In this document: positions 1 through 64,000 of the stretch, piece by piece | Numbering within the stretch: the first letter of the stretch is position 1 | Layout of the letters: the number at the start of each line of letters is the position of its first letter | NCBI GenBank assembly: GCA_051886215.1 | Contig: JBJEXX010000111.1 | Coordinates: forward strand, 2,679 to 66,678 | DNA: 64,000 nt | Reading direction: 5' to 3' | From: Bacilli bacterium | Lineage (GTDB): Bacteria; Bacillota_I; Bacilli_A; RF39; UBA660 | Notes under the pieces: generated by a model | Told to the model about the DNA's origin: nothing | What the model saw: the letters and a program-made list of their open reading frames with translations, nothing else | Databases searched by the model: none | Program-made: the position numbers and the translations under genes

Positions 1-1
1 A

Positions 2-214
2 TTATTTCTTACCCTTTCCATCTTTTAATATTATTTTATTTTCCGCTAATTCTTCTAAAGCTCTACCTATACTTTTTTTTGATACATAATCTTTTTCAGG
101 AAGTTGTAAATGTCCTGTTTGTTGTATTTCTTTACTTCTTTTCGCAGCAATATGTACTAATCGATATTTAGAATCAACAATATTTAATAATTTATCAATT
201 GATGGATATATCAT
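2..214 (-). CDS. rpoZ: DNA-directed RNA polymerase subunit omega
   Basis: 70-aa ORF. The N-terminus MIYPSIDKLL..SKYRLVHIAAKRSKEI matches the conserved omega helix region. Confidence 0.85.
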   Translation of the reverse strand: MIYPSIDKLLNIVDSKYRLVHIAAKRSKEIQQTGHLQLPEKDYVSKKSIGRALEELAENKIILKDGKGKK

Positions 215-308
215 AATTACCCCTCCTCTATTTTAAGAATATATGCTTTTAACTTAATAATCAATACTTTACTAAAAATTAGACAATAATTTACATTAAT
301 ATTTACAC

Positions 309-334
309 AAAATAAAAAGGCCCAAATAAGGCCT
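309..334 (-). terminator. Rho-independent terminator after the coat-gene 3' segment
   Basis: On the minus strand AGGCC-ttatttg-GGCCT is followed by TTTTATTTT, starting 5 nt after the stop at 339-341. Confidence 0.55.
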
Positions 335-338
335 AATC

Positions 339-477
339 TTATCTAAATTGATTACATGATCCACATTGAATATTACTTACTACATTTTCTTCACAACATG
401 AATATTCTGGTCTATAAGTATGTCTATATATATGATGATTTATAATTCTAGTTCTGATTGGACAAACATGTCCTTGT
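339..477 (-). pseudogene. CotD-like spore coat protein, 3' (C-terminal) segment of a split gene
   Basis: 44 in-frame codons, GHVCPIRTRIINHHIYRHTYRPEYSCCEENVVSNIQCGSCNQFR*. There is no ATG/GTG/TTG start and no SD; an in-frame TAA lies 12 codons upstream of the Gly codon. The frame is continuous with ORF 7926-8159 if 7,458 bp are removed. Confidence 0.7.
473..477. repeat. Left copy of shared core CTTGT (putative att crossover region)
   Basis: This is the only k-mer of 5 or more shared by the two junctions (read by eye). It lies inside codons gg[a caa g]ga on the minus strand. Confidence 0.45.
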
Positions 478-776
478 CCTTTTTTGATATACCTAATTCT
501 TTAATATCTCCATATCTGCATCGCTGAGTTTTCCAGTTAAATCCTCTTTTTTTAATCCTAATTCAATGTATTCTCTAAAATCAGAATTTAAAACATTTTT
601 ATCAAAAACCAAAAAGATCATTTTAAAACTAATCTACAATATTTATATTATTCTAACAATATTTCAAAAGTCTATTTTTTCTTAACAACCAAAATATTTG
701 AATACTTTAGTTTAATTAACCAATCATCCGCTTTTCAGGTCCTAATGATAAACCATCAAAAGTAATTTTCTTCATA

Positions 777-1640
777 TCAAACTTCTTTATTCTCTATTAC
801 CAAATTATCTTCTACATATTCATATGATAGTGCATTGTCTTTACTTATAACAGACGCACCTAAGTTCTTTTCAATATCTTCTCTAGCCACTTTAGAAACA
901 TGACCTCCAATTTTAGCTATTTCTTTATTAGCCTTTAATCCAAATGGTTTATGTTTCTTAACTAATTCTCTAGTAGCAATTTCACTTAAATCAGTTAATG
1001 CAACTTCAATATCAGTCATGTTATCTCTCAAATTTTCTTTTCTAATATTTTTATAAAACTTATATTGTTGAGCTGTCATACCCGACCACTCTTTATATAT
1101 TTCATTAGTAAGTATCGCATAATCAACATTTTGTGTTATGCCATTCTCTTTCCAAGCGTTAGTCAATTTCTTTCTATCAAGAATTGCTTTTATTCTTATC
1201 TCAATCCACTCTAAGGTATAACCTTTAGTTAGATAATAATCTATCATTTTATCTATTCCCTTTGATGGATCAAAAACATTATCTATTTCTTCTCTACCCA
1301 GTTTTGCTAGCCATAGCTTAAATGGTTCTGCTTTAGGACTAGGTATGGACTCAATAAGTCTGAATACTCCTTCAGTATTCAATGTATCTGTCATATATTT
1401 CTTACCATCTTTTTGAGACTTTAATTTCAGTTGCACGATTTTTTCGTGCAACTCACTTCCCTCATCAATTAATCTTCTTTTTAAGTCGCTCCAATAATTT
1501 CTAGGTATCTTATTTTTTACTAATGCTGAAATTATATCGACCACACTAAAATAGTAATCTTCTTCATCATTATTCCAAACACTTCTAATTTCGTTTCCTT
1601 CAAATAATTTTGTAATTGTGTCAACTTTGTTTTGTTCCAT
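777..1640 (-). CDS. Bro-N domain protein (antirepressor/DinD-like)
   Basis: FEGNEIRSVWNNDEEDYYFSVVDIISAL is a typical Bro-N signature. The start was moved to the ATG at 1640, preceded by GGGAGGG. Confidence 0.6.
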   Translation of the reverse strand: MEQNKVDTITKLFEGNEIRSVWNNDEEDYYFSVVDIISALVKNKIPRNYWSDLKRRLIDEGSELHEKIVQLKLKSQKDGKKYMTDTLNTEGVFRLIESIPSPKAEPFKLWLAKLGREEIDNVFDPSKGIDKMIDYYLTKGYTLEWIEIRIKAILDRKKLTNAWKENGITQNVDYAILTNEIYKEWSGMTAQQYKFYKNIRKENLRDNMTDIEVALTDLSEIATRELVKKHKPFGLKANKEIAKIGGHVSKVAREDIEKNLGASVISKDNALSYEYVEDNLVIENKEV

Positions 1641-1701
1641 ATTCAACCCTCCCTTATTTAGCATTTTGTCAAAAACATTATATCAAACATTTGTTTTTAT
1701 A

Positions 1702-3261
1702 TCAATATAAAAAAGTAACTTTTATATTGATTTTTTTATTTGCAAATATTTCTATTTTATCAATTAAATTAATTATTAATTCCCTACTTGGTTCCTTCAT
1801 AGATAAAAATTTATTAATATATTCATTAATTATTTTATTTTTAGTTTCTTCATTAATATTATCATTTATACTATTATCTAATTCATTATATCTTTTTTGT
1901 TTTATATTTAGTTCCCGCTCTAATTTTTCTTTTACTCTTTCAAATTGTTCTTCAGTTATCATTTTATTTAACTTATCAATATAAATAATATCTAAATTAT
2001 CATTTATTTGTTTAATATCACTGGTAAGTATTTCTAATTCTTTTTTATTAGTAGTTTTATTTTTTTTAATTAAATTGTTTAATACAGTATTTTTGATTTT
2101 ATCCTTATCGATACAATTAAAACACATATCAGTCAAAATTTTAAGAATTACTTTTTCTAGCTTCTCATAATTATTTGAGTGAGTTGTACATAACTTTTGT
2201 TTCATATAAGTTCTATAATAATTACAAATAGTATAACATCTATTATCTTTTTTTCTTCTAGAAGTTATAGATATTCTATGACCACAATCACCACAATATA
2301 AAAGACCATCTAATAAATGTATTTCTTTCTTTTCGTTCCTTCCTACATTTTTAGGTATTCTTTTTTGAACTTCATAAAAAATATCTTTATCTATAATTGC
2401 CTCATGAGTATTTTTTACAATTATATAATCACTTTGATTATTATTTATTACTTTTTTTACTTTATAATTAACTTTACTTCTTTTATTTTGTACCATATCT
2501 CCTATATATATTCTATTAATTAAAATATCTCTTATAGTTTTTGGATGCCACTGTCCATAATTTAATTTATAATTTTTTTTCCATTCAAAGTTATAGTAAC
2601 TTGCAGGAGTTTTAATTTTTTCCTCAGTTAATCTTTTAGCAATATTAAAAAAAGATAATCCTTCTAAAGACATATTAAATATTCTTTTTACTATAATTGC
2701 TTGTTCACTATTTATTACTAAATGATTTTTGTTTTTACTATCTTTTTTATAACCAAATGGCGCTCTAGAACCTACCCACTTTCCTTCTTTTTGTTTTGCC
2801 CTTAAACTAGATTTAATTTTTTTAGAAATATCTTTGGCGTACATATCATTCATAATAGCTTTAAAAGGCGCAATATCATTATTAGAACTATCTAAGAATG
2901 TATCAATATTATCAGTAACCGCAATATATCTAACATTATGTTCTGGAAAATATTTTTCTATTAAATTTCCAGTACCAATATAGTCTCTTCCAAGTCTTGA
3001 CATATCTTTTGTAATAACCATATTTATTTTTTTTGATTCTATATCATTTAAAAGTCTCTTAAACTCAGGTCTTTCAAAATTAGTACCTGAATAACCATCA
3101 TCAATATAAATATCATAAACTTTTAAATTATTTTCTTTTACATATTGTAATAATAGACTTTTTTGATTTTTAATACTTTCACTTTCAATTTTTTTATCAT
3201 CATCTTCTCTTGATAATCTTATATAGATACCTACATTATAAATATCATGAATATCTAGCAC
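1702..3261 (-). CDS. Large serine recombinase (resolvase/invertase N-domain + recombinase domain + zinc ribbon + coiled coil)
   Basis: 519 aa. The N-terminus VGIYIRLSREDD..SIKNQ..IYIDDGYSGTNFERPEF..L carries the catalytic Ser motif. CGDCGH...C..C forms a zinc ribbon and the C-terminus is a Lys/Glu-rich coiled coil. Start codon is GTG. Confidence 0.9.
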   Translation of the reverse strand: MLDIHDIYNVGIYIRLSREDDDKKIESESIKNQKSLLLQYVKENNLKVYDIYIDDGYSGTNFERPEFKRLLNDIESKKINMVITKDMSRLGRDYIGTGNLIEKYFPEHNVRYIAVTDNIDTFLDSSNNDIAPFKAIMNDMYAKDISKKIKSSLRAKQKEGKWVGSRAPFGYKKDSKNKNHLVINSEQAIIVKRIFNMSLEGLSFFNIAKRLTEEKIKTPASYYNFEWKKNYKLNYGQWHPKTIRDILINRIYIGDMVQNKRSKVNYKVKKVINNNQSDYIIVKNTHEAIIDKDIFYEVQKRIPKNVGRNEKKEIHLLDGLLYCGDCGHRISITSRRKKDNRCYTICNYYRTYMKQKLCTTHSNNYEKLEKVILKILTDMCFNCIDKDKIKNTVLNNLIKKNKTTNKKELEILTSDIKQINDNLDIIYIDKLNKMITEEQFERVKEKLERELNIKQKRYNELDNSINDNINEETKNKIINEYINKFLSMKEPSRELIINLIDKIEIFANKKINIKVTFLY

Positions 3262-3419
3262 TATTTCTTATTATCCTTACATTTATTTGTTTTAATATGT
3301 GAAGATGATATTTCCTTTTTACTAATACTTTTTAGATAATTATTAACTTCTTTATTTAATACTTTAATAAAAATATCGTTTATATTCATATTGCCATATT
3401 CTATATTAATTTTATACAT
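3261..3419 (-). CDS. Hypothetical 52-aa basic protein, translationally coupled to the recombinase (candidate directionality factor)
   Basis: GAGGAG SD sits 10 nt before the ATG at 3419. Its TAG stop shares one base with the recombinase GTG start (TAGTG). Confidence 0.5.
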   Translation of the reverse strand: MYKINIEYGNMNINDIFIKVLNKEVNNYLKSISKKEISSSHIKTNKCKDNKK

Positions 3420-3516
3420 AAGTTATAAGCTCCTCACTTAAACTTATTAAATAAATTTATTTTTATTATTAAAAAAAATATATAAAGAAGAATATCTTCA
3501 ATATATATTTGTTATA

Positions 3517-4314
3517 TTATTTTTTTCTAATAGGAAATTGTATTTCAGTTAAATAATCATTTTCACTATCTTTATTCCAACAACCATCTATATAACATTC
3601 TCTAGCATTATCAATTATTTCATAATTATTTTCTTCAATATATTTTAAAATAATATTATAAGAATCTCTTAAATTTTCATAAGGTCCTTTATGATAAATA
3701 CATACCGCGGTAATAGGATCAGAATACATAAATTTTACTCTTTCTGTTTCTTTACCAACTTTTTCTACTGCTTGTGCATATCTAATCTTTATATCACTTT
3801 CTTTATATTCGCCATCCAAATAACTAATGTAACAATAATCTGGAACTACACATTTTAAATTTGGATTAGCTTTTGCACATTCTGTTCCTGCATTAAAAGC
3901 AAATTCTGATACTTTACCAAAATCTTCAATTATACCATCACAATAATAGATTATATAGCTTGGTATTTCTTTAATAAATATCTCATTTTTCATATTATCT
4001 CCCTCCAATAAATAATTAATTTTGGAAAGCTGTGTATTAAATAAAGCAATATTTTCTTCTATTTCTTTTTTTCTATTATTAAGTATTATTTCTACATTTT
4101 CACCATCTAAAACTTTTTTTATGTCCTTTATAGATAGTCCCATCTGTTTAAAATGAATTATCTTAGATATTTCTATTAATTGACTAGTCTCATAATATCT
4201 ATAACCGGTATTTAAATCTACATAGACAGGTTTTAATAAACCTTCTTTTTCATAATATCTAAGTGTCTTTATTGTTGTTTTAGACATACTAGAAAAATCA
4301 CCTATTTTATACAT
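3517..4314 (-). CDS. MerR-family transcriptional regulator with GyrI-like effector-binding domain
   Basis: N-terminal YKIGDFSSMSKTTIKTLRYYEKEGLL is a MerR HTH, followed by a coiled-coil linker and a ~150-aa C-terminal domain as in BmrR-type regulators. Confidence 0.8.
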   Translation of the reverse strand: MYKIGDFSSMSKTTIKTLRYYEKEGLLKPVYVDLNTGYRYYETSQLIEISKIIHFKQMGLSIKDIKKVLDGENVEIILNNRKKEIEENIALFNTQLSKINYLLEGDNMKNEIFIKEIPSYIIYYCDGIIEDFGKVSEFAFNAGTECAKANPNLKCVVPDYCYISYLDGEYKESDIKIRYAQAVEKVGKETERVKFMYSDPITAVCIYHKGPYENLRDSYNIILKYIEENNYEIIDNARECYIDGCWNKDSENDYLTEIQFPIRKK

Positions 4315-4377
4315 ATTGCGCCTCCTAAATTATTTATACAACCTACTCTAAGGGGAGAGTCAATAATTTTTTTATAA

Positions 4378-5169
4378 TTAAACTAATTCTTTTTTATTGT
4401 AACGTATTACAGTTAATACCAAAAATATAATAGATATAAAAATACTAATAAAAATAATTAATGGATTAATCGCTACTTTTTCTATAACATTTCTAATGTC
4501 CGCAAGTGTAAAAATAGAAAAATATTTTAAAAATTCAACATTTTTAGAAAGTGTAGATAAAGTTTGTAAAACATAACTAATTAAAACTAATCCTAAACTA
4601 ATTCCAAAGACTTTTTTTGTTTTATGAGTAAATGTTGATAAAAACATACAAACAAAATACATTACAACAGAAGAAAATATAGGAGTAATACTTAACAAGA
4701 TGTATTGTTTTTTATAAAAATCTCCACTCAAGGATAATCCTATAAAATTAAATATACCAAGTAATAATACTAATAATAATATATATATTAATCCTACTAC
4801 TACTTTATTAAAAATAATATTATTTCTACTGACTGGTAAACTATTTAAGTATTCAATGGTTTTATCACTTTCTTCTTTTAATAAAATTCTAGATCCTAAT
4901 ATTCCTGAATAACATCCTGTAATTAATAAAACAAATACAAAACCTTCAGTTTTTAACCATCCAAAAGCAGTATCTATTGATGAAATATCCATATTAAAAG
5001 CTTTTAACATATCTTCAGGAAATATTTTCATCATTTCATTCATCATTTCTATATTTTCACTATTACTTATGGAAGGATATATAAGAAAAACTACTAAAAA
5101 TAATCCTAATAATATTGTCAACCAAATCATAAAATTTTTAAAATTAACTTTAAGTTCTCTTTTAAACAT
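4378..5169 (-). CDS. ABC-2 type transporter permease
   Basis: 263 aa with about six hydrophobic segments, immediately downstream of the ABC ATPase. Confidence 0.7.
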   Translation of the reverse strand: MFKRELKVNFKNFMIWLTILLGLFLVVFLIYPSISNSENIEMMNEMMKIFPEDMLKAFNMDISSIDTAFGWLKTEGFVFVLLITGCYSGILGSRILLKEESDKTIEYLNSLPVSRNNIIFNKVVVGLIYILLLVLLLGIFNFIGLSLSGDFYKKQYILLSITPIFSSVVMYFVCMFLSTFTHKTKKVFGISLGLVLISYVLQTLSTLSKNVEFLKYFSIFTLADIRNVIEKVAINPLIIFISIFISIIFLVLTVIRYNKKELV

Positions 5170-5180
5170 ATTATCACCTC

Positions 5181-6044
5181 CTACTCATAATAATGTAAAA
5201 ATATATCTTCCAAAGTCGCTTCTTCAATTAATATCTTATCTATATTATACTTTGAAAGCTTTTTTATTAATTTATCTGGTAATAGTTCATTTTGAAAACG
5301 TATAGTGTCATTTTCTTGAGTAATAACACTTATTTTTAAATCTTTAATTATTTTATTTATTTCAGAAGAAGAAATAGTTACAAAAGTTAAATTTTTTTTA
5401 TGCATTTCTTCAATCGTTTCAACTTTTAATAATTTGCCATCTTTAATAATACCAACACGATCACATATTTTAGATACTTCATTTAAAATATGCGTAGAAT
5501 AAAATATGGTTGTTCCTTTTTTCTTTTCTTCTTGCAATAATTCATAAAAAACTTTCTGCATAATAGGATCTAACCCGCTTGTTGGTTCATCTAATATTAA
5601 CAGCTTAGGTTTATGCATAAAAGCAAGTACTATACCCAATTTTTTAGAATTTCCTAAAGATAAGTCTTCTATCTTTTTTGTTTCATCTAATTTAAATTTA
5701 TTAACTAATTCACATCTTCTTTTATGAATATTTTTTTTATAAAAAGATTCATGATAATCTAACATTTCTTTAACAGTTAAATCATCATATAAATGAATTT
5801 CACTAGGTAAATAACCAATAATTTCTTTTAAACAAATATTGTTTTTATTAAAAACTTGACCATTTATTAAAACTTCTCCTTCAGTTTTATTAATTAAATT
5901 CATAATTGAACGTATAGTTGTAGATTTACCCGCTCCATTTGGACCAATAAATCCAAATACTTCTCCTTCTACTAAAGATAAAGTTAAGTTTTCTACTCCT
6001 AATATCTTACCATAATATTTAGTTAAGTTTTTTATTTCTAACAT
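5181..6044 (-). CDS. ABC transporter ATP-binding protein
   Basis: Walker A GPNGAGKST, signature-like LSLGNSKK, Walker B LLILDEPTSGLD. Confidence 0.9.
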   Translation of the reverse strand: MLEIKNLTKYYGKILGVENLTLSLVEGEVFGFIGPNGAGKSTTIRSIMNLINKTEGEVLINGQVFNKNNICLKEIIGYLPSEIHLYDDLTVKEMLDYHESFYKKNIHKRRCELVNKFKLDETKKIEDLSLGNSKKLGIVLAFMHKPKLLILDEPTSGLDPIMQKVFYELLQEEKKKGTTIFYSTHILNEVSKICDRVGIIKDGKLLKVETIEEMHKKNLTFVTISSSEINKIIKDLKISVITQENDTIRFQNELLPDKLIKKLSKYNIDKILIEEATLEDIFLHYYE

Positions 6045-6207
6045 ATCTAACTCCTCACTATTTTTATATACAAACTATATATAAATTTATTATACTATAT
6101 AAATATTTTTTTGAATAAAAAAAATTTTTACCACTTATTAACTTATTTAAAAATAAACAAATTAAAATATTTTTCAACGAATTTATTCGCTACAAATATT
6201 TTAGAGT

Positions 6208-6251
6208 GTATAAAAACATCCTATGTTAATAAATTATTTTTATAGGATGTT
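6208..6251 (-). terminator. Putative terminator after the Fic gene
   Basis: 10-bp stem AACATCCTAT/ATAGGATGTT with a 17-nt loop, followed by TTTTAT on the minus strand. Confidence 0.45.
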
Positions 6252-6262
6252 TAATCTTTTTA

Positions 6263-7012
6263 TCAGTTTTCCTCTATTTCAAAATCTAATAACTCTTCAC
6301 AAGTTTTTTCATATAAATCCTGTTCATGTTTAATAGTATCAATTAAGAACATTTTATCATTTTCATATTCTTTTAATCCTCTCATATAATAAGGTTTATC
6401 ATCATCTAATACAATAAAGGGCATAATGTTATTTCTTAAACATTCTTTAAACATTATAATTCTACCAACACGACCATTTCCATCTCCAAATGGATGTATT
6501 CTTTCAAATCTAAAATGAAAATCAACTATATCTTCTAAAGTAATATTAGTTTTAGAATTATATTCATTTAATAATTCTTCTATTTCTTGTTCTACATTTT
6601 CTGGTGCAGTAGTATTAATAACATTAACTACACCTATAATATTAGGAACAACTTTAAATCCACCAACATTATATCTAGGATTTTCTTCATCACTAGTATT
6701 TCTTTTTAAAATCTTATTCATTTCAATTATCATATCTTTAGTTAAAGGTTCATCAACATTATCTAATATATAATCAAACAATTTAAAATGATTTTTAGAT
6801 TCAGTTAAATCATCTAATTTAATTAAATCATCACTTTTAGGAATAAATGAAGATGTATCAAATATTGCTTCAGTTTGTTCACTAGTTAATCTACTACCTT
6901 CAATTTTATTTGAATTATAAGCAAAATTAACTTGTGAATAATGATATATATTCCCTTTAAATTTAGATTCTTTTTGTTTAATTAATTCATTTTTAATTTT
7001 ATTTATATTCAT
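6263..7012 (-). CDS. Fic family protein (AMPylase-type, N-terminal inhibitory motif)
   Basis: Fic motif HPFGDGNGRVGR. The N-terminal SNKIEG fits the (S/T)xxxE(G/N) inhibitory helix motif. Confidence 0.9.
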   Translation of the reverse strand: MNINKIKNELIKQKESKFKGNIYHYSQVNFAYNSNKIEGSRLTSEQTEAIFDTSSFIPKSDDLIKLDDLTESKNHFKLFDYILDNVDEPLTKDMIIEMNKILKRNTSDEENPRYNVGGFKVVPNIIGVVNVINTTAPENVEQEIEELLNEYNSKTNITLEDIVDFHFRFERIHPFGDGNGRVGRIIMFKECLRNNIMPFIVLDDDKPYYMRGLKEYENDKMFLIDTIKHEQDLYEKTCEELLDFEIEEN

Positions 7013-7039
7013 AAAATCATCTACCTTTCAAATTATAAT

Positions 7040-7801
7040 TTATCTATTATTTCTAGTACATAGTTGATTTAACGGACATTCTTCACAATTCTTCTTGTTA
7101 CAAAATGAATTTCCTAACTCCCATAAATATTTATCTATATCACTTGGATTGATATTTAATTCTTTACCTACATTAATATAAGAATCAGATAATTTTGAAA
7201 TTTCACTATTTGAAAGACTGTTTACATTAATTATATTGGTTAAATAACTAATTTCAATATCATGTCTATCTATTGGAATAGAATTTACCTTTTCTTTGAA
7301 ATTGCATATATTAGAATCACTTATTATTCGTATTAGTAACCCCCCTGTTTTTTGCCCATAACCTTTAATACTTCGTATAAATTGGCTTAATCCATCAATG
7401 TTTTTAATAGTTTTTAAGTAATTTAAAATATTATCATATTTAAGTAATTCATTAGATAAATTAATCCATTTTTTAGTTGCCAAATTAGGATATCTTGGAT
7501 GAATATTATTTACAATAATATCATTCAATTCGTTTTCTTTCATTTGACTAACATATTTAGGACAAAATATACTAGGATATTTTTCATAAGTATTAATCAA
7601 GTTTTTATGATATATTTTAGAGCGCACACCATAATCTAATAAACAAGAATAAAACATATATATAAAATATTCATTTGTACCATAATTTATATTTTTTGGA
7701 AATTCTACATTTGCTAGTCTTTCTTTGTCCGCAAAATAATTATTAAGTTTTTCTATAATTTCTTTACATCTATTATAATCAATATTCAAAATTATCACCA
7801 C
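7040..7801 (-). CDS. HhH-GPD / endonuclease III-like protein with C-terminal Cys cluster
   Basis: IKGYGQKTGGLLIR is a helix-hairpin-helix-like motif followed by PIDRHD. C-terminal CNKKNCEECPLNQLC is C-x4-C-x2-C-x5-C. The start codon is uncertain (GTG at 7801 or TTG at 7789). Confidence 0.4.
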   Translation of the reverse strand: MVIILNIDYNRCKEIIEKLNNYFADKERLANVEFPKNINYGTNEYFIYMFYSCLLDYGVRSKIYHKNLINTYEKYPSIFCPKYVSQMKENELNDIIVNNIHPRYPNLATKKWINLSNELLKYDNILNYLKTIKNIDGLSQFIRSIKGYGQKTGGLLIRIISDSNICNFKEKVNSIPIDRHDIEISYLTNIINVNSLSNSEISKLSDSYINVGKELNINPSDIDKYLWELGNSFCNKKNCEECPLNQLCTRNNR

Positions 7802-7925
7802 ATTTTCAAATTAATAATTATTAATTTAATCTATACCAATTATACCATACAAAAAGACTTTTATTATCAAAATGCATTTAAATTTGTACTTATTTTCTCT
7901 TAATTATTTTGTCTATCATAAATTA

Positions 7926-8159
7926 TCACTCTTGTGGTACTTCATGATAAATATTTCTATGAACGCATCTTTCTTTCATTGGTTCAGCGATTGGTTGTAC
8001 AGGACAACCTCCACCCATAGCAGGCATATCAGCTTGGGCCATAGAACCTTCATATTCTGTATTTACTGCCATATTCATTTCATTAGTTATTTGATTATTG
8101 TCACCAAAGAAATTAGCAGTCATGTCATTATCTCTATCATAACAACGATCTTGAAACAT
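7926..8159 (-). pseudogene. CotD-like spore coat protein, 5' (N-terminal) segment of a split gene
   Basis: AGGAGG sits 8 nt before the ATG. The 77-aa product ends ..GGCPVQPIAEPMKERCVHRNIYHEVPQE*, and the stop falls 2 codons past the shared pentamer. Confidence 0.7.
7931..7935. repeat. Right copy of shared core CTTGT (putative att crossover region)
   Basis: Lies inside codons cc[a caa g]ag on the minus strand, in the same phase as the left copy. Confidence 0.45.
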
Positions 8160-8244
8160 ATTTATTTCCTCCTATCTAGTCTATCATATTCAAATATGGT
8201 ATAAATGTTATATTTGAATAGCCTAAATAAAAGAAAAAATACCA

Positions 8245-9552
8245 TTAAAATGGCATTTTCATATTTCCATTAGAAAATTGTTTCATCATTTTTTTCATTT
8301 GTTCAAATTGCGTCAATAACTTATTTACTTCTTGAACACTAGTTCCACTACCTTTAGCTATTCTAGTTTTTCTACTAGCCTTTATTATTTCAGGATTACG
8401 TCTTTCCTTAGGAGTCATAGATAAAATAATGGCCTCAATCCTATTTATCAATTTTGGATCAATATTAATATTATTAAGTCCTAATTTAGATGCTCCTGGA
8501 ATTAACTTTAACAATTTATCAAGAGGTCCAAGTTTTTTAATTTGTTTCATTTGTGATAAAAAGTCCTCTAAATCAAACTTACCACTTTTCATTTTTTTTG
8601 CAGCATTCATTGCTTCTTTTTCATCTATAACTTCTTCAGCTTTTTCTACTAAAGAAATAATGTCTCCCATTCCAAGAATTCTACCAGACATTCTTTCGGG
8701 ATCAAAGTATTCAATGCCATCTAGTTTTTCACTAACACCAATAAATTTAATTGGTACATTAGTCAAATGTCTAACAGATAAAGCGACTCCACCTCTAGTA
8801 TCTCCATCTAATTTAGTTAAAATAACACCTGTAAGTGGTAATTTATTATTAAATCCAGTAATAACATTAATTGCATCTTGTCCCATCATAGCATCAATAA
8901 CTAATAGAATTTCTTCAGGATTAACTGAATTTTTAATATTATCTAATTCATCCATTAAATTATCATCTATATGAAGTCTACCAGCTGTATCTATTAAAAC
9001 ATAATCATATCCATTGTCTTTTGCATATTTAATTGCATTCTTACTTATTTCAATAGGATTATTTTTTCCTTCATCATAAACTTCAATATTTAATTGTTTA
9101 CCAATTTGCTTTAATTGATCAATCGCTGCAGGTCTATAAACATCACAAGCAACTAATAAAGGTTTTTTAGAATTTTTCTTTCTAATTAAATTAGCAAGTT
9201 TTCCTATAGTAGTTGTCTTACCACTACCTTGAAGTCCTACCAACATACATATTGCTGGATTTCCTTTCAAATTCAGTTCTTTACTTTCTCCTCCAAGAAG
9301 TTCTGTAAGTTCATCCTTTACAATTTTAACAAAAACTTCTCCAGGTTTTAAACTAGTAGCAACTTCTTTTCCTAATGCCTTTTCTTTAACTTTAGAAGTA
9401 AACTCTTTAACTACTTGATAATTAACATCAGCTTCTAATAAAGCTAATCTAATTTCACGCATCATTTCTGAAATATTTTCTTCTGTTATTTTTCCATAAC
9501 CCTTAATCTTGTGTACTACATTTTGTAATCTATCAGATAATCCTTCAAACAT
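8245..9552 (-). CDS. ffh: Signal recognition particle protein Ffh
   Basis: MFEGLSDRLQ N-terminus, GLQGSGKTTT P-loop, DTAGR, TKLDGD, and a Met-rich C-terminal M domain. The first ATG after AGGTGA was taken as the start. Confidence 0.95.
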   Translation of the reverse strand: MFEGLSDRLQNVVHKIKGYGKITEENISEMMREIRLALLEADVNYQVVKEFTSKVKEKALGKEVATSLKPGEVFVKIVKDELTELLGGESKELNLKGNPAICMLVGLQGSGKTTTIGKLANLIRKKNSKKPLLVACDVYRPAAIDQLKQIGKQLNIEVYDEGKNNPIEISKNAIKYAKDNGYDYVLIDTAGRLHIDDNLMDELDNIKNSVNPEEILLVIDAMMGQDAINVITGFNNKLPLTGVILTKLDGDTRGGVALSVRHLTNVPIKFIGVSEKLDGIEYFDPERMSGRILGMGDIISLVEKAEEVIDEKEAMNAAKKMKSGKFDLEDFLSQMKQIKKLGPLDKLLKLIPGASKLGLNNINIDPKLINRIEAIILSMTPKERRNPEIIKASRKTRIAKGSGTSVQEVNKLLTQFEQMKKMMKQFSNGNMKMPF

Positions 9553-9590
9553 TTTCATCACCTAATTAAAATATTAACACAAAACATATA

Positions 9591-9633
9591 AAAATAAAAA
9601 GTATTCTACAAAAATAGAATACTTATTTTTTTT
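9591..9633 (-). terminator. Bidirectional hairpin terminator downstream of rny
   Basis: GTATTCTA-caaaaa-TAGAATAC is flanked by an A-run and a T-run. Confidence 0.7.
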
Positions 9634-9638
9634 AAACC

Positions 9639-11189
9639 TTATTTTGCTTCTTCTTGAGCTCTTACTTCACGTATAACAGTAACTTTAATAGTACCTGGAT
9701 ATTGCATTGTAGATTCAATTTTTTCTTTTACCTCTCTAGCAATTCTATGAGCAGATAAATCATCAACTTCTTCTGGTTTTACTACAACACGAAGTTCTCT
9801 ACCAGCTTGAACGGCAAATGTTTTTTCAACACCTGATATATCATCCGCAACTGCTTCTAATTGTTCTAATCTTTTAATATAGTTTTCTAAAGAATCATTT
9901 CTAGCTCCTGGACGAGATGCAGATAAAGCATCCGCAATCGCTACTAAAACTGAAATAATACTAGTAGGCGCTGTATCACCATGATGTGATGCAATTGCAT
10001 TAACAACTATTTCATGTTCATGATATTTTTTTGCTAAATCAACACCAATATCAACATGACTACCTTCAATCTCATGATCTATTGCTTTTCCAATATCGTG
10101 CAAAAGTCCAGCTCTTTTTGCTAATGTAACATTTTCACCTAACTCTTGAGCTAAAATGCCTGAAAGATTTGCAACTTCAATTGAATGTTGTAAAGCATTT
10201 TGTCCATAACTTGTTCTAAAATGTAATTTACCAATTATTTCTACTAAATCAGGATCTACTTTAGTTATTCCTAATTCAAATAAAGCATTATTACCATATT
10301 CAATAATTTTTTCTTTCATTTCTTTGGCTGTTTTATCATATAATTCTTCTATTCTAGTTGGATGAATTCTTCCATCCTTAATTAGAGTTTCAAGAGTTAC
10401 TCTAGCAATCTCTCTTCTTAAAGGATCAAAACTAGATAAAACAACAGCTTCTGGTGTATCGTCTATTATTAAATCTACACCTGTTATAGCTTCAATAGTT
10501 CTAATATTTCTACCTTCTCTACCAATAATACGCCCTTTCATATCATCATTAGGAAGATTAACTACAGTGACAGTCTGCTCATTAGCAATGTCTGCAGCAT
10601 ATCTTTGCATACTAGTTACTAATAAATTTTTAGCTTTTTTATCTACTTCTAACTTGGCTTCATTTTCTCTTTCTTTAATATACATAGTTATTTCTTTATT
10701 CATAGATTCCTCTACTTTTTCCATAACCATTTTTTTAGCTTTTTCTTTTGTGAAGCCTGATATTTTTTCAAGTAATTCTAGTTGCTCTTTCTTTATTTCT
10801 TCCACTTTTACTTGTTCGTTTAGGAGTTCTTGTTGTTTTAAAGATAATTTCTCATCTCTTTCATCCAATAAGTTTTCACGTTTTTGATAAGTTTCATCAC
10901 GTTTATCCATATTTTTTTCTCTTTGAATTAAACGTTGTTCAGCATCTTTTAATTCTGCTTTTTTTTCTTTAATTTCTTTATCAATTTCCATTTTTAGCTT
11001 ATGAGCTTCCTCTTTAGCTTCAAATAAAAGTTCACGTTTAGCCTTTTCGCCATCTTTTTTAGCTTTTTCTAAAAAAGATCTCGCTCTATTAGCGGCATTT
11101 TTTTCTTTTACCTTAGATACAGCGAAACTTCCAGCTGCACCCGTTGTTAATCCTACTACGACTAGCAAAATGGAGATTCCTAATTCCAT
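9639..11189 (-). CDS. rny: Ribonuclease Y
   Basis: N-terminal TM segment, Lys/Glu coiled coil, KH domain ([12 protein letters not shown]) and HD domain (LLHDIGKA). Confidence 0.95.
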
Positions 11190-11290
11190 ATTATACCTCC
11201 ATTCATAATTTTATTTGTTTGAGTTGTTATTTTAACTACCCAATATTATTGTAAATTTTATAGAGTTAAAAGTCAATGACAACTTGAAAC

Positions 11291-11318
11291 AAAAAAAGAA
11301 AAGAACCCGTAGGTTCTA
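11291..11318 (-). terminator. Rho-independent terminator of recA
   Basis: On the minus strand AGAACC-tacg-GGTTCT is followed by TTTCTTTTTTT. The stem overlaps the TAG stop. Confidence 0.7.
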
Positions 11319-12323
11319 TTTTGCTATACCATAAAATTCTCGTATTTTTTGTTCTATTTCTTTACTTAAACTTTCGTTTTCTTTAAGTAATAATTTAACA
11401 TTTTCTTTTCCTTGACCTAACTTTTCACCATTATAGCTAAACCAAGCTCCACTTTTTTCAATAATACCAGCTTCTACACCTAAATCCACTAATTCACCTT
11501 CATGTGAAACTCCTTCACCATACATTATATCAACACTAGCAACTTTAAATGGTGGCGCAACTTTATTCTTAACTACCTTGATATTAGTTCTATTACCTAT
11601 AACAGAATCACTTACTTTTAAAGCTTCACCTCTTCTAACATCTAATCTTATAGTTGAATAAAATTTCAATGCTCTTCCTCCAGTTGTTGTTTCCGGATTT
11701 CCAAACATTACTCCAACTTTTTCTCTCAATTGATTAATAAAAATTGCAGTTGTTTTAGTCTTATTTATAGTTCCAGAAAGTTTTCTCAAAGCTTGAGACA
11801 TAAGTCTTGCTTGAAGTCCTACATGAGAATCTCCCATTTCACCATCAATTTCTGCTTGTGGAACTAAAGCTGCGACAGAATCAATAACTATAATATTAAC
11901 TGCTTCACTTCTAACTAAAGCTTCACATATTTCAAGAGCTTGCTCTCCAGTATCAGGTTGTGCCAATAATAACTCATTAATATCTACTCCTAAATTTTTG
12001 GCATAAACAGGATCTAAAGCATGCTCAGCATCAATGAAAGCAGCTCTACCACCACTTTTTTGAACTTCCGCAATTGCATGAAGAGCAAAAGTAGTTTTAC
12101 CACTTGACTCTGGACCATATATTTCTATAATTCTTCCTTTAGGATATCCTCCTACACCTAACGCTATATCTAAAGAGATAGAACCACTGGAAGTTACATC
12201 TATTTCCATGTGTTTATTTTCTCCTAATTTCATTATTGAACCTTTACCAAATTGTTTTTCTATATCTGCTAAAACTTGATCTAGTTTACTATCAGAATTA
12301 GCAGTTTGTACTTTTTTTGCCAT
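11316..12323 (-). CDS. recA: Recombinase RecA
   Basis: GPESSGKTT Walker [10 protein letters not shown], and canonical RecA sequence over the full length. Confidence 0.98.
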
Positions 12324-12395
12324 GTTATTTCCTCCTAAATTTTACTTACATATTAATTGTAACTTATGCAGTAATAAAAAGTCAATACTTTTTTA

Positions 12396-12409
12396 CGAAA
12401 ATTTGTTTG
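12396..12409. promoter_or_regulatory. Possible degenerate LexA (Cheo/SOS) box upstream of recA
   Basis: CGAAAATTTGTTTG against consensus CGAACnnnnGTTCG, with both inner C positions mismatched. It lies 10 nt upstream of a TTGACT -35 (plus 12380-12385). Confidence 0.3.
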
Positions 12410-12436
12410 TAGTAAATTATTCTTGTTTTAAGAATG

Positions 12437-12464
12437 AAAAAAAAGAATTCTCTTAAGGAATTCT
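12437..12464 (-). terminator. Rho-independent terminator of pgsA
   Basis: On the minus strand AGAATTC-cttaaga-GAATTCT is followed by a run of 7 T. Confidence 0.7.
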
Positions 12465-12492
12465 ATAAATTCAAACAAAATATTAACTCAAT

Positions 12493-13086
12493 TTAATTTT
12501 TTGTTCCTATAATTTTTTTAGTCATATTCATATATTCTATCATAGAAACTATTGCCATAACACATGCTAGATATAAACTAAAATTAGCTACATCTAAATT
12601 AATAATCTCAAATGGCAAATTATAAAACAAACTTAAGGCAACACCAATCATTAAAAAAGTTGTTTTTACTTTTCCTGAATATATTGCTGCGACTACTTTA
12701 CCATGTGAAGCTACTTCCATCTTTAAAGCATCAACTACTATATCTCTGATAATTATTATTACTGGAATTATAACACTTATAAATCCTTGGCAAGCTAAAA
12801 TAATCAATACAGAATCTACTAAAATTTTATCTGCTATGGCATCTAACATTTTACCTAGATCACTAATTAAATTTCTTTTTCTAGCAATATGCCCATCTAA
12901 AGCATCAGTAATACTTGCTATTATAAATAATACTCCTGCGATTATATATTCAAGCTTAACATAAATACCACCAACTAAAAATCTTGGCACATCAATTCCA
13001 ATAGTATGAAATGGAAATATTAATAATATAACTGTAATAATAGCAAGAATAATTCTTGAAACTGTTAACTTAGTAGGTAAATTCAT
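12493..13086 (-). CDS. pgsA: CDP-diacylglycerol--glycerol-3-phosphate 3-phosphatidyltransferase
   Basis: CDP-alcohol phosphatidyltransferase motif DALDGHIARKRNLISDLGKMLDAIADK in a multi-TM protein, located downstream of the rodZ-like gene and upstream of recA. Confidence 0.85.
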   Translation of the reverse strand: MNLPTKLTVSRIILAIITVILLIFPFHTIGIDVPRFLVGGIYVKLEYIIAGVLFIIASITDALDGHIARKRNLISDLGKMLDAIADKILVDSVLIILACQGFISVIIPVIIIIRDIVVDALKMEVASHGKVVAAIYSGKVKTTFLMIGVALSLFYNLPFEIINLDVANFSLYLACVMAIVSMIEYMNMTKKIIGTKN

Positions 13087-13570
13087 ATCTTAATTCCTCC
13101 TTAACATTTTTTAATTCGCTAGTTTTTTTATTACCAGCATTACTTGATACTGCCCCAATTATCAAATAAACGACTAAAACTATTAATATACAAACAAGAA
13201 CACATAATACAATAGGAGCAAAATCAATCTTCTTTTTTACAACTTTTGTATAAGGAGAACTTATAGTTTTACTACTTTCTTCATCCTTTTTATTCTTCGC
13301 AGCCATAATATCTTCTATTGAAATCTTTGATGTATGTTCAAATAAAAAATCATTAAATTCTAAAGCCACTTTTTTTACATCAAGACCCAAATATTTAGCG
13401 TACTTTTTTATCATATCACGCAAATTATAAATATCTTTAAAAGCTCTTGTATTACCAGCTTCTATATTTTCAAGTTCCATAACAGAAATACTCAAATCAT
13501 CAGCAGCTTCATCTAAATTAATTCCATTTGTTTCTCTTTGTTCTTTTAAATATTCACCTAATTCTTTCAT
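13070..13570 (-). CDS. RodZ-like XRE-HTH membrane protein
   Basis: N-terminal HTH (LGEYLKEQRETNGINLDEAADDLSI) plus a single TM near the C-terminus. Overlaps the pgsA start. Confidence 0.6.
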   Translation of the reverse strand: MKELGEYLKEQRETNGINLDEAADDLSISVMELENIEAGNTRAFKDIYNLRDMIKKYAKYLGLDVKKVALEFNDFLFEHTSKISIEDIMAAKNKKDEESSKTISSPYTKVVKKKIDFAPIVLCVLVCILIVLVVYLIIGAVSSNAGNKKTSELKNVKEELRYEFTY

Positions 13571-13600
13571 TTAGGTCACTCCTTTTAAAAAAAAATAAAT

Positions 13601-13954
13601 AATATTTTATAAGCCATGTTTTGTGCCTATTTCTAGGTGACAAACATCTATCTACCAACAAAGTTGGTCCCAGTATCCATTGTTATTCTTTCAACTGGAC
13701 TCCCCTACCATAATTTGGGTTTCTCGCTCATGGGGTTTACCGCGTTTCACAAATAGATTTCTCTATTTTTTCGTCACTGTGGCACTTTATATCTACTCTA
13801 ACCATATCCAAAGACTTAGATTATTTCGATGCCGTTAGATTTCTCTACCTACGGTTATTTATTCCCGTAGCATGAACAATAGAAACAATTTCAGTTTCTA
13901 GCGAGCATGGACTTTCCTCTACACCACTACGAGTGCAGCGTTTGTCAAAATATT
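13601..13954 (-). ncRNA. rnpB: RNase P RNA, type B
   Basis: The minus strand contains GAGGAAAGTCCATGCTCGC, AAAGTGCCACAGTGACG, AACGCGGTAAACCCCATGAGCGAGAAACCCAAATTATGGTAGGGGA, GTAGATAGATG and ACAAAACATGGCTTA in the B. subtilis rnpB order. A terminal AATATTTT/AAAATATT pairing is consistent with P1. Ends are accurate to about +/-10 nt. Confidence 0.9.
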
Positions 13955-14279
13955 ATTCATCTTTTCCGTATACTATTTTTTCTAATTGAGATAACCTTCT
14001 CATAATATCAACATTAGTAACTTCCTTACTTTCAGAAGTCTTAGCTAAATCAATACTAGCTTTAGCATTTCTAAGTTCTTGCTTTAATTCCATTATCTCA
14101 TTAAGTAAATTTTCTTTTTCATCCTCTAAAGATCTAATCATTTTAGCAAATTGTTCATAATCACTTATTATGACATCTAAAAATTGATCAACTTCTTTAA
14201 GTCTGTAACCACGTGTATCAATTTTAAATTCTTTTTCTAAAATATCTTGAGGAGATAAATTTATTTGATTTTGAAACAT
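13953..14279 (-). CDS. gpsB: Cell cycle protein GpsB (DivIVA-domain)
   Basis: ILEKEFKIDTRGYRLKEVDQFLDVIISDYE is a DivIVA/GpsB N-domain. Start taken at the ATG after GGTGA. Synteny next to rnpB and recU-ponA as in Bacillus. Confidence 0.8.
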   Translation of the reverse strand: MFQNQINLSPQDILEKEFKIDTRGYRLKEVDQFLDVIISDYEQFAKMIRSLEDEKENLLNEIMELKQELRNAKASIDLAKTSESKEVTNVDIMRRLSQLEKIVYGKDE

Positions 14280-14358
14280 ACCTATCACCAATCCCTACTA
14301 TATTATAGTAAAAGAAAAAAAGAATTTTGTCAATATAGTGCTAACTATAAAAATAGAC

Positions 14359-14463
14359 CTATATATTTAAATTACTAATATTCCTACTAATATTTTTTAT
14401 TTTAGCGTATATAATATTTTCTTCCATTTTATTTAAAATTAAACAGACATCTAATTGATTCAT
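14359..14463 (-). CDS. Possible 34-aa small ORF
   Basis: GGAGG sits 5 nt before the ATG; product MNQLDVCLILNKMEENIIYAKIKNISRNISNLNI. No family recognised. Confidence 0.25.
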   Translation of the reverse strand: MNQLDVCLILNKMEENIIYAKIKNISRNISNLNI

Positions 14464-14616
14464 ATATACCTCCTACATCATAATATCAACAAATATATTT
14501 TCATAAAACAACTTCGACAAAAGAAGATAAAATATCTCATAATTTTATTACAATTATTTTTAAAAATATATAGTATTTTTTTTACTTTTATTGTATAATT
14601 TTAGGTAGGTGATTAT

Positions 14617-15207
14617 ATGAAGTACCCTAAAGGAGTAAAGTTAAATATAAGTAATATAAAAACCGATAAAATTTCATATTCTAATAGAGGTATGGAATTA
14701 GAAAAAGAAATAAATATAAGTAATGAATATTATCGTAATAATAATATTGCTTTTATTTATAAAAAACCTACTCCTATAAAAATAGTTGATGTTGATTATC
14801 CATCTAGAAAAGAAGCAATAATAAAAAAAGCTTATTTTGAAAAACCATCAACAACTGATTATAATGGGATTTATAAAGGAAAATATATTGATTTTGAAGC
14901 TAAAGAAACTTTAAATACTACTTCTTTTCCTTTAGCAAATATTCATAAACACCAAATTGAACATATAAGAAATATAATAAATCAGGCGGGTATTTGTTTT
15001 CTAATAGTTAGATTTGTAAGATGTAATATAACATATCTTCTTAAAGGAGAGGATTTTATTGATTTTGTAGATCATAATAAAAGAAAATCAATACCTCTTA
15101 ATTTTTTTAAAGAAAAAGCTTATGTTATAAAAGATGAATATCTACCTAGAATAAATTATATTAAAATTATTGATGAAGTATATGGAGGTGCATTAAATGC
15201 CAAGTAG
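14617..15207 (+). CDS. recU: Holliday junction resolvase RecU
   Basis: 196 aa with a RecU-like core (GMELEKEIN..YKKPTPIKIV..DFEAKET). Overlaps the ponA start as in the Bacillus recU-ponA operon. Confidence 0.85.
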   Translation: MKYPKGVKLNISNIKTDKISYSNRGMELEKEINISNEYYRNNNIAFIYKKPTPIKIVDVDYPSRKEAIIKKAYFEKPSTTDYNGIYKGKYIDFEAKETLNTTSFPLANIHKHQIEHIRNIINQAGICFLIVRFVRCNITYLLKGEDFIDFVDHNKRKSIPLNFFKEKAYVIKDEYLPRINYIKIIDEVYGGALNAK

Positions 15208-17980
15208 AAGTTCTAGAACTACTAGATCAAACAATCAATCTAAAAGATCTAGTGCAAAAAGAGAAACAAGAAGTAATATAAATAGAGATTTAACTCAAAA
15301 TGAAAAAATTAAATTATTAACAATAATAATACTGATAGTATTAGGACTAATATTCTTAGGATGGTTTTTAACTTTAGTATTATGTTTAGGTTTTGGTTTA
15401 ATATACGGAACTTTAAAAAAACTTACAAATCTAAAAAATAAAAAACAAAAGAAAGTAGTTACAGGATTACTATTAGCTTTCTTAACCCTTTGCATTATAG
15501 GTACTGCGGGATTATGTTTATTCATGGGATATATAGTAATAAGTGCTCCAAAATTTGAAAAAAGTAAATTAAATCAAAAAGAATCAACTATTCTATATGA
15601 CTCTGATGGTAAAGAATTTGCTAAACTTGGTACGGAAATGAGAGAAAACGTTTCTTATAATGACTTATCTGAAAGCCTTGTTAACGCTTTAATCGCTACA
15701 GAAGATTCAAGATTCTTTGAACATAATGGATTAGATGTTCCACGTTTTATAAAAGCTTCTGTTAAACAAGTATTAGGTCAACCAAATGCAGGTGGAGCAT
15801 CCACTTTATCTATGCAAGTTATAAAAAATAGTTTTACTTCAACTGAAGCATCTGGTATAAAAGGTATAGTTCGTAAGTTTACTGATATTTATTTAGCAGT
15901 ATTTAAACTTGAAAAATCATATACAAAACAAGAAATAGTAGAATTTTATGTAAACAATCACTACTTAGGAAATAATAGCTATGGAGTTGAACAAGCAAGT
16001 CAATTATATTTTGGTAAAAGTGTGTCTGATTTAAATACTGCAGAAGCCGCTTTATTAGTTGGAATGTTTAAAGCTCCGTCTCAATATGATCCATATACAC
16101 ATCCTGAAGCTGCTGAAAAAAGAAGAGCAACAGTACTATACTTAATGAGAAAACATGGATATATTACTAAAGAAGAAGAAAGCATTGCTAACAGCATACC
16201 AGTATCAAGTTTATTATCAGAGAAAAAGAACATTGCAACAAACGAATATCAAGCATTTATTGATACTGTCGTTGAAGAAGTTGTTGACACATATGACCTA
16301 GATCCTTATTCTACTCCAATGGTAATATATACAACAATGGATAGATCAAAGCAACAAGGAATAAATGATATAATGAATGGAAAAACATTTACTTGGAAAG
16401 ATGATAAAATCCAAAGCGGTATTGCAGTATTAAATATTCATAATGGAAGAATTTTAGCTGTTGGTGCTGGAAGAAACAGAGAAGGTGCTAGATCTTATAA
16501 TTACGCAACTATGCTGGAAAGACAACCAGGATCAACTGCTAAACCTATCATAGATTATGGACCTGCTATAGAATACAATAATTGGTCAACATATACTATG
16601 CTAGATGATACACCATATTCATATAGTTCAGGAGCTAGTCTTCATAACTGGGATAATGGGTATATGGGACCTTTAACATTAAGAGAAGCATTAAGAGAGT
16701 CCAGAAATATACCAGCTTTAAGAACATTCCAATCAACAACAATAGAACAAAAATTAAAATTTGCTAAATCTCTTGGTATAGATCCAACTGCAAACGATGG
16801 CAATCTTTATGAATCTGCTTCTATTGGAGCATTCCAAAAAGGTGTATCTCCTCTAAAAATGGCAGCTGCTTTTGCGGCATTTGGAAATGGTGGTTATTAT
16901 TACTCCCCTCATTCATATACAAAAATAGTATTAAGGGATTCTGATGAAACACTTGAACCAGATGAAACAGGAACTCAAGTAATGTCTGATTCAACTGCTT
17001 ATATGATTACAAATGTATTACAAGGTGTACCAAGCAATATGTCAGCTGTTTCTGGAGTTAAAATGGCAGCTAAAACTGGTACTACAAACTATACAGAAGA
17101 AGATGTAGAAAAATATGGACTACCACAAGATGTAGTTAATGATGGTTGGACTATTGCTTACGATCCAGATATTGTCTTTGGTATGTGGTATGGTTATGAC
17201 AAAATAAATAGTGAATACTATAGTAGAATGACAGAACAAGCTATAGCCCGTGATAGATTAGTACATACAATAGGAACTACAATATTTGAAAAGAAAAATA
17301 AAGACTTTACAATGCCAAGCTCAGTTGTTAAAGTAGGTGTTGAAATAGGAAGTAACCCAGCTGCTTTACCTAGTCCTACTACTCCAGAAAACAAAATAAT
17401 CTATGAATTATTTAAAAAAGGATCAGAACCAACTGAAACATCTGAAAAATATAGTAAACTTGAAAATCCTGGGTTCTTACATGTCGAATATAATGAAAAC
17501 ACTGATACTGTTACATTAACTTGGGGTGCAGTTACACCAGTAAATAAAAAAGATGAATATGGACCATTTGGTTACTTTGTATACTATAATGGTACACAAT
17601 TAGGATTTACAGAAAATACTAAATACACAATAAAAAATCCAACAACGCCTGAAGGAACTTATAAAGTAATCGCATCCTTTAAAAAACACACAGAAAATCA
17701 AAGTACAGGAGTAACTGCTGAATACAGTTTACCAAAAGAAGAATTAAGTTACACTGTTGGTATTCCCAATTCAATTAGAGTAAATGATTTAAATGAAGCA
17801 ACTGATGCTTTAGCAAAACAAAATATAACAATTACAGATTCTAATAATAATGTTATCACCGATTATACTCTAGTGCAAAAATCAAAAGTAGATAATGTTA
17901 ATACAAGAGTTATTACATATGACATAAAAATATCTGGTAAAGTAATAGAAACAATTGAATTAACATTTACAACAAATTAA
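15197..17980 (+). CDS. ponA: Penicillin-binding protein 1A (bifunctional glycosyltransferase/transpeptidase)
   Basis: GT51 motifs (ATEDSRFFEHNG, GGASTLSMQ), transpeptidase motifs (STAKP, SRN, KTGT), and an N-terminal TM. Confidence 0.9.
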   Translation: MPSRSSRTTRSNNQSKRSSAKRETRSNINRDLTQNEKIKLLTIIILIVLGLIFLGWFLTLVLCLGFGLIYGTLKKLTNLKNKKQKKVVTGLLLAFLTLCIIGTAGLCLFMGYIVISAPKFEKSKLNQKESTILYDSDGKEFAKLGTEMRENVSYNDLSESLVNALIATEDSRFFEHNGLDVPRFIKASVKQVLGQPNAGGASTLSMQVIKNSFTSTEASGIKGIVRKFTDIYLAVFKLEKSYTKQEIVEFYVNNHYLGNNSYGVEQASQLYFGKSVSDLNTAEAALLVGMFKAPSQYDPYTHPEAAEKRRATVLYLMRKHGYITKEEESIANSIPVSSLLSEKKNIATNEYQAFIDTVVEEVVDTYDLDPYSTPMVIYTTMDRSKQQGINDIMNGKTFTWKDDKIQSGIAVLNIHNGRILAVGAGRNREGARSYNYATMLERQPGSTAKPIIDYGPAIEYNNWSTYTMLDDTPYSYSSGASLHNWDNGYMGPLTLREALRESRNIPALRTFQSTTIEQKLKFAKSLGIDPTANDGNLYESASIGAFQKGVSPLKMAAAFAAFGNGGYYYSPHSYTKIVLRDSDETLEPDETGTQVMSDSTAYMITNVLQGVPSNMSAVSGVKMAAKTGTTNYTEEDVEKYGLPQDVVNDGWTIAYDPDIVFGMWYGYDKINSEYYSRMTEQAIARDRLVHTIGTTIFEKKNKDFTMPSSVVKVGVEIGSNPAALPSPTTPENKIIYELFKKGSEPTETSEKYSKLENPGFLHVEYNENTDTVTLTWGAVTPVNKKDEYGPFGYFVYYNGTQLGFTENTKYTIKNPTTPEGTYKVIASFKKHTENQSTGVTAEYSLPKEELSYTVGIPNSIRVNDLNEATDALAKQNITITDSNNNVITDYTLVQKSKVDNVNTRVITYDIKISGKVIETIELTFTTN

Positions 17981-18003
17981 AAAAAATAAGCTTCTTAAGA
18001 AGT

Positions 18004-18636
18004 TTATTTTTTATTTTTATAATATTTACAATAATCTTTTAATTTACAATCTTCACAATTAGGTGATATAGCCTTACAATAATATCTACCAAAAAGTACT
18101 AATTGATGATGTCTTCTAGACCAATTTTCTCTTTTAAACTTTCGTTTTAATTTTTCTTCTACAGTTCTTACATCATCTTTATCTTTAGCAAGTCCCAATC
18201 TCTTGCTTATTCTTTCAACATGTGTATCAACTGCAATATTAGGTACATTATATATATTACTAAGAACTACATTAGTAGTTTTTCTTCCTACACCTGGCAT
18301 ACTCTCTAAAGCTTTTCTACTATTAGGTAAAACACCATTATATTTTTCATCTAATATACGAGCAATTTCTTTGGTATAAACGGCTTTTTTTCTAAAAGAA
18401 CCAATTGATTTAATAATAGAAGAAATGTCCTCTACAGGAGCTTCTTTTAGTTCTTTTAGAGTATTATATTTATCAAACAAAACACTAGTAACACTATTAA
18501 CTCTTTTATCTGTAGTTTGGGCACTCAACATAGTCGCAATTAATAACTCATAATCTTTATTATAATTCAATTCACACTTAGCATCTGGTATTAATTCTTC
18601 TAAATAATTTTCAATAACATCAATCTTCATCATCAT
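18004..18636 (-). CDS. nth: Endonuclease III
   Basis: HhH motif (PGVGRKTTNVVL, VDTHVERIS) and C-terminal C-x6-C-x2-C-x5-C Fe-S motif (CKAISPNCEDCKLKDYC). Confidence 0.9.
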   Translation of the reverse strand: MMMKIDVIENYLEELIPDAKCELNYNKDYELLIATMLSAQTTDKRVNSVTSVLFDKYNTLKELKEAPVEDISSIIKSIGSFRKKAVYTKEIARILDEKYNGVLPNSRKALESMPGVGRKTTNVVLSNIYNVPNIAVDTHVERISKRLGLAKDKDDVRTVEEKLKRKFKRENWSRRHHQLVLFGRYYCKAISPNCEDCKLKDYCKYYKNKK

Positions 18637-19282
18637 CTAACCAATCATATTCAAAAACTTCTACATCATGAGATTTTTTATTTTCCCGAAAACTTTGTTT
18701 ATTTTTTTCTACATCAGTAGCTGTTTTAATACCTTTCTTCTTCCATTCATACAATATTTTATCTATATATCTCAAATTACTAACACCATTAAGAACAGCT
18801 TCTTTAACAGCCTCTTTAATTAGTTCTTCACTAGTATTATCACTCAACCAAGCTTTAATAACCTCATATTCAGAAGGAGATAAAGTCCTTCCAAATTCAT
18901 TTTCCATAAAGCTAAATATTGTTGTTTCCTCCTTATTAGTAGAACTATCTTCTTCCATCATAATAATAGATAGTTTATTATAAAAATTATTTAAAGAAAT
19001 GTACTCTTCTCTAACATTTTTATCATTAGTAAGTACATCAACACTTATTAAATCCTTATCAGACAACAATGATATATATTTCATTACATCAATTAATTGA
19101 CAACCAAGATCTTCCGCAATAACATTAGGATTAAAAATTATATTATTCCCTTTGTTATAAAGATAAATAAAGAATAAAAACTCATCACTATCTAGACTTA
19201 ATTTATCTTTTATTTTATATAAATACAAAGGTACTACTATACTTCCACTCTTAATAACATCTATTAATTTATTATTTTTCAT
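18620..19282 (-). CDS. dnaD: DnaD-domain replication initiation/membrane attachment protein
   Basis: C-terminal DnaD domain (FENEFGRTLSPSEYEVIKAWL...YIDKILYEWKKKGI). Adjacent to nth as in Bacillus. Confidence 0.7.
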   Translation of the reverse strand: MKNNKLIDVIKSGSIVVPLYLYKIKDKLSLDSDEFLFFIYLYNKGNNIIFNPNVIAEDLGCQLIDVMKYISLLSDKDLISVDVLTNDKNVREEYISLNNFYNKLSIIMMEEDSSTNKEETTIFSFMENEFGRTLSPSEYEVIKAWLSDNTSEELIKEAVKEAVLNGVSNLRYIDKILYEWKKKGIKTATDVEKNKQSFRENKKSHDVEVFEYDWLDDDED

Positions 19283-19313
19283 ATAATCACCATCTTGTTT
19301 TAGTATTATACAC

Positions 19314-20411
19314 TTAATAATAATTTTTTACAATATATTTTCCAATGGATTTTTTTTCATTTTCCAATTTATTATCTATAATTTTATCTTCAATATCAGT
19401 CAATATAATATCAATATCTTCACTAGGTTCTATTTTTAATATATTAATTATATCATCACCATTAATACATATTTCTCTTCTACTTTTAATAGGCAAATCT
19501 TGATACATCTTAACAATATCTTTTTTATTTATTCCTAACATGTCACCTACAATAGAATTTATATATAAATCATATTTATATAAAGTTTTATTATTAATTT
19601 TACCAATTTTATATAATTCCTTTATTTTTTTTATTAAATCTTTTTCATTATTAGAAAATGGATATATATCACAAACATCAATAATCGCCCAAACACCTAT
19701 TAAATCATTAATATTTAAAGTTAATAATTTATTCAAATTTTTAAGTTCTAATTCTTCTTCTAATTCTAATTCCTGAATAATTTTAATACCCTTATCTCTA
19801 TTAATACTAGAAAAAATCTTATCCAATTCTTCTTTTTTTCTATTATAAGATAAATTTGCAAGTAAATTTTTACTTCTTTTGATGGCAAACTTTATTTCAT
19901 TACTAAGTTCAAAATCTAATATAGTAGCGAATCTAACCGCACGAAGTATACGCAATGGATCTTGACTAAATTTATAATAACTATCACCAACAGAATTAAT
20001 TATTTTCCTATCTAAATCTTTTCTACCATCCAATAAATCTATAATATTTTTATTTTTATCCATACAGATAGTATTAATAGTAAAATCTCTTCTTTCCAAA
20101 TCTTCTTTTAAATCATCTATATACTCTATTTCAACTGGTTTTCTATTAGAAGAATAATCTATTTCTTTCCTAAAAGTTGTAATTTCAAAATGATGATTAA
20201 CACTTTCTAAAACAACAGAACCATAATCCTCACTAGGCAAACAAGCCTCTTCAAATATTTCTTTTATTTCTTTAGGAGTTGCATTTGTACAAATATCTAT
20301 ATCACTAGATTCTCTACCTAATAAAAAATCTCTTACAAATCCTCCTACTATATAAGCTTTATAGCCATTATCCTCTAACTTCATTAGTATTTTAATAGCT
20401 TTATCCAACAT
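19314..20411 (-). CDS. cca: CCA tRNA nucleotidyltransferase
   Basis: GGFVRDFLLGRESSDIDICT nucleotidyltransferase head motif; RRDFTIN. Confidence 0.85.
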   Translation of the reverse strand: MLDKAIKILMKLEDNGYKAYIVGGFVRDFLLGRESSDIDICTNATPKEIKEIFEEACLPSEDYGSVVLESVNHHFEITTFRKEIDYSSNRKPVEIEYIDDLKEDLERRDFTINTICMDKNKNIIDLLDGRKDLDRKIINSVGDSYYKFSQDPLRILRAVRFATILDFELSNEIKFAIKRSKNLLANLSYNRKKEELDKIFSSINRDKGIKIIQELELEEELELKNLNKLLTLNINDLIGVWAIIDVCDIYPFSNNEKDLIKKIKELYKIGKINNKTLYKYDLYINSIVGDMLGINKKDIVKMYQDLPIKSRREICINGDDIINILKIEPSEDIDIILTDIEDKIIDNKLENEKKSIGKYIVKNYY

Positions 20412-20499
20412 TAATTATCACCACTTTAATTATATAGCAACATATAATTTATCTCAATACAACTATGTTTAATTTCATCAAAAATACACATTACTTTAC

Positions 20500-20524
20500 A
20501 AAAAAAAGAACATCTAAGATGTTC
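20500..20524 (-). terminator. Rho-independent terminator of hup
   Basis: On the minus strand GAACATC-tta-GATGTTC is followed by a run of 8 T. Confidence 0.7.
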
Positions 20525-20530
20525 TAATTA

Positions 20531-20803
20531 TTAGTTAACTGAATCTTTTAATGCAGAACCAGCTTTGAATGTAACAGCGTTTCTAGCAGCGATATGAACA
20601 ACTTCTCCTGTTTGAGGATTACGTCCATCTCTAGCAGCTCTTTTTGAAACAGCAAAAGTACCGAATCCAGCAACTGGAACTTTATCTCCAGCTTTTAATG
20701 CTCCTGTAATTGTTTCAAAAACAGCATCGATTGCACGAGTAGCATCAGCTTTTGTTAATCCAGCTTTAGCAGCTACTGCTTCAACTAATTCAACTTTTTT
20801 CAT
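20531..20803 (-). CDS. hup: DNA-binding protein HU
   Basis: 90 aa; ..GFGTFAVSKRAARDGRNPQTGE.. is the canonical HU arm. Confidence 0.95.
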   Translation of the reverse strand: MKKVELVEAVAAKAGLTKADATRAIDAVFETITGALKAGDKVPVAGFGTFAVSKRAARDGRNPQTGEVVHIAARNAVTFKAGSALKDSVN

Positions 20804-20877
20804 TATATGTTACCTCCTAATTGTAGTCATAAGCATTTTATCTTGCTTATAAATATAAGTTACCATATATTTATAAG

Positions 20878-21906
20878 TTAATCAATAACTTTGACACTTT
20901 TTTTCACTTTTTTCTTATCTTTTTCACTTATTTTTCTTAAATAATATATAACTTCACCCATCCAATAAGTAAATAATGATATTAAAAATGTAATCCCATA
21001 AGTCACAAGTAATAACTTAATATTAAATTGTTCTTCTATACAACTATTATAAATGTTATTAACACACTCTCTATATTCACTTCCAATTACAATTCCCAAT
21101 GCAAGACCTATAATTAAAATAATAAAAGAAATAATTTGATATTTATTATATTTAGAAAACAATTCCCTAATTGTACTACTAATTTTATTTTCATCTATTT
21201 CTTTTTGAATCTTATCTATTTCTAAAAACAAAGCATCTTTATGTTCTAAATATAAATAAATATATCTACTAAAAAATACAATAGTTAATAAATCTACTAT
21301 AGATAAAATAATAGTTAAAGGATCAATATAAGAAATTAAACTAATTTGTTTAAATAAAAAACTAATAAAACTACTACCTATTATAAAATAAAAATATCCT
21401 TTATTTTCAACACTATCTAAGATATCATAATCATTTTTTATAAAACTTTTTACAAAAAATATAACTAATAAAAATAATGATATTATATTAAATAAATTAC
21501 TAATATTAAAACTTACAAATATATTTAAAAATGCTTTAATAAACATAATAACCAAAAATAATAATACTAAATAATTAAAATATTTAAAATTAGTCTTACC
21601 AAACTTACTTTGTATAGTAACAAAATATATTAATAGAACTATATTTACTATATCACTTAATATAAAACCTATAAAACTAGAAGTATTATTATAACAAGAA
21701 AAAACAAGATTAAATAAAAGTAAACCTATTAAAATATAAGTAATAATACTAGAATTGTTTAAAAAAGAAACTTTTTCTAATTCTTTTTCTGTAGAATCAA
21801 TAGTACTTTTAGTACTTTTAATAACTTTTTTAGCTACTTGCTTACTTTTACAATATGGACATATCTTTAAATCTTCTATTTCTCTATGACATTTTTTACA
21901 TTTCAT
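20878..21906 (-). CDS. Zinc-ribbon-containing polytopic membrane protein
   Basis: N-terminal CKKCH..x..CPYCK followed by many hydrophobic segments. No family recognised. Confidence 0.5.
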   Translation of the reverse strand: MKCKKCHREIEDLKICPYCKSKQVAKKVIKSTKSTIDSTEKELEKVSFLNNSSIITYILIGLLLFNLVFSCYNNTSSFIGFILSDIVNIVLLIYFVTIQSKFGKTNFKYFNYLVLLFLVIMFIKAFLNIFVSFNISNLFNIISLFLLVIFFVKSFIKNDYDILDSVENKGYFYFIIGSSFISFLFKQISLISYIDPLTIILSIVDLLTIVFFSRYIYLYLEHKDALFLEIDKIQKEIDENKISSTIRELFSKYNKYQIISFIILIIGLALGIVIGSEYRECVNNIYNSCIEEQFNIKLLLVTYGITFLISLFTYWMGEVIYYLRKISEKDKKKVKKSVKVID

Positions 21907-22062
21907 ATTACCATCTCCATTATAAAGTATATCATAACAACTTTGATTTTAGTAGTAGATTTAGTGGTAGAAATAAGAAGTTTTGGTGAAAACATTTATA
22001 AATCTTTAATTTACAATAATAATTATTCATGTTATAATACCTCTAGAAAAAGAGGTGGTACT

Positions 22063-23367
22063 ATGAAATTACCTACAATTGCTTTAATTGGGAAACCAAA
22101 CGTTGGTAAAAGTACTATATTTAATCGTCTAGTTGGAAAAAGATTATCTATAATAGAAGATACACCTGGGGTTACAAGAGATAGATTATATAGTAAAGCA
22201 ACTTATAAAAACTATAAATTTAATGTTATTGATACTGGAGGAATAGATGTATCAAAAGAATTATTTAATGATGAAATAAAAATACAATCTGAAATAGCTA
22301 TTGACGAAGCAGATATAATTGTTTTTATTGTAGATGGAAAAGAAGGATTAAATGAAAATGATTATGAAATAAGAAATATTTTAAGAAAATCAAATAAAAA
22401 AGTCATTGTTGTTATTAATAAAATGGATACTAAAGAAGCAAAAGATAATATTTATGACTTTTATGAATTAGGATTTGATACTTTTATACCAGTAAGCGCA
22501 ATTCACAATGATGGTTTTATTGAATTATTAGATGAAATCACTAAAGATTTTAATGAACTTCCTGAAGAAGAAAAAGATGAAAGATGTAAAATATGCGTTA
22601 TTGGAAGACCAAATGTAGGAAAAAGCAGTTTAATAAACGCAATGGTCAATGAAAAAAGAAATATTGTCAGTAATGTTGCTGGTACAACAAGAGATTCAAT
22701 AGATACAGCTTTTACTTATAATAAAGAAGAATTTGTAATAATTGATACTGCTGGAATGAGAAAAAAAGGAAAAATATATGAAAATATAGAAAAATATAGT
22801 TTACTTAGATCTCTTCGTTCTATTGAAAAATCAGATATATGTTTATTAGTCATAAATGCTGAAGAAGGTATTATAGAACATGATAAACATATTGCAAGTT
22901 ATGCCTTAGAACAAGGAAAAGGAATAATTATTGTTGTAAACAAGTGGGACACAGTAGAAAATCCAAATATAAATGAATATAAAAAATTATTAAGAAATGA
23001 ATTTCAATTTATTAGATACGCTCCAATTGTATTTACTTCAGCTTTAACTACTAAAAGAATTTCTACTATTATGCCAGAAGTTATCAAAGTAAAAGAAAAT
23101 ATAGAAAGAGAAATAAAAACAAGTGTTTTAAATGAAGTAATAAGTGATGCTTATGAACTAAATATACCTCCATCTTATAAAGGTAATCGTTTAAAAATAT
23201 ATTTCGTAAGTCAATCAGGAACCAAACCTCCTAAATTTACTTTTAGAGTAAATAATAAAGGTTTAGTACACTTCTCTTATGAAAGATATTTAGAAAATAA
23301 ATTAAGAGAAAACTTTGAATTAGAAGGAACACCAATCATATTACAATTTAAAAATAGGAGTGAATAA
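22063..23367 (+). CDS. der: Ribosome-associated GTPase Der (EngA)
   Basis: Two tandem GTPase domains (GKPNVGKST and GRPNVGKSS, DTGG/DTAG, NKMD/NKWD). Start moved to the ATG at 22063 after AGAGGTGG. Confidence 0.95.
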   Translation: MKLPTIALIGKPNVGKSTIFNRLVGKRLSIIEDTPGVTRDRLYSKATYKNYKFNVIDTGGIDVSKELFNDEIKIQSEIAIDEADIIVFIVDGKEGLNENDYEIRNILRKSNKKVIVVINKMDTKEAKDNIYDFYELGFDTFIPVSAIHNDGFIELLDEITKDFNELPEEEKDERCKICVIGRPNVGKSSLINAMVNEKRNIVSNVAGTTRDSIDTAFTYNKEEFVIIDTAGMRKKGKIYENIEKYSLLRSLRSIEKSDICLLVINAEEGIIEHDKHIASYALEQGKGIIIVVNKWDTVENPNINEYKKLLRNEFQFIRYAPIVFTSALTTKRISTIMPEVIKVKENIEREIKTSVLNEVISDAYELNIPPSYKGNRLKIYFVSQSGTKPPKFTFRVNNKGLVHFSYERYLENKLRENFELEGTPIILQFKNRSE

Positions 23368-23368
23368 A

Positions 23369-23542
23369 ATGATATTATTTGGAAAAAAAGATTATAATGC
23401 AGAATTAGAAAGTTTAAAAAAGGCTCAGGAAATACTTGATAAAAACTATGAAAAAAAAGTAATAAATCAAGAATATTATATTAAAAAATGTCAAGAGTTT
23501 ACTGCAAAGAGAGAAAAAATTGAAAAAAGATTAAATCAATAA
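23369..23542 (+). CDS. Hypothetical 57-aa coiled-coil protein
   Basis: AGGAG sits 8 nt before the ATG and overlaps the der stop. No family recognised. Confidence 0.4.
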   Translation: MILFGKKDYNAELESLKKAQEILDKNYEKKVINQEYYIKKCQEFTAKREKIEKRLNQ

Positions 23543-23584
23543 CAAAATCTCTTATATTACATATAGTAATGTAGGAGGTTTTTT

Positions 23585-23824
23585 ATGTTTGGTGATTCAT
23601 TATTTAACAAAATTGAAAAAAAGACTAATATAAAAAAAGAAACTATTTTATCACTTGCTGAAAAATTACAAAAATCAGATATGAAAGATGAACAAGTTTT
23701 AAAGGATTTTGTAGATGATGTCAGCAAAGTCGCAGGACGTGAAGTGAGTGAAGAAAAAAAAGAAAAAATAGTAAAAGCAATCTTAAACGATAACGTTCCT
23801 AAAGATGTAGATAAAATGTTTTAA
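23585..23824 (+). CDS. spoVIF: Stage VI sporulation protein F-like
   Basis: LFNKIEKKTNI..LAEKLQKSDMKDEQVLKDFVDDVSKVAGREVSEEKKEKIVKAI follows the SpoVIF (YjcC) pattern as recalled. GGAGG SD. Confidence 0.65.
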   Translation: MFGDSLFNKIEKKTNIKKETILSLAEKLQKSDMKDEQVLKDFVDDVSKVAGREVSEEKKEKIVKAILNDNVPKDVDKMF

Positions 23825-23831
23825 TATAATA

Positions 23832-23857
23832 AACATATCTTATGATATGTTTTTTTA
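23832..23857 (+). terminator. Rho-independent terminator after spoVIF
   Basis: AACATATC-ttat-GATATGTT followed by a T-run. Confidence 0.65.
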
Positions 23858-23949
23858 TACCAAAGTTAAATATAATGTAAAAATAAGTATTTTTCTGAAA
23901 TAGTAAGCATAAATTTAAATGAATATAAAAAGAAAAGGTAAGTGAATAT

Positions 23950-25425
23950 ATGGAAAAATATGAAATTATAAAAAATATTGCCACAAGAACTAATGGCGAC
24001 TTATATTTGGGTGTAGTTGGAGCAGTTAGAACAGGGAAATCAACTTTTATCAAAAAAATGGTTGAAACATTAATAGTGCCTAATATAAAAGATGAATATG
24101 AAAGAAAAAGATGTTTAGATGAGATACCACAAAGCGCACAAGGAAAAACAATAATGACTACAGAACCAAAATTTGTACCTAGTACGGCAGCCAAAGTACA
24201 TATAGATGAAATAGACTGCAATATAAGATTAATTGATTGTGTAGGATATATGATAGATAATGCCAAAGGTGCTGAAGATGAAAACGGTCCTAGAATGGTT
24301 AAAACACCTTGGTACGATGATGAAATACCTTTTATTGAAGCCGCAGAATTAGGTACTGAAAAAGTAATTAAAGAACACTCATCTATTGGTATTGTCATAA
24401 CAACAGATGGCTCTATTGGTGAATTTGAAAGAAATGATTATAAAGAAGCCGAACAAAGAGTCATAACAGAATTAAAAGAAATAGGAAAACCTTTCATAGT
24501 TATTTTAAATTCTACTCATCCAAATACTAAAGATACTCAGGATATAGCTATTTCATTAAGAGAAGAACATAACACTCCCGTTATACCTATGAATATAGAT
24601 ACTATGACCGAAAAAGATATGTTAAACATATTAAGAGAAGCACTGTATGAATTCCCAGTTCTAGAAGTTAATGTTAATATGCCAGAATGGATTGCTATAT
24701 TAAATCCTGAACATGAAATAAAAAAAGAATATATTAAAGCTATAAAAGAAAGTGTTATAGAAGTAGATAAGTTAAGAGATATAGAATCAATCACAGATCA
24801 TTTTAAAGATATAGATATTATTGATAGCGCATATATGTCTGATGTTAATACTTCAACTGGTGTTGTAACTATAAACTTAACATCTCCACCTAGTTTATAT
24901 AATGATGTATTAACTAATATAATCAAAATAGATGTTACTAATAAAGCTGAATTACTATCATTATTCCAAGATTATAACGAAGCAAAAACAGAATATGATC
25001 AAATAAAATATGCTTTAAAAATGGTTAAACAAACAGGATATGGTATAGCTACCCCTTCTTTAAAAGATATGAAATTAGATTCTCCAGAAATTATCAAACA
25101 AGGAACAAGATATGGAGTTAAATTAAAAGCTGTTGCACCATCTATTCATATGATTAGAGTTGATGTTAATTCTACATTTGAGCCAATCATAGGTAGTGAA
25201 ATGCAAAGTAAAGAACTAATTGATTATATGATGAAAGATTATAAAACTGATCCTCAAAATATTTGGAAAAATGAAATATTTGGAAGAAGTCTAGATTCAA
25301 TCGTTCAAGAAGGTATCCAATCAAAAATTGCTCTCATGCCAGATAATATAAGATTTAAATTACAACAAACATTAACTAAGATCGTTAATAAAGGATCAAA
25401 TAATATGATTGCTATTGTATTATAA
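23950..25425 (+). CDS. spoIVA: Stage IV sporulation protein A (spore coat morphogenetic ATPase)
   Basis: The N-terminus MEKYEIIKNIATRTNGDLYLGVVGAVRTGKSTFIKK is nearly identical to the Bacillus SpoIVA Walker A region. 491 aa. Confidence 0.97.
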   Translation: MEKYEIIKNIATRTNGDLYLGVVGAVRTGKSTFIKKMVETLIVPNIKDEYERKRCLDEIPQSAQGKTIMTTEPKFVPSTAAKVHIDEIDCNIRLIDCVGYMIDNAKGAEDENGPRMVKTPWYDDEIPFIEAAELGTEKVIKEHSSIGIVITTDGSIGEFERNDYKEAEQRVITELKEIGKPFIVILNSTHPNTKDTQDIAISLREEHNTPVIPMNIDTMTEKDMLNILREALYEFPVLEVNVNMPEWIAILNPEHEIKKEYIKAIKESVIEVDKLRDIESITDHFKDIDIIDSAYMSDVNTSTGVVTINLTSPPSLYNDVLTNIIKIDVTNKAELLSLFQDYNEAKTEYDQIKYALKMVKQTGYGIATPSLKDMKLDSPEIIKQGTRYGVKLKAVAPSIHMIRVDVNSTFEPIIGSEMQSKELIDYMMKDYKTDPQNIWKNEIFGRSLDSIVQEGIQSKIALMPDNIRFKLQQTLTKIVNKGSNNMIAIVL

Positions 25426-25430
25426 AAAAA

Positions 25431-25452
25431 ATCATACTGAGTATGATTTTTT
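25431..25452 (+). terminator. Hairpin terminator after spoIVA (bidirectional)
   Basis: ATCATAC-tga-GTATGAT followed by TTTTT and preceded by an A-run. Confidence 0.7.
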
Positions 25453-25460
25453 ATGATATA

Positions 25461-25814
25461 TTAAAACTCATTCATTAAAGGAAAATCTCTTTTATTTAAT
25501 AAGTAATTGGCAATTTCTAAAGTAATATTACAATAATAACTTATATTTTGATTATATTCATTTTCGTTTAATAAAGTAACTATATCTTTATAAATATTTT
25601 TAGCTTGAATTTTATCATCTTGCAAAACAAATATAGCATTATATAATCTATTAAATTTTATATCTAAATTAGGAGTTATTGAGATTCTACCCTCAAGCAT
25701 TGCAATTTCTTTAGCTTTTTCAAAACTTATTTGTGGATATTTAGTTATTATTTCATTTGCTACTAAATTAATTCTATCTTCTTCTAACAAATGACCATTA
25801 TATTCATATTTCAT
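25461..25814 (-). CDS. Hypothetical 117-aa protein abutting the ClpX-like gene
   Basis: The ATG lies 1 nt after the ATPase TAA stop (TAAtATG). No family recognised. Confidence 0.45.
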   Translation of the reverse strand: MKYEYNGHLLEEDRINLVANEIITKYPQISFEKAKEIAMLEGRISITPNLDIKFNRLYNAIFVLQDDKIQAKNIYKDIVTLLNENEYNQNISYYCNITLEIANYLLNKRDFPLMNEF

Positions 25815-25815
25815 A

Positions 25816-27522
25816 TTATTTTCTATCCTTTCTTTCAAACATACTAGCGGTAGTATTTTTTACTACATCTGCATCTAAAGAAATTACCTCACTGTCACCA
25901 CGCATTACTTCTTTTATGAAAGGAGTTCTAATATTATTAACTATTGTCTGTAAACTTCTAGCTCCCGTATTCAAATCATAAGCAGCATCCACAATTGCAT
26001 CATAAGTATCATCTGCTATTTCTAATTTTTTTCCTTTAGATGAAATCCATTTTTCAAATCCTATCATAGGGCTAATAGTTGATTCTTTTAATATTTTTAA
26101 TAGCGATTCTTTAGAATACGGATTAGTATGAAGATAGGTATTAAATCTACCTACTAATTCTCTTTCTATACCTATATCAATTAAATCTTGAGGTGTAATT
26201 GTATATTCCTTTTCTTGTGACTCATTATTATTTTGTTCACCAAATCCTATAATACTCGTAGTAGCAGTCTTATCTTCTCTTAAATCGGTTAAAGCTGCTA
26301 AACATATAAAAGTTAATTTGGAAGTATCAAATTCAACTGAACTACTACCAAAGAATCCCCCACCTGTAGACACATTATATTTTCCTCCACCCATAAAGTC
26401 TAATAATTGCTGTTGAACTGCTTTTTTCATTTCTAGAGAACCATTACCACGACTATAAGCTATTTTATCAAATTCATCAAACACAATTATCCCTCTTTGA
26501 GCTTTTTCCAAATCACCATCTGCTTTATCTAGCAATTCTTTAAGTGTATCTGTAATATTTCCTCCAACATAACCTGTACTTGAATAATTAGTTATAGAAG
26601 TTCTTGTAAAAGGTATATCTAACTCATCTGTAATAGCTCTAGCTATTCCGGTTTTACCAGTACCAGTAGGCCCATCTAAGAAAATAATTGAACGCTCTCC
26701 ATCCATAACATCATCTCTATTGGCCAATTCTTGATTATTAACTATATTATAAAATAAAAATTCCGCAGCTACTTCTTGTCCAATAAATCTCTTTTGTATA
26801 TCAGATAATAATTCCCAAAGTTTTTCTTCTGTTAAACTATTTTTATTTTCTTCTGTTTCATTTTTTTCATCTTCAATAGATAATTTTTTTATATCAGATT
26901 TCTTTAAGCTAAATTCAATATCCTTAATACTTTTATTTATATTATCTAAGGTTATATTTAGTGATGAAGGTGAAGGAATTGTTGATATAGAAAGGTTAGT
27001 TTGTATATTCTTAAAACTAGGATGCCTATAAATGTAAGAATAATCTGTATACGTTCTAATAAAATAATTTAATATGGAAGAATCCTTATCCTTGGCAATA
27101 CAATCTAATATAACTTCAGGTGTAATATCTCTATTACCATATCCATAGTTATCAAAATATAATAACAATAATGGTGATTGAAATTTACTAGTATAAAAAG
27201 AACTATAATCATCATCTTTTAAAGAAATAATTTCATCTTCTTTTAAATTAATAAAATCAAATAAATCACTAACTTTAATGTCATCATACTATTCAAGTAA
27301 ATTTTTTAAATCACCATCAACTAAAAAACTTGCAATATAAATAGAAATTATTTTTTTATCCAACTTATTTAATTTATACAAACTAGAACCTGTCGATATT
27401 TTCATAGTTTCAATTTCAATTTCTCTTTCCTGAATTGTAGAATAAATATCCATGGCTTTATTTAATAATTTTTTTGTATCATCATTTAAATTTTCATATT
27501 TAAACATATCTTTTGTATCCAT
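25816..27522 (-). pseudogene. ClpX-like AAA+ ATPase with extra N-terminal region, interrupted by one in-frame TAG (27289-27291)
   Basis: Walker A GPTGTGKTG, Walker B IIVFDEFDK, and sensor GARSLQ resemble ClpX. The 77-aa ORF 27289-27522 (AAGGAG SD) is in the same frame. The 40 codons after the TAG are open, contain no ATG/GTG start, and show no recognisable SD before the TTG at 27168. Confidence 0.6.
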
Positions 27523-27630
27523 AATAAAAGCTCCTTATTTTATTATAATCTTACCTACATAATACCATATTATAATAAAAATATGGTAAAAATATTTAAA
27601 ATCCATCATTTTAAAACAATAATTTACACT

Positions 27631-27660
27631 AAAAAAACAGTTTTTAAAAACTGTTTTTTT
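27631..27660 (-). terminator. Bidirectional hairpin terminator after the aminopeptidase gene
   Basis: Perfect palindrome AAAAACAGTTTTT/AAAAACTGTTTTT. Confidence 0.65.
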
Positions 27661-28858
27661 ATATACTAAAATTTCCATCCTTAAATATCTCTATTTTTTC
27701 ACCATCAAATGTTTCACCAATAATAGATAAATCATTAGTTCCTATCATAAAATCAACATGATTATCACATTTATTATAACCATAATTTTCTTTATTATCA
27801 TCAATATCTAAACATTCTGAAAAAGCATCACCTAAAGCCAAATGACAAGAAGCATTCTCATCATATAAAGTCTCATAAAATAAAATATTACTATTAGAAA
27901 TAGGAGAATTATAAGGAACCAACGCTATTTCTCCTAACATATCCATTCCTTTATATTCTTCTATCATTTTATTAAGTATATCATTACCTTCTTTAGCTTT
28001 TGCTTCTACTACTTTACCATTCTTAAATTTAATATAAAAATCTTTAATTATATTACCATTGTATACTAAGACTTTTGAAGCATACACAATACCATTTGTT
28101 CCATTTTTAACAGGAGAAGTAAATATTTCTTCACTAGGAATATTAGGAATAAATTCTAAATCACTATTTTTCTTTTTTGTTGCAACAGAACACCATATAG
28201 TATGAGAAGAAAGTTCTAATTCTAAATCTGTTCCTAAACTATTTTTATAATATAATTTTTTTAATTTTAAAGCATTTAATTTATCTACTAAAATCTTTTT
28301 ATCTTCAATATATTTATTCCAATTATTTATAGGATCTTCACTATCCAATCTACAACATTTAAAAATAACATTCCAAAGTTCTTTAATAGGATCATTACTA
28401 TTTGGAAAAATCTTTTTAGCTAAACCCATAGTAGGAACTAAAGCAATACACCAAGTATTAATATTATCAAATCTTCTAAGTCTTGCTTCATTTTGCGTCA
28501 ACATAGATTTATGACTTATAGTAGATAATTTTTTTGAATCTATATCACTCATTAAATTTGGATCAAAACTAGAAATATATACAAAAGCACAATCTCTTTT
28601 AGCGTATTCATTAAAAACTGATTTATCCCACATTTGATTTTTTAAAATATCTTTTTCTTCTAAACTTAATAATTGTTCATGTTTAATTTCTTCATCCACA
28701 AAATTATAATATATATCAACAACTCCAAGTTTATGAGCTACTTTAGTAAATACTCTTACAAATTCATATTGTTCTAAACAACAAGATAAAACTACAGGTT
28801 GATTTTTTTGAATATTAACTCCTTTTTTTAAAATTAATTCAGCGTACTTTTCATACAT
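27659..28858 (-). CDS. Aminopeptidase, M29 (AmpS/PepS) family
   Basis: 399 aa; the overall pattern (..EIFTSP.., ..HLALGDAF.., ..HVDFMIG..) is typical of thermophilic-metalloprotease M29 aminopeptidases. Confidence 0.8.
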   Translation of the reverse strand: MYEKYAELILKKGVNIQKNQPVVLSCCLEQYEFVRVFTKVAHKLGVVDIYYNFVDEEIKHEQLLSLEEKDILKNQMWDKSVFNEYAKRDCAFVYISSFDPNLMSDIDSKKLSTISHKSMLTQNEARLRRFDNINTWCIALVPTMGLAKKIFPNSNDPIKELWNVIFKCCRLDSEDPINNWNKYIEDKKILVDKLNALKLKKLYYKNSLGTDLELELSSHTIWCSVATKKKNSDLEFIPNIPSEEIFTSPVKNGTNGIVYASKVLVYNGNIIKDFYIKFKNGKVVEAKAKEGNDILNKMIEEYKGMDMLGEIALVPYNSPISNSNILFYETLYDENASCHLALGDAFSECLDIDDNKENYGYNKCDNHVDFMIGTNDLSIIGETFDGEKIEIFKDGNFSI

Positions 28859-28862
28859 ATAA

Positions 28863-29330
28863 TCATCTCCTAATTAATTGTGCATCTTTTATTATTTTAT
28901 CTACATCTTTATAAATTATATCAAAAAATTCAACATAATGAATATAATCTTTATCTATATTTTCAATATTTATATAATAAAATCCATCTTTTACAAAAAA
29001 ACAATCTATATCCTTTACTAAATCATAATTTTCTGTTTTTAATAATAATTCAGAATTTTTCTTTAGTATTATTTTTAAATCTATATTATCTATACCAAAA
29101 TCATCATAATCTTCTACTTTTATTATTTCCATGATAATACCATATAATTTATTCGTATAAACATAAATTCTATAAAAGCCACTTAATTCTATATTATAAT
29201 AATCTTTTAATTTTAATAAAAGTTTTTTTATATATTCTGATATTTCTTCACTATTATCTAAACTTATTTCTTTTATATATAAATTATTTAAATAAATAAT
29301 ATATTCTTCATCATATTGAATAAGTTTCAT
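28863..29330 (-). CDS. Hypothetical protein
   Basis: 155-aa ORF tightly packed upstream of the aminopeptidase gene. No family recognised. Confidence 0.45.
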   Translation of the reverse strand: MKLIQYDEEYIIYLNNLYIKEISLDNSEEISEYIKKLLLKLKDYYNIELSGFYRIYVYTNKLYGIIMEIIKVEDYDDFGIDNIDLKIILKKNSELLLKTENYDLVKDIDCFFVKDGFYYINIENIDKDYIHYVEFFDIIYKDVDKIIKDAQLIRR

Positions 29331-29387
29331 ATTATCACCTAAAGTATAATATGTTAAAAGTAAGAAATTGCAATATAAAGAAAAAGA

Positions 29388-29981
29388 CTATAACACTTCT
29401 ACTGTTAAGTCTTCTATTTTTTTGATTATTTGATCTCTTCCTAGTTTAGTAACACTAGAGAATAATACTATGTCATCACCAATTACTAAGTCAATAGCAT
29501 CTTGTATTGCTTTGACACTTTTATCTCTCTTACTAGGAGAAACTTTATCATATTTAGTTGCAACAATTGTAACAGGAAGATTAAAATATTTTAAATAATT
29601 ATACATTAAAAGATCATCTTCTGTAGGTTTATGTCTAAAATCTATCAACATAAAAACTCTTTTTAATTGTTTTCTTGTCTGCAAATAATCTTCAATCATC
29701 TTACCAAATTTTTGTTGTGTTTTTTTATCAACAGCTGCATAACCATAACCTGGAACATCTACTAAATAAAAACTGTTATTTATGTTATAAAAATTAAGCG
29801 TTTGTGTTTTCCCTGGCCTGGAAGAAATACGAGCAATATTTTTTCTATTAACTAAAGTATTAATAAAACTACTCTTTCCTACATTACTTCTTCCTACTAA
29901 TAAAAATTCAGGACTATCTCCTTCTGGATATTGACTAACACGAACTGCACTTATTTTTAATTCAACACTAGATATTTTCAT
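29388..29981 (-). CDS. engB: Ribosome biogenesis GTP-binding protein YsxC/EngB
   Basis: GRSNVGKSSFIN P-loop, DVPGYGYA, TKYDK. Confidence 0.9.
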   Translation of the reverse strand: MKISSVELKISAVRVSQYPEGDSPEFLLVGRSNVGKSSFINTLVNRKNIARISSRPGKTQTLNFYNINNSFYLVDVPGYGYAAVDKKTQQKFGKMIEDYLQTRKQLKRVFMLIDFRHKPTEDDLLMYNYLKYFNLPVTIVATKYDKVSPSKRDKSVKAIQDAIDLVIGDDIVLFSSVTKLGRDQIIKKIEDLTVEVL

Positions 29982-29997
29982 ATCTTCACCTCTTTAT

Positions 29998-30957
29998 TTA
30001 ATTATTCTTTTCCTTATACTCTTTACAAGTTAAATCTAAATCTTTAACTAAATTTAATGCTTCCTCTATTGTTTTTACTCTTGCTCCACTAGCAAATTTA
30101 TGTCCCCCACCATTATATTTTTCCGCTACTGTATTTATAACTGGTCCACGTGATCTTATTGAAATTCTAATCATATCATTTTTTATATCTTCACTTATAG
30201 TAAGCCAAACTAAAACTTCCTCAATATTATTAAAATTATTAATCATATTACCACCAGAAGCAGAATCAACTTCATATTGTTTAATGACATCATCTGTTAT
30301 AATTACATATCCAACATTATTTTCAGTTAATACCATATTTTGACTTATATATCCCTGTAATCTTACTTCATTTAATGGTCTTTTAAATAAATCACGATAA
30401 ACTGCTTCTACATCAATATTATAATCCTTAATCAAATTGCTTACGTTTAAAAATAATTTATATTTATTTGAATTAAACATAAACCTATTTGTATCAGAAA
30501 CTATACCCGCAAAAATATTTGAAGCAATTTCTTTATCCATAACAAGTGGAGTATTTTTTATAAGTTCACTAACTATTTCTGAAGCTGATGAAGACTCATC
30601 ATCAATAAGTTCTATATCACAAAAAGATTCTATAAATGGGTGATGGTCAATTTTAATTTTATATTTATAATTATCAATATCAGAACAATCTACTCTTCTT
30701 TTATCAGGTGTATCTAACACAATTAATAAAGCATTATCCAATTTTTCTTCTTTATCTAATTTACCTATAAAATTAAATTTAACACTGCCACTACCAACTG
30801 CGATTACTTTTTTATTTGGAAAAGTTTTCTTAATAGAATCTCTTAAAGCTATAGCGCTACACATTGCATCAGGATCTACTCCAATATGTCTAGCTAAAAC
30901 TATATTATTATACTTTTCTATAGCATTATATATTTCATTATACATTTTATCATCCAA
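29998..30957 (-). CDS. nrnA: DHH-family phosphoesterase (NrnA-like oligoribonuclease/pAp phosphatase)
   Basis: DPDAMCSAIAL, DHH (IKIDHHPF), and C-terminal DHHA1 GGGH. Confidence 0.8.
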   Translation of the reverse strand: MDDKMYNEIYNAIEKYNNIVLARHIGVDPDAMCSAIALRDSIKKTFPNKKVIAVGSGSVKFNFIGKLDKEEKLDNALLIVLDTPDKRRVDCSDIDNYKYKIKIDHHPFIESFCDIELIDDESSSASEIVSELIKNTPLVMDKEIASNIFAGIVSDTNRFMFNSNKYKLFLNVSNLIKDYNIDVEAVYRDLFKRPLNEVRLQGYISQNMVLTENNVGYVIITDDVIKQYEVDSASGGNMINNFNNIEEVLVWLTISEDIKNDMIRISIRSRGPVINTVAEKYNGGGHKFASGARVKTIEEALNLVKDLDLTCKEYKEKNN

Positions 30958-30958
30958 T

Positions 30959-32137
30959 CTATTTTATTAAAGTCATTGTGTCCATAGCAATCATAAGTTC
31001 TTCATCTGTTGGTACAATATATACTAAACAACTTGAATCATCTGTACTAATTTTTCTAAACTCACTTCTAACGTTATTCTTTTCTACATCCATTTTAATG
31101 CCTAAACATGCCAATTTTTCAATTATTTCTAAACGTGATGAAGGTGCTTTTTCTCCAATTCCAGCAGTAAAGCAAATAACATCAGCTCCACCTAATTCTA
31201 CATAATATTTAGCAATATAATCTACAACACTATTTACAAATTTATTATTTGCTAAAATACATCTTTTATCCCCAGCTTTTACACCATCTTCTATATCTCT
31301 GGCATCACTACTTTTTCCACTAATTCCAAGTAAACCACTTTTCTTATTTAAATCATTTATTACTTCACTTGCATTAAGTCCTTCTTTTTCCATTACATAT
31401 GGAATAATAGAAGCGTCAACATCACCACTACGAGTTCCCATTACAATACCTGCAAGTGGTGTAAATCCCATAGATGTATCTACACATTTTCCATCTTTTA
31501 TAGCAGTAACACTACCACCATTTCCTAAATGACAACTAATAATTTTTAAATCATCTCTACCTAATTCTTCACTAATTTTTTTAGTAATATATCTATGACT
31601 TGTTCCATGAAATCCATATTTTCTAACTCCATATTTTTGATACCAATCATATGGAACAGCATATAAATAGTTTTCTTCAGGCATTGTTTGATGGAATGCT
31701 GTATCAAAAACCGCCACCATTGGTACATTTGGTAATGCTTCCTTAAAAGCTTTAATACCTAAAATATGTGCAGGATTATGAAGTGGTGCAAAATCTCTAA
31801 TACTATCAATATAATTAATAACATCATCATTAATAAGTACAGATTCACTATACTTATCTCCACCATGCACAACTCTATGTCCTACTCCATCAATTTCTTC
31901 TAATGAAGAAATAATACCTAATGTAATTAACTTATCAAATAAAATATTAACTGCATCTGTATGATTTTCCATACTGATTTCTTCTTTTATTTTTTCACCA
32001 TTATACTTAATTGTATAAAAACTTCCCTCTATTCCTATTCTTTCAAATAATCCACTAGAAATAACTTCATTATTTACCATATCAAATAAACTATATTTTA
32101 ATGAACTACTTCCACAATTGATTGACATAATTTTCAT
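30959..32137 (-). CDS. ackA: Acetate kinase
   Basis: MSINCGSSSLKY N-terminus, HRVVHGG, FHGTSHRY, and canonical sequence over the full length. Confidence 0.97.
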   Translation of the reverse strand: MKIMSINCGSSSLKYSLFDMVNNEVISSGLFERIGIEGSFYTIKYNGEKIKEEISMENHTDAVNILFDKLITLGIISSLEEIDGVGHRVVHGGDKYSESVLINDDVINYIDSIRDFAPLHNPAHILGIKAFKEALPNVPMVAVFDTAFHQTMPEENYLYAVPYDWYQKYGVRKYGFHGTSHRYITKKISEELGRDDLKIISCHLGNGGSVTAIKDGKCVDTSMGFTPLAGIVMGTRSGDVDASIIPYVMEKEGLNASEVINDLNKKSGLLGISGKSSDARDIEDGVKAGDKRCILANNKFVNSVVDYIAKYYVELGGADVICFTAGIGEKAPSSRLEIIEKLACLGIKMDVEKNNVRSEFRKISTDDSSCLVYIVPTDEELMIAMDTMTLIK

Positions 32138-32205
32138 AATATAACCTCTTTTCCATATAATATTATACTATATAAAATTTAAAAAATATAGAATAAATTA
32201 AGGTT

Positions 32206-32769
32206 CTATATTTTTTTTAACAAAATTTTTGCTTTTTCTTCTAATTCTTCATTTGGATTAATAAAGTTATAAGTTTTAAAATTTATTATTTCTGGTAAAG
32301 AATGTACCTCTCTATAAAGATCAACATAATCAAAATGATTTAAAAATCCCATAATATTTTTCTCATTATTTTCTTTTAAAGCTTTTTTTATTAATTTATA
32401 TTGATAATTATTAAACCAAGAAATAAGTTCTAAATCATGACTATCTTCAATAAAAATTCTTTCCATCGCTATTGGAAAAATTTCACAAGATATATCTTCT
32501 TTATACTCCATACCCAAATATCTATAAGCATCAATAAAATGAGCCACTTCATGAACTTGCATTAACGTTTCTTCTAAAGTATTACCTTCAGGTAAAATAA
32601 TTTTTATTTTTTTTAAAATACCATCTTTTTCTTTTAATAAACACCCTATAAAAGAAATATTATCTTTTTCATTAATATCAACATATGTACTATTTTTAAC
32701 AATATATTTAATCATTTTATTATTAATAAGTCCTAAATCTTCATAAAATTTTAATATTTTATCATTCAT
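32206..32769 (-). CDS. Hypothetical HEXXH-motif protein (putative metallopeptidase)
   Basis: HEVAH motif. Start moved to the ATG at 32769 after GGTGG. No family recognised. Confidence 0.4.
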   Translation of the reverse strand: MNDKILKFYEDLGLINNKMIKYIVKNSTYVDINEKDNISFIGCLLKEKDGILKKIKIILPEGNTLEETLMQVHEVAHFIDAYRYLGMEYKEDISCEIFPIAMERIFIEDSHDLELISWFNNYQYKLIKKALKENNEKNIMGFLNHFDYVDLYREVHSLPEIINFKTYNFINPNEELEEKAKILLKKI

Positions 32770-32859
32770 CAAACCACCACGCCAATATAATAACAAATAT
32801 ATAAATATAAATCAAATAAAAAAGGATAGGCTCGCTATCCTTTAAGTTACAATCATCTA

Positions 32860-33069
32860 TTATTTATTATTATAACTTCCACTTATTTGGTTTAATCCGT
32901 TTTGAACTAAACGTCTAGTAATTTCACCACCAACTGATCCGTTAGCACGTGAAGTAGCATCTGGTCCTAAGTTAACACCTAGTTCGTTAGCTATTTCATA
33001 TTTCATTTTATCGATAGCTTGTTTAGCACCAGGTACTCTCATTTTCATTGAATTAGTATTGTTGTTCAT
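32860..33069 (-). CDS. Small acid-soluble spore protein, alpha/beta type
   Basis: [31 protein letters not shown] is the canonical alpha/beta SASP core. AGGAGG sits 8 nt before the ATG at 33069. Confidence 0.9.
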
Positions 33070-33148
33070 GTATTTCACCTCCTACAATTATAGATTGTGA
33101 AATATCCTGAAAAAAATACATTTTTTTACTTGGTAATTTATACCATTT

Positions 33149-34336
33149 TTAAAATAAATCTTCAAATTTATTTTCATTTTTTTCTGTAACTTTAATAATC
33201 ATTTCATTATCAATAATTTCATCTATATATTTATCATAATCAAATCTGCTTTCATATTTTAGACAATCATCCAAATTAGGATTAATAACTGGATGTTTTG
33301 GTACAAATACTGTACAACAATCCTCATATGGTAAAATACTTATATCATATGTATCTATTTTTTTAGCAATATCAATAATTTCCAATTTATCAAGACATGC
33401 GACTGGTCTAATAACTGGAGCATTTGTAACACTATTAATAACTGACATACTAGTTAATGTTTGACTTGCAACTTGTCCTATTGATTCACCATTAATGATC
33501 GCTAAAGAGTTATATTTTTTTAAAAGTTTATCCATAATTCTATACATCATTCTTCGCATTATAGTAATACAATAAGAAGGTTCCACTTTTTTATAAATTT
33601 CTTCTTGTAAATCTGTGAATGGTATAACATGTATTCTTATAGAATCAGTATATTTAGCTAATTTTTTAGCTAATTCAATAACTTTATTTCTAGCTTCTAA
33701 ACTAGTATGAGGAATTGCTTCAAAATAAACTGCATCTATTTTGACACCACGTTTTAAAGCTAGATATCCCGCAACTGGAGAATCTATTCCTCCACTTAAC
33801 ATAAGTAAAGATGATGGTTGAGTTCCTACAGGGTATCCACCTAAACCATAATAAGTTTTTGTATATAAATATGTTTTATAAGGACGAATTTCTACATGTA
33901 AACAAACATCAGGATTATGTACATCTACTTTCATATTTTCAATATTTTTTAAGATACATCCTCCTAAAATATGATTCATATCCATACTATGCACTTCAAA
34001 GTTTTTATCGCTTCTTTTAACTTCTACTTTAAAAGTACTTCCTGAAAATTCTTGCATAGCTTCAATACTTTTTTCTTTAATAATTTCTAAATCAGTATCA
34101 ATAATATACGCAATATGATAAGCATGAATTCCAAAAATATTATTTATTTTATCTTTAATTATCTCTAAATCTTCATCATGAAACTCAATATACATACGAG
34201 AAATATCTTTCTTTATATGAATATCTAATCCTTTTAATTTATTAGATATGTTTTTATATAAAGTATTTACAAAAAAATTTCTATTTCCTTTCTTTGTTGT
34301 CAATTCTCCATATTTTATTAAAATAACTCTTTCCAT
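33149..34336 (-). CDS. thiI: tRNA 4-thiouridine synthase ThiI
   Basis: N-terminal THUMP-type region plus PP-loop SGGIDSPVA. Confidence 0.9.
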   Translation of the reverse strand: MERVILIKYGELTTKKGNRNFFVNTLYKNISNKLKGLDIHIKKDISRMYIEFHDEDLEIIKDKINNIFGIHAYHIAYIIDTDLEIIKEKSIEAMQEFSGSTFKVEVKRSDKNFEVHSMDMNHILGGCILKNIENMKVDVHNPDVCLHVEIRPYKTYLYTKTYYGLGGYPVGTQPSSLLMLSGGIDSPVAGYLALKRGVKIDAVYFEAIPHTSLEARNKVIELAKKLAKYTDSIRIHVIPFTDLQEEIYKKVEPSYCITIMRRMMYRIMDKLLKKYNSLAIINGESIGQVASQTLTSMSVINSVTNAPVIRPVACLDKLEIIDIAKKIDTYDISILPYEDCCTVFVPKHPVINPNLDDCLKYESRFDYDKYIDEIIDNEMIIKVTEKNENKFEDLF

Positions 34337-34344
34337 TATTAGTA

Positions 34345-35478
34345 TTATCCTTTCATAAAATTTAATTCATCTAAACATTCATTAAAAATTTTTATAAAAT
34401 TTAAAATATCTTCTTCTGTAGTTTTATAAGAAATACTTATTCTAAGACTTTTAGTACTTATATCTTTACTTTTTCCTAAAGCTTTCAAAGTAGATGATTC
34501 TTCTTTATTAGAAGAACATGCAGTTTTAGTTGAGACATACACATCATGAAGTTCTAAAGCATGTAAAAATGTTTCACTCTTAATATTTTTTAAACTTATA
34601 TTTATTATATGAGGAATACAATTATTACCAGAATTAATTGTAATCAAATCACATTTTTCTAAACTAGATACAAGTTTTTCTTTTAAATTTAAAACATAAT
34701 CATATTTTTTATCTAGATTGCTTAAAGCTATTTTTAAAGCTTTTGCCATACTTACCATTAACGCAACTGTTGGAGTTGAAGCTCTATAAATAGTTTGACT
34801 CTTTCCACCATGGATTAATGGAGTCAATTCTATTTTTTCTTTTTTTATTAAGCAAGCAATTCCTTTAAGACCATATATTTTATGTGCAGAAAAACTACAT
34901 AAATCAATATCTGTTAAATCAACAGGTATTTTTCCTATAGCTTGTGTTGCATCAACATGTAAAAAAGTTAATGGATATTTTTTTACTAAATTTTTAATAT
35001 TATTAATATCTTGTAATATTCCTACTTCGCTATTTACTAGACAAATACTAACTATTATAGGTTTATAAGTATCAAGCAAGCGTTCTAAATCTTCTAAATC
35101 AATAGCACCATTATCTTGTAATTTAACATAATGAACATCAAATCCATCTTCTTTTAAAAATTTAACTGTCTCACTAGTACTAGAGTGTTCTAATTCTGTT
35201 GTTATAATATGTTTACTTCTATTTTTATATTTATAACAAATGCCTTTTAAGGCCATGTTATTAGCTTCACTTGCCGAAGATGTAAATATAACTTCACTAG
35301 GTTTTACTTTTAATAAAGAAGCAACCTGTTTTGCTGATTCTTCCATTAATTCATGAGCTTCTCTACCTATAGAATGCATAGAATTAGGATTTGCCCAATA
35401 TTGTTTACTAACTTTAACAAAAGTATCTAAGACACTATCATCTACAGGAGTAGTTGCCGAGTAATCAAAATACAACAT
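34345..35478 (-). CDS. Cysteine desulfurase (NifS/NifZ-like, class V aminotransferase)
   Basis: MLYFDYSATTP N-terminus and PLP-Lys motif SFSAHKIYG. Paired with thiI as in Bacillus. Start at 35478 after GAGGTG. Confidence 0.85.
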   Translation of the reverse strand: MLYFDYSATTPVDDSVLDTFVKVSKQYWANPNSMHSIGREAHELMEESAKQVASLLKVKPSEVIFTSSASEANNMALKGICYKYKNRSKHIITTELEHSSTSETVKFLKEDGFDVHYVKLQDNGAIDLEDLERLLDTYKPIIVSICLVNSEVGILQDINNIKNLVKKYPLTFLHVDATQAIGKIPVDLTDIDLCSFSAHKIYGLKGIACLIKKEKIELTPLIHGGKSQTIYRASTPTVALMVSMAKALKIALSNLDKKYDYVLNLKEKLVSSLEKCDLITINSGNNCIPHIINISLKNIKSETFLHALELHDVYVSTKTACSSNKEESSTLKALGKSKDISTKSLRISISYKTTEEDILNFIKIFNECLDELNFMKG

Positions 35479-35557
35479 AAAAAACACCTCGCACATATTA
35501 TAACAAATAAAAATCAAATTTTGTAGTATAAGTTATAAATAAATAAAAAATGCTCAA

Positions 35558-36640
35558 TTAACGTGAACATTTTTTGCTTTCATCCGATTTAATATCAATT
35601 CGGCAATTGTCAGGTAATTTATTAAAAATATTAATCATCTTTTCTAATGTAATTTTTTCTGAAGTAATAGTACCAAATAAATCATCAGTTGATGAGGTTA
35701 CGGATTTAATAATATTTTCATATTCTGATTGACTTATTAATCCATTTGTATATTGATAATCTAATCTTTTAAAAAGACAAGAAACTATAAATCCACTACA
35801 CTCATCTGCCTTTTGTTGGCATGTATCAAAAATATTATTATTTTTATAAGACTTTTCTATATTTTTATTTAAATAATCAAGATTTTCTACAAAATTGAGA
35901 ATATTATCTCTAGTTTCATATTTTTCTAATTCTTCAATTAATCCATTTAAATCAGCTTTAAAGTATAGTTGCTCCATCTTTTCTTTTCCTACAATATTTT
36001 CTAAAAGAGATGCATAATACTTTTCCGCATAATATGAATTTCCTTCCCCAAAATATCTTTCTGCTAAAACCTCAGTGTATCCTTCATTTAAACCAGTACC
36101 AATAATAGAAGAATATAATGGATTTAAATTTAAAATGACCTGTTTAAATCCTGTAAACGATAAAGTACCTTTCTTAATTGTAGTAGCCATATGAAGTAAT
36201 TCATGATTTAATGAATTAGATTCATCTTTATTATCAACATTGATCTTATTAAATAAACTATTATACAATCCATCTACGTTGTCTCTAGTTATAAAATTAT
36301 ATAGTTTAATATTTCTTTCACCTATTTTTAAAGTTGTAAGATTATGTTTACAAATAGACAAATCTACATATGGTGCTTTTTTTTGTATTGTTTCATAAAA
36401 GTTATTAATAGTATTAACATATTCTTCTTTAAATCTTTTTTTATTTTTTTGGCTATTATTTTTCTTAAAAATACTATAAATATCTTCTTTTACATATTTA
36501 AAGTCTAAGCTTTTATTTCGATTTAACTTAGTTTCTGTACTCATATAATGTACATAACATACAACTGTCATTGGCAATAAAATACTAAACAACTGATTAT
36601 AATCAATATTATTTAAAAATTCTTTAATTTCATTTTCCAT
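35558..36640 (-). CDS. Hypothetical membrane-anchored HEXXH-motif protein
   Basis: One N-terminal hydrophobic segment and an HELLH motif. No family recognised. Confidence 0.4.
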   Translation of the reverse strand: MENEIKEFLNNIDYNQLFSILLPMTVVCYVHYMSTETKLNRNKSLDFKYVKEDIYSIFKKNNSQKNKKRFKEEYVNTINNFYETIQKKAPYVDLSICKHNLTTLKIGERNIKLYNFITRDNVDGLYNSLFNKINVDNKDESNSLNHELLHMATTIKKGTLSFTGFKQVILNLNPLYSSIIGTGLNEGYTEVLAERYFGEGNSYYAEKYYASLLENIVGKEKMEQLYFKADLNGLIEELEKYETRDNILNFVENLDYLNKNIEKSYKNNNIFDTCQQKADECSGFIVSCLFKRLDYQYTNGLISQSEYENIIKSVTSSTDDLFGTITSEKITLEKMINIFNKLPDNCRIDIKSDESKKCSR

Positions 36641-36719
36641 AACAACCTCTTTATATTAAATATTATACATCACCTAAATTAAAAAAAAAATATATATATT
36701 CATAATCATATACATTTTT

Positions 36720-37436
36720 TTACAAATTACTACTTATCATTTCTTTTAACATTTTTTTATCTTCTATACTAACTCTATAAGAGTCATTGCATTTACTAAC
36801 AAATTTTCTAATAGTAAATTCATCTAGTCTATTCTTCCTAATAAAATTTAAAGTTTCTTCCTTAAAATTAATAAATAATTCACATAGAAGCCAAGCTTTA
36901 GCCATATTAACATAATAATAGTCATATTTTATATTTTTAATAATACTGAATATTTGATTTAAATAATCTTTATTTTTATATAAAGATAATAACATAATTA
37001 AACTAGCTCTTATTTCAAACTCTTTATCACTTTTACTATACTTATCAACTAAATAAAAGTATCTATCACGATTCTTTTTAATTATTTTAAAACTACTAAT
37101 ACATGTATCACAAATACACCAATTATTGATTTTTTTAATAAAAAGTTCTACATATTTATCAAAATCATCAGTATTTTTTATATTTCCTATAACAAAACCC
37201 TCTATTAATAACTCTTCAAAATAATCATTTTTATTTACTTTAAGAAAACTATTATAATTTCCTTTACATATTTCTTTAACAATTTTTCTAAGTATTGGTA
37301 TCTTAATACCTAACATTTTAAATTCTCCAGGAGTAATTTTTTTTGTAAAATCAATATATTTCTCATCACCAATACTTTTTAAATATAAAAGAAGTTTCTC
37401 ATATTCTTTATTATTCCAATTATCTAAAATAAACAT
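36720..37436 (-). CDS. DNA alkylation repair protein (AlkD-like HEAT-repeat family), tentative
   Basis: 238 aa, all-helical repeat pattern with W/K-rich helices (NMAKAWLLCELF) recalled from the AlkD/YhaZ-type family. Confidence 0.45.
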   Translation of the reverse strand: MFILDNWNNKEYEKLLLYLKSIGDEKYIDFTKKITPGEFKMLGIKIPILRKIVKEICKGNYNSFLKVNKNDYFEELLIEGFVIGNIKNTDDFDKYVELFIKKINNWCICDTCISSFKIIKKNRDRYFYLVDKYSKSDKEFEIRASLIMLLSLYKNKDYLNQIFSIIKNIKYDYYYVNMAKAWLLCELFINFKEETLNFIRKNRLDEFTIRKFVSKCNDSYRVSIEDKKMLKEMISSNL

Positions 37437-37470
37437 AATTACCTCGCAAATTTATTAATAAAAAAAGTTG

Positions 37471-38109
37471 TTAACCATTAACTTCACTAACAACTTTTCT
37501 TTCTCTATAGCAAACTTTTTTTTCATAAAAATGAATCTTATTTATACTATCATATTCTGTATTTTCTATTTCATTATAATTATATATAAAAATTTCTTCT
37601 GGTACAAAATATTTTAATACATAATTATTACCTTTTTTATAATTATATAATACAATTTCATCAATTAATTTTTTATTTTTTTTGGAAGGTTCTTCATCTT
37701 CACAATCACTAACATAATAAATATCTGATTCTTTTTTATTTATATCAATCTCATATACCATATAATTATCACATTTTAAAGTCACTAATAATTTATCATT
37801 TTTCATAGTTACATATGATTCATTTAAACTACATTTATTGTTAGCATTAAATGGACTTGTAATATTATAAGATTCATCATATTTTACTATTTCATCTAAA
37901 TATATTTTTCTATTAAAATCAACTTTATTATACACAGCATAAGTTTTTGCATTATAAGAAAACGCAACTGCATCATATATCAATGCTTTAAATTTAGTCT
38001 TATTGGCACTATTTAAAGCAACTAACGAAATAATACAAAAAACAGTAGCATATAAAATAATAACAACCAATACCTCAAAAGCCGAAAATCCCTTTTTATT
38101 GTTCATCAT
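37471..38109 (-). CDS. Prepilin-type N-terminal cleavage/methylation domain protein (orphan pseudopilin-like)
   Basis: MMNNKKG|FSAFEVLVVIILYATVF is a class III signal with Gly-1, Phe+1, Glu+5 and a hydrophobic helix. Confidence 0.6.
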   Translation of the reverse strand: MMNNKKGFSAFEVLVVIILYATVFCIISLVALNSANKTKFKALIYDAVAFSYNAKTYAVYNKVDFNRKIYLDEIVKYDESYNITSPFNANNKCSLNESYVTMKNDKLLVTLKCDNYMVYEIDINKKESDIYYVSDCEDEEPSKKNKKLIDEIVLYNYKKGNNYVLKYFVPEEIFIYNYNEIENTEYDSINKIHFYEKKVCYRERKVVSEVNG

Positions 38110-39805
38110 AAATTTCCTTTACTCTTCTTTCTACATTACTATCAATAAAACTTATAGTTTGAATAGCAGTATCTAACGCTTGACGATATTTACCTTTATA
38201 AAACAACATTCCTGCATTATTAAGACCACTATCTATTTCTGGCATATTACTACGATATCTATTACCATACACAATAGCAATTTCACTCATTTTAGCATCT
38301 TTTATCATTTCATTAGTAGTATTATAAAGTTTTAATACTAAATCTCTAGCAGTATCAACTCTAGTATTTAAAGTCTTAATAGTTATCGGCTTTTTTTCAA
38401 GTTCTTTTATTATTTCCAAAATTGCTTCATTAGCTTCTGATAACTCCACAAAATAATTATTTGTAATAATTGGCAATTTATAACTTCTAATAACACTTTT
38501 TGATTGTTTTAAAAACTCTTGAATTTCTTCTAATTGTTCTCTAGCTCTCACTTCATCATCATACATACTACCTAATGATTTTAATGAAACATCTAAATCT
38601 TCTTCTAATTCTTTGAGTTTTATTATCAAGATTTCAATTTCTTTAACATAATGCACATAACTATCTTTTCTATTATTTATACTTTCCTGTAAATCTTTAT
38701 AATCAATATTTATAGCAAGTAATCTTTTATTAACATCGTCTATCGCAGTTACATCTTCATCTGTTAAATCATACATATTTTTAATATCATCAATTTGTTT
38801 ATATATATCTTTAACTACTTTATCCGTCTTCTTTATTTTTTTGGAGAAACCTACTTCCAATTCTTCATATTCACGTCTAGCTTGCTTTTCTTCTTCAAAT
38901 TTTGTAAATAAAGAATCCAAATAATCTAATATAGTTTTTAATTCAAACATACAATCCGTTAAATCTAAAACTTTTATTCTTTCTAAAATTAATTTAACCT
39001 GTTTATTAGTTTCTTCAATATTATAATCTACATTTAAAAAATCTAAAGCATAGCCATTTTTTATCATAGTAGCATTAATATCTTTTATTTCTAATACTCT
39101 ATGTGGAATCAAATGATTAGCCATAAGTAATAAATTAGGTACTTCTTCAATAACTACTGATAAATGTTCTATTAAATTATCTAAAGCTTTAACAATATGA
39201 ACTACTTCACTATACTCATTATCTTCCATTGATTTTTCAAAATTTAAAAACATTGTCTCAATATTTTCAAGTTGTAGTTCTATAGGTTCACTAACATCTT
39301 CATAGTCTACTTTGTGTTCTTGAAATTCCGTTTGTAATTCTCTATATTTATTTTTTAATTTAGTAACTATACCTCTATATTTTTCTTCACTTAAAGTTAT
39401 ATCATTTATCTCTTTTAAAATATTATCCGCACTATTTCTAGCCTTATAGATTTCTAATTCCGTTTTTGCAAATAAAATACGTTTTTCTTTAATATTCTCT
39501 GCAACATCTAATTCTACAATCATATCTGTTATCTTAGAAACGTTAATTTTTTTTATATTTTCAAATCTATCTTGCCATTCTTTATATTTTTCTTCCATTT
39601 TTTCTGTTTTAATTATTTCTTCTACTTTAGAAAGTTCCGATAAAATTGGAGTACTAGAAATTAGATTTTTTTCAGTCTCTAATTTCATTATTTTATCATT
39701 ATAGTTTTTTTCTTTTTTCTTTTTCATTAGTGATAAAACGACTATTATTAAAACTATAGCAACTACTACATATGTAACAATCCATAAAGAAACATTAGTA
39801 CCCAT
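38096..39805 (-). CDS. ezrA: Septation ring formation regulator EzrA
   Basis: 569 aa with a single N-terminal TM then long coiled-coil repeats. Position between the nifS-thiI cluster and rpsD as in Bacillus. Confidence 0.8.
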   Translation of the reverse strand: MGTNVSLWIVTYVVVAIVLIIVVLSLMKKKKEKNYNDKIMKLETEKNLISSTPILSELSKVEEIIKTEKMEEKYKEWQDRFENIKKINVSKITDMIVELDVAENIKEKRILFAKTELEIYKARNSADNILKEINDITLSEEKYRGIVTKLKNKYRELQTEFQEHKVDYEDVSEPIELQLENIETMFLNFEKSMEDNEYSEVVHIVKALDNLIEHLSVVIEEVPNLLLMANHLIPHRVLEIKDINATMIKNGYALDFLNVDYNIEETNKQVKLILERIKVLDLTDCMFELKTILDYLDSLFTKFEEEKQARREYEELEVGFSKKIKKTDKVVKDIYKQIDDIKNMYDLTDEDVTAIDDVNKRLLAINIDYKDLQESINNRKDSYVHYVKEIEILIIKLKELEEDLDVSLKSLGSMYDDEVRAREQLEEIQEFLKQSKSVIRSYKLPIITNNYFVELSEANEAILEIIKELEKKPITIKTLNTRVDTARDLVLKLYNTTNEMIKDAKMSEIAIVYGNRYRSNMPEIDSGLNNAGMLFYKGKYRQALDTAIQTISFIDSNVERRVKEIYDEQ

Positions 39806-39915
39806 TTTATCACCTCACTTATTATAGTTTCATAAATATTTTATCATATTTATATTTTTTTTAACATATTTTTTACAAAATTATATATAAAAATACTAAA
39901 GAACTAAAGAAATCG

Positions 39916-39944
39916 TTGACATTACTAGCTTTTTTATATATAAT
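39916..39944 (+). promoter_or_regulatory. Consensus sigma-A promoter of rpsD
   Basis: TTGACA (39916-39921), 17-nt spacer, TATAAT (39939-39944). Confidence 0.7.
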
Positions 39945-40098
39945 TATTAATGCAAATCAACTGATGCAGCAGATAAAGAAATCTATAATGTGTCTTGTGT
40001 TAGTAACGAATGCTGCAAAGCGAAAACACATATAAAGACTCCCTATAGATTGACTTTATCCCTTCAATTGATTGTAATATAATTGAAAGGAGAATATT
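39945..40098 (+). promoter_or_regulatory. Long 5' leader of rpsD (possible S4 autoregulatory leader)
   Basis: About 150-nt untranslated leader with complementary segments (TGCAGCA ... TGCTGCA). rpsD leaders are known autoregulatory targets in Firmicutes. Confidence 0.4.
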
Positions 40099-40692
40099 AT
40101 GTCAAGATACACAGGACCAAGTAACAAACAAGCTAGACGTGTTGGTTTTTCAATTTTAGAAAATGGTAAAGATTTAAAACGTCCTTATGGACCAGGACAA
40201 CACGGAAATGCTAGACATGGTAAACTATCTAACTATGGTGAACAATTAAAAGAAAAACAAAAAGTTAGATTTATGTATGGAGTAAATGAAAGACAATTTA
40301 AGAAAACTTTTAAAGAAGCAGGAAAACTTGCTGGTAAACATGGTGATAATTTCTTAGGTTTACTTGAATCTCGTTTAGATAATTTAGTTTATCGTATAGG
40401 ATTTGCTTCAACTCGTCGTGGAGCTAGACAATTAGTTAACCACGGACACATAACTGTTGATGGTAAAAAAGTTGATATTCCATCATATAGAGTTAAACCA
40501 GGACAAGTTATTGGATTAAAACATAAAGATTTAAAAGTTGTTAATGAGTCATTAGAAAAAGTATTAAAAAGAGTTGAATTCATTAATTATGATGAAGGAA
40601 AACAAGAAGCAACTTACGTAAGAATACCTCAAAGAAATGAATTAAATGCTGATATTAATGAAGCATTAATAGTTGAATTCTATAACAGATAA
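40099..40692 (+). CDS. rpsD: 30S ribosomal protein S4
   Basis: MSRYTGPS.. N-terminus and an S4 domain ([27 protein letters not shown]). Confidence 0.97.
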
Positions 40693-40696
40693 TATT

Positions 40697-40727
40697 AAAA
40701 ACATCTTCAAAAAAGATGTTTTTTTTA
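40697..40727 (+). terminator. Rho-independent terminator of rpsD (shared with the convergent gene)
   Basis: AAAACATCTT-caaa-AAGATGTTTT followed by a T-run. Confidence 0.75.
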
Positions 40728-42017
40728 ATTATTTTTCAATTGTCCTTCAAAATTATATTCATTAATTAAAGTCACATAGTTATATTTATTACTACCTAAT
40801 TCTTTATTCTTAGAATTAGTAAAGCCAGCAACCAACAATTTGTCATTTTTAACAATTAAAGCTCTATAATAATCATTATTTTCATATGCATATTCATTTG
40901 TCCAATCCTGCTTTAAATCATAATCATATTTAGAAATAATTCCTTTGTAAATATAATCAACAAAAAGAGAATCTTTTTTACCTTCTTTTTTAGCAGAATC
41001 ACCTACCAAATATAATTTATTATTATAACTTATAATATCATTCCAAATAGAATAATCTTCCTCTTTATATGTAATTTCATTTATCTTTTTACCAGATAAA
41101 TCATATTTAACAATAGTTGCTTTTTCTGTAATCTTTTTATCCTCTTCTTTAGTCTTAGAACATACAGTAAATATATTATTATCTGCATATACTAGTGAAG
41201 TAAAACCACTTTTATTTACATCTTCATATTCAATATTCATCTTTTCATTAAGTTCTTTATCTAAAGATATTAATATAGCTTTTTCAGATGAAGAACTTCC
41301 AACTACATAATACATATCATCTATTTTGATTATATCATTAAAAGAACCAGATTTATTAGAAGCAAAACGATTTGTTTTTAATACTTTACCAGATAAATCA
41401 TACTTAACAATAATAGCTCCACCTTTTTCTTCATTTCCAATAACATCACTTTCATAAATACTACTACCAACTACAATAATAGTATCATTGTCAATTAATA
41501 AACTTTTAAAGTAAGAATTATCTAACTCCTTATATGTTTTATCCCAAATAACTTTACCATCTTTATCAAATTTAACAATCAAAGCATCTTTAAGACCTGA
41601 TTTATGTTGTTTTTCAGTACTTTCTACTGCACCAACAACTATATAACCATCACTTACTTCAATTGCATCATAAAATACACTTCTATAATTTTTATCATAT
41701 TTAAATTCTTTAACTAAATTATTATTATCATCATAAATAGCAACTTTACCAGATTCTTTATCAAGTTTTTCATTTATCTCGCTATTAGAAAAATCACTAC
41801 TACCAACAACAATATAACCATTGTCTAAATTAATTATTTTTTGAGCTAAATCAATATTAAAATCTTTATTTTTAGTAAGCACTAAATATCCAAACCAGAT
41901 AAATTCTAATATTACAATAGCAATCCCGATAAAACATATATATTTAAGAACTTGAAATACTTTATCTTTTTCATGTTCTTTTTTATTTTTTAGCTTCTTA
42001 TAATTAACTTTCTTCAT
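40725..42017 (-). CDS. Membrane-anchored repeat protein (beta-propeller-like ~50-aa repeats)
   Basis: N-terminal TM, then about 7 repeats of the pattern ..D.Y(I/Y)VVG.S....(A/G).IVKYD..GK.. No family recognised. Confidence 0.5.
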   Translation of the reverse strand: MKKVNYKKLKNKKEHEKDKVFQVLKYICFIGIAIVILEFIWFGYLVLTKNKDFNIDLAQKIINLDNGYIVVGSSDFSNSEINEKLDKESGKVAIYDDNNNLVKEFKYDKNYRSVFYDAIEVSDGYIVVGAVESTEKQHKSGLKDALIVKFDKDGKVIWDKTYKELDNSYFKSLLIDNDTIIVVGSSIYESDVIGNEEKGGAIIVKYDLSGKVLKTNRFASNKSGSFNDIIKIDDMYYVVGSSSSEKAILISLDKELNEKMNIEYEDVNKSGFTSLVYADNNIFTVCSKTKEEDKKITEKATIVKYDLSGKKINEITYKEEDYSIWNDIISYNNKLYLVGDSAKKEGKKDSLFVDYIYKGIISKYDYDLKQDWTNEYAYENNDYYRALIVKNDKLLVAGFTNSKNKELGSNKYNYVTLINEYNFEGQLKNN

Positions 42018-42056
42018 TCTATCACCAATATTATTTTAACAAAAAAAGAAGATTTT

Positions 42057-42091
42057 TTAAACATATTTCACTAAGAAATATTTTTTCTTTC
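42057..42091. repeat. 35-bp exact duplicate of the tyrS 3' end (distal copy)
   Basis: TTAAACATATTTCACTAAGAAATATTTTTTCTTTC is identical to 45567-45601. A degenerate extension of ~10 bp carries a 3-nt indel. Confidence 0.9.
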
Positions 42092-42112
42092 TTCTTACTT
42101 TAAACATTTTAA

Positions 42113-43732
42113 TTATCTTAAACAGCCAAATGTAAATTGCTTTACTTTCTTTTTAGTTTCAATCATTTCTATTTGTTGTTTTCTAAAATCATCATCCAAA
42201 ATAGCAAAATCTAATATATTTATATTACTCATTAAAAAACCATTTCCTGTCTTTTTTAAATTTGGTAAATCTAATTTTTTTAATAAACAATTCATATACA
42301 GAAAAGAATCTCCAACAGTTTCTAAATTTGGTAATGATAACTCTAATAATGAATCATTACAACGTAAAAAATAATTATCTACTTTTTCTAAATTTGGTAA
42401 TTCTACCATTTTTATGTGTCTATTATGATATAAAAAATGAGCATCTATTACTTTTATATTTGGTAATGATAATTCTGTTAATGTTTGATTATAAAATAAG
42501 AAACTATTTCCTATAATTTCCAATTTTGGCAATAATAGTTTTATTAATGAACAATTATCATGCATAAAGAAATTACCAATTTCTCTTATATTTGGTAAAT
42601 TAAGCTTTTTTAATGCTTGATTATTAAATAAGAAACTGCTTTCTATAATTTCGACATTAAATAAATTTAATTCTAATAACGTATCGTTATAATATAAAAA
42701 ATAATCACCTATTTCTTTAATATTATTATTTTTATATCCTATAAGTCTATTTTGTTTATCTAAAGTAATGATAATATCTTCTCCGTATTTAGGAATAATA
42801 GTTATATCTTTTACCTTTTCCTTATTCTCTATTCTTATCTTACTTACATCACTTATCGTATCTAAAAAAGAATCCCCAATATATGTGTTATATAAAGATA
42901 ATTTTTTATTTATTAAATCTAAAACAAAATAATCAAATACAACATACTTTTCTTTTTCCAATCTATTCACTTGATAATTATCTATAATGATATTATTTGG
43001 GCAATAATATATATTATTTATTTCATAATTATACTTATAATATTTACCATCATTCGCTTGTACATAATTTAGTATTTCAAAACCATTACCTTTATGCTTT
43101 TGAACAATTCCATAAGCGTTTTCAAAACTTTTAGTTAAACCTGGTATGATATTATCTAAATTATTAGAAAATGTCGCATCTGGATTATTTACGGTATGAT
43201 TATATCTATTTTTTATTGATAAAGTATTTGTTTCATCCTTTGTAAATTGAATACTAATTACACTCGTCCCGTAGGCATCTTGCCTGTTTGGATTTTTAAA
43301 ATCTTCCCTTTTTATATTCTCTACATCTTTTTTAACCGCAAAGAAAACATAACAACTTTGTAATCGATTATCACTAAATGTACAAAGTTCTTCACCAGAA
43401 GCATAATACTTTTTAAAATTTTGTATTTCTTCTTCTGTAGTACATTCAAATAACTTATATCCTACATCACTTAAAAGTTCTTTAGGTGTTTTATTTACAA
43501 TAATTTCATTATTATTTTCAACAGCTACTAAACTATAAATATAATTTTTAAAATCACTTTCTAAAGTATTAGAAACAATATCATCATATAACATATGACT
43601 AGGATCAAAATGATCCATTAAAATCTTAGATAATAGTCCTTCTGTTTCTAAAAGACTAGAAAAGTTTTCTCGACAAAAATGCATCATATCTTCGCCATAT
43701 TTTTTCTTTATTATTTTTAAATCATTATTCAT
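42113..43732 (-). CDS. Cytoplasmic leucine-rich-repeat protein, paralog A (unknown N-domain + ~8 LRRs)
   Basis: C-terminal 22-23-aa repeats L.LPNL..IG..FL..N..L. No signal peptide or TM. Start at the ATG at 43732, 8 nt after GGGGA. Confidence 0.7.
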   Translation of the reverse strand: MNNDLKIIKKKYGEDMMHFCRENFSSLLETEGLLSKILMDHFDPSHMLYDDIVSNTLESDFKNYIYSLVAVENNNEIIVNKTPKELLSDVGYKLFECTTEEEIQNFKKYYASGEELCTFSDNRLQSCYVFFAVKKDVENIKREDFKNPNRQDAYGTSVISIQFTKDETNTLSIKNRYNHTVNNPDATFSNNLDNIIPGLTKSFENAYGIVQKHKGNGFEILNYVQANDGKYYKYNYEINNIYYCPNNIIIDNYQVNRLEKEKYVVFDYFVLDLINKKLSLYNTYIGDSFLDTISDVSKIRIENKEKVKDITIIPKYGEDIIITLDKQNRLIGYKNNNIKEIGDYFLYYNDTLLELNLFNVEIIESSFLFNNQALKKLNLPNIREIGNFFMHDNCSLIKLLLPKLEIIGNSFLFYNQTLTELSLPNIKVIDAHFLYHNRHIKMVELPNLEKVDNYFLRCNDSLLELSLPNLETVGDSFLYMNCLLKKLDLPNLKKTGNGFLMSNINILDFAILDDDFRKQQIEMIETKKKVKQFTFGCLR

Positions 43733-43807
43733 GATATTCATCCCCTAAAACTGCCTTTTATTATATAAGCAAACACTTTAAAAGTAAAGAACAAATGATA
43801 AAAGTCA

Positions 43808-43834
43808 TTATAAAAGGATGATTTTCATCATCCT
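43808..43834 (-). terminator. Hairpin terminator between the two LRR genes
   Basis: On the minus strand AGGATGAT-gaaa-ATCATCCT is followed by TTTTAT. Confidence 0.6.
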
Positions 43835-43920
43835 CATAATCAATTCATTTAGCAAACTTATTGTTCATCAACACTATTTGACAAAAAAATAAATTTTATA
43901 AAAATATATTTCTTCTAAAA

Positions 43921-43950
43921 ATAAATATATAAATATATAAATATATAAAT
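43921..43950. repeat. 8-bp tandem repeat ATAAATAT x3.75
   Basis: Read directly from the sequence. It abuts the stop codon of LRR paralog B. Confidence 0.85.
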
Positions 43951-45501
43951 CTATAGTTTTTTTTGCTTTACTTTTTTCTGCTTTTCAAATAAATTTTGGT
44001 GTTCTTTTACAAATCTACCTTTAATAACAGCATCTTCAGGAATATTTATACTTCTCAAAGAATCATTACATATAAGAAAATTATATCCTGCTTTTTGTAA
44101 TTTTGGTAAATCTAATTCTGTTAATTCATTATTATGAAATAAAAAACTATCTCCTATAAGCTCCGCCTTTGGTAATGATAATGACACCAAAACTTGATTG
44201 TATTCTAAAAAAAAGTTTCCTATACTTTTTAAATTAGGTAAATTTAACACTCGTAAAGCATCATTACAATTAAGAAAACTAGATCCAATCATTTCTAATT
44301 TTGGTAAATGCATCATCGATAATACATGATTATAAAATAAAAAAGAAGAACCAATTGTCTTTACCTTAGGCAATTCTATTTCCGACAATACTTTATTACA
44401 AGTCATAAAGTGGTCGCCTATCTTTTCAACGCTAAATAATTCCACGCTAGTCAAAAGCTCATTATAATATAAAAAACAGCGTTCTATTGTCTCTACATTA
44501 TTATTTTTATATCCTATAATATGATTTTCTTTATCTAAAGTAATTACAACAACTTCTCCTTCTTTTTCAGTTATATAGATTTCTTTTTTATCTTCTTTAT
44601 TTTCTAATTTTATTTTTTCTATATCCTTTATAGTATCTGGAAAAGAGTCTATTATATCATCATATAAAGTGATTTTCTTATTTACTAAATCTAATATAAA
44701 ATAGTCCATTATTATATATTTTTCTTTTTCATATTGTTTAGCTTTAAAGTTTTTAATAATAATATTATCTGGACAATAATAAATATTATCTATCTCATAA
44801 TTAAATTTGTAATATTTTCCTTCTGCCTTTGTATAATTTGTTATTTCAAAATCATTATTCTTGTATTTTTGTACAAGTCCATATTCTTTTTCAAAACTTT
44901 CTGTAAGCCCCGGAATAATATTATCTAAATTATTTGAAAATGTGGCGTCTGGATTGCTTACTGTATGATTGTATCTATTTTTTATTGATAAAGTATGGTT
45001 TTCATCTTTTGTAAACTGAATACTTATCACACTTGTTCCGTAAAGATCTTGTCTTTTAGGATTAGTAAAGTCTTCCCTTTTAATTTGACCTACATCTTTT
45101 TTAACCGCAAAGAAAACATAACAACTTGATAATCGATCATCACTAAATGTACAAAGTTCTTCTCCCGGAGCATAATATCTTTTAAAACTTTGTATTTCTT
45201 CTTCTGTAGTACATTCAAATAAATTATATCCTACATCACTTAAAAGTTCTTTAGGTGTTTTATTTACAATAATTGCATCATTATTTTCAACATCTACTAA
45301 GCTATAAATATAATTTTTAAAATTTCTTTCTAAATTTTCTTTTTTGATATCATTAAATAAATAATGGCATGGATGGAAATGTTCCAAAAGAAGAGTTTGT
45401 AATAATCCTTCTGTTTCTAAAAGACTAGAAAAGTTTTCTCGACAAAAATGCATCATATCTTCGCCATATTTTTTCTTTATGATTTTTAAATCTTCATTCA
45501 T
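43951..45501 (-). CDS. Cytoplasmic leucine-rich-repeat protein, paralog B
   Basis: Same architecture as paralog A. Start taken at MNEDLKII (45501) after GGGGTG. Confidence 0.7.
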   Translation of the reverse strand: MNEDLKIIKKKYGEDMMHFCRENFSSLLETEGLLQTLLLEHFHPCHYLFNDIKKENLERNFKNYIYSLVDVENNDAIIVNKTPKELLSDVGYNLFECTTEEEIQSFKRYYAPGEELCTFSDDRLSSCYVFFAVKKDVGQIKREDFTNPKRQDLYGTSVISIQFTKDENHTLSIKNRYNHTVSNPDATFSNNLDNIIPGLTESFEKEYGLVQKYKNNDFEITNYTKAEGKYYKFNYEIDNIYYCPDNIIIKNFKAKQYEKEKYIIMDYFILDLVNKKITLYDDIIDSFPDTIKDIEKIKLENKEDKKEIYITEKEGEVVVITLDKENHIIGYKNNNVETIERCFLYYNELLTSVELFSVEKIGDHFMTCNKVLSEIELPKVKTIGSSFLFYNHVLSMMHLPKLEMIGSSFLNCNDALRVLNLPNLKSIGNFFLEYNQVLVSLSLPKAELIGDSFLFHNNELTELDLPKLQKAGYNFLICNDSLRSINIPEDAVIKGRFVKEHQNLFEKQKKVKQKKL

Positions 45502-45566
45502 AATAACACCCCAAAAAGTGACTTCTATTATAAATGAAAACAAAAGAAAAGTAAAGAAAAAGAGGA

Positions 45567-45601
45567 TTAAACATATTTCACTAAGAAATATTTTTTCTTT
45601 C
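45567..45601. repeat. 35-bp repeat copy inside the tyrS 3' end (proximal copy)
   Basis: Identical to 42057-42091. Encodes KKKYFLVKYV* of TyrS. Confidence 0.9.
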
Positions 45602-46796
45602 CTCTTCTTATTACTAAGTATTTATTATCAATACAATCTTTTTTAGTAATTTGTTTATCTTCTAATATCTTCTCTCCATTTAAAGAAATACTTCCATTTC
45701 CAATAAATTCTCTAGCTTCTCTTTTACTAGAACAAATATTATTTTCTACTAATAAATCAACAAGTAACATATCATCATTTATATTACTAGATGGAACATT
45801 TTTAAACGCCACTTCTATTTCTTTAGAAGAAAGTTTAGAAACATCTCCTGAAAATAATATTTCACTTATTTCTTGAGCTCTTTTAAATGATTCTTCACCA
45901 TGTAAATCAGTAATTATTTCACGAGCTAAAGCTTTTTGAGCAATTCTTAAATGAGGAGCTTCATTATGTTCTTCCATAGTTTTAATTATTTCTTCTACTG
46001 ATAGGAAAGTAAATACTTTCAAATAAGATTCAACCATAGAATCATCAGCATTAATAAAGTATTGGTACAACTCATATGATGAAGTTTTATTTTCATCTAG
46101 CCATAAAGCGTTCCCTTCACTTTTTCCAAATTTATTACCATTTGCATCTAATATTAAAGGCATTGTAAATGCATATGCTTCTTTATCTTCAATTTTTCTT
46201 ATTAATTCTATACCAGTAGTAATATTTCCCCACTGATCAGATCCTTCTACTTGCATTATACAGTTTTTATCTCTAAATAATCTTAAAAAATCATATCCTT
46301 GAATTAATGTATAAGAAAATTCTGCATAAGTTATTCCGGTTTCTAATCTTCTACTTATAATATCTTTATTAAGCATATAATTTACATTAATATATTTACC
46401 AACATCTCTTAAAAAAGTTAAATAATCAAATTCCTTCATCCAATCATAATTATTAACAATCTCAGCTTTTCCATCAAATATTTTATCAACTATCTTTTTT
46501 ATACCTTCTAAATTCTTATTTAATTCTTCATATGAAATAATTTCTCTTTCCGCAGTTGGTCTAGGATCTCCAATAAGACCTGTCGCTCCACCAACTAATA
46601 AAATAGGATGATGTCCATATTTAGCAAGACGTTTTGCGGTTACTAATGATGAATAATGCCCAATATGAAGACAATCCGCAGTTGGATCTGTTCCCCAATA
46701 AAACGTAATTCTCTCATCATTTAATTTCTTTTCTATATCTTCTCCTGCAACATCTTTAATTAATCCTCTCCATTTTAATTCTTCAAAAAATGTCAT
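45567..46796 (-). CDS. tyrS: Tyrosine--tRNA ligase
   Basis: HIGH motif (LHIGHY), KMSKS-like KFGKS, and a C-terminal S4-like domain. Confidence 0.97.
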   Translation of the reverse strand: MTFFEELKWRGLIKDVAGEDIEKKLNDERITFYWGTDPTADCLHIGHYSSLVTAKRLAKYGHHPILLVGGATGLIGDPRPTAEREIISYEELNKNLEGIKKIVDKIFDGKAEIVNNYDWMKEFDYLTFLRDVGKYINVNYMLNKDIISRRLETGITYAEFSYTLIQGYDFLRLFRDKNCIMQVEGSDQWGNITTGIELIRKIEDKEAYAFTMPLILDANGNKFGKSEGNALWLDENKTSSYELYQYFINADDSMVESYLKVFTFLSVEEIIKTMEEHNEAPHLRIAQKALAREIITDLHGEESFKRAQEISEILFSGDVSKLSSKEIEVAFKNVPSSNINDDMLLVDLLVENNICSSKREAREFIGNGSISLNGEKILEDKQITKKDCIDNKYLVIRRGKKKYFLVKYV

Positions 46797-46804
46797 ATTA
46801 TCTC

Positions 46805-46985
46805 TCCTTTCAAAATAAAAAGACTTTAATCACAAAGACGAGTATAAACCCGTGGTACCACTTTGTTTCATAAAATCTTATGCACTCAAAACTTTAAAGC
46901 AGTTCTACTAATAAGCTCCATATATGTAACTTCATTATATAATAGTCTAGTTTACACCAACCACTAGATCTCTAAATTCTATACA
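46805..46985 (-). promoter_or_regulatory. T-box riboswitch leader (Tyr) of tyrS
   Basis: The minus strand has a stem I AGAGA element, a candidate specifier TAC followed by A (plus 46926-46928), the T-box sequence AAAGTGGTACCACGGG (plus ~46851-46866), then a U-tract before the SD. Confidence 0.85.
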
Positions 46986-47134
46986 TATAACTAATATATA
47001 TTTCATCGCTTTTATATATAATATGTTAACATACTAAAAACAGAAAGTAAAGTTTAAAAAACAACTAATATAATGTATAACCCTTACATAAAAAATAAAC
47101 TATGCTTAAATATTAAAAAAAATAAAAAAGAAGA

Positions 47135-47539
47135 TTATTCTTCCTCTAATTTATTTAATACTTCTCTTATAACACTAGCAGCTTTCTTTTTTAATTCTTT
47201 TGCTGTTTTTTCTAATACTGGTGTACCTTTTTCAATAGTATATTTTACTAAATCTTCACATTTATTTTCTACTTCCTTAGCTTTCTTTTTAGCAATTTTT
47301 AAAGCTTTTTCTTTATCTAAATCTGCAAGTTCTACACGAATTTCAGTAACTTTTTTATTAACATAATCTTTAACTTCATCAACGTCAATATTTTTTGCTT
47401 TATCAATTAATTCATCCATTTTGTTTTTTAAATCTGCTCGTAACTCACTACCTTTTTTAGGAGCGAATAACATACCAAGTGCTGCACCAACTGAAGCACC
47501 AATTATAAACTTTCCTAAACCTTTACCTTTTTTACTCAT
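47135..47539 (-). CDS. YtxH-domain protein
   Basis: GKFIIGASVGAALGMLFAPKKGSELR is a YtxH signature. Start taken at the ATG at 47539, overlapping the upstream stop (ATGAGTAA). Confidence 0.7.
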   Translation of the reverse strand: MSKKGKGLGKFIIGASVGAALGMLFAPKKGSELRADLKNKMDELIDKAKNIDVDEVKDYVNKKVTEIRVELADLDKEKALKIAKKKAKEVENKCEDLVKYTIEKGTPVLEKTAKELKKKAASVIREVLNKLEEE

Positions 47540-47855
47540 TTTCTTCAATCCTTTCGTTTTCTTCCTCTTCAATTTTTTCTTTTTTAGACTTCTTTTTCTT
47601 TGTAAATATTTTAGTAATTAAATTTCCTAAACCATCAACTAATTTATCACTTATATCAGCCATTGCATCTGTTAAAAAATCAACAATAGAAAATAAGCCA
47701 TTTAAAGAATTAACTTTTTTTTCAACAGAATCAACAACTTTATCCATCCTGTCTAATGTTTTAATCATCTTAATTCCTAAAACTATTAATACAATTAATA
47801 ATATGCTACCTAGTATATAAATTATTATAGGTAATATTGTAGAAACAAAATCCAT
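47532..47855 (-). CDS. DUF948-like membrane protein (YtxG-like)
   Basis: N-terminal TM followed by a helical region. Adjacent to the YtxH-domain gene as in the Bacillus ytxGHJ cluster. Confidence 0.5.
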   Translation of the reverse strand: MDFVSTILPIIIYILGSILLIVLIVLGIKMIKTLDRMDKVVDSVEKKVNSLNGLFSIVDFLTDAMADISDKLVDGLGNLITKIFTKKKKSKKEKIEEEENERIEENE

Positions 47856-47857
47856 AA

Positions 47858-48913
47858 CTATTCTCCTTCATCATACATTGAATCAATTAAATCAAATAAA
47901 TTATCTTCGATATCTATATTTATATCATCTTCATCTTTTTCTTTAGAACGTTTTTTCTTAGGTTCATCTGTTATTACTTGTTCTCTATCTTCTTCAGATA
48001 CTTCTTCTTTTTCAGATCTAGTTTTTCTTTTAGACCTCGTTTTCTTTTTACTATCTTTATAATCAACATTATATTCTAAACCAAGATCTTCAAAATATTC
48101 TTCAGCATCTCCCACTGTAACACTATCAACAATAGGCTTCATTTGTGTATCTGTCATATCAATTGTATCATTATCTACATCTGTAATTTCAATATCATTA
48201 GTTTCTTCTATATCGTCCTCTATTTCACTTACTGTTGCTTCTGTAACTCCTTCAGGAATTCCAAAAGCTTTCGCACGAACTTCATCAAGATCTAATTTAG
48301 TAGAACTAAAACTAAATACTGGAGGATCTTTTCTTTCTGGTTTATTTTTTTCTCTAATTTCATCTGATTTATAATTTTTATCAAGCACTCCGTATACAGG
48401 AGAAATAACTGGAGAAGGTTTAAATGCTTTTACTTCTTTTCTATCTCTTAAACTATATGATGCTGAATTAAGATCTCTAGTATAACTATTAGAATATGGT
48501 TCTTTATGATAATCACTTTCATAGTTAACAGTAACTCTATCAGTATCACTTACTCCATATATATTATTTTCTCTTTTTGGTTCTTTATACTCAATTTTTT
48601 CATCTATTATATTTTCTTCTTCAGTTATTTCTTCTTCATCATCTAAAATAACTTGAAATTTAAAATTATCATCAGAATTTTTTTTGAAATTTTCTTCAAC
48701 TAAATCATCTTTAACATCATCTTCAATAAAATCCTCTAACTCTTCTATTGGTTCTTCTTCAATAATTTCTTTTTGTATTTCTTTAGGCTCTCTTTTAGGA
48801 ACCTCAACTTTCTTTACTAATGGTTTCTCTTTTTTTACTTTTTTTGGTTTTTCTTCTACTTCAATCTCTTCTTCTTCAAAAAATACATTTTTTAATTTAT
48901 CTAATAAACCCAT
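47858..48913 (-). CDS. Highly acidic low-complexity protein with N-terminal amphipathic helix
   Basis: GGAGG sits 8 nt before the ATG at 48913. The N-terminus is MGLLDKLKNVFF and the rest is Glu/Asp/Lys-rich. Confidence 0.5.
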   Translation of the reverse strand: MGLLDKLKNVFFEEEEIEVEEKPKKVKKEKPLVKKVEVPKREPKEIQKEIIEEEPIEELEDFIEDDVKDDLVEENFKKNSDDNFKFQVILDDEEEITEEENIIDEKIEYKEPKRENNIYGVSDTDRVTVNYESDYHKEPYSNSYTRDLNSASYSLRDRKEVKAFKPSPVISPVYGVLDKNYKSDEIREKNKPERKDPPVFSFSSTKLDLDEVRAKAFGIPEGVTEATVSEIEDDIEETNDIEITDVDNDTIDMTDTQMKPIVDSVTVGDAEEYFEDLGLEYNVDYKDSKKKTRSKRKTRSEKEEVSEEDREQVITDEPKKKRSKEKDEDDINIDIEDNLFDLIDSMYDEGE

Positions 48914-48927
48914 TTTAATAACCTCCA

Positions 48928-49596
48928 TTAATCCTCAGATTTATCTATTGTTATTTGATCATCTGTTGGCAACTCTCCATCTACATCATAATATTTATCA
49001 TATTCTTGAACATATTGCAAGAAACTACTAGTATCTTTTTCTTCATCAAATAAACTAAATTGTTCTGATGAATAGTTAAGTTTATTATCACCAACCATAC
49101 TTTCTATTATATTTCTATTAAACTGTATTGAATTCAAAATATAACAAATATTAATAACAGAATCTTTTAAATCATCTTTTTTTACATAAGTTTCTATTTT
49201 TGCGTAATTATAATAAGCCTCAATATAATAATCATCATCATTTTCTTTAATATCAATATATCCAGTCTTATTTTTATAATTAATATTTTTAGAAAAATAT
49301 AAGTTACCATTTTCTTTATGTTTTATATTATTTTTATAATAATAAGAAATAATATCAACATATAAATAATAATCATTATTATTATAAGATAATAGTTGAT
49401 TATAATCATGTTTTTCTTTTAATATTACTCCGTGCGGTATATAGTATTTATAACCTTCCAAAACAACATTATCTAATTTAATATTTTGTTCTAAAACTTT
49501 ATCTATTACAACATCTAAATCATCATAATTAAAACTATTAATACTACAACCAGTAACTAACAATACTGCCAAGAGTAAAACAAATAATTTTTTCAT
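48928..49596 (-). CDS. Putative lipoprotein
   Basis: Signal peptide with lipobox LLVTGC. Confidence 0.65.
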   Translation of the reverse strand: MKKLFVLLLAVLLVTGCSINSFNYDDLDVVIDKVLEQNIKLDNVVLEGYKYYIPHGVILKEKHDYNQLLSYNNNDYYLYVDIISYYYKNNIKHKENGNLYFSKNINYKNKTGYIDIKENDDDYYIEAYYNYAKIETYVKKDDLKDSVINICYILNSIQFNRNIIESMVGDNKLNYSSEQFSLFDEEKDTSSFLQYVQEYDKYYDVDGELPTDDQITIDKSED

Positions 49597-49650
49597 ATTC
49601 CACCTACTCTTATATCATTATAACAAATTTTTTACAATTTATCTACTATT

Positions 49651-50280
49651 TTAATCTTTATATCCTTTTAACTCATATATTCTATTATTTAAACTAACAA
49701 ATTTATCTTCATATTCAGTAGTTATTCTTTCTTCATCCTCTATTTTATGCAAATCCAAACTAACATCTTTTAATTTATAACCATAATCACTCATACTCTC
49801 AATAGAATATTCAAACAAGTGCTGATTATCAGTTCTAAGATAGATACTTTTTTCATTTTTAAATAAATTTTCATATTTATTTAAAAACACCGGAGAAGTA
49901 AGTCTTCTTAATGCATGTCTTTTTTTAGGCCATGGATCTGAAAAATTTAAATAAATCCTATCTATTTCATGAGAAAAAACTTCATCTATATTTAAAGCAT
50001 CCATTCTAATAATATAAAGATTTGGAAGTTCTTCTTTCACCCTTTCTATAAGTCTTGCTAAAACACTATCAAACTTTTCAATCCCTATAAAATTAATATT
50101 AGGATATTTCAAAGCATTTTCATAAACAAATTTACCTTTCCCAGAACCTATCTCAATATATATTGGATTATTATTTTTAAATAATTCATGCCAATGACCT
50201 TTATAAATAATTGGATCTACTATTAAAAAATTACAATTATTCAAAATTTCTTCTTTATTTTTTACATTTCTTAGTCTCAT
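49651..50280 (-). CDS. trmB: tRNA (guanine-N7)-methyltransferase
   Basis: MRLRNVKN N-terminus, SAM-binding EIGSGKG, and the FSDPWPKKRH motif. Confidence 0.9.
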   Translation of the reverse strand: MRLRNVKNKEEILNNCNFLIVDPIIYKGHWHELFKNNNPIYIEIGSGKGKFVYENALKYPNINFIGIEKFDSVLARLIERVKEELPNLYIIRMDALNIDEVFSHEIDRIYLNFSDPWPKKRHALRRLTSPVFLNKYENLFKNEKSIYLRTDNQHLFEYSIESMSDYGYKLKDVSLDLHKIEDEERITTEYEDKFVSLNNRIYELKGYKD

Positions 50281-50356
50281 ATAAAACACCTATGAATATT
50301 ATACAATATAGTAACTAAAAAATAAAGTAATCATAAAATAAAAAAGAGGAGATATT

Positions 50357-50557
50357 ATGAATAATCAAATACCATTTTTTATGCCAATGTATCCAAATAA
50401 TAGATTAGATAATAATATTATTGAAAGATTAAATATAATTGAAAAAAGATTAGACAAAATTGAAGAAAGAATTACAAATTTAGAGAAGACAAAAATAATA
50501 AAATTGGAGAACAAAAAAAATTCTTATGAAAATTTTAAAGAAGGATACATGATTTAA
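50357..50557 (+). CDS. Hypothetical 66-aa protein
   Basis: GAGGAG SD sits 6 nt upstream of the ATG. Central coiled-coil-like segment. No family recognised. Confidence 0.45.
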   Translation: MNNQIPFFMPMYPNNRLDNNIIERLNIIEKRLDKIEERITNLEKTKIIKLENKKNSYENFKEGYMI

Positions 50558-50636
50558 TAATTGAATTGTATAAAGGTTTTTACCTTTATTTTTTTTTAAA
50601 TAACGTTTATACTAATATTATAAGGATGTGTTCATA

Positions 50637-51935
50637 ATGAAATTTTTAACAAATGTTCCTAAAAAAGAATATGAAAAGTTTGTAACTTCACATGAAAAAG
50701 CTCATTTTCTACAAAGCTATAGTTGGGGAGAATTCGCTAAAAGAGAAAAAGGATTAATACCTTATTATGTAGGATTAAAAGATAAAGATAAATTGGTTGC
50801 GACTGCTTTATTATTAGAAAAAAAATTACCATTAGGCTTCAGTTATTTTTATAGTCCACGTGGTTATGTAATAGATTTTAAAAATAAAAAACTATTAACA
50901 GAATTTCATAATAATATTATAAGTTTTATAAAAAAACAAAAAGCAATTTTTATAAAAATAGATCCAGATATAGTAATAAACAAACAAAACTATTTAAATG
51001 AAAAGCAAGACATAAATTCTGATGAATTAAAACAAAAATTAGATAATATAGTAAGTTTAGGCTATCGTCATCAAGGATTTACTAAATATTTTGAAACAAT
51101 GCAACCAAGATTAACTTTTAGAATAGATATGAATGATACTTTAGAAAACATTGAAAACAAATTTTCAAAAACTACTAAACAAAGAATTAAAAAAGCTGAA
51201 AAATTAGGTGTTGAAACATATCTAGGTAATAAAGACGATATAAAAACATTCTATAATTTAATGCTTTTAACTGAAAATAGAAAAGATTTTGTATCTCATA
51301 ATCTAGAATATTATGAAAAATTATATGATATATATAATAAAGACAATAAAATGTTATTATTTTTAGGTAAAGTAAATATAGATAAAATATTAAAAATATT
51401 AGATAAAGATAAAAGTGAAATAAAAAAAGAATTAGAACAATTTGATACAAAAGAAACATTAGGAAAAAGTGCTCACAATAAACAAAAAGAATTATTGAAG
51501 CGCTTAGATAAAATAAATCTAGATATTAAAAATTATCAAGAAAACAAAGAAAAATATGGAAACGAAATAGTATTAAATGCCCATGTAATATTAACTTATA
51601 AAGATAAAGCTTGGGTAGTTTATGCTGGCAATCATAATATTTTAACTGAAACATATTCTAATTATTTAACATACAAACATCATATTGAATATTGTTATGA
51701 AAATAGTATAAAGATGTATGATCAATTTGGTACTGTTAAAGATTTTGAAAACAAAAGATATAAAGGACTTCATGAATTCAAGAAAAAATTTGGTGGTGAT
51801 TATACAGAATTTTGTGGAGAATATGATTATATCACAAATAAACCAATGTATTTTGTATTTACTAAATTAGTTCCATTATATAGAAATATAATTAAAAATA
51901 TTGCTAAAATTATTAATAGGAGGAAAGAACAATGA
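50637..51935 (+). CDS. FemAB-family peptidoglycan interpeptide-bridge aminoacyltransferase (paralog 1)
   Basis: HFLQSYSWGEF, FYSPRGY, a central Lys/Glu coiled-coil insert, and C-terminal F..FKKKFGG. Confidence 0.8.
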   Translation: MKFLTNVPKKEYEKFVTSHEKAHFLQSYSWGEFAKREKGLIPYYVGLKDKDKLVATALLLEKKLPLGFSYFYSPRGYVIDFKNKKLLTEFHNNIISFIKKQKAIFIKIDPDIVINKQNYLNEKQDINSDELKQKLDNIVSLGYRHQGFTKYFETMQPRLTFRIDMNDTLENIENKFSKTTKQRIKKAEKLGVETYLGNKDDIKTFYNLMLLTENRKDFVSHNLEYYEKLYDIYNKDNKMLLFLGKVNIDKILKILDKDKSEIKKELEQFDTKETLGKSAHNKQKELLKRLDKINLDIKNYQENKEKYGNEIVLNAHVILTYKDKAWVVYAGNHNILTETYSNYLTYKHHIEYCYENSIKMYDQFGTVKDFENKRYKGLHEFKKKFGGDYTEFCGEYDYITNKPMYFVFTKLVPLYRNIIKNIAKIINRRKEQ

Positions 51936-53236
51936 AATTAGTTGAACTAGAAGAAAAAGAATTTAAAAAGTTTGCTGATAAACATGAACAAATTACATTT
52001 CACCAAACTATAAATTGGGGTAATTTAAAAAAGACTAATGGTTGGATTTCTCATTATATAGGTGCTATGATTAATAAAAAAATAGTTGCCGGAGCTTTAA
52101 TTTTAGAAAAAACAACTCCATTAAAAAAGAATATGTTTTATTCACCAAGAGGCTTCCTAATTGATTATAATGACAAAAAATTATTAAAAGAATTTACTAT
52201 TGAAATTAAAAAATACTTAAAAAATAAAAATGGTATCTTTTGTAAAATAGATCCATATGTTATTCATAAAGAAAGAGATATTGATGGAAATATTATTAAA
52301 GATGGTATTGATAACACTAATGTAATTAATAATTTAAAAGAATTAGGATATAAACATTTTGGATTTAACTTAATGCAAGATACACTCCAACCAAGATGGA
52401 TGTTTACTCTAACATTTAATGGTAAGAACGAAGAAGAAATAATGAAAGAAATGGATCCAAAAACTAGACAATTACTTAGAAAAAATGAAAGAAGTTGTAT
52501 CAAATGTAGGGAAATAAGTTATGATGAAATAAAAACTTTTAAAGATATTATGCAACATACAGGAGATAGAAGAGACTTTATAGATAGACCATTATCTTAT
52601 TATCAAGATATGTGGAACAATTTACATGACGATGGAATATTTAAAATATTATTTGTAGAACTTCATACAAAAGAATATATTAATGTCTTAGAAGAAGAAA
52701 TAAATCAATTAAAAAAAGAGATGAAAGAAAGAGCCTATAAAAAAGATAATAATATTTTAAAAATGAATGAAAAAAAATTTAACTCTCATCAAAAACAAGA
52801 TGAAGAAACTATAAAAAGAAATGAAAAGAAGATAAAAGAAATAAAAGCTTTACAAAAACAATATGGAGATATTATTACAATGGGTGGAATATCATTTTTA
52901 ATATATGGAGATGAAGTATTATCTTTAAATGGTGGTACATACGCTGAATTTATGAATTTTAATTCTGCCTATACACTACATTGGGAAATGGTAAAGTACG
53001 CCATTAATAATGGTTATAAAAGATATAATTTTTATGGTATAACTGGCGACTTTAATGAATCTAATCCTCTATATGGCTTATACTTATTTAAAAGAGGCTT
53101 TGGAGGAGAAGTAACTGAACTTATAGGAGAATTTGATCTAGTAATAAATAAACCATATTATTACTTATATAAGCTAGCTTTTTCTTCATATAAAGCACTT
53201 AAAAATATAAAAAATAAGTTAAGAAAAAACAGGTAA
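51932..53236 (+). CDS. FemAB-family aminoacyltransferase (paralog 2)
   Basis: Same motif set (FHQTINWG, FYSPRGF, coiled-coil insert, FKRGFGG). ATGA overlap with paralog 1. Confidence 0.8.
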   Translation: MKLVELEEKEFKKFADKHEQITFHQTINWGNLKKTNGWISHYIGAMINKKIVAGALILEKTTPLKKNMFYSPRGFLIDYNDKKLLKEFTIEIKKYLKNKNGIFCKIDPYVIHKERDIDGNIIKDGIDNTNVINNLKELGYKHFGFNLMQDTLQPRWMFTLTFNGKNEEEIMKEMDPKTRQLLRKNERSCIKCREISYDEIKTFKDIMQHTGDRRDFIDRPLSYYQDMWNNLHDDGIFKILFVELHTKEYINVLEEEINQLKKEMKERAYKKDNNILKMNEKKFNSHQKQDEETIKRNEKKIKEIKALQKQYGDIITMGGISFLIYGDEVLSLNGGTYAEFMNFNSAYTLHWEMVKYAINNGYKRYNFYGITGDFNESNPLYGLYLFKRGFGGEVTELIGEFDLVINKPYYYLYKLAFSSYKALKNIKNKLRKNR

Positions 53237-53246
53237 AACCCTGTTT

Positions 53247-53810
53247 TTATTTTAATATTTTACCACTAGTAACAAAGTCTAAATAATCATCTGCACTTAA
53301 ATGATTATTAGGTTCTTTATATTCAAATAACTTTATAGCGCCTATTTCTTCTTTTGAAATATTATATTCGTTTTTAAGAAACTTTATATACCTACTTAAT
53401 TGATCATTTAATAAATCATCAATAAATAAATATTTATGAACTCCACCATTAGGAGCATCAGAGTTTTCAAACCAACACCAATTATTATTATCTTTAAATA
53501 TTAAAAATGAATGAGTTGGATATATATTATCATAATCTAATAAAACCATTTCAAAAACTGTTTTAACTTCATATCCATGTTCTAAAAACCAAATTCTTTC
53601 AAATTCTACTTGATCCCAACAATTACCTAATTTAGTATTTAAAACATCACTATGATTTTCTAATACATAAACATCTCTCCAAATATCATTAAAATCAGCT
53701 TCAACAGGAGTATGCACTTTATTAAATTTATCTAAATAACCATAACTAATATTATACTTCATCCAATCATATAACTCTTCTGGAGTTACTATATCTTTAT
53801 ATTCTTTCAT
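53247..53810 (-). CDS. Hypothetical protein (possible transglutaminase-like Cys fold)
   Basis: 187 aa. The GNCWDQVEF motif is only suggestive. Confidence 0.4.
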   Translation of the reverse strand: MKEYKDIVTPEELYDWMKYNISYGYLDKFNKVHTPVEADFNDIWRDVYVLENHSDVLNTKLGNCWDQVEFERIWFLEHGYEVKTVFEMVLLDYDNIYPTHSFLIFKDNNNWCWFENSDAPNGGVHKYLFIDDLLNDQLSRYIKFLKNEYNISKEEIGAIKLFEYKEPNNHLSADDYLDFVTSGKILK

Positions 53811-53853
53811 ATTGAATCCCCACTTATAGATATATTATAAAACATAAAATAAA

Positions 53854-54678
53854 TTAATGTAAAGAAAGAAGAACAAGACCTAAAAAAACTATTATTATAT
53901 TAATTAATTCTTTTATATTAGGCTTATTTTTAATTCTTAATAAAAATGCTAATAAAGTAGTTATGATCAAAGTAATAGGTTTAATCATTTGAGAATATAT
54001 AACAGCATTACTAGATAAATAATTCGCAGAGTATATAAGACCAAAATTAAATATTTGTTGAATAAAAAGAATTACTAATATTTTTTTACTTATTTTAAAA
54101 TCAATATTCTTATTTTTTACATTAACTAATACTAATATAATATTTAAAAGTAAGATATATAGAGAATTAGACCAATATTTTAAAATATAAAAAGCAACAT
54201 ATCCAATTCCTAAATCAGTAATTATTCTAATAATTAAATCTTTTTTTAAATCTTTTAAAGATAGTTTTACTTTTGAAAAAGAAAAAATACCATAAATTAT
54301 TAATATAATAGAAATTACTGAAATTAAAGAAAAAGTTTTAATTTTAATAATACAATCAATAACATACGCGAATAATATAGACAAAGACATGTAAGTAGTA
54401 ACTTCATGAGGTTCCAAATATTTTAAAATTCCTACAATAGATTGTTGTTTATAATATCTAAAGATCATAGCTAGAAATAATAATAAAATTGGAATTATAC
54501 TAAAAGAAAATCTTATTTTATCAAAACACATAGTAAAAATAGCAAATGGAATGATGAATAAACACTCAAAGAAAAAATACGTCTTTTTACTTATACCACT
54601 TGAAACAATTAATTTATCTAAATAAGTAGAAAGAGTACTACAAAAAGATCCTATAATCATAATAATAAATAAATTCAT
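53854..54678 (-). CDS. Polytopic membrane protein
   Basis: 274 aa with about 8-9 hydrophobic segments. No family recognised. Confidence 0.5.
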   Translation of the reverse strand: MNLFIIMIIGSFCSTLSTYLDKLIVSSGISKKTYFFFECLFIIPFAIFTMCFDKIRFSFSIIPILLLFLAMIFRYYKQQSIVGILKYLEPHEVTTYMSLSILFAYVIDCIIKIKTFSLISVISIILIIYGIFSFSKVKLSLKDLKKDLIIRIITDLGIGYVAFYILKYWSNSLYILLLNIILVLVNVKNKNIDFKISKKILVILFIQQIFNFGLIYSANYLSSNAVIYSQMIKPITLIITTLLAFLLRIKNKPNIKELINIIIVFLGLVLLSLH

Positions 54679-54732
54679 AATAACACCAAAAAAACACTTA
54701 TATAAATATTAAATGTTTATTTATAAAAAGTG

Positions 54733-55953
54733 TTATTTTTTTATTTTAGAAATTATTTTAAATATGTAATAGAAAATACTAGTAGGAAGTTCATACTCAC
54801 CTATTAATTCTTCTACATAACCAGTAAAACCTTTCTTAAAATCATATATTCCATAATTCTCTGGATGTTCATTGATATTAGCAGGTATTCCATAAAAATT
54901 ATACCTTCTAAATTTATCATTATTTTTAATTCCTCTAGTAATCATTTCCCACTGAATAATGTATGGAGCACATAAATACATATATTCTTTATAATTACCT
55001 CCAAATAAATAGACTATCTCATCACCATAAGTAATAAATACACCACCAGATAAAGGAATAATATTACCATGTGCTTTCTTTAATACCTTCGCATCACTTA
55101 TTTTTTCTTCAATTCCCGCAATTACTTCTTGTTGTTTATCCATTTTTTCAACTGTTGCGTTATTTTTCATCAAAGTATTTAATTTATCTTTTTCTTCTTC
55201 TAATTGTTTCTTATGCTCTTTTATATATTCTTGTAAATGTATTTCCGCAACAATATAATTAATTTCATCTTTTGGTTTAAATAATTTATACATATCTTGA
55301 AAATATTTTAAATCTCTATTAGAAAAACCTTTTCTATTACTAGTAGAATCAGTTAAATCTTTTATTAAACTAAGTTCATCATAAGGAACCTCTCTAATAT
55401 GAATTGCGTTTTTTAAACCTTTATTTATATTTCTTCTAGTAAAAGAACGCATTCTTTTTAATAAATCTTGTTCAGTTACATCTAAATCTAAACAAAACAT
55501 CCAACCTACTTGTTCTAAATTTTGACTTTTCTTAAATCCTAAATTAAATAGATTATCAACTATTTTAGAATTATCTAAACCTTCCTCAACAATATTTCCA
55601 TCTATATCTCTTTCTTTATATATAACATATGGATCTATTCTTAATATATAACCATTTTTTTTCTTTATATATTTTTTTAAGTTATCAGCAAAAAATGTTA
55701 ATAAGTCTATATCATTAAAATCAATTAAAAATCCTCTTGGTGAATAAAATTCATATTTTCCAAAGTGTCTTTTTTTTGATACTAACATCGTTGCACAAAC
55801 AATCTTATTTTTATTTTTTACTCCAACATAATTAACATTCCAACCAGACTTTTTTCTTAATTTACCTATTTCTGGAGTTTGTAAAAAAGTCTTTAAAGGA
55901 TGTTTATCTAAAAATTTTCTAAATTCATTTTCTTTTAATTCAATAAATTCCAT
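54733..55953 (-). CDS. FemAB-family aminoacyltransferase (paralog 3)
   Basis: FLQTPEIG, FYSPRGF, coiled-coil insert, FKKGFTG. Lies 1 nt downstream of the murJ-like gene. Confidence 0.8.
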   Translation of the reverse strand: MEFIELKENEFRKFLDKHPLKTFLQTPEIGKLRKKSGWNVNYVGVKNKNKIVCATMLVSKKRHFGKYEFYSPRGFLIDFNDIDLLTFFADNLKKYIKKKNGYILRIDPYVIYKERDIDGNIVEEGLDNSKIVDNLFNLGFKKSQNLEQVGWMFCLDLDVTEQDLLKRMRSFTRRNINKGLKNAIHIREVPYDELSLIKDLTDSTSNRKGFSNRDLKYFQDMYKLFKPKDEINYIVAEIHLQEYIKEHKKQLEEEKDKLNTLMKNNATVEKMDKQQEVIAGIEEKISDAKVLKKAHGNIIPLSGGVFITYGDEIVYLFGGNYKEYMYLCAPYIIQWEMITRGIKNNDKFRRYNFYGIPANINEHPENYGIYDFKKGFTGYVEELIGEYELPTSIFYYIFKIISKIKK

Positions 55954-55954
55954 A

Positions 55955-57607
55955 TTATCTCCTTAATTTTAATTTACGCAAAATATTGTTAATAAATTCT
56001 TTACCAAAAATATTAGCAATGGTATTAGTTTTTAAAGTAACTATGAAATAAACAATCGCACCTACTATAGCGTAGAACAAAATTATAAATATATTCATCA
56101 TTCTAGAAGAAGCTACTTCTGGTATAAATAATCTTAGTATACAAATTACAACACTCATAATAATAGACGCAATAATCATATTAAATAATTCTTTTATAGT
56201 ATCTTCATAACTAACTTTATATTTTTTATTAATAAATAATAACATAATTATAGCTGAAATAGAAAAACCTAAAATAGAACCTGTAATTGCTCCATAAAAC
56301 GCTGGTAAACCCATATTATTAAAAGCGTACATTAATGGAACATTTAAACATAATTTAATTAAAAGACCAGAAATAAGACCAATAAACACCATTTTATACT
56401 CTTTTAAAAGCTGAGTAATAGTAATAGCTAGTGTAAATACAGAAGTAAATAACGCTACAAAAATTGAATAAGCAAAAGTTATTGTTCCATAATAATTATC
56501 ACCATAAAATAACATCCATACTGGTTTTGATAATAAACTAAGACCAACAGTCATTGGTATTGATACATATAACATAGATTGAAAAGCTTTATTTATTCCT
56601 CTTTTTACTCCTTTCATGTCTCCGTTTACAAAATTAGCAGTTAAATGTGGAATTAAAGAAGTAACAATACCTGTTCCTATTGCCGTAACAATATTATTTA
56701 ATTTAGCTCCCCATGTTGATAAAACACCCATAACATTTTCGGCATCATTAACATTAAAACCAATACCATTAACTAAAGTCTTTACTAAAGTAACCATATC
56801 AATAGTATTATAGAAAGGTTTTAAAACATCAATCATAACAAAAGGAAAAGCATACATAAATAACTTTTTGGCAACTTCCTTAGTACTTATTTTAGGCTCT
56901 TCAACTTTAGATTTTGTTTCATTCAATTGCTTTTTATTTTTTCTAACTACACTAAGTATATAAATAAAAGATACTAAAGCTCCAAAAGTTGCCCCAAATA
57001 CCGCAACTCCAACAGTTGTTTTTAATGATAAATTAAACACTTTTAAAGATAAGAAGCTTCCACCAACTATAACAATAACACGTGATACTTGTTCTAATAT
57101 TTGAGAAATAGAAGTAGGTGTAATATATTTATGACCTTGTAAATAACCTCTATAAATACTAGCAACTGGAACTACTAAAATAGCAGTTGAAATAACCCTT
57201 ACTACAAAAGTAATATCTTCAATACTATTACCACCACTTATATCACCAATTATCATTTTGGCAAAAACTGGCGCAAAAGCGAACATAATTACAAAACAGA
57301 ATATACCTAATATTATAGATACTCGTCTACCTATATTAAAAGCTTCCTTCTTAGCTTTATAATAACCTAAAGTATTATATTCGCTAATGATTTTACTCAT
57401 CGCTAAAGGAATACCTGCATAGCCAATTCCTAAAAAAATCATATATATATTATAAGCATAACCATATAAAGAACCAGCTTCATCTCCTATTAAAGCATAA
57501 AAAGGTATAACATATAAAATACCTAAAACTTTAGTTATTACAATACCTAAAGTTGCTATAAAGGCTCCTTGCATAAAACTATTCTTTCTTAACTTCTTAC
57601 TTTTCAT
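55955..57607 (-). CDS. MOP-superfamily flippase (MurJ/YtgP/SpoVB-like)
   Basis: About 14 TM segments. The N-terminus FMQGAFIATLGIVITKVLGILYVIPF is typical of YtgP/SpoVB-type proteins. Start at 57607 after AGAGGT. Confidence 0.7.
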   Translation of the reverse strand: MKSKKLRKNSFMQGAFIATLGIVITKVLGILYVIPFYALIGDEAGSLYGYAYNIYMIFLGIGYAGIPLAMSKIISEYNTLGYYKAKKEAFNIGRRVSIILGIFCFVIMFAFAPVFAKMIIGDISGGNSIEDITFVVRVISTAILVVPVASIYRGYLQGHKYITPTSISQILEQVSRVIVIVGGSFLSLKVFNLSLKTTVGVAVFGATFGALVSFIYILSVVRKNKKQLNETKSKVEEPKISTKEVAKKLFMYAFPFVMIDVLKPFYNTIDMVTLVKTLVNGIGFNVNDAENVMGVLSTWGAKLNNIVTAIGTGIVTSLIPHLTANFVNGDMKGVKRGINKAFQSMLYVSIPMTVGLSLLSKPVWMLFYGDNYYGTITFAYSIFVALFTSVFTLAITITQLLKEYKMVFIGLISGLLIKLCLNVPLMYAFNNMGLPAFYGAITGSILGFSISAIIMLLFINKKYKVSYEDTIKELFNMIIASIIMSVVICILRLFIPEVASSRMMNIFIILFYAIVGAIVYFIVTLKTNTIANIFGKEFINNILRKLKLRR

Positions 57608-57686
57608 ATTGACCTCTTTTCTATAGTCAATATATATTGTAACAAAAAAATGATATTTATTCAATATCACTTAATTTACATATATA

Positions 57687-58553
57687 TTATTTTAATTTCT
57701 TTTTTAATTCTTTTACTTTTTTCTTCTTAGCTTTAATATCCGACATTCTCTTAAGCTTGTATCTACTATCATCCACTTCATTAGATATAGCCCCTGCATA
57801 TTCAAAAGGATCATACTCTGCCCACACTGCTATAATCCATGGAATCAAACTTGCAACGAATCCCATAATACCAGACTTCACAGGATACTTTTTTAAATTA
57901 GAATTAATTTTATTTTTTTCTTCTTCATTTATTTGAACATCAGCTTTAATACTTATTTCATCAGTACCTAAATCAGATTTTAATCTTTCATCTGTTAATT
58001 CAACAACATCTTTATTTTTTACTTCTAAATCATATTTTTTTATAAGTTCAAAATAATCTGTATTAACAGCTTCCTCTACTTCTTCTTGAGAATGAAAGTC
58101 AATACCTTCTGTAGCCTCATAAGTATATCTAACAAGATTACCATCTTCTTCAAACCATCTAGTTTTTACATTTATATTTTCCTTATATAAACTGTTATTT
58201 AATTCTTCTTCATAATTACCTAAGCTATCCATAGATATAATTTTTACTTCATCACCAAGATCAACAGGATCAGCTTCAGTAACTTTATAAATAATAGAAG
58301 AGCCACCAGCCCAAACTCCCGCACTAACAACAAAAGGTAAAAGCATAAGTGAAACATAACCTGTAACTTTTAAATTTCTTATACCTTTAATCTTTCTAAC
58401 TTTTCTCTTATCTCTTTTATATTCTTTTTTTGCTTCTTCATATTCTGTTTTTAGAAAAGGTCTATCATTTTTATAACCAGTTTTATTATAAACTTCCTTC
58501 TCTAAATCTCTTATTTCTTGTTCTAAATTTTCTTTATTCATTTTATTTTTCAT
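57687..58553 (-). CDS. Hypothetical membrane protein
   Basis: Start at the ATG at 58553, 10 nt after GGGGGA. Two hydrophobic segments. No family recognised. Confidence 0.5.
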   Translation of the reverse strand: MKNKMNKENLEQEIRDLEKEVYNKTGYKNDRPFLKTEYEEAKKEYKRDKRKVRKIKGIRNLKVTGYVSLMLLPFVVSAGVWAGGSSIIYKVTEADPVDLGDEVKIISMDSLGNYEEELNNSLYKENINVKTRWFEEDGNLVRYTYEATEGIDFHSQEEVEEAVNTDYFELIKKYDLEVKNKDVVELTDERLKSDLGTDEISIKADVQINEEEKNKINSNLKKYPVKSGIMGFVASLIPWIIAVWAEYDPFEYAGAISNEVDDSRYKLKRMSDIKAKKKKVKELKKKLK

Positions 58554-58584
58554 GTTAAACCAATCCCCCAATAAAAGTAGGAAT

Positions 58585-58613
58585 ATTATAACATATATTA
58601 ACAATTTTTTCAA
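58585..58613 (-). promoter_or_regulatory. Sigma-A-type promoter with extended -10
   Basis: On the minus strand: TTGAAA, 17-nt spacer, TATAAT, with TGT immediately upstream of the -10. Confidence 0.55.
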
Positions 58614-58620
58614 TAAATAA

Positions 58621-58800
58621 TCATTTATTTTTATACATAATTAATGCTGAATAACAATATATTTGTTCTTCAGAAAAAACAGAACAAGATACACTATACT
58701 TTATATCAATAATCTCAATTTCTTCATCTATAAAATCATTTATGTCATTTTCTAAATCTTTTTCATGTCCTTCATCAAATATTTTCACTTTCAAAATCAT
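58621..58800 (-). CDS. Cse60-like sporulation protein
   Basis: 59 aa; MILKVKIFDEGHEKDLENDINDFI...IDIKYSV...EEQIYCYSALIMY follows the Cse60 (YteV) pattern as recalled. Confidence 0.55.
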   Translation of the reverse strand: MILKVKIFDEGHEKDLENDINDFIDEEIEIIDIKYSVSCSVFSEEQIYCYSALIMYKNK

Positions 58801-58840
58801 CACCAAATAAACATTAACAAAAAAAAAGTAAGAATATTGT

Positions 58841-59647
58841 CTATTCTTTACTTATTTTATAAAAGTAATAATTATTATTTTCACTTTTTTTAAAAGTATA
58901 AATATATGTATTTAAAGAAGTTCTATATTGAGAAAAATTCTCTTCTTTAAAATTATCATCAATCTTATTTCTTAAATCAATATCACTATATAGAACATCA
59001 TCACTAATAAATCCTACTTGTTGATATATTCTTAATTCTTTATCAGATTTAACAATTTTAATTATTTCAGGATAAATAATTATTTTTGATATAGAAGTAC
59101 AATTATTATAAAATTCATAATTATCGTTATTAGTATTATAATTTACTTTTAAACATGTATCCGCACTTGTTGATGTTGTATCTTTAGAATATTCTAAACT
59201 TTCTCCAAAGATATCTTTATAAACTTTTTTAAAATCATCAACACTGGTAACAAACCCATTTTCTATTTTAGTATTTGAATCATTATCTTTAAGATTAAAC
59301 CACATAATTTTTAATAAATCATCATTATTAAAATCCGATACTAAAACATCATTGGTTATTTTATAATAAAAAGAATCTAAGTATTCAGGTTTATAATTAT
59401 GTTTATTTATACAATCTTCTCCTACTACTTTTTTATATAAATCTAAAGCAGTCTTATCATTTGTATCTAATTCTTCTTCTAATAATACCGTTTCAATGGT
59501 TTCTTCATTCTTATTTTCAGTTTTTTGAATATTAATATTAATTATTTTCTTTTGAATTAATATTCCACTTATTATTAAAATAAATGATAAAAGCATTAAA
59601 ATAATAGATAAAACTAATATAAATTTGTTACCCTTTTTATCTTTCAT
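58841..59647 (-). CDS. Hypothetical N-terminally anchored protein
   Basis: Single N-terminal TM. No family recognised. Confidence 0.5.
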   Translation of the reverse strand: MKDKKGNKFILVLSIILMLLSFILIISGILIQKKIININIQKTENKNEETIETVLLEEELDTNDKTALDLYKKVVGEDCINKHNYKPEYLDSFYYKITNDVLVSDFNNDDLLKIMWFNLKDNDSNTKIENGFVTSVDDFKKVYKDIFGESLEYSKDTTSTSADTCLKVNYNTNNDNYEFYNNCTSISKIIIYPEIIKIVKSDKELRIYQQVGFISDDVLYSDIDLRNKIDDNFKEENFSQYRTSLNTYIYTFKKSENNNYYFYKISKE

Positions 59648-59717
59648 AAAATCCTCCTATCATAAAAATTCTAACATATTAGAAGATTAAAGTAAATTAA
59701 AATAGGCTTGTATAAGC

Positions 59718-62138
59718 CTATTTTACTACAATATTTACAATTTTATTTTTTATGACAATAACTTTAATTACTTCTTTATCTTGAATATGTTTAATAACAT
59801 TTTCTTCATTCAAAGCTTTAGATTTAATATTTTCTTCATCTTCGTCAACAGATATTGTAATAGTAGATCTTACTTTACCATTTACTTGAACCGCAATTGT
59901 TTTTTCGCTTTCAATTGTTTTAGATTCATCATAAACTGGCCAACTTGATTCACATATAGGAACAAATCCCATCATTTCATTTAATTCTTCTGTAATATGA
60001 GGCGCAACTGGATTTAATAGAGTAAGTAATAATCTATATTCATCTTTAGTAATATATTCACTTTCTTCAAATGTATTAGTTAAAATCATTAAAGTAGATA
60101 TAGCAGTATTATAGCCTTGAGATACAATATCATCTTCTACTTTTTTAATACTTCTATGAATTAATGCTTCATGTGATTTTTGATAACCTTCTTCATCTTT
60201 TACTTTATCTTTTAATCTAATAACTTTATCAATAAATCTTTTACATCCTCTTAAAGATTCTGTACTCCAAGGAGCATCTTGTTTATAATCTCCCATAAAC
60301 ATTTCATATACACGTAATGTATCAGCACCATATTCATTTACAATATCATCCGGATTAATAACATTTCCTTTAGATTTAGACATTTTTTCATTATTAGATC
60401 CTAATACCATTCCATGACTTACTCTAGTCCAAATCATTTCTTTTTTAGGTACTAAGCCAATATTATATAAGAATTGAACCCAAAATCTAGCATATAATAA
60501 ATGTCTTGCAGTATGTTCCATACCACCATTATACCAATCAACTTGTCCCCAATATTTCATTGCATCCATTGAAGCAAATGCTTTATCATTATGTGGATCC
60601 ATAAATCTTAAGAAATACCATGATGAGCCTGCCCAGTTAGGCATCGTATCAGTTTCTCTCTTAGCTGGTTTACCACATTTTGGACAAGTAGTATTAACCC
60701 AATCAGTAATTTTAGCAAGTGGACTTTCACCAGTATCTGTTGGTTCATATTCCGCAACATCAGGAAGAACTAAAGGTAAATCTTCTTCATTCATTGGTTG
60801 CCATCCACAATCTTCACAATAAATCATTGGAATTGGTTCTCCCCAAAATCTTTGGCGTGAGAAAATCCAATCTCTCATCTTATAATTATTAACACGTCTA
60901 CCTATTTCTTTTTCTTCTAACTTTTTAGTAATAGCTTCTTTAGCTTCTTCTACAGTTAAACCCGTAAATTCTTCTGAATTAATTAATTTGCATCCTTTTC
61001 CTAAATAGTCATGTTTTTCAAAAGCTTTTTCACTTACATCAGCACCATCAATAACTTGAATCATTTCAATATTATGTTCTTTAGCATATTCAAAATCTCT
61101 TTGGTCATGGGTAGGAACAGCCATTACCGCTCCAGTACCGTAATCACCTAAAACAAAATCTCCTAAGAATACTGGAACTTCTTTACCATTAACCGGATTA
61201 ATTGCTTTTATTCCTTTCAATATACAGCCTGTCTTACCTTTATTAAGTTCAGTTCTATCCATCGCAGACTTTTTAGCTGTTTCTTTAATATAAGCTTCAG
61301 CTTCTTCTCTATTTTCAACCCTTGGTAATAATTCTTTTATTAATTTTCCATCTGGCGCAATGACAAAGAAGGTTATACCATAAACAGTTTCTATACAAGT
61401 TGTAAAAACAGAAAACTTTCCTCCACCAACTATATCAACATCTAATTCTACACCTTCACTCTTACCAATCCAATTTATTTGTCCAAGTTTAACACGATCT
61501 GCGAAATTAGTATCATCAAGACCTTTTAATAAGTCTTCTGCATAATCACTCATTCTAAGCATCCATTGCGATTTTTCCTTTTGTTCCACTGTGCTTCCAC
61601 ATCTTTCACATACACCACCAGCAGCATCCTCATTAGATAAAACTGACTTACAAGTAGGACACCAATTTACTGGAATAGTATCTTTATAAGCCATACCATG
61701 CTTATAAAATTGTAAAAATTGCCATTGTGTCCATTTATAATAATCTGGATCTGTTGTTGAAAATTCACGATCCCAATCAAATGAGAACCCAAGTGATTTC
61801 ATTTGTCCTTTAAATGTTTTTATGTTTTCTCTTACTGCATCTTTAGGATGAATGTGATTCTTTATAGCGTATTGTTCTGCAGGTGCCCCAAAAGCATCCC
61901 ATCCCATAGGATATAGAACATTATACCCTTGTAATCTTTTCATTCTAGCAAGTGCATCTTGTGCGGTATAACTTCTAACATGGCCTACATGAAGACCACT
62001 TCCAGATGGATAAGGAAACTCTACTAAAATATAATATGGATCTTTAGTATCATTTGTCTTTGCTCTAAAAACACCTTTATCTTCCCAATACTTTTGCCAT
62101 TTACTTTCTATTTCTTTTATTGTTTTTAACTCTTTCAT
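59718..62138 (-). CDS. leuS: Leucine--tRNA ligase
   Basis: IESKWQKYW, FPYPSGSGLHVGH (HIGH region), KMSKSKGN, 806 aa. Confidence 0.98.
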   Translation of the reverse strand: MKELKTIKEIESKWQKYWEDKGVFRAKTNDTKDPYYILVEFPYPSGSGLHVGHVRSYTAQDALARMKRLQGYNVLYPMGWDAFGAPAEQYAIKNHIHPKDAVRENIKTFKGQMKSLGFSFDWDREFSTTDPDYYKWTQWQFLQFYKHGMAYKDTIPVNWCPTCKSVLSNEDAAGGVCERCGSTVEQKEKSQWMLRMSDYAEDLLKGLDDTNFADRVKLGQINWIGKSEGVELDVDIVGGGKFSVFTTCIETVYGITFFVIAPDGKLIKELLPRVENREEAEAYIKETAKKSAMDRTELNKGKTGCILKGIKAINPVNGKEVPVFLGDFVLGDYGTGAVMAVPTHDQRDFEYAKEHNIEMIQVIDGADVSEKAFEKHDYLGKGCKLINSEEFTGLTVEEAKEAITKKLEEKEIGRRVNNYKMRDWIFSRQRFWGEPIPMIYCEDCGWQPMNEEDLPLVLPDVAEYEPTDTGESPLAKITDWVNTTCPKCGKPAKRETDTMPNWAGSSWYFLRFMDPHNDKAFASMDAMKYWGQVDWYNGGMEHTARHLLYARFWVQFLYNIGLVPKKEMIWTRVSHGMVLGSNNEKMSKSKGNVINPDDIVNEYGADTLRVYEMFMGDYKQDAPWSTESLRGCKRFIDKVIRLKDKVKDEEGYQKSHEALIHRSIKKVEDDIVSQGYNTAISTLMILTNTFEESEYITKDEYRLLLTLLNPVAPHITEELNEMMGFVPICESSWPVYDESKTIESEKTIAVQVNGKVRSTITISVDEDEENIKSKALNEENVIKHIQDKEVIKVIVIKNKIVNIVVK

Positions 62139-62484
62139 CTATAACCAATCCTTTCTTAACTAAATAATTTCCAAAAATTGTATAACTAATTAAAATAACA
62201 GGTATCATTAATACTACTGCAACTAAACATTCTATATTCAGTTTATCAATAAAACTTACCCAAAAAAGTATGAGCGCAATATCTAACGCATTAATGAGCG
62301 CAATTGTTTTCATAAAATTATAATAATTTATTTTTTTCATATCTAATTTAAATTTTTGAATTAAAAATTTAACTTCAGTACTAGCCTTATTAGGATCATA
62401 TTTCATCTTTTTTCTAATAACAAATATTGAATAATATAATCTTATTAAAATAAATGCCATTAAAGCTACTAATATATTTTTCAT
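62101..62484 (-). CDS. Small three-TM membrane protein between the Leu T-box and leuS
   Basis: AAAGGAG SD before the ATG at 62484. Three hydrophobic segments. The 3' end overlaps leuS by 38 nt. The longer ORF-track start lies inside the T-box terminator and was rejected. Confidence 0.6.
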   Translation of the reverse strand: MKNILVALMAFILIRLYYSIFVIRKKMKYDPNKASTEVKFLIQKFKLDMKKINYYNFMKTIALINALDIALILFWVSFIDKLNIECLVAVVLMIPVILISYTIFGNYLVKKGLVIDERVKNNKRNRK

Positions 62485-62499
62485 AATACTCCTTTCAAA

Positions 62500-62665
62500 A
62501 GAAAAAAACATTCTTCCATAAGGACGAATGTTTCGCGGTACCACCTTAATTCACAGATAACTGTGCACTTATATTTATAAAGGAATTACCCTTATTGTGT
62601 ATTCTAAAGTCAAGTTCATATATTGTTTTTACTGATTTACACCATCCATCAGCTCTCTATAAAAA
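62500..62665 (-). promoter_or_regulatory. T-box riboswitch leader (Leu)
   Basis: The minus strand has AGAGAG stem I, candidate specifier CTT (plus 62612-62614), the T-box AAGGTGGTACCGCGAAAC, and the terminator AAACATTC-gtccttatggaa-GAATGTTT followed by TTTTT. Confidence 0.85.
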
Positions 62666-62710
62666 ACCAATAAATTACTACTACTTAACACAAATATATT
62701 TAATATTATA

Positions 62711-64000
62711 TTAAATTGTTGTAATATATTCAAGTAATTTTAAGAATAATTTTATATGATTTTGAGAAAGTCCTTTCTTTTTCAACTTTCTTATTGCTAT
62801 TCTTTTCTTTTTAATAGGTAAGTCACCAAACATTATTGAAGATATTTCTTCTTTTAAAATAGTGGCAATTTGCAAATCCAAAAGAATACTATCAATATCT
62901 TCGTTAATAACACGAACTGCATCTATCTCAATATCTTTACCACGACAATTAACACTCAATTGTCCAATTGTTGGAACATGTTTTACTTCTACAATAAAAT
63001 CGTTATCCTCAACATAAGATATGCAATCATGCTCAGTATCTCCAACATGAACATTTACTTTTTCTGCTTCTTTTGTATTTCTAAATCTTAATTTATAATC
63101 TCTATAATCTGGGACGACTCCACTCTTACCATCAATACTTCTTACAATTACCGTAAAATTATTTTTTAAATAATTATATTCTATATCTGTTTTTAAATAA
63201 AAACCTTCTTTATATAAAGCTGTTAACCCATCATCCTCGTATAAAGTATATTTGTTACTACTGCCTGGAAACAATTGAATTTCAAGTTCTGTAGGATTAC
63301 CAATATTATTTTTATTACTTTTATTAGATAATGGTATAATAGCACCACTTTTTGCAAATACAGCATAATCTTCTTCTTTAAAGAAAGAAACATATTTTTT
63401 ATTACCCATAAATTTTTTACCTGTTGTAAAATCATACCAAATACCTTCCGGTATAAAAAACTTATGAATGGTTCTATTCATTACTAAATCTTTCTTTTCA
63501 GTAATCGGCGCAACCATCATCTGAGAACCAAAAAAGTATTGATTTCTATAAACATTATCATCATAAACAAATGGATAATCATAATAAAATGGCCTTATAA
63601 ACAATTTTGCATCATTATAATAATTATAAGCTTCTGTATATAAATATGGTATTAATCTATGACGAAGTTGTAAATATCTTACAACAATACTTTGTGTTTT
63701 TACATCCCATCTCCATGGTTCTCTTTTATAATATTTACCACCATTAACATTAAATCTAAGTATTGGCGAAAAAACACCAAGCTCAACACTTCTTATATAT
63801 AACTCGCTTTCTTCTATACCACCATAATTACCACCAATATCATGACTTATCCAAGCAAGTCCAATATTAGCGCCACTTAAATTATAAAATGGTATTAGTT
63901 TTAAATTATCCCAATTAACTCTAGTCTTCCCCGAATAGATAACTGGATATCTATGAGACGCAACTAATGAATTTCTAGCAAGCATCATATTTCTTTTTGA
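62711..64000 (-). CDS. Glycoside hydrolase family 31 (alpha-glucosidase/xylosidase-like), C-terminal part; 5' end beyond the window
   Basis: The WISHDIGG catalytic-region motif resembles WSHDIGGF of YicI-type GH31. The frame is open to the window edge. Confidence 0.75.
   Translation of the reverse strand, partial: SKRNMMLARNSLVASHRYPVIYSGKTRVNWDNLKLIPFYNLSGANIGLAWISHDIGGNYGGIEESELYIRSVELGVFSPILRFNVNGGKYYKREPWRWDVKTQSIVVRYLQLRHRLIPYLYTEAYNYYNDAKLFIRPFYYDYPFVYDDNVYRNQYFFGSQMMVAPITEKKDLVMNRTIHKFFIPEGIWYDFTTGKKFMGNKKYVSFFKEEDYAVFAKSGAIIPLSNKSNKNNIGNPTELEIQLFPGSSNKYTLYEDDGLTALYKEGFYLKTDIEYNYLKNNFTVIVRSIDGKSGVVPDYRDYKLRFRNTKEAEKVNVHVGDTEHDCISYVEDNDFIVEVKHVPTIGQLSVNCRGKDIEIDAVRVINEDIDSILLDLQIATILKEEISSIMFGDLPIKKKRIAIRKLKKKGLSQNHIKLFLKLLEYITTI

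Follow-up and report, generated by a model that had tools for sequence, protein, structure and literature searches.

An island of 7,464 bp, bounded by attachment sites of its own large serine recombinase and free of phage genes, interrupts a CotD-like gene at positions 471-7934 of the window (the whole stretch of 64,000 nucleotides analyzed here), and the reading that we favor, with moderate confidence, is that it is excised in the mother cell at a CA dinucleotide, which rebuilds the gene. The island probably cuts itself out during sporulation, restoring the gene, and we infer both the timing and the cell specificity of this step. Comparison with described systems supports placing the element in the known class of sporulation-gene intervening elements, with the target gene, the host clade and the non-phage nature being new.

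Results

The split gene and its junction

The gene lies on the minus strand between ffh (8245-9561) and rpoZ (2-214), in the following parts:

8182-8226, minus strand, promoter region of the cotD-like gene, from an alignment of 80 ortholog upstream regions
7933-8159, minus strand, 5' segment, codons 1-75 and the CA of codon 76
339-470, minus strand, 3' segment, codons 76-118 and the stop, with no start codon and no ribosome-binding site
309-334, minus strand, intrinsic terminator, stem AGGCC...GGGCCT followed by TTTTATTTT

The initial annotation had described a serine-recombinase element that precisely interrupts a small sporulation-type gene, and this structural reading was right. All its statements on the 5' ORF held: the minus-strand frame 8159->7926 begins with ATG behind an AGGAGG ribosome-binding site (8168-8173) and encodes 77 amino acids ending in HEVPQE, the last two (Q and E) being element codons read through before the stop at 7926. 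The second segment is, as claimed, a headless open frame (GHVCPIRT...NQFR) with its stop at 339 and a hairpin plus T-run at 334->309. Promoter, ribosome-binding site and start thus stay with one half, and stop and terminator with the other. The two ACAAG copies (7935-7931 and 477-473) were re-derived at the same coordinates, 7,458 bp apart and in phase, but the 120-aa product obtained by joining there contains two codons too many. The halves actually meet at a CA dinucleotide (7934-7933 and 470-469 on the minus strand). These are bases one and two of the His codon in ..HEVP/HVCP.., and the resulting join is 6 nt shorter, encoding the 118 amino acids (..HEVP/HVCPIRT..) that had also been offered as an alternative. 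The element length of 7,464 bp and the 118-aa product follow from the intact orthologs, which read HEVP-HVCPIRT without Q-G (ortholog DNA, GAAGTNCCACATGTTTGTCC), from the ACA overlap at empty sites, and from the finding that CA alone is common to attL and attR across the family, L090 included.

Uninterrupted homologs spanning the junction, for which the initial annotation had suggested a search, were found. The joined protein had 489 homologs (E down to 4.5e-64), many of which cover the whole query without a break; its 118 residues aligned end to end with intact orthologs, and its 90% cluster includes an intact allele one residue off the in-silico join. The 5' segment matches residues 1-75 of the join at 100% identity and equals NCBI protein MGN0974256.1. 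Because of these homologs and of the same-cluster allele, the match is far beyond chance, and the split gene is real.

Element boundaries and att sites

The att sites were assigned by comparing the junctions of nine distinct family members and from the empty-site alignments:

471-7934, no strand, intervening element, 7,464 bp with one CA copy counted
7911-7951, minus strand, attL: host B arm TTTATCATGAAGTACCA, crossover CA at 7934-7933, element P' arm AGAGTGATAATTTATGATAGAC
451-492, minus strand, attR: element P arm GTATATCAAAAAAGGACAAGGA, crossover CA at 470-469, host B' arm TGTTTGTCCAATCAGAAC

In the family pattern, CA is followed by AGAGTGATAATTTATGATAGA at attL and preceded by TCTATCAAAAAAGGGCAAGGA at attR, with dyad-symmetric arms. 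Between P and P' there is an imperfect inverted repeat, matching at 13/25 in the window and at 12-17/25 in the family, and TATCA motifs lie symmetrically around CA. The GC content of the element is 20-25%, compared with 28-32% in the flanks.

Family, empty sites and mobility

Where the initial annotation had seen one element, its relatives show it to be one member of a very large, undescribed family faithful to one site. Wherever the flanks of a recombinase relative (about 60-86% identity) were long enough for a judgement, it lay in the cotD-like gene, interrupted at the identical codon, and this fidelity spans at least nine host lineages, whose Ffh proteins are only 67-80% identical; the elements measure 3.0 to 8.7 kb. 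Related genomes were also found to carry the empty site between ffh and rpoZ that the initial annotation had proposed looking for, breaking exactly at ACA. Same-species contigs with the order ffh, intact gene, rpoZ match the window flanks at 97-98%, aligning to 8796->7933 and 471->1 with the 3-nt overlap ACA, and the L107/L108 species has a similar empty site (99%). Intact 118-aa alleles of the same species differ from the join by one or two residues, one allele occurs both occupied (P0283) and empty (P0280), and for 4 of 8 other hosts public assemblies contain a protein identical to the in-silico join.

Interrupted and intact contigs in three species numbered 785 vs 901, about 640 vs 25, and about 790 vs 400. 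Despite this high occupancy the gene halves are undecayed, those in the window being 99% identical to intact alleles. The recombinase and host trees are, however, incongruent (L090 and L095 share 67% identity in Ffh and 86% in the recombinase), so the insertions may be recent, which would weaken the argument from undecayed halves. Within a species the element is present in some genomes and absent from others; mosaic cargo and tandem copies occur in the family, and near-identical element variants were found in other samples. IMG/VR lists two relatives (L179, L180), and no attP circle junction was found in it. Empty and occupied sites were never seen within one sample, and the empty sites are therefore attributed to strain polymorphism or mobility, not to developmental excision.

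Relationship to CotD and the host gene promoter

The CotD-type likeness proposed in the initial annotation stood in part: the 118-aa join matched PF11122 (Spore-coat_CotD) across the junction, but at 17.7 bits, short of the gathering cut-off of 22. All 28 orthologs matched the same model at E <= 1 (best 2e-5), and hhalign against the B. subtilis CotD sequence gave E = 9e-4. At these sub-threshold scores the protein is best described as a probable distant relative of CotD, not a demonstrated ortholog, and may be presumed to function in the coat. It shares with B. subtilis CotD the core ..PIVxP..C.H...VPH..P..T..NH.H..H..., but has in addition a low-complexity stretch at the N-terminus and a C-terminus rich in Cys (SCCEENVVSN..CGSC).

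The 80 ortholog upstream regions gave the consensus T[AG]GG[CT]A ... [AG]C-N16-CATAnnATA. Its counterparts in the window are a TTAGGC box at 8221-8226 (GerE-like TRGGY), AC at 8207-8208, a 16-nt spacer and the -10 sequence AATATGATA at 8182-8190, whose first base is A, not C, as it is in the closest relatives. A sigmaK-type promoter and a GerE-like box, which the window gene appears to have in common with B. subtilis cotD, are known for the latter. The sigmaK promoter type is AC / CATA---TA (PMC3789822), and by this pattern the promoter of the cotD-like gene is predicted to be sigmaK-type, active late in the mother cell; a perfect AC-N16-CATATAGTA precedes spoVIF in the window. The host, an uncultured gut bacterium (Bacilli), is by its gene content a predicted spore former: family-model scores bore out each of the sporulation genes named earlier, namely SpoIVA (TIGR02836, 678 bits), SpoVIF (PF14069, 77 bits), an alpha/beta SASP (PF00269, 70 bits) and Cse60 (PF10957, 76 bits).

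Recombinase, small ORF and their putative promoter

1702-3261, minus strand, large serine recombinase, 519 aa, GTG start, catalytic motif YIRLSRED intact
3261-3419, minus strand, small ORF, 52 aa, its stop overlapping the recombinase start
3429-3471, minus strand, conserved non-coding block preceding the small ORF, from the family alignment

The recombinase is complete, with all three Pfam domains over its full length (Resolvase 4.8e-25, Recombinase 1e-25, Zn_ribbon_recom 5.4e-09). An NCBI 'recombinase family protein' from a Bacilli MAG (P0121), the one occurrence of this exact protein in the collection, matches it at 100% identity, and its nearest solved structure is the N-terminal catalytic domain of TnpX (2mhc, E = 1e-24). 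The small ORF, a candidate recombination directionality factor (RDF), occurs in 14 family members, the tier of 57% recombinase identity among them, and its copies can be aligned; against the excision reading, searches of Pfam and PHROG gave it no family and no resemblance to any known RDF.

The upstream block has the family consensus TTACTAAAA-N12-TCCATAA[AG]TTTAAGTGAGGTG; the window copy reads ...AATAAGTTTAAGTGAGGAGC, with a -10-like box at 3441-3448. TACTAAA-N14-CATAnnnT blocks are also kept in a sister clade with 57% recombinase identity and a different target. CATAnnnT corresponds to the canonical -10 box of mother-cell promoters (PMC3789822), and the window sequence, AATAAGTT as against CATAAGTT in the family, is a weaker match because A replaces C. 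The -35 block fits neither sigmaE ('ATA') nor sigmaK ('AC' at 16 nt) cleanly, an AC lying 18 nt upstream, and both departures, in the -10 box and in the -35 block, were counted against the excision reading. The small-ORF/recombinase pair thus appears to have a mother-cell-type -10 box that is conserved in the family and degenerate in the window.

Cargo

7040-7801, minus strand, ORF of 253 aa, AGOG/EndoIII-type matches weak (E = 0.026, below cut-off)
6263-7012, minus strand, Fic/DOC-family protein (PF02661, E = 1.2e-15)
5181-6044, minus strand, ABC transporter ATPase (PF00005, 3.8e-27), paired with the permease (pair 4378-6044)
4378-5169, minus strand, ABC-2 permease (PF12679, 1e-19)
3517-4314, minus strand, MerR-type regulator with GyrI-like ligand-binding domain (PF13411, 6.4e-17; PF06445, 5.2e-11)
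777-1664, minus strand, Bro-N domain protein, 295 aa (PF02498, 2e-10), between recombinase and attR
493-621, minus strand, ORF of 42 aa, possibly not a gene, no family match

Other copies from the same species carry RhuM in place of the 253-aa ORF. The Fic/DOC gene is shared with the L004 element at 89% nucleotide identity, L090, L098 and L180 also carry Fic, and a Bro-N protein occupies the equivalent position in L180. Family cargo comprises Fic, ABC transporter, MerR, MazEF, NERD, reverse transcriptase and RhuM. A domain search of the element and of the 3-11 kb relatives examined found no capsid, tail, terminase, portal, lysis or replication genes, in agreement with the initial annotation, and Pfam revealed no relaxase, Mob or oriT-type gene among the element ORFs. 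All island genes are co-directional with the host gene, with no terminator detected between them.

Discussion

Proposed mechanism and alternatives

In vegetative cells and the forespore the island would remain integrated and be inherited. In the mother cell, the small ORF and the recombinase would be co-expressed, translationally coupled, from the CATAnnnT-type promoter; read-through from the host gene promoter could also drive them, given the co-directional genes and the lack of a detected terminator between. The recombinase, with the small protein as directionality factor, would then recombine attL and attR at CA, releasing a 7,464-bp circle and rebuilding an intact coat-protein gene with its promoter, ribosome-binding site, stop and terminator.

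A possible but clearly less probable explanation is a Tn4451/TnpX-type mobile island of the ordinary kind, whose site-specific recombinase happens to recognize a sequence conserved within the cotD-like gene. Its insertion would inactivate a dispensable coat gene, and its excision would be sporadic or linked to transfer and independent of sporulation. Its nearest solved relative is the TnpX domain, and within-species presence and absence, incongruent trees, mosaic cargo and tandem copies indicate that it is actively moving; the lack of same-sample excision evidence and the degenerate promoter box in the window point the same way. B. subtilis cotD is non-essential and its mutants are only mildly affected, so a disrupted CotD-like gene might be tolerated. 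Against this stand the absence of relaxase, Mob and oriT-type genes among the element ORFs, the use of a single site across hosts down to 67% Ffh identity, the CATAnnnT box conserved before the small ORF and recombinase in two clades, and the fact that in some species the interrupted allele is the majority while its halves are still identical to intact alleles. Moreover, comparable recombinase-bearing elements in sigK, spsM, spoVFB, spoVR and gerE are excised sporulation-specifically (PMC5025042, PMC4191935, PMC5595907), and that in yabG in a growth-phase-dependent manner (PMC10747680).

We consider it improbable that the window copy is a fixed, decaying remnant that has lost excision, leaving the coat gene permanently lost in this strain. 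This would be suggested by the degenerate -10 box (AATAAGTT for CATAAGTT) together with two mismatches in the P arm (TATATCAAAAAAGGACAAGGA, family consensus TCTATCAAAAAAGGGCAAGGA), and the exact recombinase was found once in the collection (P0121). However, the recombinase ORF is untruncated and retains every domain as well as the catalytic motif, neither gene half is damaged, and near-identical variants exist in other samples; the host's own cotD-like promoter and those of its closest relatives also have AATA for CATA, so AATA may be functional in this lineage. Least credible of all is a phage remnant of the classical skin type, left by a defective prophage, to which the Bro-N protein and the two IMG/VR relatives might point: phage structural, lysis and replication genes were not found in the element or the relatives examined, the cargo is of the kinds listed above, and among INPHARED phages no recombinase exceeded 60% identity (best full-length about 30%).

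Comparison with known systems

In the literature searched, the described targets were sigK, spsM, spoVFB, spoVR, gerE and yabG; none was of the cotD type, and the initial annotation had known of none. A close parallel to the window element is gin, in gerE of Bacillus cereus ATCC10987 (GirC and GirX), likewise a non-phage island in a tiny late mother-cell gene (225 bp, 357 bp here), with a serine recombinase, a small accessory factor and a short identical core flanking the gene segments (PMC5595907). It differs in size (28.6 kb, against 7.5 kb here and 3-9 kb in the family), in having three recombinase genes and a 9-bp core instead of one and 2 bp, and in target and host (gerE in the B. cereus group, a cotD-like gene in uncultured gut Bacilli here); excision of gin was experimentally shown, whereas we infer it here (PMC5595907).

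The model proposed for the small ORF is that of skinCd in sigK of Clostridioides difficile, in which the large serine recombinase CD1231 acts with the small RDF CD1234. CD1231 is expressed in vegetative cells and both sporangial compartments, and the sigmaE/SpoIIID-dependent expression of CD1234 confines excision to the mother cell (PMC5025042). Unlike CD1231 and CD1234, the recombinase and small ORF here would be co-expressed, because the small ORF overlaps the recombinase start; skinCd also differs in being prophage-like and in targeting a sigma-factor gene (PMC5025042). Skin (sigK, SpoIVCA) and SPbeta (spsM, SprA/SprB) of Bacillus subtilis, vfbin (spoVFB) and vrin (spoVR) similarly interrupt mother-cell-expressed sporulation genes and encode their own recombinases (serine-type where the sources state it), and their precise excision rebuilds the ORF while the forespore germ-line copy retains the element, as we propose here; these are, however, prophages or remnants of 20-135 kb in regulator or enzyme genes, whereas the window element lacks phage genes and its target encodes a structural coat-type protein (PMC4191935, PMC5499854). 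Yin, in yabG of Clostridium botulinum V73, also interrupts a coat-related sigmaK-dependent gene and is present in some strains and absent from close relatives, with attB conserved in the empty ones, but it is a putatively functional prophage of a single strain, in contrast to a non-phage family in many host lineages (PMC10747680).

TnpX of the Clostridium mobilisable transposons Tn4451/Tn4453 is likewise a large serine recombinase, and has the nearest solved catalytic domain. It excises a circular intermediate and is not known to need an RDF, acting at loosely defined sites, and Tn4451 has genes for a Mob protein and for resistance. In contrast to Tn4451, the window element has no mob gene and keeps to one strictly conserved target.

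Structure of the interrupted gene and position of the junction

Reading of the minus strand between ffh and rpoZ gave the following layout of the cotD-like gene and of the element that splits it:

8173-8168, minus strand: AGGAGG ribosome-binding site of the cotD-like gene
8159, minus strand: ATG of the 5' ORF, encoding 77 aa that end in NIYHEVPQE before the stop
471-7934: the serine-recombinase element
3261-3419, minus strand: small ORF of the element, just upstream of the recombinase gene
1702-3261, minus strand: recombinase gene
339, minus strand: stop codon of the 3' part, a headless open frame with no start codon or ribosome-binding site
334-309, minus strand: hairpin and T-run directly after the 3' part, the terminator of the gene

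An ACAAG pentamer occurs in the same phase at both half-gene ends, and the initial annotation had joined them there to give a 120-aa protein. Its description of the sequence (both halves, the ACAAG pair, and the terminator) was accurate, and a search with the joined protein did retrieve uninterrupted orthologs across the junction: 489 relatives were found, many of them unbroken over 100% of the query length, including the protein cluster P0001 (87% identity, E = 4.5e-64). In the intact relatives, however, HEVP is always followed directly by HVCPIRT, with none of the Q-G that the ACAAG join creates, and their DNA at this site is GAAGTNCCACATGTTTGTCC; the halves must therefore join 6 nt closer, at ACA, the two copies of which lie at 7935-7933 and 471-469 on the minus strand. 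Serine recombinases use a 2-bp core, and across nine distinct element relatives CA was the sole sequence common to both junctions (ACA in the window), as in locus L090, where they read GTACCT-CA-AGAG and CAAGGA-CA-TGTA. A CA junction makes the element 7,464 bp long and the joined product 118 aa, which had been mentioned as the alternative to the 120-aa form. The ACAAG join was thus rejected, since its Q-G is present in no ortholog, its product gave no match to the CotD Pfam model, and natural empty sites break 6 nt away from it. We consider it virtually certain that the structure so described is a real and precisely defined feature.

Natural empty sites and frequency of the interrupted state

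An exact-sequence look-up of the window recombinase and of the 5' half in contigs returned nothing, and the 5' half was found via a cluster look-up as NCBI protein MGN0974256.1, which a 'Bacilli bacterium' MAG encodes on a contig of 78 kb. Intact 118-aa proteins were members of the same 90%-identity cluster; one of them (P0282) differed from the in-silico 118-aa join by a single residue (A43T) and another (P0280) by two. As the interrupted 77-aa protein P0283 has the same two variants as P0280, one allele was seen both occupied and empty. The contigs encoding P0280 show the gene order ffh, 118-aa gene, rpoZ, recX, and align to the window from 8796 to 7933 and from 471 to 1 at 97-98% identity with a 3-nt overlap, i.e. 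with the break at ACA; an empty site between ffh and rpoZ, predicted for related genomes, is therefore present. Excision performed in silico gives, and the natural empty sites show, an intact ORF with a putatively functional product.

Eight other hosts were compared in the same way, and for four of them the exact CA-join proteins occur in public assemblies; in the species of loci L107 and L108 an empty-site contig carried both flanks at 99% identity, again broken at ACA. Contigs were counted for three species, as follows.

Contigs carrying the intact and the interrupted allele in three species, each named after a representative locus
L095-type species: intact 901; interrupted 785
L107-type species: intact about 25; interrupted about 640
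L113-type species: intact about 400; interrupted about 790

With 47-96% of contigs interrupted in these species, the interrupted state is common and can even be the majority. The best 80 loci of the genome-contig scan held intact orthologs only, hence that scan gives no census of interrupted genomes. In one empty-site genome of the P0001 type (L006:506-2367, 84-88% nucleotide identity, compared with window 215-340), about 1.9 kb with three extra ORFs, absent from the window, lie between the cotD-like terminator and rpoZ.

Evidence for a probable sporulation gene in a predicted spore former

The resemblance to CotD that had been noted from the sequence held in part: the 118-aa join matched PF11122 (Spore-coat_CotD) across the junction, over residues 56-107, yet with 17.7 bits (E = 0.0053) it stays below the 22-bit gathering cut-off for membership in this family. 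All 28 orthologs compared matched the same model at E <= 1 (best 2.1e-5), and two database relatives carry a precomputed PF11122 match, while no NCBIfam model matched the family. Alignment of the family with Bacillus subtilis CotD by hhalign (E = 9e-4, 33% identity over 40 columns) may be taken as a lead rather than proof.

The upstream regions of 80 orthologs share T[AG]GG[CT]A, followed by [AG]C, 16 nt and CATAnnATA just before the ribosome-binding site, the window sequence being TTAGGC..AC-N16-AATATGATA. The first box fits TRGGY, the GerE consensus. The sigmaK pattern comprises AC at -35 and CATA---TA at -10, and the CATA -10 box is common to mother-cell promoters, whose -35 elements differ (PMC3789822). 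By its sequence, the conserved upstream region is of the sigmaK pattern, and this predicted promoter lends independent support to the cotD-like gene being a sporulation gene. From the sigmaK-type promoter in 80 orthologs and the sub-threshold CotD similarity, we infer that the gene would be expressed in the mother cell. The spoVIF gene of the window has a perfect AC-N16-CATATAGTA promoter. At the -10 position of the cotD-like promoter, GAATAnnATA replaces CATAnnATA in the window (8182-8190) and in a subset of orthologs (L003, L005, L009-L011, L036, L039, L041-L046, L051, L053, L054, L087, L088). Upstream of spoIVA, window 23880-23950 reads GCATAAATTTAA; it contains CATAAATTTAA, the same string as the conserved box upstream of the small ORF in the element family, and then GAATATAAA, and is possibly a sigmaE-type promoter of this host.

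The spore-former genes initially recognized in the window were all verified: they code for SpoIVA (678 bits), SpoVIF, an alpha/beta SASP, and Cse60. Among the best 80 loci of the contig scan, the closest named relatives were Clostridium sp. CAG:417, CAG:451, and Ca. Onthousia, all uncultured gut Bacilli; some uncultured Bacilli orders, e.g. RFN20, are predicted to include sporulators (PMC10868615).

Content and attachment sites of the element

All ORFs of the element are co-directional with the split gene, and its GC content is 20-25%, versus 28-32% in the flanks.

ORFs of the element
ORF 1: 253 aa, weak EndoIII/AGOG matches
ORF 2: Fic protein
ORFs 3 and 4: ABC ATPase and ABC-2 permease
ORF 5: MerR/GyrI-like regulator
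ORF 6: small ORF, 52 aa
ORF 7: large serine recombinase, 519 aa, with Resolvase, Recombinase, and Zn_ribbon_recom domains
ORF 8: Bro-N protein
ORF 9: 42 aa

All three recombinase domains scored above cut-off, which identifies a large serine recombinase, and the motif GIYIRLSRED was read in its sequence; the element thus carries its own site-specific serine recombinase, as do intervening elements of sporulation genes. Junction comparison of relatives gave the consensus GTNCCN-CA-AGAGTGATAATTTATGATAGA for attL, entered from the gene, and TCTATCAAAAAAGGGCAAGGA-CA-TGTATGTCC for attR, which leads back into it. The element arms P and P' form an imperfect inverted repeat (12-17 of 25 positions) with TATCA motifs symmetric about CA, as expected of attP, and such a short identical core with inverted-repeat arms is typical of intervening elements. 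The attR core (window 460-479, plus strand) contains a hairpin-capable inverted repeat, GGACAA..CATG..TTGTCC, because the inner P arm mirrors the host B' arm, and was flagged as terminator-like on the plus strand by a terminator scan.

A widespread and mobile family

More than 120 clusters (90% identity) hold relatives of the recombinase at 78-84% identity, and gut metagenomes or MAGs are the source of all of them. Wherever a fetched locus had a recombinase of about 60-86% identity and enough flank, the recombinase gene lies a few kb downstream of ffh, flanked by a truncated 5' cotD-like ORF ending in H.V(P) and a headless 3' ORF starting with H(V/I)CP. Nine elements measured 3,048, 3,892, 3,962, 4,702, 4,936, 5,408, 6,289, 7,464, and 8,655 bp, the smallest having only the recombinase, the small ORF, and two small cargo genes between its att sites. 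The single element of the initial annotation is there as described, and in addition it is one member of a very widespread lineage that occupies one site.

Several observations indicate that the family moves horizontally. Its hosts are distant (Ffh 67-80% identical, recombinases 70-86%), and host and recombinase trees disagree, L090 and L095 sharing 67% identity in Ffh but 86% in the recombinase. The cargo is mosaic, as the L004 element has the Fic gene of the window (89% nucleotide identity) next to a different neighbor, and copies in the window's own species have RhuM in place of the first two cargo genes. Finally, three Logan contigs (L001-L003), whose host 5' half is 99% identical at the amino acid level and whose flanks are about 96% identical to window 7910-8794 at the nucleotide level, hold a different element at the very same CA, with the P' arm CAACCTTGCTTCCTTATGATATACA and an adjoining Polysacc_synt-family gene; the cotD-like site thus accepts elements of at least two types.

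Hybrid attP-like sites (P arm, CA, different P' arm) were seen inside or at the end of two elements, at L113:13856 and L180:10884, and suggest tandem insertion of two related elements. L180, an IMG/VR contig, contains two Fic genes and a reverse transcriptase, and no cotD 3' half follows its right end.

The small ORF and the possible control of excision

Every relative has an ORF of 52-65 aa (consensus MDKYKINYIFNxEKDINDILIKVLNKELKKYI) whose end touches or overlaps the start of the recombinase gene, an arrangement that suggests translational coupling. It is also found in a sister clade whose recombinases are only about 57% identical. No family or consistent match was obtained in Pfam or PHROGs; recombination directionality factors (RDFs) are not known to share a fold. 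By analogy with skinCd, SPbeta, and gin, we infer that the small ORF may encode such a factor.

The blocks conserved upstream of it are TTACTAAAA-N12-TCCATAA[AG]TTTAAGTGAGGTG in the cotD clade and ATTACTAAAA-N12-CCATAGAATT[TA]ATTGGAGGT in the sister clade, the common architecture being TACTAAA-N14-CATAnnnT followed by a ribosome-binding site. CATAnnnT is a mother-cell -10 box (PMC3789822), and the -35 block fits neither sigmaE nor sigmaK cleanly. The window and L113 copies of the -10 box read AATAAGTT instead. A co-variation of AATA for CATA between element and host cotD-like promoters was considered and rejected, as L113 has AATA in the element and CATA in the host gene.

Expression of the small ORF and the recombinase in the mother cell would lead to recombination between attL and attR. 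A second, non-exclusive route would be read-through from the sigmaK-type host promoter, as the genes of the element all run in its direction and the terminator scan revealed nothing terminator-like within the element. The conserved CATAnnnT box ahead of the small ORF and the recombinase gives indirect evidence that excision may be triggered in sporulation and confined to the mother cell. On balance, excision is probably sporulation-specific.

Alternative explanations and relation to known elements

Two known classes of mobile DNA were discarded on gene content. In Pfam scans of the ORFs of the element and its relatives, the Bro-N domain was the only phage-type feature, with no phage structural, packaging, lysis, or replication genes, in line with the initial annotation, which speaks against a prophage or a defective prophage. 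Among the phages of INPHARED, none has a recombinase above 60% identity to that of the window. A mobilizable transposon of the Tn4451 type would agree with the TnpX-like N-terminus of the recombinase, but no Mob/relaxase domain is encoded by any ORF of the element. The main rival is a TnpX-type site-specific island whose insertion does no more than inactivate a minor coat gene. TnpX is the closest solved domain to the recombinase N-terminus, the sample lists of empty and occupied alleles did not overlap (5-10 places seen per allele), and no attP junction of an excised circle was found in IMG/VR or in the fetched loci, apart from the hybrid sites in tandem arrays. The two parts of interrupted genes match functional-looking intact alleles exactly; as the family clearly spreads horizontally, their intactness may reflect recent insertion, and the cell may be able to do without the CotD-like protein. 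Were excision not developmental, only such an island would be left of the finding.

Described targets of intervening elements are sigK, spsM, spoVFB, spoVR, gerE, and yabG, nearly all in cultured Bacillus or Clostridium (PMC5025042, PMC4191935, PMC5595907, PMC10747680), and the literature searched contained no report linking one to a cotD-type gene, as had been supposed from the outset. The window element finds its nearest analogue in gin, which likewise is not a phage, interrupts a tiny late gene, and pairs a recombinase with a small factor. Its kind is already known; what is new in the window element is the target gene and the host clade, together with its compact non-phage core. A broader reading, which we hold tentatively and consider possible though not quite probable, is that the cargo islands of these uncultured gut Bacilli form a large lineage of non-phage elements, so far undescribed. 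They would 'park' in late mother-cell genes (CotD-like, or LysM-repeat in the sister clade) and leave them in the terminal mother cell alone, through a TnpX-like recombinase and a new family of small RDFs, both under one conserved sigmaE/sigmaK-type promoter; they would carry Fic, toxin-antitoxin, reverse transcriptase, NERD, and transporter cargo and occupy from about half to nearly all assembled genomes of some species.

Gene-intervening elements are a classic programmed DNA rearrangement in bacterial development. To these the present case adds a target that codes for a structural coat-type protein, a host clade that is known from metagenomes alone and in which sporulation itself is only predicted, a compact non-phage core, and a candidate new RDF family with a conserved promoter. 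Being plentiful in the gut metagenomes of humans and animals and polymorphic within species, the family offers natural pairs of occupied and empty strains, suited to the question of whether these elements modulate the properties of spores or are only passengers in a safe place. The att sites with their 2-bp core and the recombinase are also potential parts for genome engineering.

Related clades

The sister clade (L116-L154, L181, L182, e.g. L136:9786-11640) shares this type of small upstream ORF and the conserved blocks before it but differs in its target. Directly after the recombinase stop there is a headless ORF of 1-3 LysM repeats (IVSGDSLWSIA), which implies that these elements entered a small LysM-protein gene right at its beginning; a search of the clade for attL and for the 5' half of this target located neither. 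A more distant clade, with recombinases about 41% identical (L151-L178, L183-L186), likewise places a small ORF directly before the recombinase gene. This ORF contains LPVVHCTY and EKSISEILEESFRLYLGRILA and has the same strand-then-helix pattern, and a small partner ORF may characterize this branch of large serine recombinases as a whole.

Follow-up and report, generated by a model that had tools for sequence, protein, structure and literature searches.

Does a short reading frame that ends on the first base of a large serine recombinase (LSR) gene encode the factor that gives this recombinase its direction? Recombination directionality factors (RDFs) are hard to find, as they come without conserved sequence or synteny (PMC12286644). 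The question is posed here by a locus within a 64,000-nucleotide stretch of DNA from a Bacilli bacterium (hereafter the window), in which the original prediction had, from its position, put forward a 52-aa ORF in front of an LSR gene as a candidate RDF.

A short ORF overlaps the recombinase start codon

The small ORF lies on the minus strand of the window (3261..3419). It comprises an ATG (3419-3417), 52 sense codons and a TAG stop (3263-3261), and the Shine-Dalgarno (SD) sequence GAGGAG is located 10 nt ahead of the ATG (3430..3435, minus strand). The G of the stop codon (3261) also forms the first base of the GTG start codon of the LSR gene (1702..3261, minus strand), such that the two genes overlap by one nucleotide. 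All of these features had been described before and were borne out by our reading of the minus strand; the earlier translation was reproduced exactly, including its richness in Lys and Asn (11 and 9 residues, respectively).

Conceivably, a frame of this kind could be open by chance, or it could be conserved as non-coding DNA, such as a promoter or leader of the LSR gene, from which no protein is made. The genome is extremely AT-rich, the ORF is short, and it had no coverage in the single public RNA run examined. At the local G+C content of about 20-24%, stops account for ~9% of random triplets, and simple arithmetic gives p ~0.008 for 52 open codons in one given frame; we judge the ORF to be real mainly from its conservation, rather than from this figure. 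Although the amino-acid sequences have diverged by about 50%, 72 of 73 related loci retain an open frame, and gene callers report the ORF in hundreds of assemblies. Among homologues, the third codon position varies most (positional entropy 0.64/0.40/0.87), indels comprise whole codons, dN/dS stays below 0.5 (0.28-0.41, pairwise median 0.28) and the SD is kept in the same place, where it reads AAGTGAGGTG. Comparative sequence evidence hence indicates that the small ORF is a genuine gene, whose protein is under purifying selection. A chance or non-coding origin becomes exceedingly improbable by the same evidence, and we consider it effectively refuted.

A family of small proteins accompanies the recombinase

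The original prediction had named conservation next to orthologous recombinases as its own test, and the pair is indeed kept: a homologue of the small ORF lies directly upstream of the LSR gene in 72 of the 73 related loci from other species that have enough upstream DNA, and the pairing persists in an LSR clade that is only 57% identical. Three distant members of the small-protein family, looked up independently, are each found directly upstream of an LSR. At one locus (L049), the two genes are separated by an inserted P-type ATPase gene, and the small ORF remains intact 3 kb from the LSR, which argues that it is retained for more than coupling.

The family comprises 491 clusters at 90% identity and at least 170 at 50%; its members are 29-95 aa long and carry no annotation. 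Conservation is confined to the N-terminal ~30-33 residues (MDKYKINxIY..DINDIFIKVLNKELKKY), with residues 1 to ~30 of the core reading MYKINIEYGNMNINDIFIKVLNKEVNNY. The description of the product as basic and Lys/Asn-rich is apt for its composition but misses the part that is kept, since the Lys-rich tail varies in length and sequence across homologues. The functional part is presumably the N-terminal ~33 aa, which would form an extended segment followed by an amphipathic helix.

Scans of the ORF and 35 homologues against Pfam and NCBIfam returned scattered chance matches only, and the excisionase and helix-turn-helix models of these collections, which represent Xis-type RDFs, gave no meaningful match. 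A tblastn search with a typical family member found no match among 50,697 phage and 72,556 plasmid records, and neither did a profile search of all PDB sequences with the family. The expectation that RDFs are unrecognisable by sequence is in keeping with the Pfam, NCBIfam and PDB results; it has to be qualified by a weak likeness to TnpW at the level of profiles (see below).

The recombinase and its element interrupt a putative spore-coat gene

The partner gene is, by its domain content, an LSR of 519 aa. Resolvase (PF00239), Recombinase (PF07508) and Zn_ribbon_recom (PF13408) matches are all above cut-offs, the catalytic motif GIYIRLSREDD is present, and the catalytic and Recombinase domains are followed, at residues ~311-519, by a zinc ribbon with a coiled-coil insert. 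Its best PDB match is the catalytic domain of TnpX.

Together with the small ORF, the LSR gene resides between attL and attR in one integrated element of 7.46 kb (body at 471..7932, minus strand), inserted in frame within a Cys/His-rich gene of 114-122 aa. The 5' part of the interrupted gene (7935..8159, minus strand) ends in ..HEVP, directly followed by the crossover core CA of attL (7933..7934, minus strand; element arm AAGAGTGATAATTTATGATAGAC). At attR, the core CA (469..470, minus strand) is flanked by the element arm GTATATCAAAAAAGGACAAGGA before it and by TGTTTGTCC of the gene's 3' part after it; that part (339..470, minus strand) encodes HVCPIRTRIINHHIYRHTYRPEYSCCEEN...NQFR and the stop. 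The two element arms form an imperfect inverted repeat. In transcription order, the element encodes a 253-aa HhH/Fe-S-like protein, Fic, an ABC ATPase, an ABC-2 permease, a MerR/GyrI-like regulator, the small protein, the LSR and Bro-N.

Joining the gene parts at the CA core yields ..HEVPHVCPI.., the same layout as that of the intact gene in at least 10 relatives. These uninterrupted genes define attB, with the joint GTACCACATGTTTGTCC. A longer crossover core, CAAG, would yield ..HEVPQGHVCP.. and was rejected in favor of an ACA/CA core, as empty sites read ..HEVPHVCP... No attB or attP joints were listed among the assembler contigs of related strains in public metagenome runs. As the gene that the element divides is uninterrupted in relatives, the setting favors a need for excision.

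Elements of this family are 3-8 kb long, have the small ORF and the LSR gene as their invariant core and are inserted at one exact position, between ..HEVP and HVCPI.., in many species. Their Fic proteins are 88-96% identical, as opposed to 66-82% for the neighboring ffh, and the elements thus seem to have spread horizontally.

What might the interrupted gene do? We consider it a putative spore-coat gene, judging from its sequence and surroundings. A sigmaK-like -10 element, CATANNNTA, is found upstream of it in most species, it adjoins cotJB/cotJC in one relative, and the genome from which the window derives encodes Spo0A and SpoIVA; SpoIIID was not found in this genome (83% complete). The host belongs to a spore-forming gut lineage and has a genome of about 1.2 Mb. 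The Cys/His-rich product, which may resemble CotD, has no Pfam or NCBIfam match, CotD included.

Coupling and sequence elements around the two start codons

The small ORF and the recombinase had been proposed to be co-translated. The stop/start overlap is conserved in 54 of 63 variants, and the LSR start codon is a weak TTG in 48 of 62; this arrangement indicates that the two genes are translationally coupled. In the window, the LSR has no canonical start available other than the GTG, and a TAA located 9 nt ahead of this codon closes its frame; in the common type, which starts with TTG, a TAA precedes the start by 6 nt. A fusion of both products by programmed frameshifting can therefore be ruled out. 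Most LSR genes in the family also carry a strong GGAGG of their own.

Many relatives have a long hairpin in which the 3' end of the small ORF base-pairs with codons 3-12 of the LSR gene, with the SD and start codon of the LSR lying inside. It is built from clade-specific sequences (ATCTCT/AGAGAG, ATTCCC/GGGAAT), is significant (z < -2) in 12 of 67 loci, has mismatched arms at several loci and is absent from the window (z = +0.2 to +0.6); we have dropped it as a general feature. RNAalifold gave no consensus structure for 36 sequences, as the hairpin arms lie in different registers in different clades.

Upstream of the small ORF, an imperfect inverted repeat surrounds the SD (3405..3460, minus strand), with the core AUAAGUU / AACUUAU and a 3' arm that reaches into the AUG; it may have a regulatory function. 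Its arms measure 14 nt in relatives (TTATCCATAAGTTT / AAATTTATGGATAA), and CATAA[AG]TT is found upstream of the small ORF in 52 of 63 variants. The conserved upstream inverted repeat is missing from the window's copy, which reads AATAAG instead of the CATAAG of relatives. The motif CATAAGTTT, located about 30 nt ahead of the small-ORF ATG, could alternatively represent a -10 element of the mother-cell type rather than a part of the inverted repeat. Scans for sigma-70 promoters returned fewer sites than shuffled sequence, and no Rfam family was matched in positions 1-9000.

The small protein co-varies with the distal half of the recombinase

AlphaFold2 predicts the small protein to be a single amphipathic helix with flexible ends (pLDDT about 90 at residues ~11-30), a shape typical of peptides that fold upon binding a partner. 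Although they have no fold in common, all known RDFs bind DBD2 where it joins the coiled coil (PMC12286644). The small-protein core co-varies with the zinc ribbon, coiled coil and C terminus of the LSR when the rest is controlled for (partial Mantel r = 0.39, p = 0.001), with the caveats that fast rates may share in the signal (mean distance 0.43 for the coiled coil as compared to 0.14 for the catalytic domain) and that tree-related sequences inflate the test. No co-variation was detected with the catalytic domain (r = 0.06, p = 0.25) or with DBD1 (r = -0.01, p = 0.55). On the DNA, the catalytic domain and DBD1 are encoded nearer to the small ORF than the co-varying half is.

Discussion

How might the small protein act on the recombinase? 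We envision a scenario whereby the extended stretch at its N terminus and the amphipathic helix bind to the second, zinc-ribbon DNA-binding domain of the LSR, at the base of the coiled coil, and whereby this docking makes the enzyme excise (attL x attR) rather than integrate. Both proteins would be produced from one message, such that turning this message on would commit the cell to excision; the switch would probably be a mother-cell sigma factor during sporulation, and excision would restore the interrupted putative spore-coat gene. That the small protein is a dedicated partner of the adjacent TnpX-like LSR, and the RDF which shifts it to excision, is a tentative reading to which we give somewhat less than an even chance. 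It makes the protein a good candidate, and we infer the role with better support than before. Some observations sit uneasily with it. Characterized sporulation RDFs are a separately regulated component (CD1234 is under the control of sigmaE/SpoIIID; PMC5025042), and obligatory co-translation would be unusual. An RDF co-translated at 1:1 is expected to block integration, as GirX does (PMC5595907), yet the elements seem to have spread horizontally. Moreover, the upstream inverted repeat that is conserved in relatives is missing from the window, and AATAAG stands in place of CATAAG.

Alternatively, the small protein might be a TnpW-like accessory protein with a role other than directionality, be it as a repressor or anti-activator of the operon, as an architectural DNA-binding helper at the att sites, or as an inhibitor that restrains the LSR until a signal is received. 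TnpW proteins (PF14202) are 50-90 aa long and have a strand-like segment that leads into a helix (..TYxVxVHFSxxxKETxxDKIxRLIxxE..); their genes adjoin, and often lie directly upstream of, TnpX-like LSR genes, as does the small ORF. Among 24 loci examined, TnpW is located upstream of a TnpX-like LSR and in the same orientation in at least seven (L107, L110, L111, L114, L119, L123 and L126), and it is TnpX that the LSR of the window matches best in the PDB. Two profile-profile tools agree on the register in which the families align (P = 0.003, score 19.4; P = 0.011), and the score of 19.4 exceeds those of all 200 column-shuffled controls (maximum 14.7), although this control is lenient, as column shuffling destroys strand/helix periodicity. 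The hhalign probabilities are only 4-11% (10.5% at P = 0.003; 3.8% at P = 0.011), and the Pfam TnpW model detects no member of the small-protein family: there was no match at the gathering score of 25 bits and none for 36 members at E <= 10, nor did a six-frame search with it, covering the window's genome and relatives, match the small ORF. A profile of the small protein did not match one TnpW sequence either, and the weak signal appears only when alignment is compared with alignment. The small-protein family also differs in that it lacks the first strand of TnpW (..IGxT..) and has a loop that is two residues shorter. Conserved inverted repeats upstream of the operon in most relatives could be operators, yet the window keeps the ORF despite the loss of its repeat, and a core of ~33 aa that has one helix is ill suited to recognizing a specific DNA sequence. 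To our knowledge, TnpX and TndX, the nearest characterized LSRs, excise and integrate without any RDF, which would suit an accessory role and speak against an RDF, and tnpW is needed for neither movement nor excision of Tn4451. A kinship with TnpW names a relative rather than a mechanism, and a literature search found no paper that assigns TnpW a function. On balance, an accessory role of this sort appears rather unlikely, if well within consideration. A variation on both themes, which we regard as speculative and improbable, would have the small-protein family and TnpW represent two branches of an old superfamily partnering TnpX-like LSRs: built-in directionality subunits held at a fixed ratio by coupling, with direction being set by the choice of promoter or transcript (a long message for excision, an LSR-only message for integration) rather than by a separately regulated RDF.

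The small ORF might also function mainly as a translational leader, with the peptide being secondary. Ribosomes that terminate on it would either expose the weak TTG/GTG start of the LSR or begin translation anew there, and LSR output would be set by initiation at the small ORF. The conserved overlap and the prevalence of TTG fit such a scheme, as do the hairpin that many relatives build, differently in each clade, over the LSR SD and start, and the second inverted repeat around the SD and start of the small ORF itself. A pure leader, however, does not need an N-terminal core that is conserved as amino acids (dN/dS ~0.3) alongside LSRs down to 57% identity. The hairpin is absent from the window, reaches significance in a minority of loci and has mismatched arms at several; most LSR genes have a strong GGAGG of their own, and the ORF of L049 has stayed intact 3 kb away from its LSR. 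We therefore deem the leader function an unlikely main role.

Returning to an RDF function, the 58-aa SprB of SPbeta belongs to the small proteins with which the candidate can be compared. Two others have been proven to be RDFs in sporulating bacteria: GirX (42 aa), which serves the LSR GirC of the gin element in gerE of Bacillus cereus ATCC 10987 (PMC5595907), and CD1234 (72 aa), which serves the LSR CD1231 of skin(Cd) in sigK of Clostridioides difficile (PMC5025042). As with skin, SPbeta, gin and vfbin, a coding sequence is interrupted here whose frame would be restored by precise excision. Gin, too, is not a phage; it lies within a late mother-cell gene, as the present element may do, and is excised by an LSR with a tiny, motif-free cofactor (PMC5595907), the part for which the small protein is a candidate. 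GirX is likewise conserved only within its element family, and girC and girX are co-expressed in sporulation (PMC5595907), as the two genes here may be. Gin differs in being 28.6 kb long and having three recombinases (PMC5595907), whereas the present elements measure 3-8 kb and have one. GirX, to which the small protein has no detectable sequence similarity, was singled out from six genes by deletion mapping, is not described as coupled to girC and has proven activity in vitro (PMC5595907), whereas the small protein is a candidate from sequence. CD1234/CD1231 and SprB/SprA also feature a small RDF inside an element that splits a sporulation gene, and this RDF binds the LSR and permits excision (PMC5025042; PMC5499854), as our candidate may do. 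The 14-nt leader of CD1234 behind a mother-cell promoter (PMC5025042) resembles the placement of CATAAGTTT ~30 nt before the small-ORF ATG. In those systems, transcription of the RDF alone is the regulated step and the LSR is constitutive (PMC5025042), in contrast to the overlapping frames seen here. The small protein shows no sequence similarity to CD1234 or SprB and has no match in the PDB, which includes SPbeta integrase-RDF complexes.

RDFs are a bottleneck for reversible genome-engineering tools based on serine integrases. The small ORF is an RDF candidate with strict synteny, and metagenomes supply dozens of natural pairs of an LSR and its partner, with attB, attL and attR already defined. 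Should the weak link to TnpW prove true, it would point to a role for a family that is common in mobile elements of Firmicutes and has been without a function since the description of Tn4451. If the small protein is indeed an RDF, then the element would represent a miniature skin- or gin-like switch in a spore-forming gut lineage.

Organization of the small gene and the recombinase gene

The 519-aa open reading frame on the minus strand at 1702-3261 carries the Pfam domain set of a large serine recombinase (LSR), namely Resolvase, Recombinase and Zn_ribbon_recom, and its best solved relative is TnpX. Its sole canonical start codon is GTG. On the same strand, a small ORF of 52 sense codons opens with an ATG at 3419-3417, 10 nt downstream of the Shine-Dalgarno (SD) sequence GAGGAG (3435-3430), and closes with a TAG at 3263-3261 whose G also belongs to the GTG of the LSR; both the SD and the one-base overlap of stop and start had been described in the original prediction and are borne out. 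A TAA located 9 nt upstream of the GTG closes the LSR frame and thereby rules out a frameshift fusion of the two frames; the two products are therefore separate proteins.

Conservation of the small gene

Relatives of the LSR number in the hundreds (565 matching stretches were confirmed by the scan) and reside in uncultured, very AT-rich 'Bacilli/Tenericutes' gut genomes. Nearly all of the 80 loci that were kept (57-85% identity) encode a homologue of the 52-aa protein at the equivalent site upstream of the LSR: a family HMM matches 72 of the 73 loci in which 230 nt or more of sequence precede the LSR. The exception, locus L049, has an intact copy, yet this copy is separated from the LSR by an inserted gene for an 878-aa P-type ATPase (L049:763-5542), and a degenerate remnant of the small ORF still adjoins the LSR. 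A version of the small ORF is recognisable even in an LSR clade of only 57% identity (MVKYKVNLKFKDTGKSLNEIITEVLKIELQKK), and three distant family members found by independent look-up each lie directly upstream of an LSR gene. The stop codon and the LSR start overlap in 54 of 63 variants, most often in the form AATTGTTAG or NTGA, and are within 6 nt of each other in seven more; the coupled pair, whose retention in homologous elements had been proposed as a check, is thus widely kept. Across 64 variants, codon-position entropy is 0.64/0.40/0.87, the third position being the most variable, with a pooled pN/pS of 0.41 and a median pairwise dN/dS of 0.28. On this evidence, the small ORF is a real coding gene, and we regard a chance reading frame as highly improbable.

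The family comprises 491 clusters when grouped at 90% identity and 170 when grouped at 50%; its members, of 29-95 aa throughout, are all annotated as 'hypothetical', and none carries a Pfam domain. Conservation is confined to the first ~33 residues (MDKYKINxIY...DINDIFIKVLNKELKKY), beyond which both sequence and length vary (33 to 62 aa); the Lys-rich tail is hence not the conserved feature. The earlier description of the product as Lys/Asn-rich is correct for the window. AlphaFold2 predicted a single helix from each of two alignments (residues 13-37 and 16-42), with a pLDDT of about 90 across ~20 residues; the N-terminal segment is extended and the tail disordered.

The element and its target gene

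In the window (339-8159), a 7.46-kb element interrupts, in frame, a Cys/His-rich gene of 114-122 aa that is flanked by ffh and rpoZ. The 5' half of the interrupted gene (a 77-aa ORF, 7926-8159) and its 3' half (an open frame, 339-470) lie ~7.4 kb apart in this genome and, once joined, match contiguous 100-122-aa genes in 24 of 41 related genomes. The codon position of insertion is identical in all 80 related loci, which share the order ffh, small ORF, usually Fic, small gene, LSR and then rpoZ. By sequence comparison, attB is defined by the empty sites of ten relatives, ..CATGAAGTACCA-CA-TGTTTGTCCAAT.. (..HEVPHVCPI..). Occupied sites read ..GTACCA-CA-AG(A/T)GTGATAATTTATGATAGAC.. at attL and ..GTCTATCAAAAAAGGGCAAGGA-CA-TGT.. 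at attR, with the CA crossover cores of the window at 7934-7933 and 470-469, respectively. The arms of the element form an imperfect inverted repeat (GTCTATCA(A/T)AAA...), as would be expected of an LSR attP.

As cargo, the window's element carries an HhH/Fe-S-like gene, Fic (6263-7012), an ABC exporter together with a MerR regulator, and a Bro-N protein. The first of these, at the attL end (7040-7801), encodes a 253-aa protein that has faint N-glycosylase/MutY-like matches, a C-terminal Cys cluster (C-x4-C-x2-C-x5-C) and no Pfam match. In related-strain contigs from metagenome runs X2 and X3, the Bro-N segment (490-1723) is exchanged for a different 756-nt stretch, so that the cargo downstream of the LSR is strain-variable. 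Smaller relatives have only ~15-35 nt between the LSR stop and attR, and the L049 element lacks Fic, which leaves the small gene and the LSR as the family's invariant core. Between species, Fic proteins share 88-96% identity, compared with 66-82% for ffh (window 6263-7012, L001-L070), which suggests that the cassette has recently spread horizontally among genera.

The interrupted gene has no match in Pfam or NCBIfam; it may be 'CotD-like', judging by its His/Cys-rich repeat. Several indirect signs point to a sporulation gene. In the region at window 8160-8230 and its counterpart in about 50 loci, most species have CATANNNTA ~12 nt before the SD of this gene, and the window has AATATGATA; CATANNNTA is the sigmaK -10 consensus of Bacillus subtilis. 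In one relative, the intact target gene follows cotJB and cotJC. The 1.19-Mb genome (about 24% G+C) encodes Spo0A outside the window (137 bits) and SpoIVA inside it (360 bits; about 23950-24657, G000:C111:26628-27335), while SpoIIID was not found in this assembly, which is only 83% complete. The genome appears to belong to a spore-former, and a skin- or gin-like reading of the element would be reasonable.

Expression of the gene pair

The LSR start codon is TTG in 48 of 62 cases. Upstream of the operon, most relatives have a perfect 13-nt inverted repeat, AGTAATACTAAAT-N25-ATTTAGTATTACT (L042:3722-3772), which may be an operator. It is followed in most relatives by TTATCCATAAGTTT, complementary to AAATTTATGGATAA, which spans the start codon; the loop contains the SD. 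The motif CATAA[AG]TT occurs in 52 of 63 variants and is kept even where the complementarity to the start codon is gone; it may therefore also be the -10 element of a mother-cell sigma factor. By comparison, the CD1234 promoter gives a 14-nt leader (PMC5025042). The window lacks the 13-nt repeat (3420-3516) and carries AATAAG; insertion of the MerR-ABC cargo at this site apparently accounts for both.

The last codons of the small ORF pair with LSR codons 3-12 in many relatives, forming a long hairpin (L001:3301-3385) around the LSR SD and start. The hairpin sequence differs from clade to clade, and its arms are mismatched in several loci. Only 12 of 67 loci show a significant hairpin, and window 3217-3310 does not; we regard it as a feature of a subset of loci.

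How might the small protein act?

We envision that the small protein, paired with the LSR, would give recombination its direction. This reading, a dedicated LSR partner acting as a recombination directionality factor (RDF), we hold tentatively, at a little less than an even chance. It is favoured because the pairing of small gene and LSR is invariant, because precise excision is needed, and because analogous elements have proven tiny RDFs, namely GirX (42 aa; PMC5595907) and CD1234 (72 aa; PMC5025042). In addition, the published RDFs all bind DBD2 at the coiled-coil junction despite sharing no fold (PMC12286644), and a partial Mantel test ties the core of the small protein to the zinc-ribbon, coiled-coil and C-terminal half of the LSR (r = 0.39, p = 0.001), as opposed to the catalytic domain (r = 0.06, p = 0.25) or DBD1 (r = -0.01, p = 0.55), the test being a weak one in which fast-evolving domains bear more signal and the sequences are tree-related. 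The catalytic domain and DBD1 lie nearer to the small ORF on the DNA than the co-varying half does. What speaks most against it is that the RDFs known from sporulation systems constitute a separately regulated step (PMC5025042). An RDF translated together with its recombinase would also be expected to block integration, and this is hard to square with the indications of horizontal spread. TnpX-type enzymes are not known to need an RDF.

Alternatively, the small protein might be a TnpW-like accessory protein with another role, which we consider rather doubtful. The small protein matched nothing among Pfam, NCBIfam, PDB, phage or plasmid records, and the Pfam model of TnpW (PF14202) does not detect its family. 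Aligning alignment against alignment with hhalign paired KYKINxIY--xxINDIFIKVLxKELKK with TYxVxVHFSETSKETMxDKIKRLIxKE (P = 0.003, score 19.4); all 200 column-shuffled controls scored lower (maximum 14.7), and a second TnpW gave the same register (P = 0.011). This sub-threshold link is suggestive. In at least 7 of 24 loci, a TnpW gene closely precedes a TnpX-like LSR gene. Genuine TnpW genes of other Bacilli (L107, L110, L114, L119, L123 and L126) start this arrangement 130-700 nt ahead of such LSR genes and share their orientation, so that the small-gene/LSR synteny extends beyond the present family. The literature searched assigns no function to TnpW. A role as a coupling leader, with a peptide of little consequence, is unlikely for the small ORF, given its amino-acid conservation and its intactness in L049 despite the intervening ATPase gene.

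Among known systems, GirX/GirC, CD1234/CD1231 and SprB/SprA come closest; strict synteny and translational coupling to the recombinase set the present small gene apart. If the small protein is an RDF, it would join the functional class of GirX, CD1234 and SprB as a new member.

Follow-up and report, generated by a model that had tools for sequence, protein, structure and literature searches.

When the 3' end of a gene is found duplicated on either side of an accessory segment, a site-specific integrase is most often responsible. Among the systems closest to the present case are the CIMEs, integrase-less remnants bounded by attL and attR in the 3' end of a housekeeping gene, at the sites of streptococcal ICEs and IMEs; by definition, CIMEs lack integration and transfer genes and keep attL and attR (PMC5704250). 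The locus described here lies in a window of 64,000 nucleotides (the whole stretch of DNA that was analysed) from a Bacilli bacterium, and it resembles a CIME in that a small accessory segment without an integrase is flanked by 3'-end repeats of a conserved gene, tyrS, with the target ORF intact and an empty site in relatives. The locus is composed of the following features.

40099-40692, plus strand: rpsD (Pfam Ribosomal_S4 and S4)
40725-42017, minus strand: h430, encoding a 430-aa membrane-anchored repeat protein, the ancestral downstream neighbour of tyrS
42057-42096, minus strand: distal copy of the repeat, which retains the tyrS end as a non-coding remnant (exact 35-mer at 42057-42091)
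42097-45566, minus strand: inserted segment of ~3.47 kb with two LRR transcription units, missing from the empty sites of L049-L052 and from more distant relatives
42113-43741, minus strand: LRR-B, 542 aa (Pfam LRR_5)
43742-43950, minus strand: A-B intergenic region, between LRR-A and LRR-B
43760-43788: predicted LRR-B promoter, in the A-B intergenic region
43808-43834: predicted terminator hairpin, in the A-B intergenic region
43837-43885: short dispersed repeat, in the A-B intergenic region
43921-43950: (ATAAATAT)n, in the A-B intergenic region
43951-45501, minus strand: LRR-A, 516 aa from its ATG, without a signal peptide (the ORF track reaches a TTG at 45543)
45527-45555, minus strand: promoter-like site of LRR-A, TTTACT-17-TATAAT (10/12 match), beginning 11 nt past the tyrS stop
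45567-45606, minus strand: proximal repeat copy, the last 11 codons and stop of tyrS (exact 35-mer at 45567-45601)
45567-46796, minus strand: tyrS, 409 aa (Pfam tRNA-synt_1b and SYY_C-terminal)
46831-47015: T-box leader of tyrS (Rfam T-box, 89.7 bits)

An earlier note on this DNA had described exact 35-bp direct repeats of the tyrS 3' end, and both coordinates were verified: the 35-mer TTAAACATATTTCACTAAGAAATATTTTTTCTTTC occurs at 42057-42091 and 45567-45601, in direct orientation and 3,510 bp apart. The two copies are identical at 39 of 40 positions without gaps (42057-42096 against 45567-45606) and at 41 of 44 once the 3-nt indel of the original description is allowed, and anchored extension compared with random genomic segments gave no support for homology past ~40-44 nt (p ~0.09 upstream and ~0.12 downstream). 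The distal copy can still be read as a tyrS C-terminus on the minus strand, as had been proposed (..IIKMFKVRRKKKYFLVKYV followed by a stop, against ..VIRRGKKKYFLVKYV followed by a stop in tyrS). We assign a negligible probability to the repeat being a chance match or an assembly artefact. The AT-rich genome (about 23% GC) and the fragmented MAG might invite such an explanation, but none of 100 shuffles contained a 35-mer match, not even one extra, and a decayed version of the repeat is present in a sister species. Furthermore, the same junctions recur across many independent runs, in at least five of which (all public) the repeat forms a separate 35-nt unitig within which contigs break, so that it is not an assembly artefact of the MAG; the independent assemblies already refute this explanation. 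With just two copies in the whole 1.19-Mb assembly, allowing up to 3 mismatches, the 35-mer is likewise not a dispersed repeat.

The 3.5-kb segment is, judging from comparative genomics, a genuine insertion bounded by the repeat. Four contigs (L049, L050, L051 and L052), with a TyrS 85-90% identical in amino acid sequence to that of the window, show the tyrS stop followed by 39 nt, an h430 homologue, rpsD and ezrA, and these empty sites in congeners establish that the insertion is real. The 39-nt spacer aligns with the distal flank in the window, with the same geometry, and the empty site in the four contigs equals one repeat copy, as an attB does. More distant relatives present the order tyrS-h430-rpsD or tyrS-rpsD, and h430 homologues lie directly past tyrS in G013, G020, L049-L052 and the sister species. 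The rpsD/tyrS/ezrA synteny seen in relatives agrees with the expectation that rpsD and tyrS are near neighbours.

The earlier note had not seen that the repeat coincides with a predicted tyrS terminator hairpin and that this hairpin overlaps the promoter of the neighbouring gene. The relevant features are the following.

42033-42061, minus strand: promoter-like site of h430, TTTAAA-17-TAAAAT with a TG extension, its -35 overlapping the stop codon of the distal copy
42040-42102, minus strand: distal terminator hairpin, outer stem AAGAAGA/UCUUCUU (fold -12.1 kcal/mol, z -2.2), positioned to end LRR-B
45550-45615, minus strand: tyrS intrinsic terminator hairpin (fold -19.7 kcal/mol, z -3.8)

In the tyrS hairpin, AAGAAGAGGA (codons K-R-R-G) pairs with UCCUCUUUUU, immediately past the stop, to form the outer stem, and AAUAUUUC pairs with GAAAUAU to form the inner stem, the 35-mer corresponding to the loop and inner stem. 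The sister species, L049, L051 and L052 share this hairpin, and each copy pairs through its own arm variant (AAGAGGA/UCCUCUU or AAGAAGA/UCUUCUU). Fold z-scores are -3.8 for the proximal copy, -2.2 for the distal copy, -3.1 for the proximal copy of the sister species and approximately -2 for the empty sites; a hairpin and U-run at the end of a transcription unit, consistent with an intrinsic terminator, is predicted for both copies and four relatives (z -2 to -3.8). A simple consensus terminator scan missed the tyrS hairpin because its stem contains few G-C pairs, and a consensus fold of the aligned tails recovered the inner stem alone because the outer stems differ in register. The h430 promoter-like site has the same sequence and spacing (39 nt from stop to ATG) in the empty sites. 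The duplicated segment of ~40-54 bp comprises the tyrS end, its predicted terminator and the predicted promoter of the neighbour, an overlap that would by itself account for the duplication being needed and retained.

The insertion can be dated against the sister species (Logan run SRR17182777). Contig L067 of this run reads tyrS-TAA followed by TCCTCTTTTTGTTTACTTTT and then an LRR gene, a junction that is the same as in the window (TAA followed by TCCTCTTTTT.TTTAC and then an LRR gene). At the distal end, contig L072 reads an LRR gene, 8 nt, TAAGAGAAAGAGGAGATTTATTTCTTAGTGAAATCTATTCC and h430; this distal junction is collinear with that of the window, and the sister copy has decayed to 16 exact nt. 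The flanks of the sister species are the nearest to those of the window, with 86% identity for EzrA (vs 77-82% in others), 88% for ThiI (vs 78-82%) and 64% for h430 (vs 52-55%). These comparisons indicate an old insertion, a single event in the common ancestor of both species that would predate a speciation. Since the event is shared with a species whose distal copy has decayed, the perfect 35-mer is not a fresh integration scar. Both window copies read ..TATGTTTAA, whereas both sister copies, L049 and L051 read ..ATT.. at the same point; the window copies present 0 differences in 35 nt, while the adjacent 39-nt spacer differs at 5 of 39 positions between strains and by ~25-30% from the sister. 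From this one clearly derived site and the argument from rates, the window copies have probably been kept identical by gene conversion.

Between the repeat copies, ORF and Pfam content agree with the claim of the earlier note that nothing but two LRR paralogs is present: LRR-A and LRR-B, which are BspA-type, and their intergenic region. Both proteins match Pfam LRR_5 (E 4e-8 and 2e-8), in line with BspA-type LRR membership, and in a fold search the C-terminal half of an AF2 model matches the BspA-type LRR structures 4fs7 and 4cp6. LRR-A consists of a conserved ~330-aa N-domain, which belongs to no recognised fold family, and of a BspA-type LRR at the C-terminus; the N-domain is without a match in Pfam, NCBIfam, PADLOC or the PDB. 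Sequence searches of the last three for a function of the cargo returned nothing, and the fold search matched the LRR half only. The LRR-A promoter region is homologous to the region upstream of LRR-B, and the two genes, 73-84% identical, share perfect patches of 75, 51, 38 and 34 nt, a further sign of concerted evolution at the locus. The segment is tightly packed, with the LRR -35 beginning 11 nt past the repeat and the LRR stop 8-16 nt ahead of the distal copy.

The cargo is polymorphic. In most metagenome samples a single LRR gene lies between these repeats, and the window genome carries two. The sole gene in most samples is a 93%-identical, 564-aa allele of LRR-B, and LRR-A is missing from most other samples, in which a joint from 43779 to 45547 skips 1767. 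In run X27, one contig joins h430, the tail and tyrS with a single repeat copy (skipping 3510, with a 35-nt overlap), but Logan contigs are built with k=31, shorter than the 35-nt repeat, so that this "empty" contig may be a de Bruijn shortcut; the same run also holds gappy LRR-B contigs at similar depth. We also considered the ratio of depth between LRR and flanking contigs as a possible indicator of empty sites or circles and discarded it: values spread between 0.6 and 1.4 from run to run, and even inside a single gene, as expected of a mixture of strains. Similarly discarded was a putative third copy of the tail, decayed and located between LRR-A and LRR-B, from which accretion unit by unit or unequal crossover at the tails would follow; it reaches p 0.001 against random segments but ranks only 5th-8th among 325 real intergenic regions.

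With a probability of approximately 0.5, we interpret the locus as a fixed, old chromosomal insertion of an LRR-family cassette at the tyrS/h430 junction, generated in a single event without a dedicated integrase that is still present. The ancestral junction would have been very compact, with the last ~14 codons of tyrS and ~10 nt past its stop making up the terminator hairpin and the -35 of the neighbour lying on the tyrS stop, and an insertion there may have been viable only with the ~40-54-nt module on both sides. The proximal copy would then complete and terminate tyrS, and the distal copy would terminate the last LRR gene and drive the 430-aa gene. One or two LRR genes were most likely inserted once, in the common ancestor of the window species and its sister, either through recombination or template switching at the hairpin, with a gene-sized fragment being copied in and re-entry occurring ~50 nt upstream, or through homology-assisted insertion of DNA already bearing a tyrS-like end. 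Later, the selected tyrS copy could have converted the distal copy in the window species, with decay in the sister, and recombination between LRR units could have changed the cargo to the one gene of most strains and the two seen here; the repeats could also permit rare precise loss. As to mechanism, we tentatively favour a one-off homology- or repair-driven event over site-specific integration. The clade offers precedents in segmental rearrangements that duplicate the 3' end of a neighbour, both in the same genome (C16) and in the congener L051; neither a donor locus nor a template-switch signature was found. Counting against a one-off event are the integrase-like duplication of a 3' end at both borders and the dyad symmetry of the repeat, AAATATTT-CTTAGTG-AAATATGT, of the type used by such integrases.

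It is possible, although doubtful, that the segment is instead what is left of an element integrated by site-specific recombination (a CIME-like islet), or else a minimal cassette mobilised in trans, with the tail copies acting as attL and attR. An integrase element with an attP mimicking the tyrS 3' end and terminator would have lost everything but its LRR cargo, or the LRR unit would be a cassette that owes its movement to a recombinase gene at another locus. The architecture is classic, with direct repeats that restore the tyrS ORF in the manner of attL and attR and a precise empty site in congeners; to this extent the integration footprint proposed in the earlier note stands, but no specific indication of an integrase, no remnants and no reuse of the site accompany it. 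What survives of the 35-mer in the sister's decayed copy, TATTTCTTAGTGAAAT, is centred on the dyad symmetry. The LRR family has a patchy distribution (9 of 61 genera, some pseudogenes among its members), which suggests horizontal transfer, usually requiring a vehicle, and the MAG is 83% complete and encodes several tyrosine recombinases of unassigned role, leaving room for a trans-acting enzyme. The single-copy contig of X27 would also suit an excised site, subject to the k=31 assembly and the similar depth of LRR-B contigs noted above. Against this, neither in any strain nor in the sister does the insert hold an integrase or another gene or fragment of an element, and the earlier note had likewise seen no integrase in the 3.5 kb of the window; none lies next to the insert, and the 10 tyrosine-recombinase (PF00589) hits that the genome gave map without exception to other contigs. 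Cargo abuts both repeats within 5-16 nt, with no island debris. No cognate element, second tyrS-tail copy or other insertion at the tyrS 3' end was detected among 17 relatives, the tail has 0 matches in IMG/VR, GTDB representatives and JGI metagenomes, and a third copy (attP) was not found in the genome. Reuse of the tyrS site by other elements or lineages was not seen in any of these collections, the window and sister insertions looking like one event, and we found no description of tyrS as an integration site in the literature searched; a TyrS protein of exactly this sequence has no record elsewhere. The GC content stays flat over the insert, with no compositional shift, and six other single-copy LRR loci in other genera have no flanking repeats of at least 15 nt at the gene borders. 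An insertion that is older than a speciation and has decayed in the sister points in the same direction. Nor does the locus resemble a transposon or IS, as the insert has no transposase and the duplication is ~40 nt vs the short 2-14 bp; candidate terminal inverted repeats (I13/I14, 77-81% over 27-30 nt) were at the background of 97 such pairs in 7.5 kb.

A tandem duplication including the tyrS end (the whole tyrS unit, or the tail and h430), followed by replacement of the redundant copy with LRR DNA, appears improbable. In C16 of the same genome a 40-nt exact core lies inside a ~350-nt diverged copy, in L051 a ytxH tail and promoter lie between two paralogues, and the 16 nt past the tyrS stop, TCCTCTTTTTCTTTAC, unique in the genome, equal the 16 nt that follow the stop of ytxH in L052, where they lie just upstream of the promoter of tyrS. 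This 16-mer is however the right arm of the terminator with a -35-like box, and the match may be convergent; both precedents have the tail between paralogues rather than outside them, at least two extra events would be required, and the insert contains no trace of an additional tyrS body, T-box or h430 copy. We regard it as quite improbable that the LRR unit (promoter and ORF) enters and leaves the chromosome at the terminator hairpin as a minimal cassette without an integrase of its own, the hairpin serving as a recombination site for a trans recombinase or triggering template switching, with the one-, two- and possibly zero-gene states reflecting ongoing gain and loss at tyrS. Returning to the old, single insertion that we prefer, the segment is apparently immobile and not an active mobile element.

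Taken as an old insertion, the locus provides a clean, well-bounded case of a streamlined (~1.2-1.4 Mb) gut or digester Bacilli genome gaining an accessory gene where a coding end, a terminator and the next promoter overlap, the overlapping module being duplicated and both copies apparently still in use, as predicted. It also affords a dated comparison, as the same duplication has decayed in one species and keeps identical copies in the other; this would be evidence that short-tract gene conversion acts on repeats separated by 1.8-3.5 kb. Furthermore, it marks a strain-variable locus (one or two LRR genes, and perhaps none) in an organism widespread in pig gut and digesters, and draws attention to a large family of LRR proteins that are uncharacterised and apparently cytoplasmic. 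Should a recombinase prove to act on the repeats, tyrS would have to be added to the list of integration sites, and the cassette would rank as an unusually minimal mobile unit.

Compared with CIMEs, the locus differs in that no cognate integrase element, related intact element, remnant or other non-cargo DNA was found, the repeat is a terminator/promoter module, and the event is fixed across two species without proven excision. With the tandem segmental duplications of the same clade (G000:C16 and L051) it shares a short non-coding copy of a gene end beside accessory paralogues, and a cargo of tandem paralogues that evolves through unequal recombination and gene conversion. In the duplications the tail lies between the paralogues, whereas here the two copies lie outside the array, each joined to its original neighbour, an arrangement not generated by a simple tandem duplication. 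Integron cassettes are likewise compact one-ORF units with an imperfect ~60-nt hairpin a few bases later and a variable unit number at one site, but here there are no R''/R' cores (RYYYAAC/GTTRRRY), no intI or attI and no hairpin copy between units, and each unit has its own promoter. Finally, the locus resembles the terminator/promoter modules of compact Bacillota, in which a hairpin made of the last codons is followed by a U-run and carries the -35 of the next gene in its loop, conserved in relatives; it differs from them in that the whole module is present twice, because a cassette has been placed inside it.

The last 35 bp of tyrS, stop codon included, are identical at 42057-42091 and 45567-45601, as the earlier note had described, and shuffles of the window yielded no match to this 35-mer. 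The two copies of this tail (direct-repeat family D12) agree at 39/40 positions in an ungapped alignment and at 41/44 once the 3-nt indel beyond the 35-mer, also recorded previously, is allowed for; past ~44 nt the similarity is not significant. On the minus strand the distal copy translates as ..VRRKKKYFLVKYV*. Suspicion of a dispersed repeat is not borne out, the 35-mer occurring only in these two copies in the organism's own 1.19-Mb, 120-contig assembly (83% complete) with up to 3 mismatches allowed. The gene upstream of the insert, tyrS, is preceded by an ordinary T-box leader (46831-47015, minus strand; 89.7 bits, slightly below the Rfam gathering score of 93). The features of the locus are as follows.

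46796 to 45567, minus strand: tyrS
45501 to 43951, minus strand: LRR-A, first BspA-type LRR paralog
43741 to 42113, minus strand: LRR-B, second BspA-type LRR paralog
42096 to 42057, minus strand: distal copy of the tyrS tail
42017 to 40725, minus strand: 430-aa gene (h430)
40099 to 40692, plus strand: rpsD
39805 to 38096, minus strand: ezrA

No genome of the window's genus is among the species representatives. In more distant relatives without an LRR gene at this position, the gene order is either tyrS-h430-rpsD-ezrA (G013, G020) or tyrS directly followed by rpsD (G010, G021, G017). A TyrS protein search recovered closer relatives in ENA assemblies (85-90% identity), and in all four of these congeneric contigs (L049, L050, L051 and L052) the tyrS stop is followed by 39 nt, an h430 homologue, rpsD and ezrA. 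In the window the distance between the distal copy's stop and the h430 ATG is also 39 nt, and this spacer can be aligned with that of the relatives (window, AAAATCTTCTTTTTTTGTTAAAATAATATTGGTGATAGAATG; L049, TCTTCTTCTTTTTTTTGTTAAAATTATATTGGTGATAGTATG). No second tail copy was found near tyrS in 17 relatives, and removal of one repeat copy and the DNA between the copies converts the window exactly into the relatives' arrangement. The comparison of the tyrS-rpsD interval that the earlier note had proposed therefore reveals an empty site in the congeners, and the 3.5-kb segment is a genuine insertion.

The Logan contigs of run SRR17182777 contain a sister species whose TyrS is 80% identical to that of the window. 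In its contig L067, the tyrS stop leads into TCCTCTTTTTGTTTACTTTT..., after which a promoter precedes an LRR gene that begins with MNNDLKIIKKKYGEDMMHFCREHFS; this tyrS/LRR junction is the same as the window's (TCCTCTTTTTCTTTACTTTT). In L072, from the same run, the C-terminal half of an LRR gene, nearest to LRR-A (57% identity vs 41% for LRR-B), is followed after 8 nt by a decayed tail (TAAGAGAAAGAGGAGATTTATTTCTTAGTGAAATCTATTCC) and, beyond it, by a T-run, a promoter, the h430 homologue, rpsD and ezrA. At the distal junction, window and sister align collinearly, and between the sister's two tail copies just 16 nt are still identical. The simplest reading is a single insertion in the common ancestor of both species, and the age of the insertion is well supported.

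Identity of flanking gene products to those of the window (sister species; congeners L049-L052)
EzrA: 86%; 77-82%
ThiI: 88%; 78-82%
RpsD: 96%; 93-94%
h430: 64%; 52-55%
YtxH-like: 86%; 72-80%

Among the flanking genes tyrS alone appears discordant, on account of its 5' two-thirds, all others being closest in the sister. In tyrS nt 1-675, identity to the window is 85-90% for L049-L052 but only 72-80% for the sister, which becomes the closest relative in nt 676-1230 (81-89%). The sister also carries an additional 280-aa gene between ytxH and the T-box (L067:5867-8230, compared with window 45567-47100). The gene is mosaic; in the sister, foreign DNA has probably displaced the 5' region of tyrS, with one crossover within the gene.

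The duplicated stretch is predicted to fold as the intrinsic terminator of tyrS: an outer stem pairs AAGAAGAGGA (codons K-R-R-G) with UCCUCUUUUU, immediately 3' of the stop, an inner stem pairs AAUAUUUC with GAAAUAU, and a U-rich run comes next. The fold reaches -19.7 kcal/mol (z -3.8) in the proximal copy and -12.1 kcal/mol (z -2.2) in the distal one, and the nested hairpin is also present in the sister tyrS (z -3.1) and in the empty sites of L049, L051 and L052. The left arm of the distal copy is 3 bases shorter and reads AAGAAGA, with UCUUCUU as its right arm, and the proximal copy pairs AAGAGGA with UCCUCUU; since the arms of each copy pair with one another, a matched stem has been kept in both. 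A promoter scan located TTTAAA-17-TAAAAT with a TG extension at 42061 to 42033, its -35 lying on the stop codon of the distal copy, and the empty sites have the identical promoter sequence behind the real tyrS stop codon. These predictions lend good support to the view that ~54 nt of ancestral sequence united the end and the terminator of tyrS with the beginning of the h430 promoter. With three signals sharing ~54 nt, DNA can enter between the two genes only at the cost of one of these signals or by doubling of the module. In the present arrangement the proximal copy would serve tyrS, and the distal copy is positioned such that it could terminate LRR-B and drive h430. Each LRR unit has a promoter-like site of its own, TTTACT-17-TATAAT (45555 to 45527 and 43788 to 43760). 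The 16 nt that follow the window's tyrS stop (45551-45566, TCCTCTTTTTCTTTAC) are unique in the genome and match the 16 nt after the ytxH stop of L052 (L052:9730-9746), reflecting either convergence (terminator arm plus -35 box) or the trace of an old duplication of the tyrS unit.

The 39-nt spacer beside the repeat differs at 5/39 positions between two strains of the window's species (the second represented by L073) and at roughly a quarter of its positions from the sister, compared with 0 differences between the two window copies of the 35-mer. Given the depth of the window-sister split, substitutions would be expected in a 35-mer evolving neutrally, and the sister's distal copy has indeed accumulated them. 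Furthermore, both window copies read ..TATGTTTAA, where an A stands in L049, L051 and the two sister copies; the sharing of this derived change by the window copies argues for gene conversion. The sequence pattern thus points to conversion as the process keeping the window copies identical, with the selected tyrS end as its likely donor. Conversion clearly operates at this locus, as the paralogues show: LRR-A and LRR-B are 73-84% identical at the DNA level and yet share perfect runs of 75 nt (43637-43711 = 45406-45480), 51, 38 and 34 nt, which all lie on one 1769-nt diagonal. Homogenisation is incomplete: a SNP at 42074 in metagenome run X3 is confined to the distal copy and lets a contig read across the repeat.

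Variation among strains was assessed on Logan contigs (k=31) from public metagenome runs. In X8, X25, X9, X11 and X32 the repeat forms a separate 35-nt unitig on which four contigs abut. A single 1,834-nt contig lies between the repeats, complete in X5, X9, X10, X11, X12 and X32 and in pieces in X20 and X29; its layout is that of contig L046, in which 30 nt of tail at either end enclose, in this order, TCCTC... and a single 564-aa LRR-B-like gene (93% nt identity). LRR-A is absent from these contigs, the joint 43779 to 45547 skipping 1,767 nt at a 12-nt match (TTCTTTACTTTT). By this evidence one LRR gene is the common state, and the two genes of this MAG are the rarer one. In X27, an 844-nt contig joins h430, one tail copy and tyrS (skipping 3510, with an overlap of 35), which is the expected look of an empty site; a 31-mer graph cannot tell such a site from a shortcut across a 35-nt repeat, and gappy LRR-B contigs of similar depth occur in the same run. 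Polymorphism of the cargo among strains is well supported.

Both LRR proteins lack a signal peptide and combine a conserved N-terminal domain of ~330 aa, in which certain Cys, Arg, Asp and Asn positions are invariant, with a C-terminal part made of 22-residue BspA-type repeats. The AF2 model (mean pLDDT 82.8) matched solved structures through the LRR half only, and searches of the N-terminal domain in Pfam, NCBIfam, PADLOC and PDB sequences returned nothing. The family has >3,800 matches, is present in only 9 of the 61 sampled genera of the window's family and is a pseudogene in some, having clearly been gained and lost. At least 10 family members stand in tandem 3' of cdaA-ybbR in L047:2976-19764 (GCA_947624535.1), with spacings of 23-49 nt and a conserved GAGGAGGTGTTAAA ribosome-binding spacer, and the array runs past the contig end. 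A ~48-80-nt sequence 3' of LRR-A (43837-43885, extending to about 43806; TTTGTCAAATAGTGTTGATGAACAATAAGTTTGCTAAATGAATTGATTA, then a hairpin) is 96% identical to extreme contig ends of the same assembly (G000:C92:8634-8682 and G000:C37:1-48) and reaches 2-3x the depth of its surroundings in many of the metagenome runs; it resembles the start (promoter, ribosome-binding site, first codons) of a gene or element that is multi-copy and left unassembled.

The earlier note had likened the locus to the footprint of site-specific integration into the tyrS 3' end, with a decayed island, a cassette mobilised in trans or an illegitimate or homologous exchange as possible sources. This interpretation finds support in part. 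The insertion and its repeat borders are real, and the lack of an integrase inside the 3.5 kb holds: neither integrase nor transposase was found within or beside the insert, the 10 tyrosine-recombinase matches in the genome all being on other contigs. The own assembly has no third, attP-like repeat copy, the insert shows no GC shift, its inverted terminal matches are not over background, the tail has no match in IMG/VR, GTDB representatives or JGI metagenomes, and six other LRR loci have no flanking repeats. That mobile-element hallmarks are lacking is thus well supported. Elsewhere in the genome, two short contigs carry trios of adjacent tyrosine-recombinase genes resembling recombinase-in-trio elements (G000:C62:203-2583 and G000:C67:120-2497), and further single integrase-like genes lie on C78 and C120.

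Three origins are compatible with the geometry of the insertion, and the data do not decide among them. We favour, at about even odds (0.5), a one-off, non-site-specific event at the hairpin, in which template switching would have copied a gene-sized fragment in and re-entered ~50 nt upstream, or in which homology would have assisted the insertion of DNA already bearing a tyrS-like end. The replaced 5' region of the sister's tyrS indicates that foreign DNA has entered on at least one occasion by recombination anchored in tyrS. It is conceivable, if rather doubtful, that a recombinase integrated an element at the dyad-symmetric terminator and all but the cargo was subsequently lost, or that a cassette was moved in trans. 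The cargo packs the interval nearly full (5 nt from repeat to unit homology and 11 nt to the -35 on one side, 8-16 nt after the stop on the other), which is hard to reconcile with random decay of a larger island, and the missing integrase and third copy also speak against integration.

A tandem duplication that included the tail, with later replacement of the redundant copy, seems improbable to us, even though it has precedents. In contig C16 of the same genome, a 689-aa gene has had its 3' end duplicated; the duplicate, ~350 nt long and diverged, includes a 40-nt exact direct repeat (G000:C16:29662-29701 and 31781-31820), is followed by paralogous 296- and 298-aa genes and represents a tail-carrying tandem duplication. 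In congener L051 (L051:2468-5927; ENA ERZ28654795), the interval from ytxH to the tyrS T-box holds two paralogous secreted genes of ~490 aa, which are separated by a repeat of the final 30 nt of ytxH together with a promoter; a fragment of the T-box leader comes after the first copy. This arrangement is a tandem segmental duplication carrying the neighbour's 3' end.

The locus is a genomic islet flanked by direct repeats, the general kind of which is already known. What sets it apart is a repeat predicted, from its fold and promoter match, to be a multifunctional terminator/promoter module and kept identical by what appears to be gene conversion.
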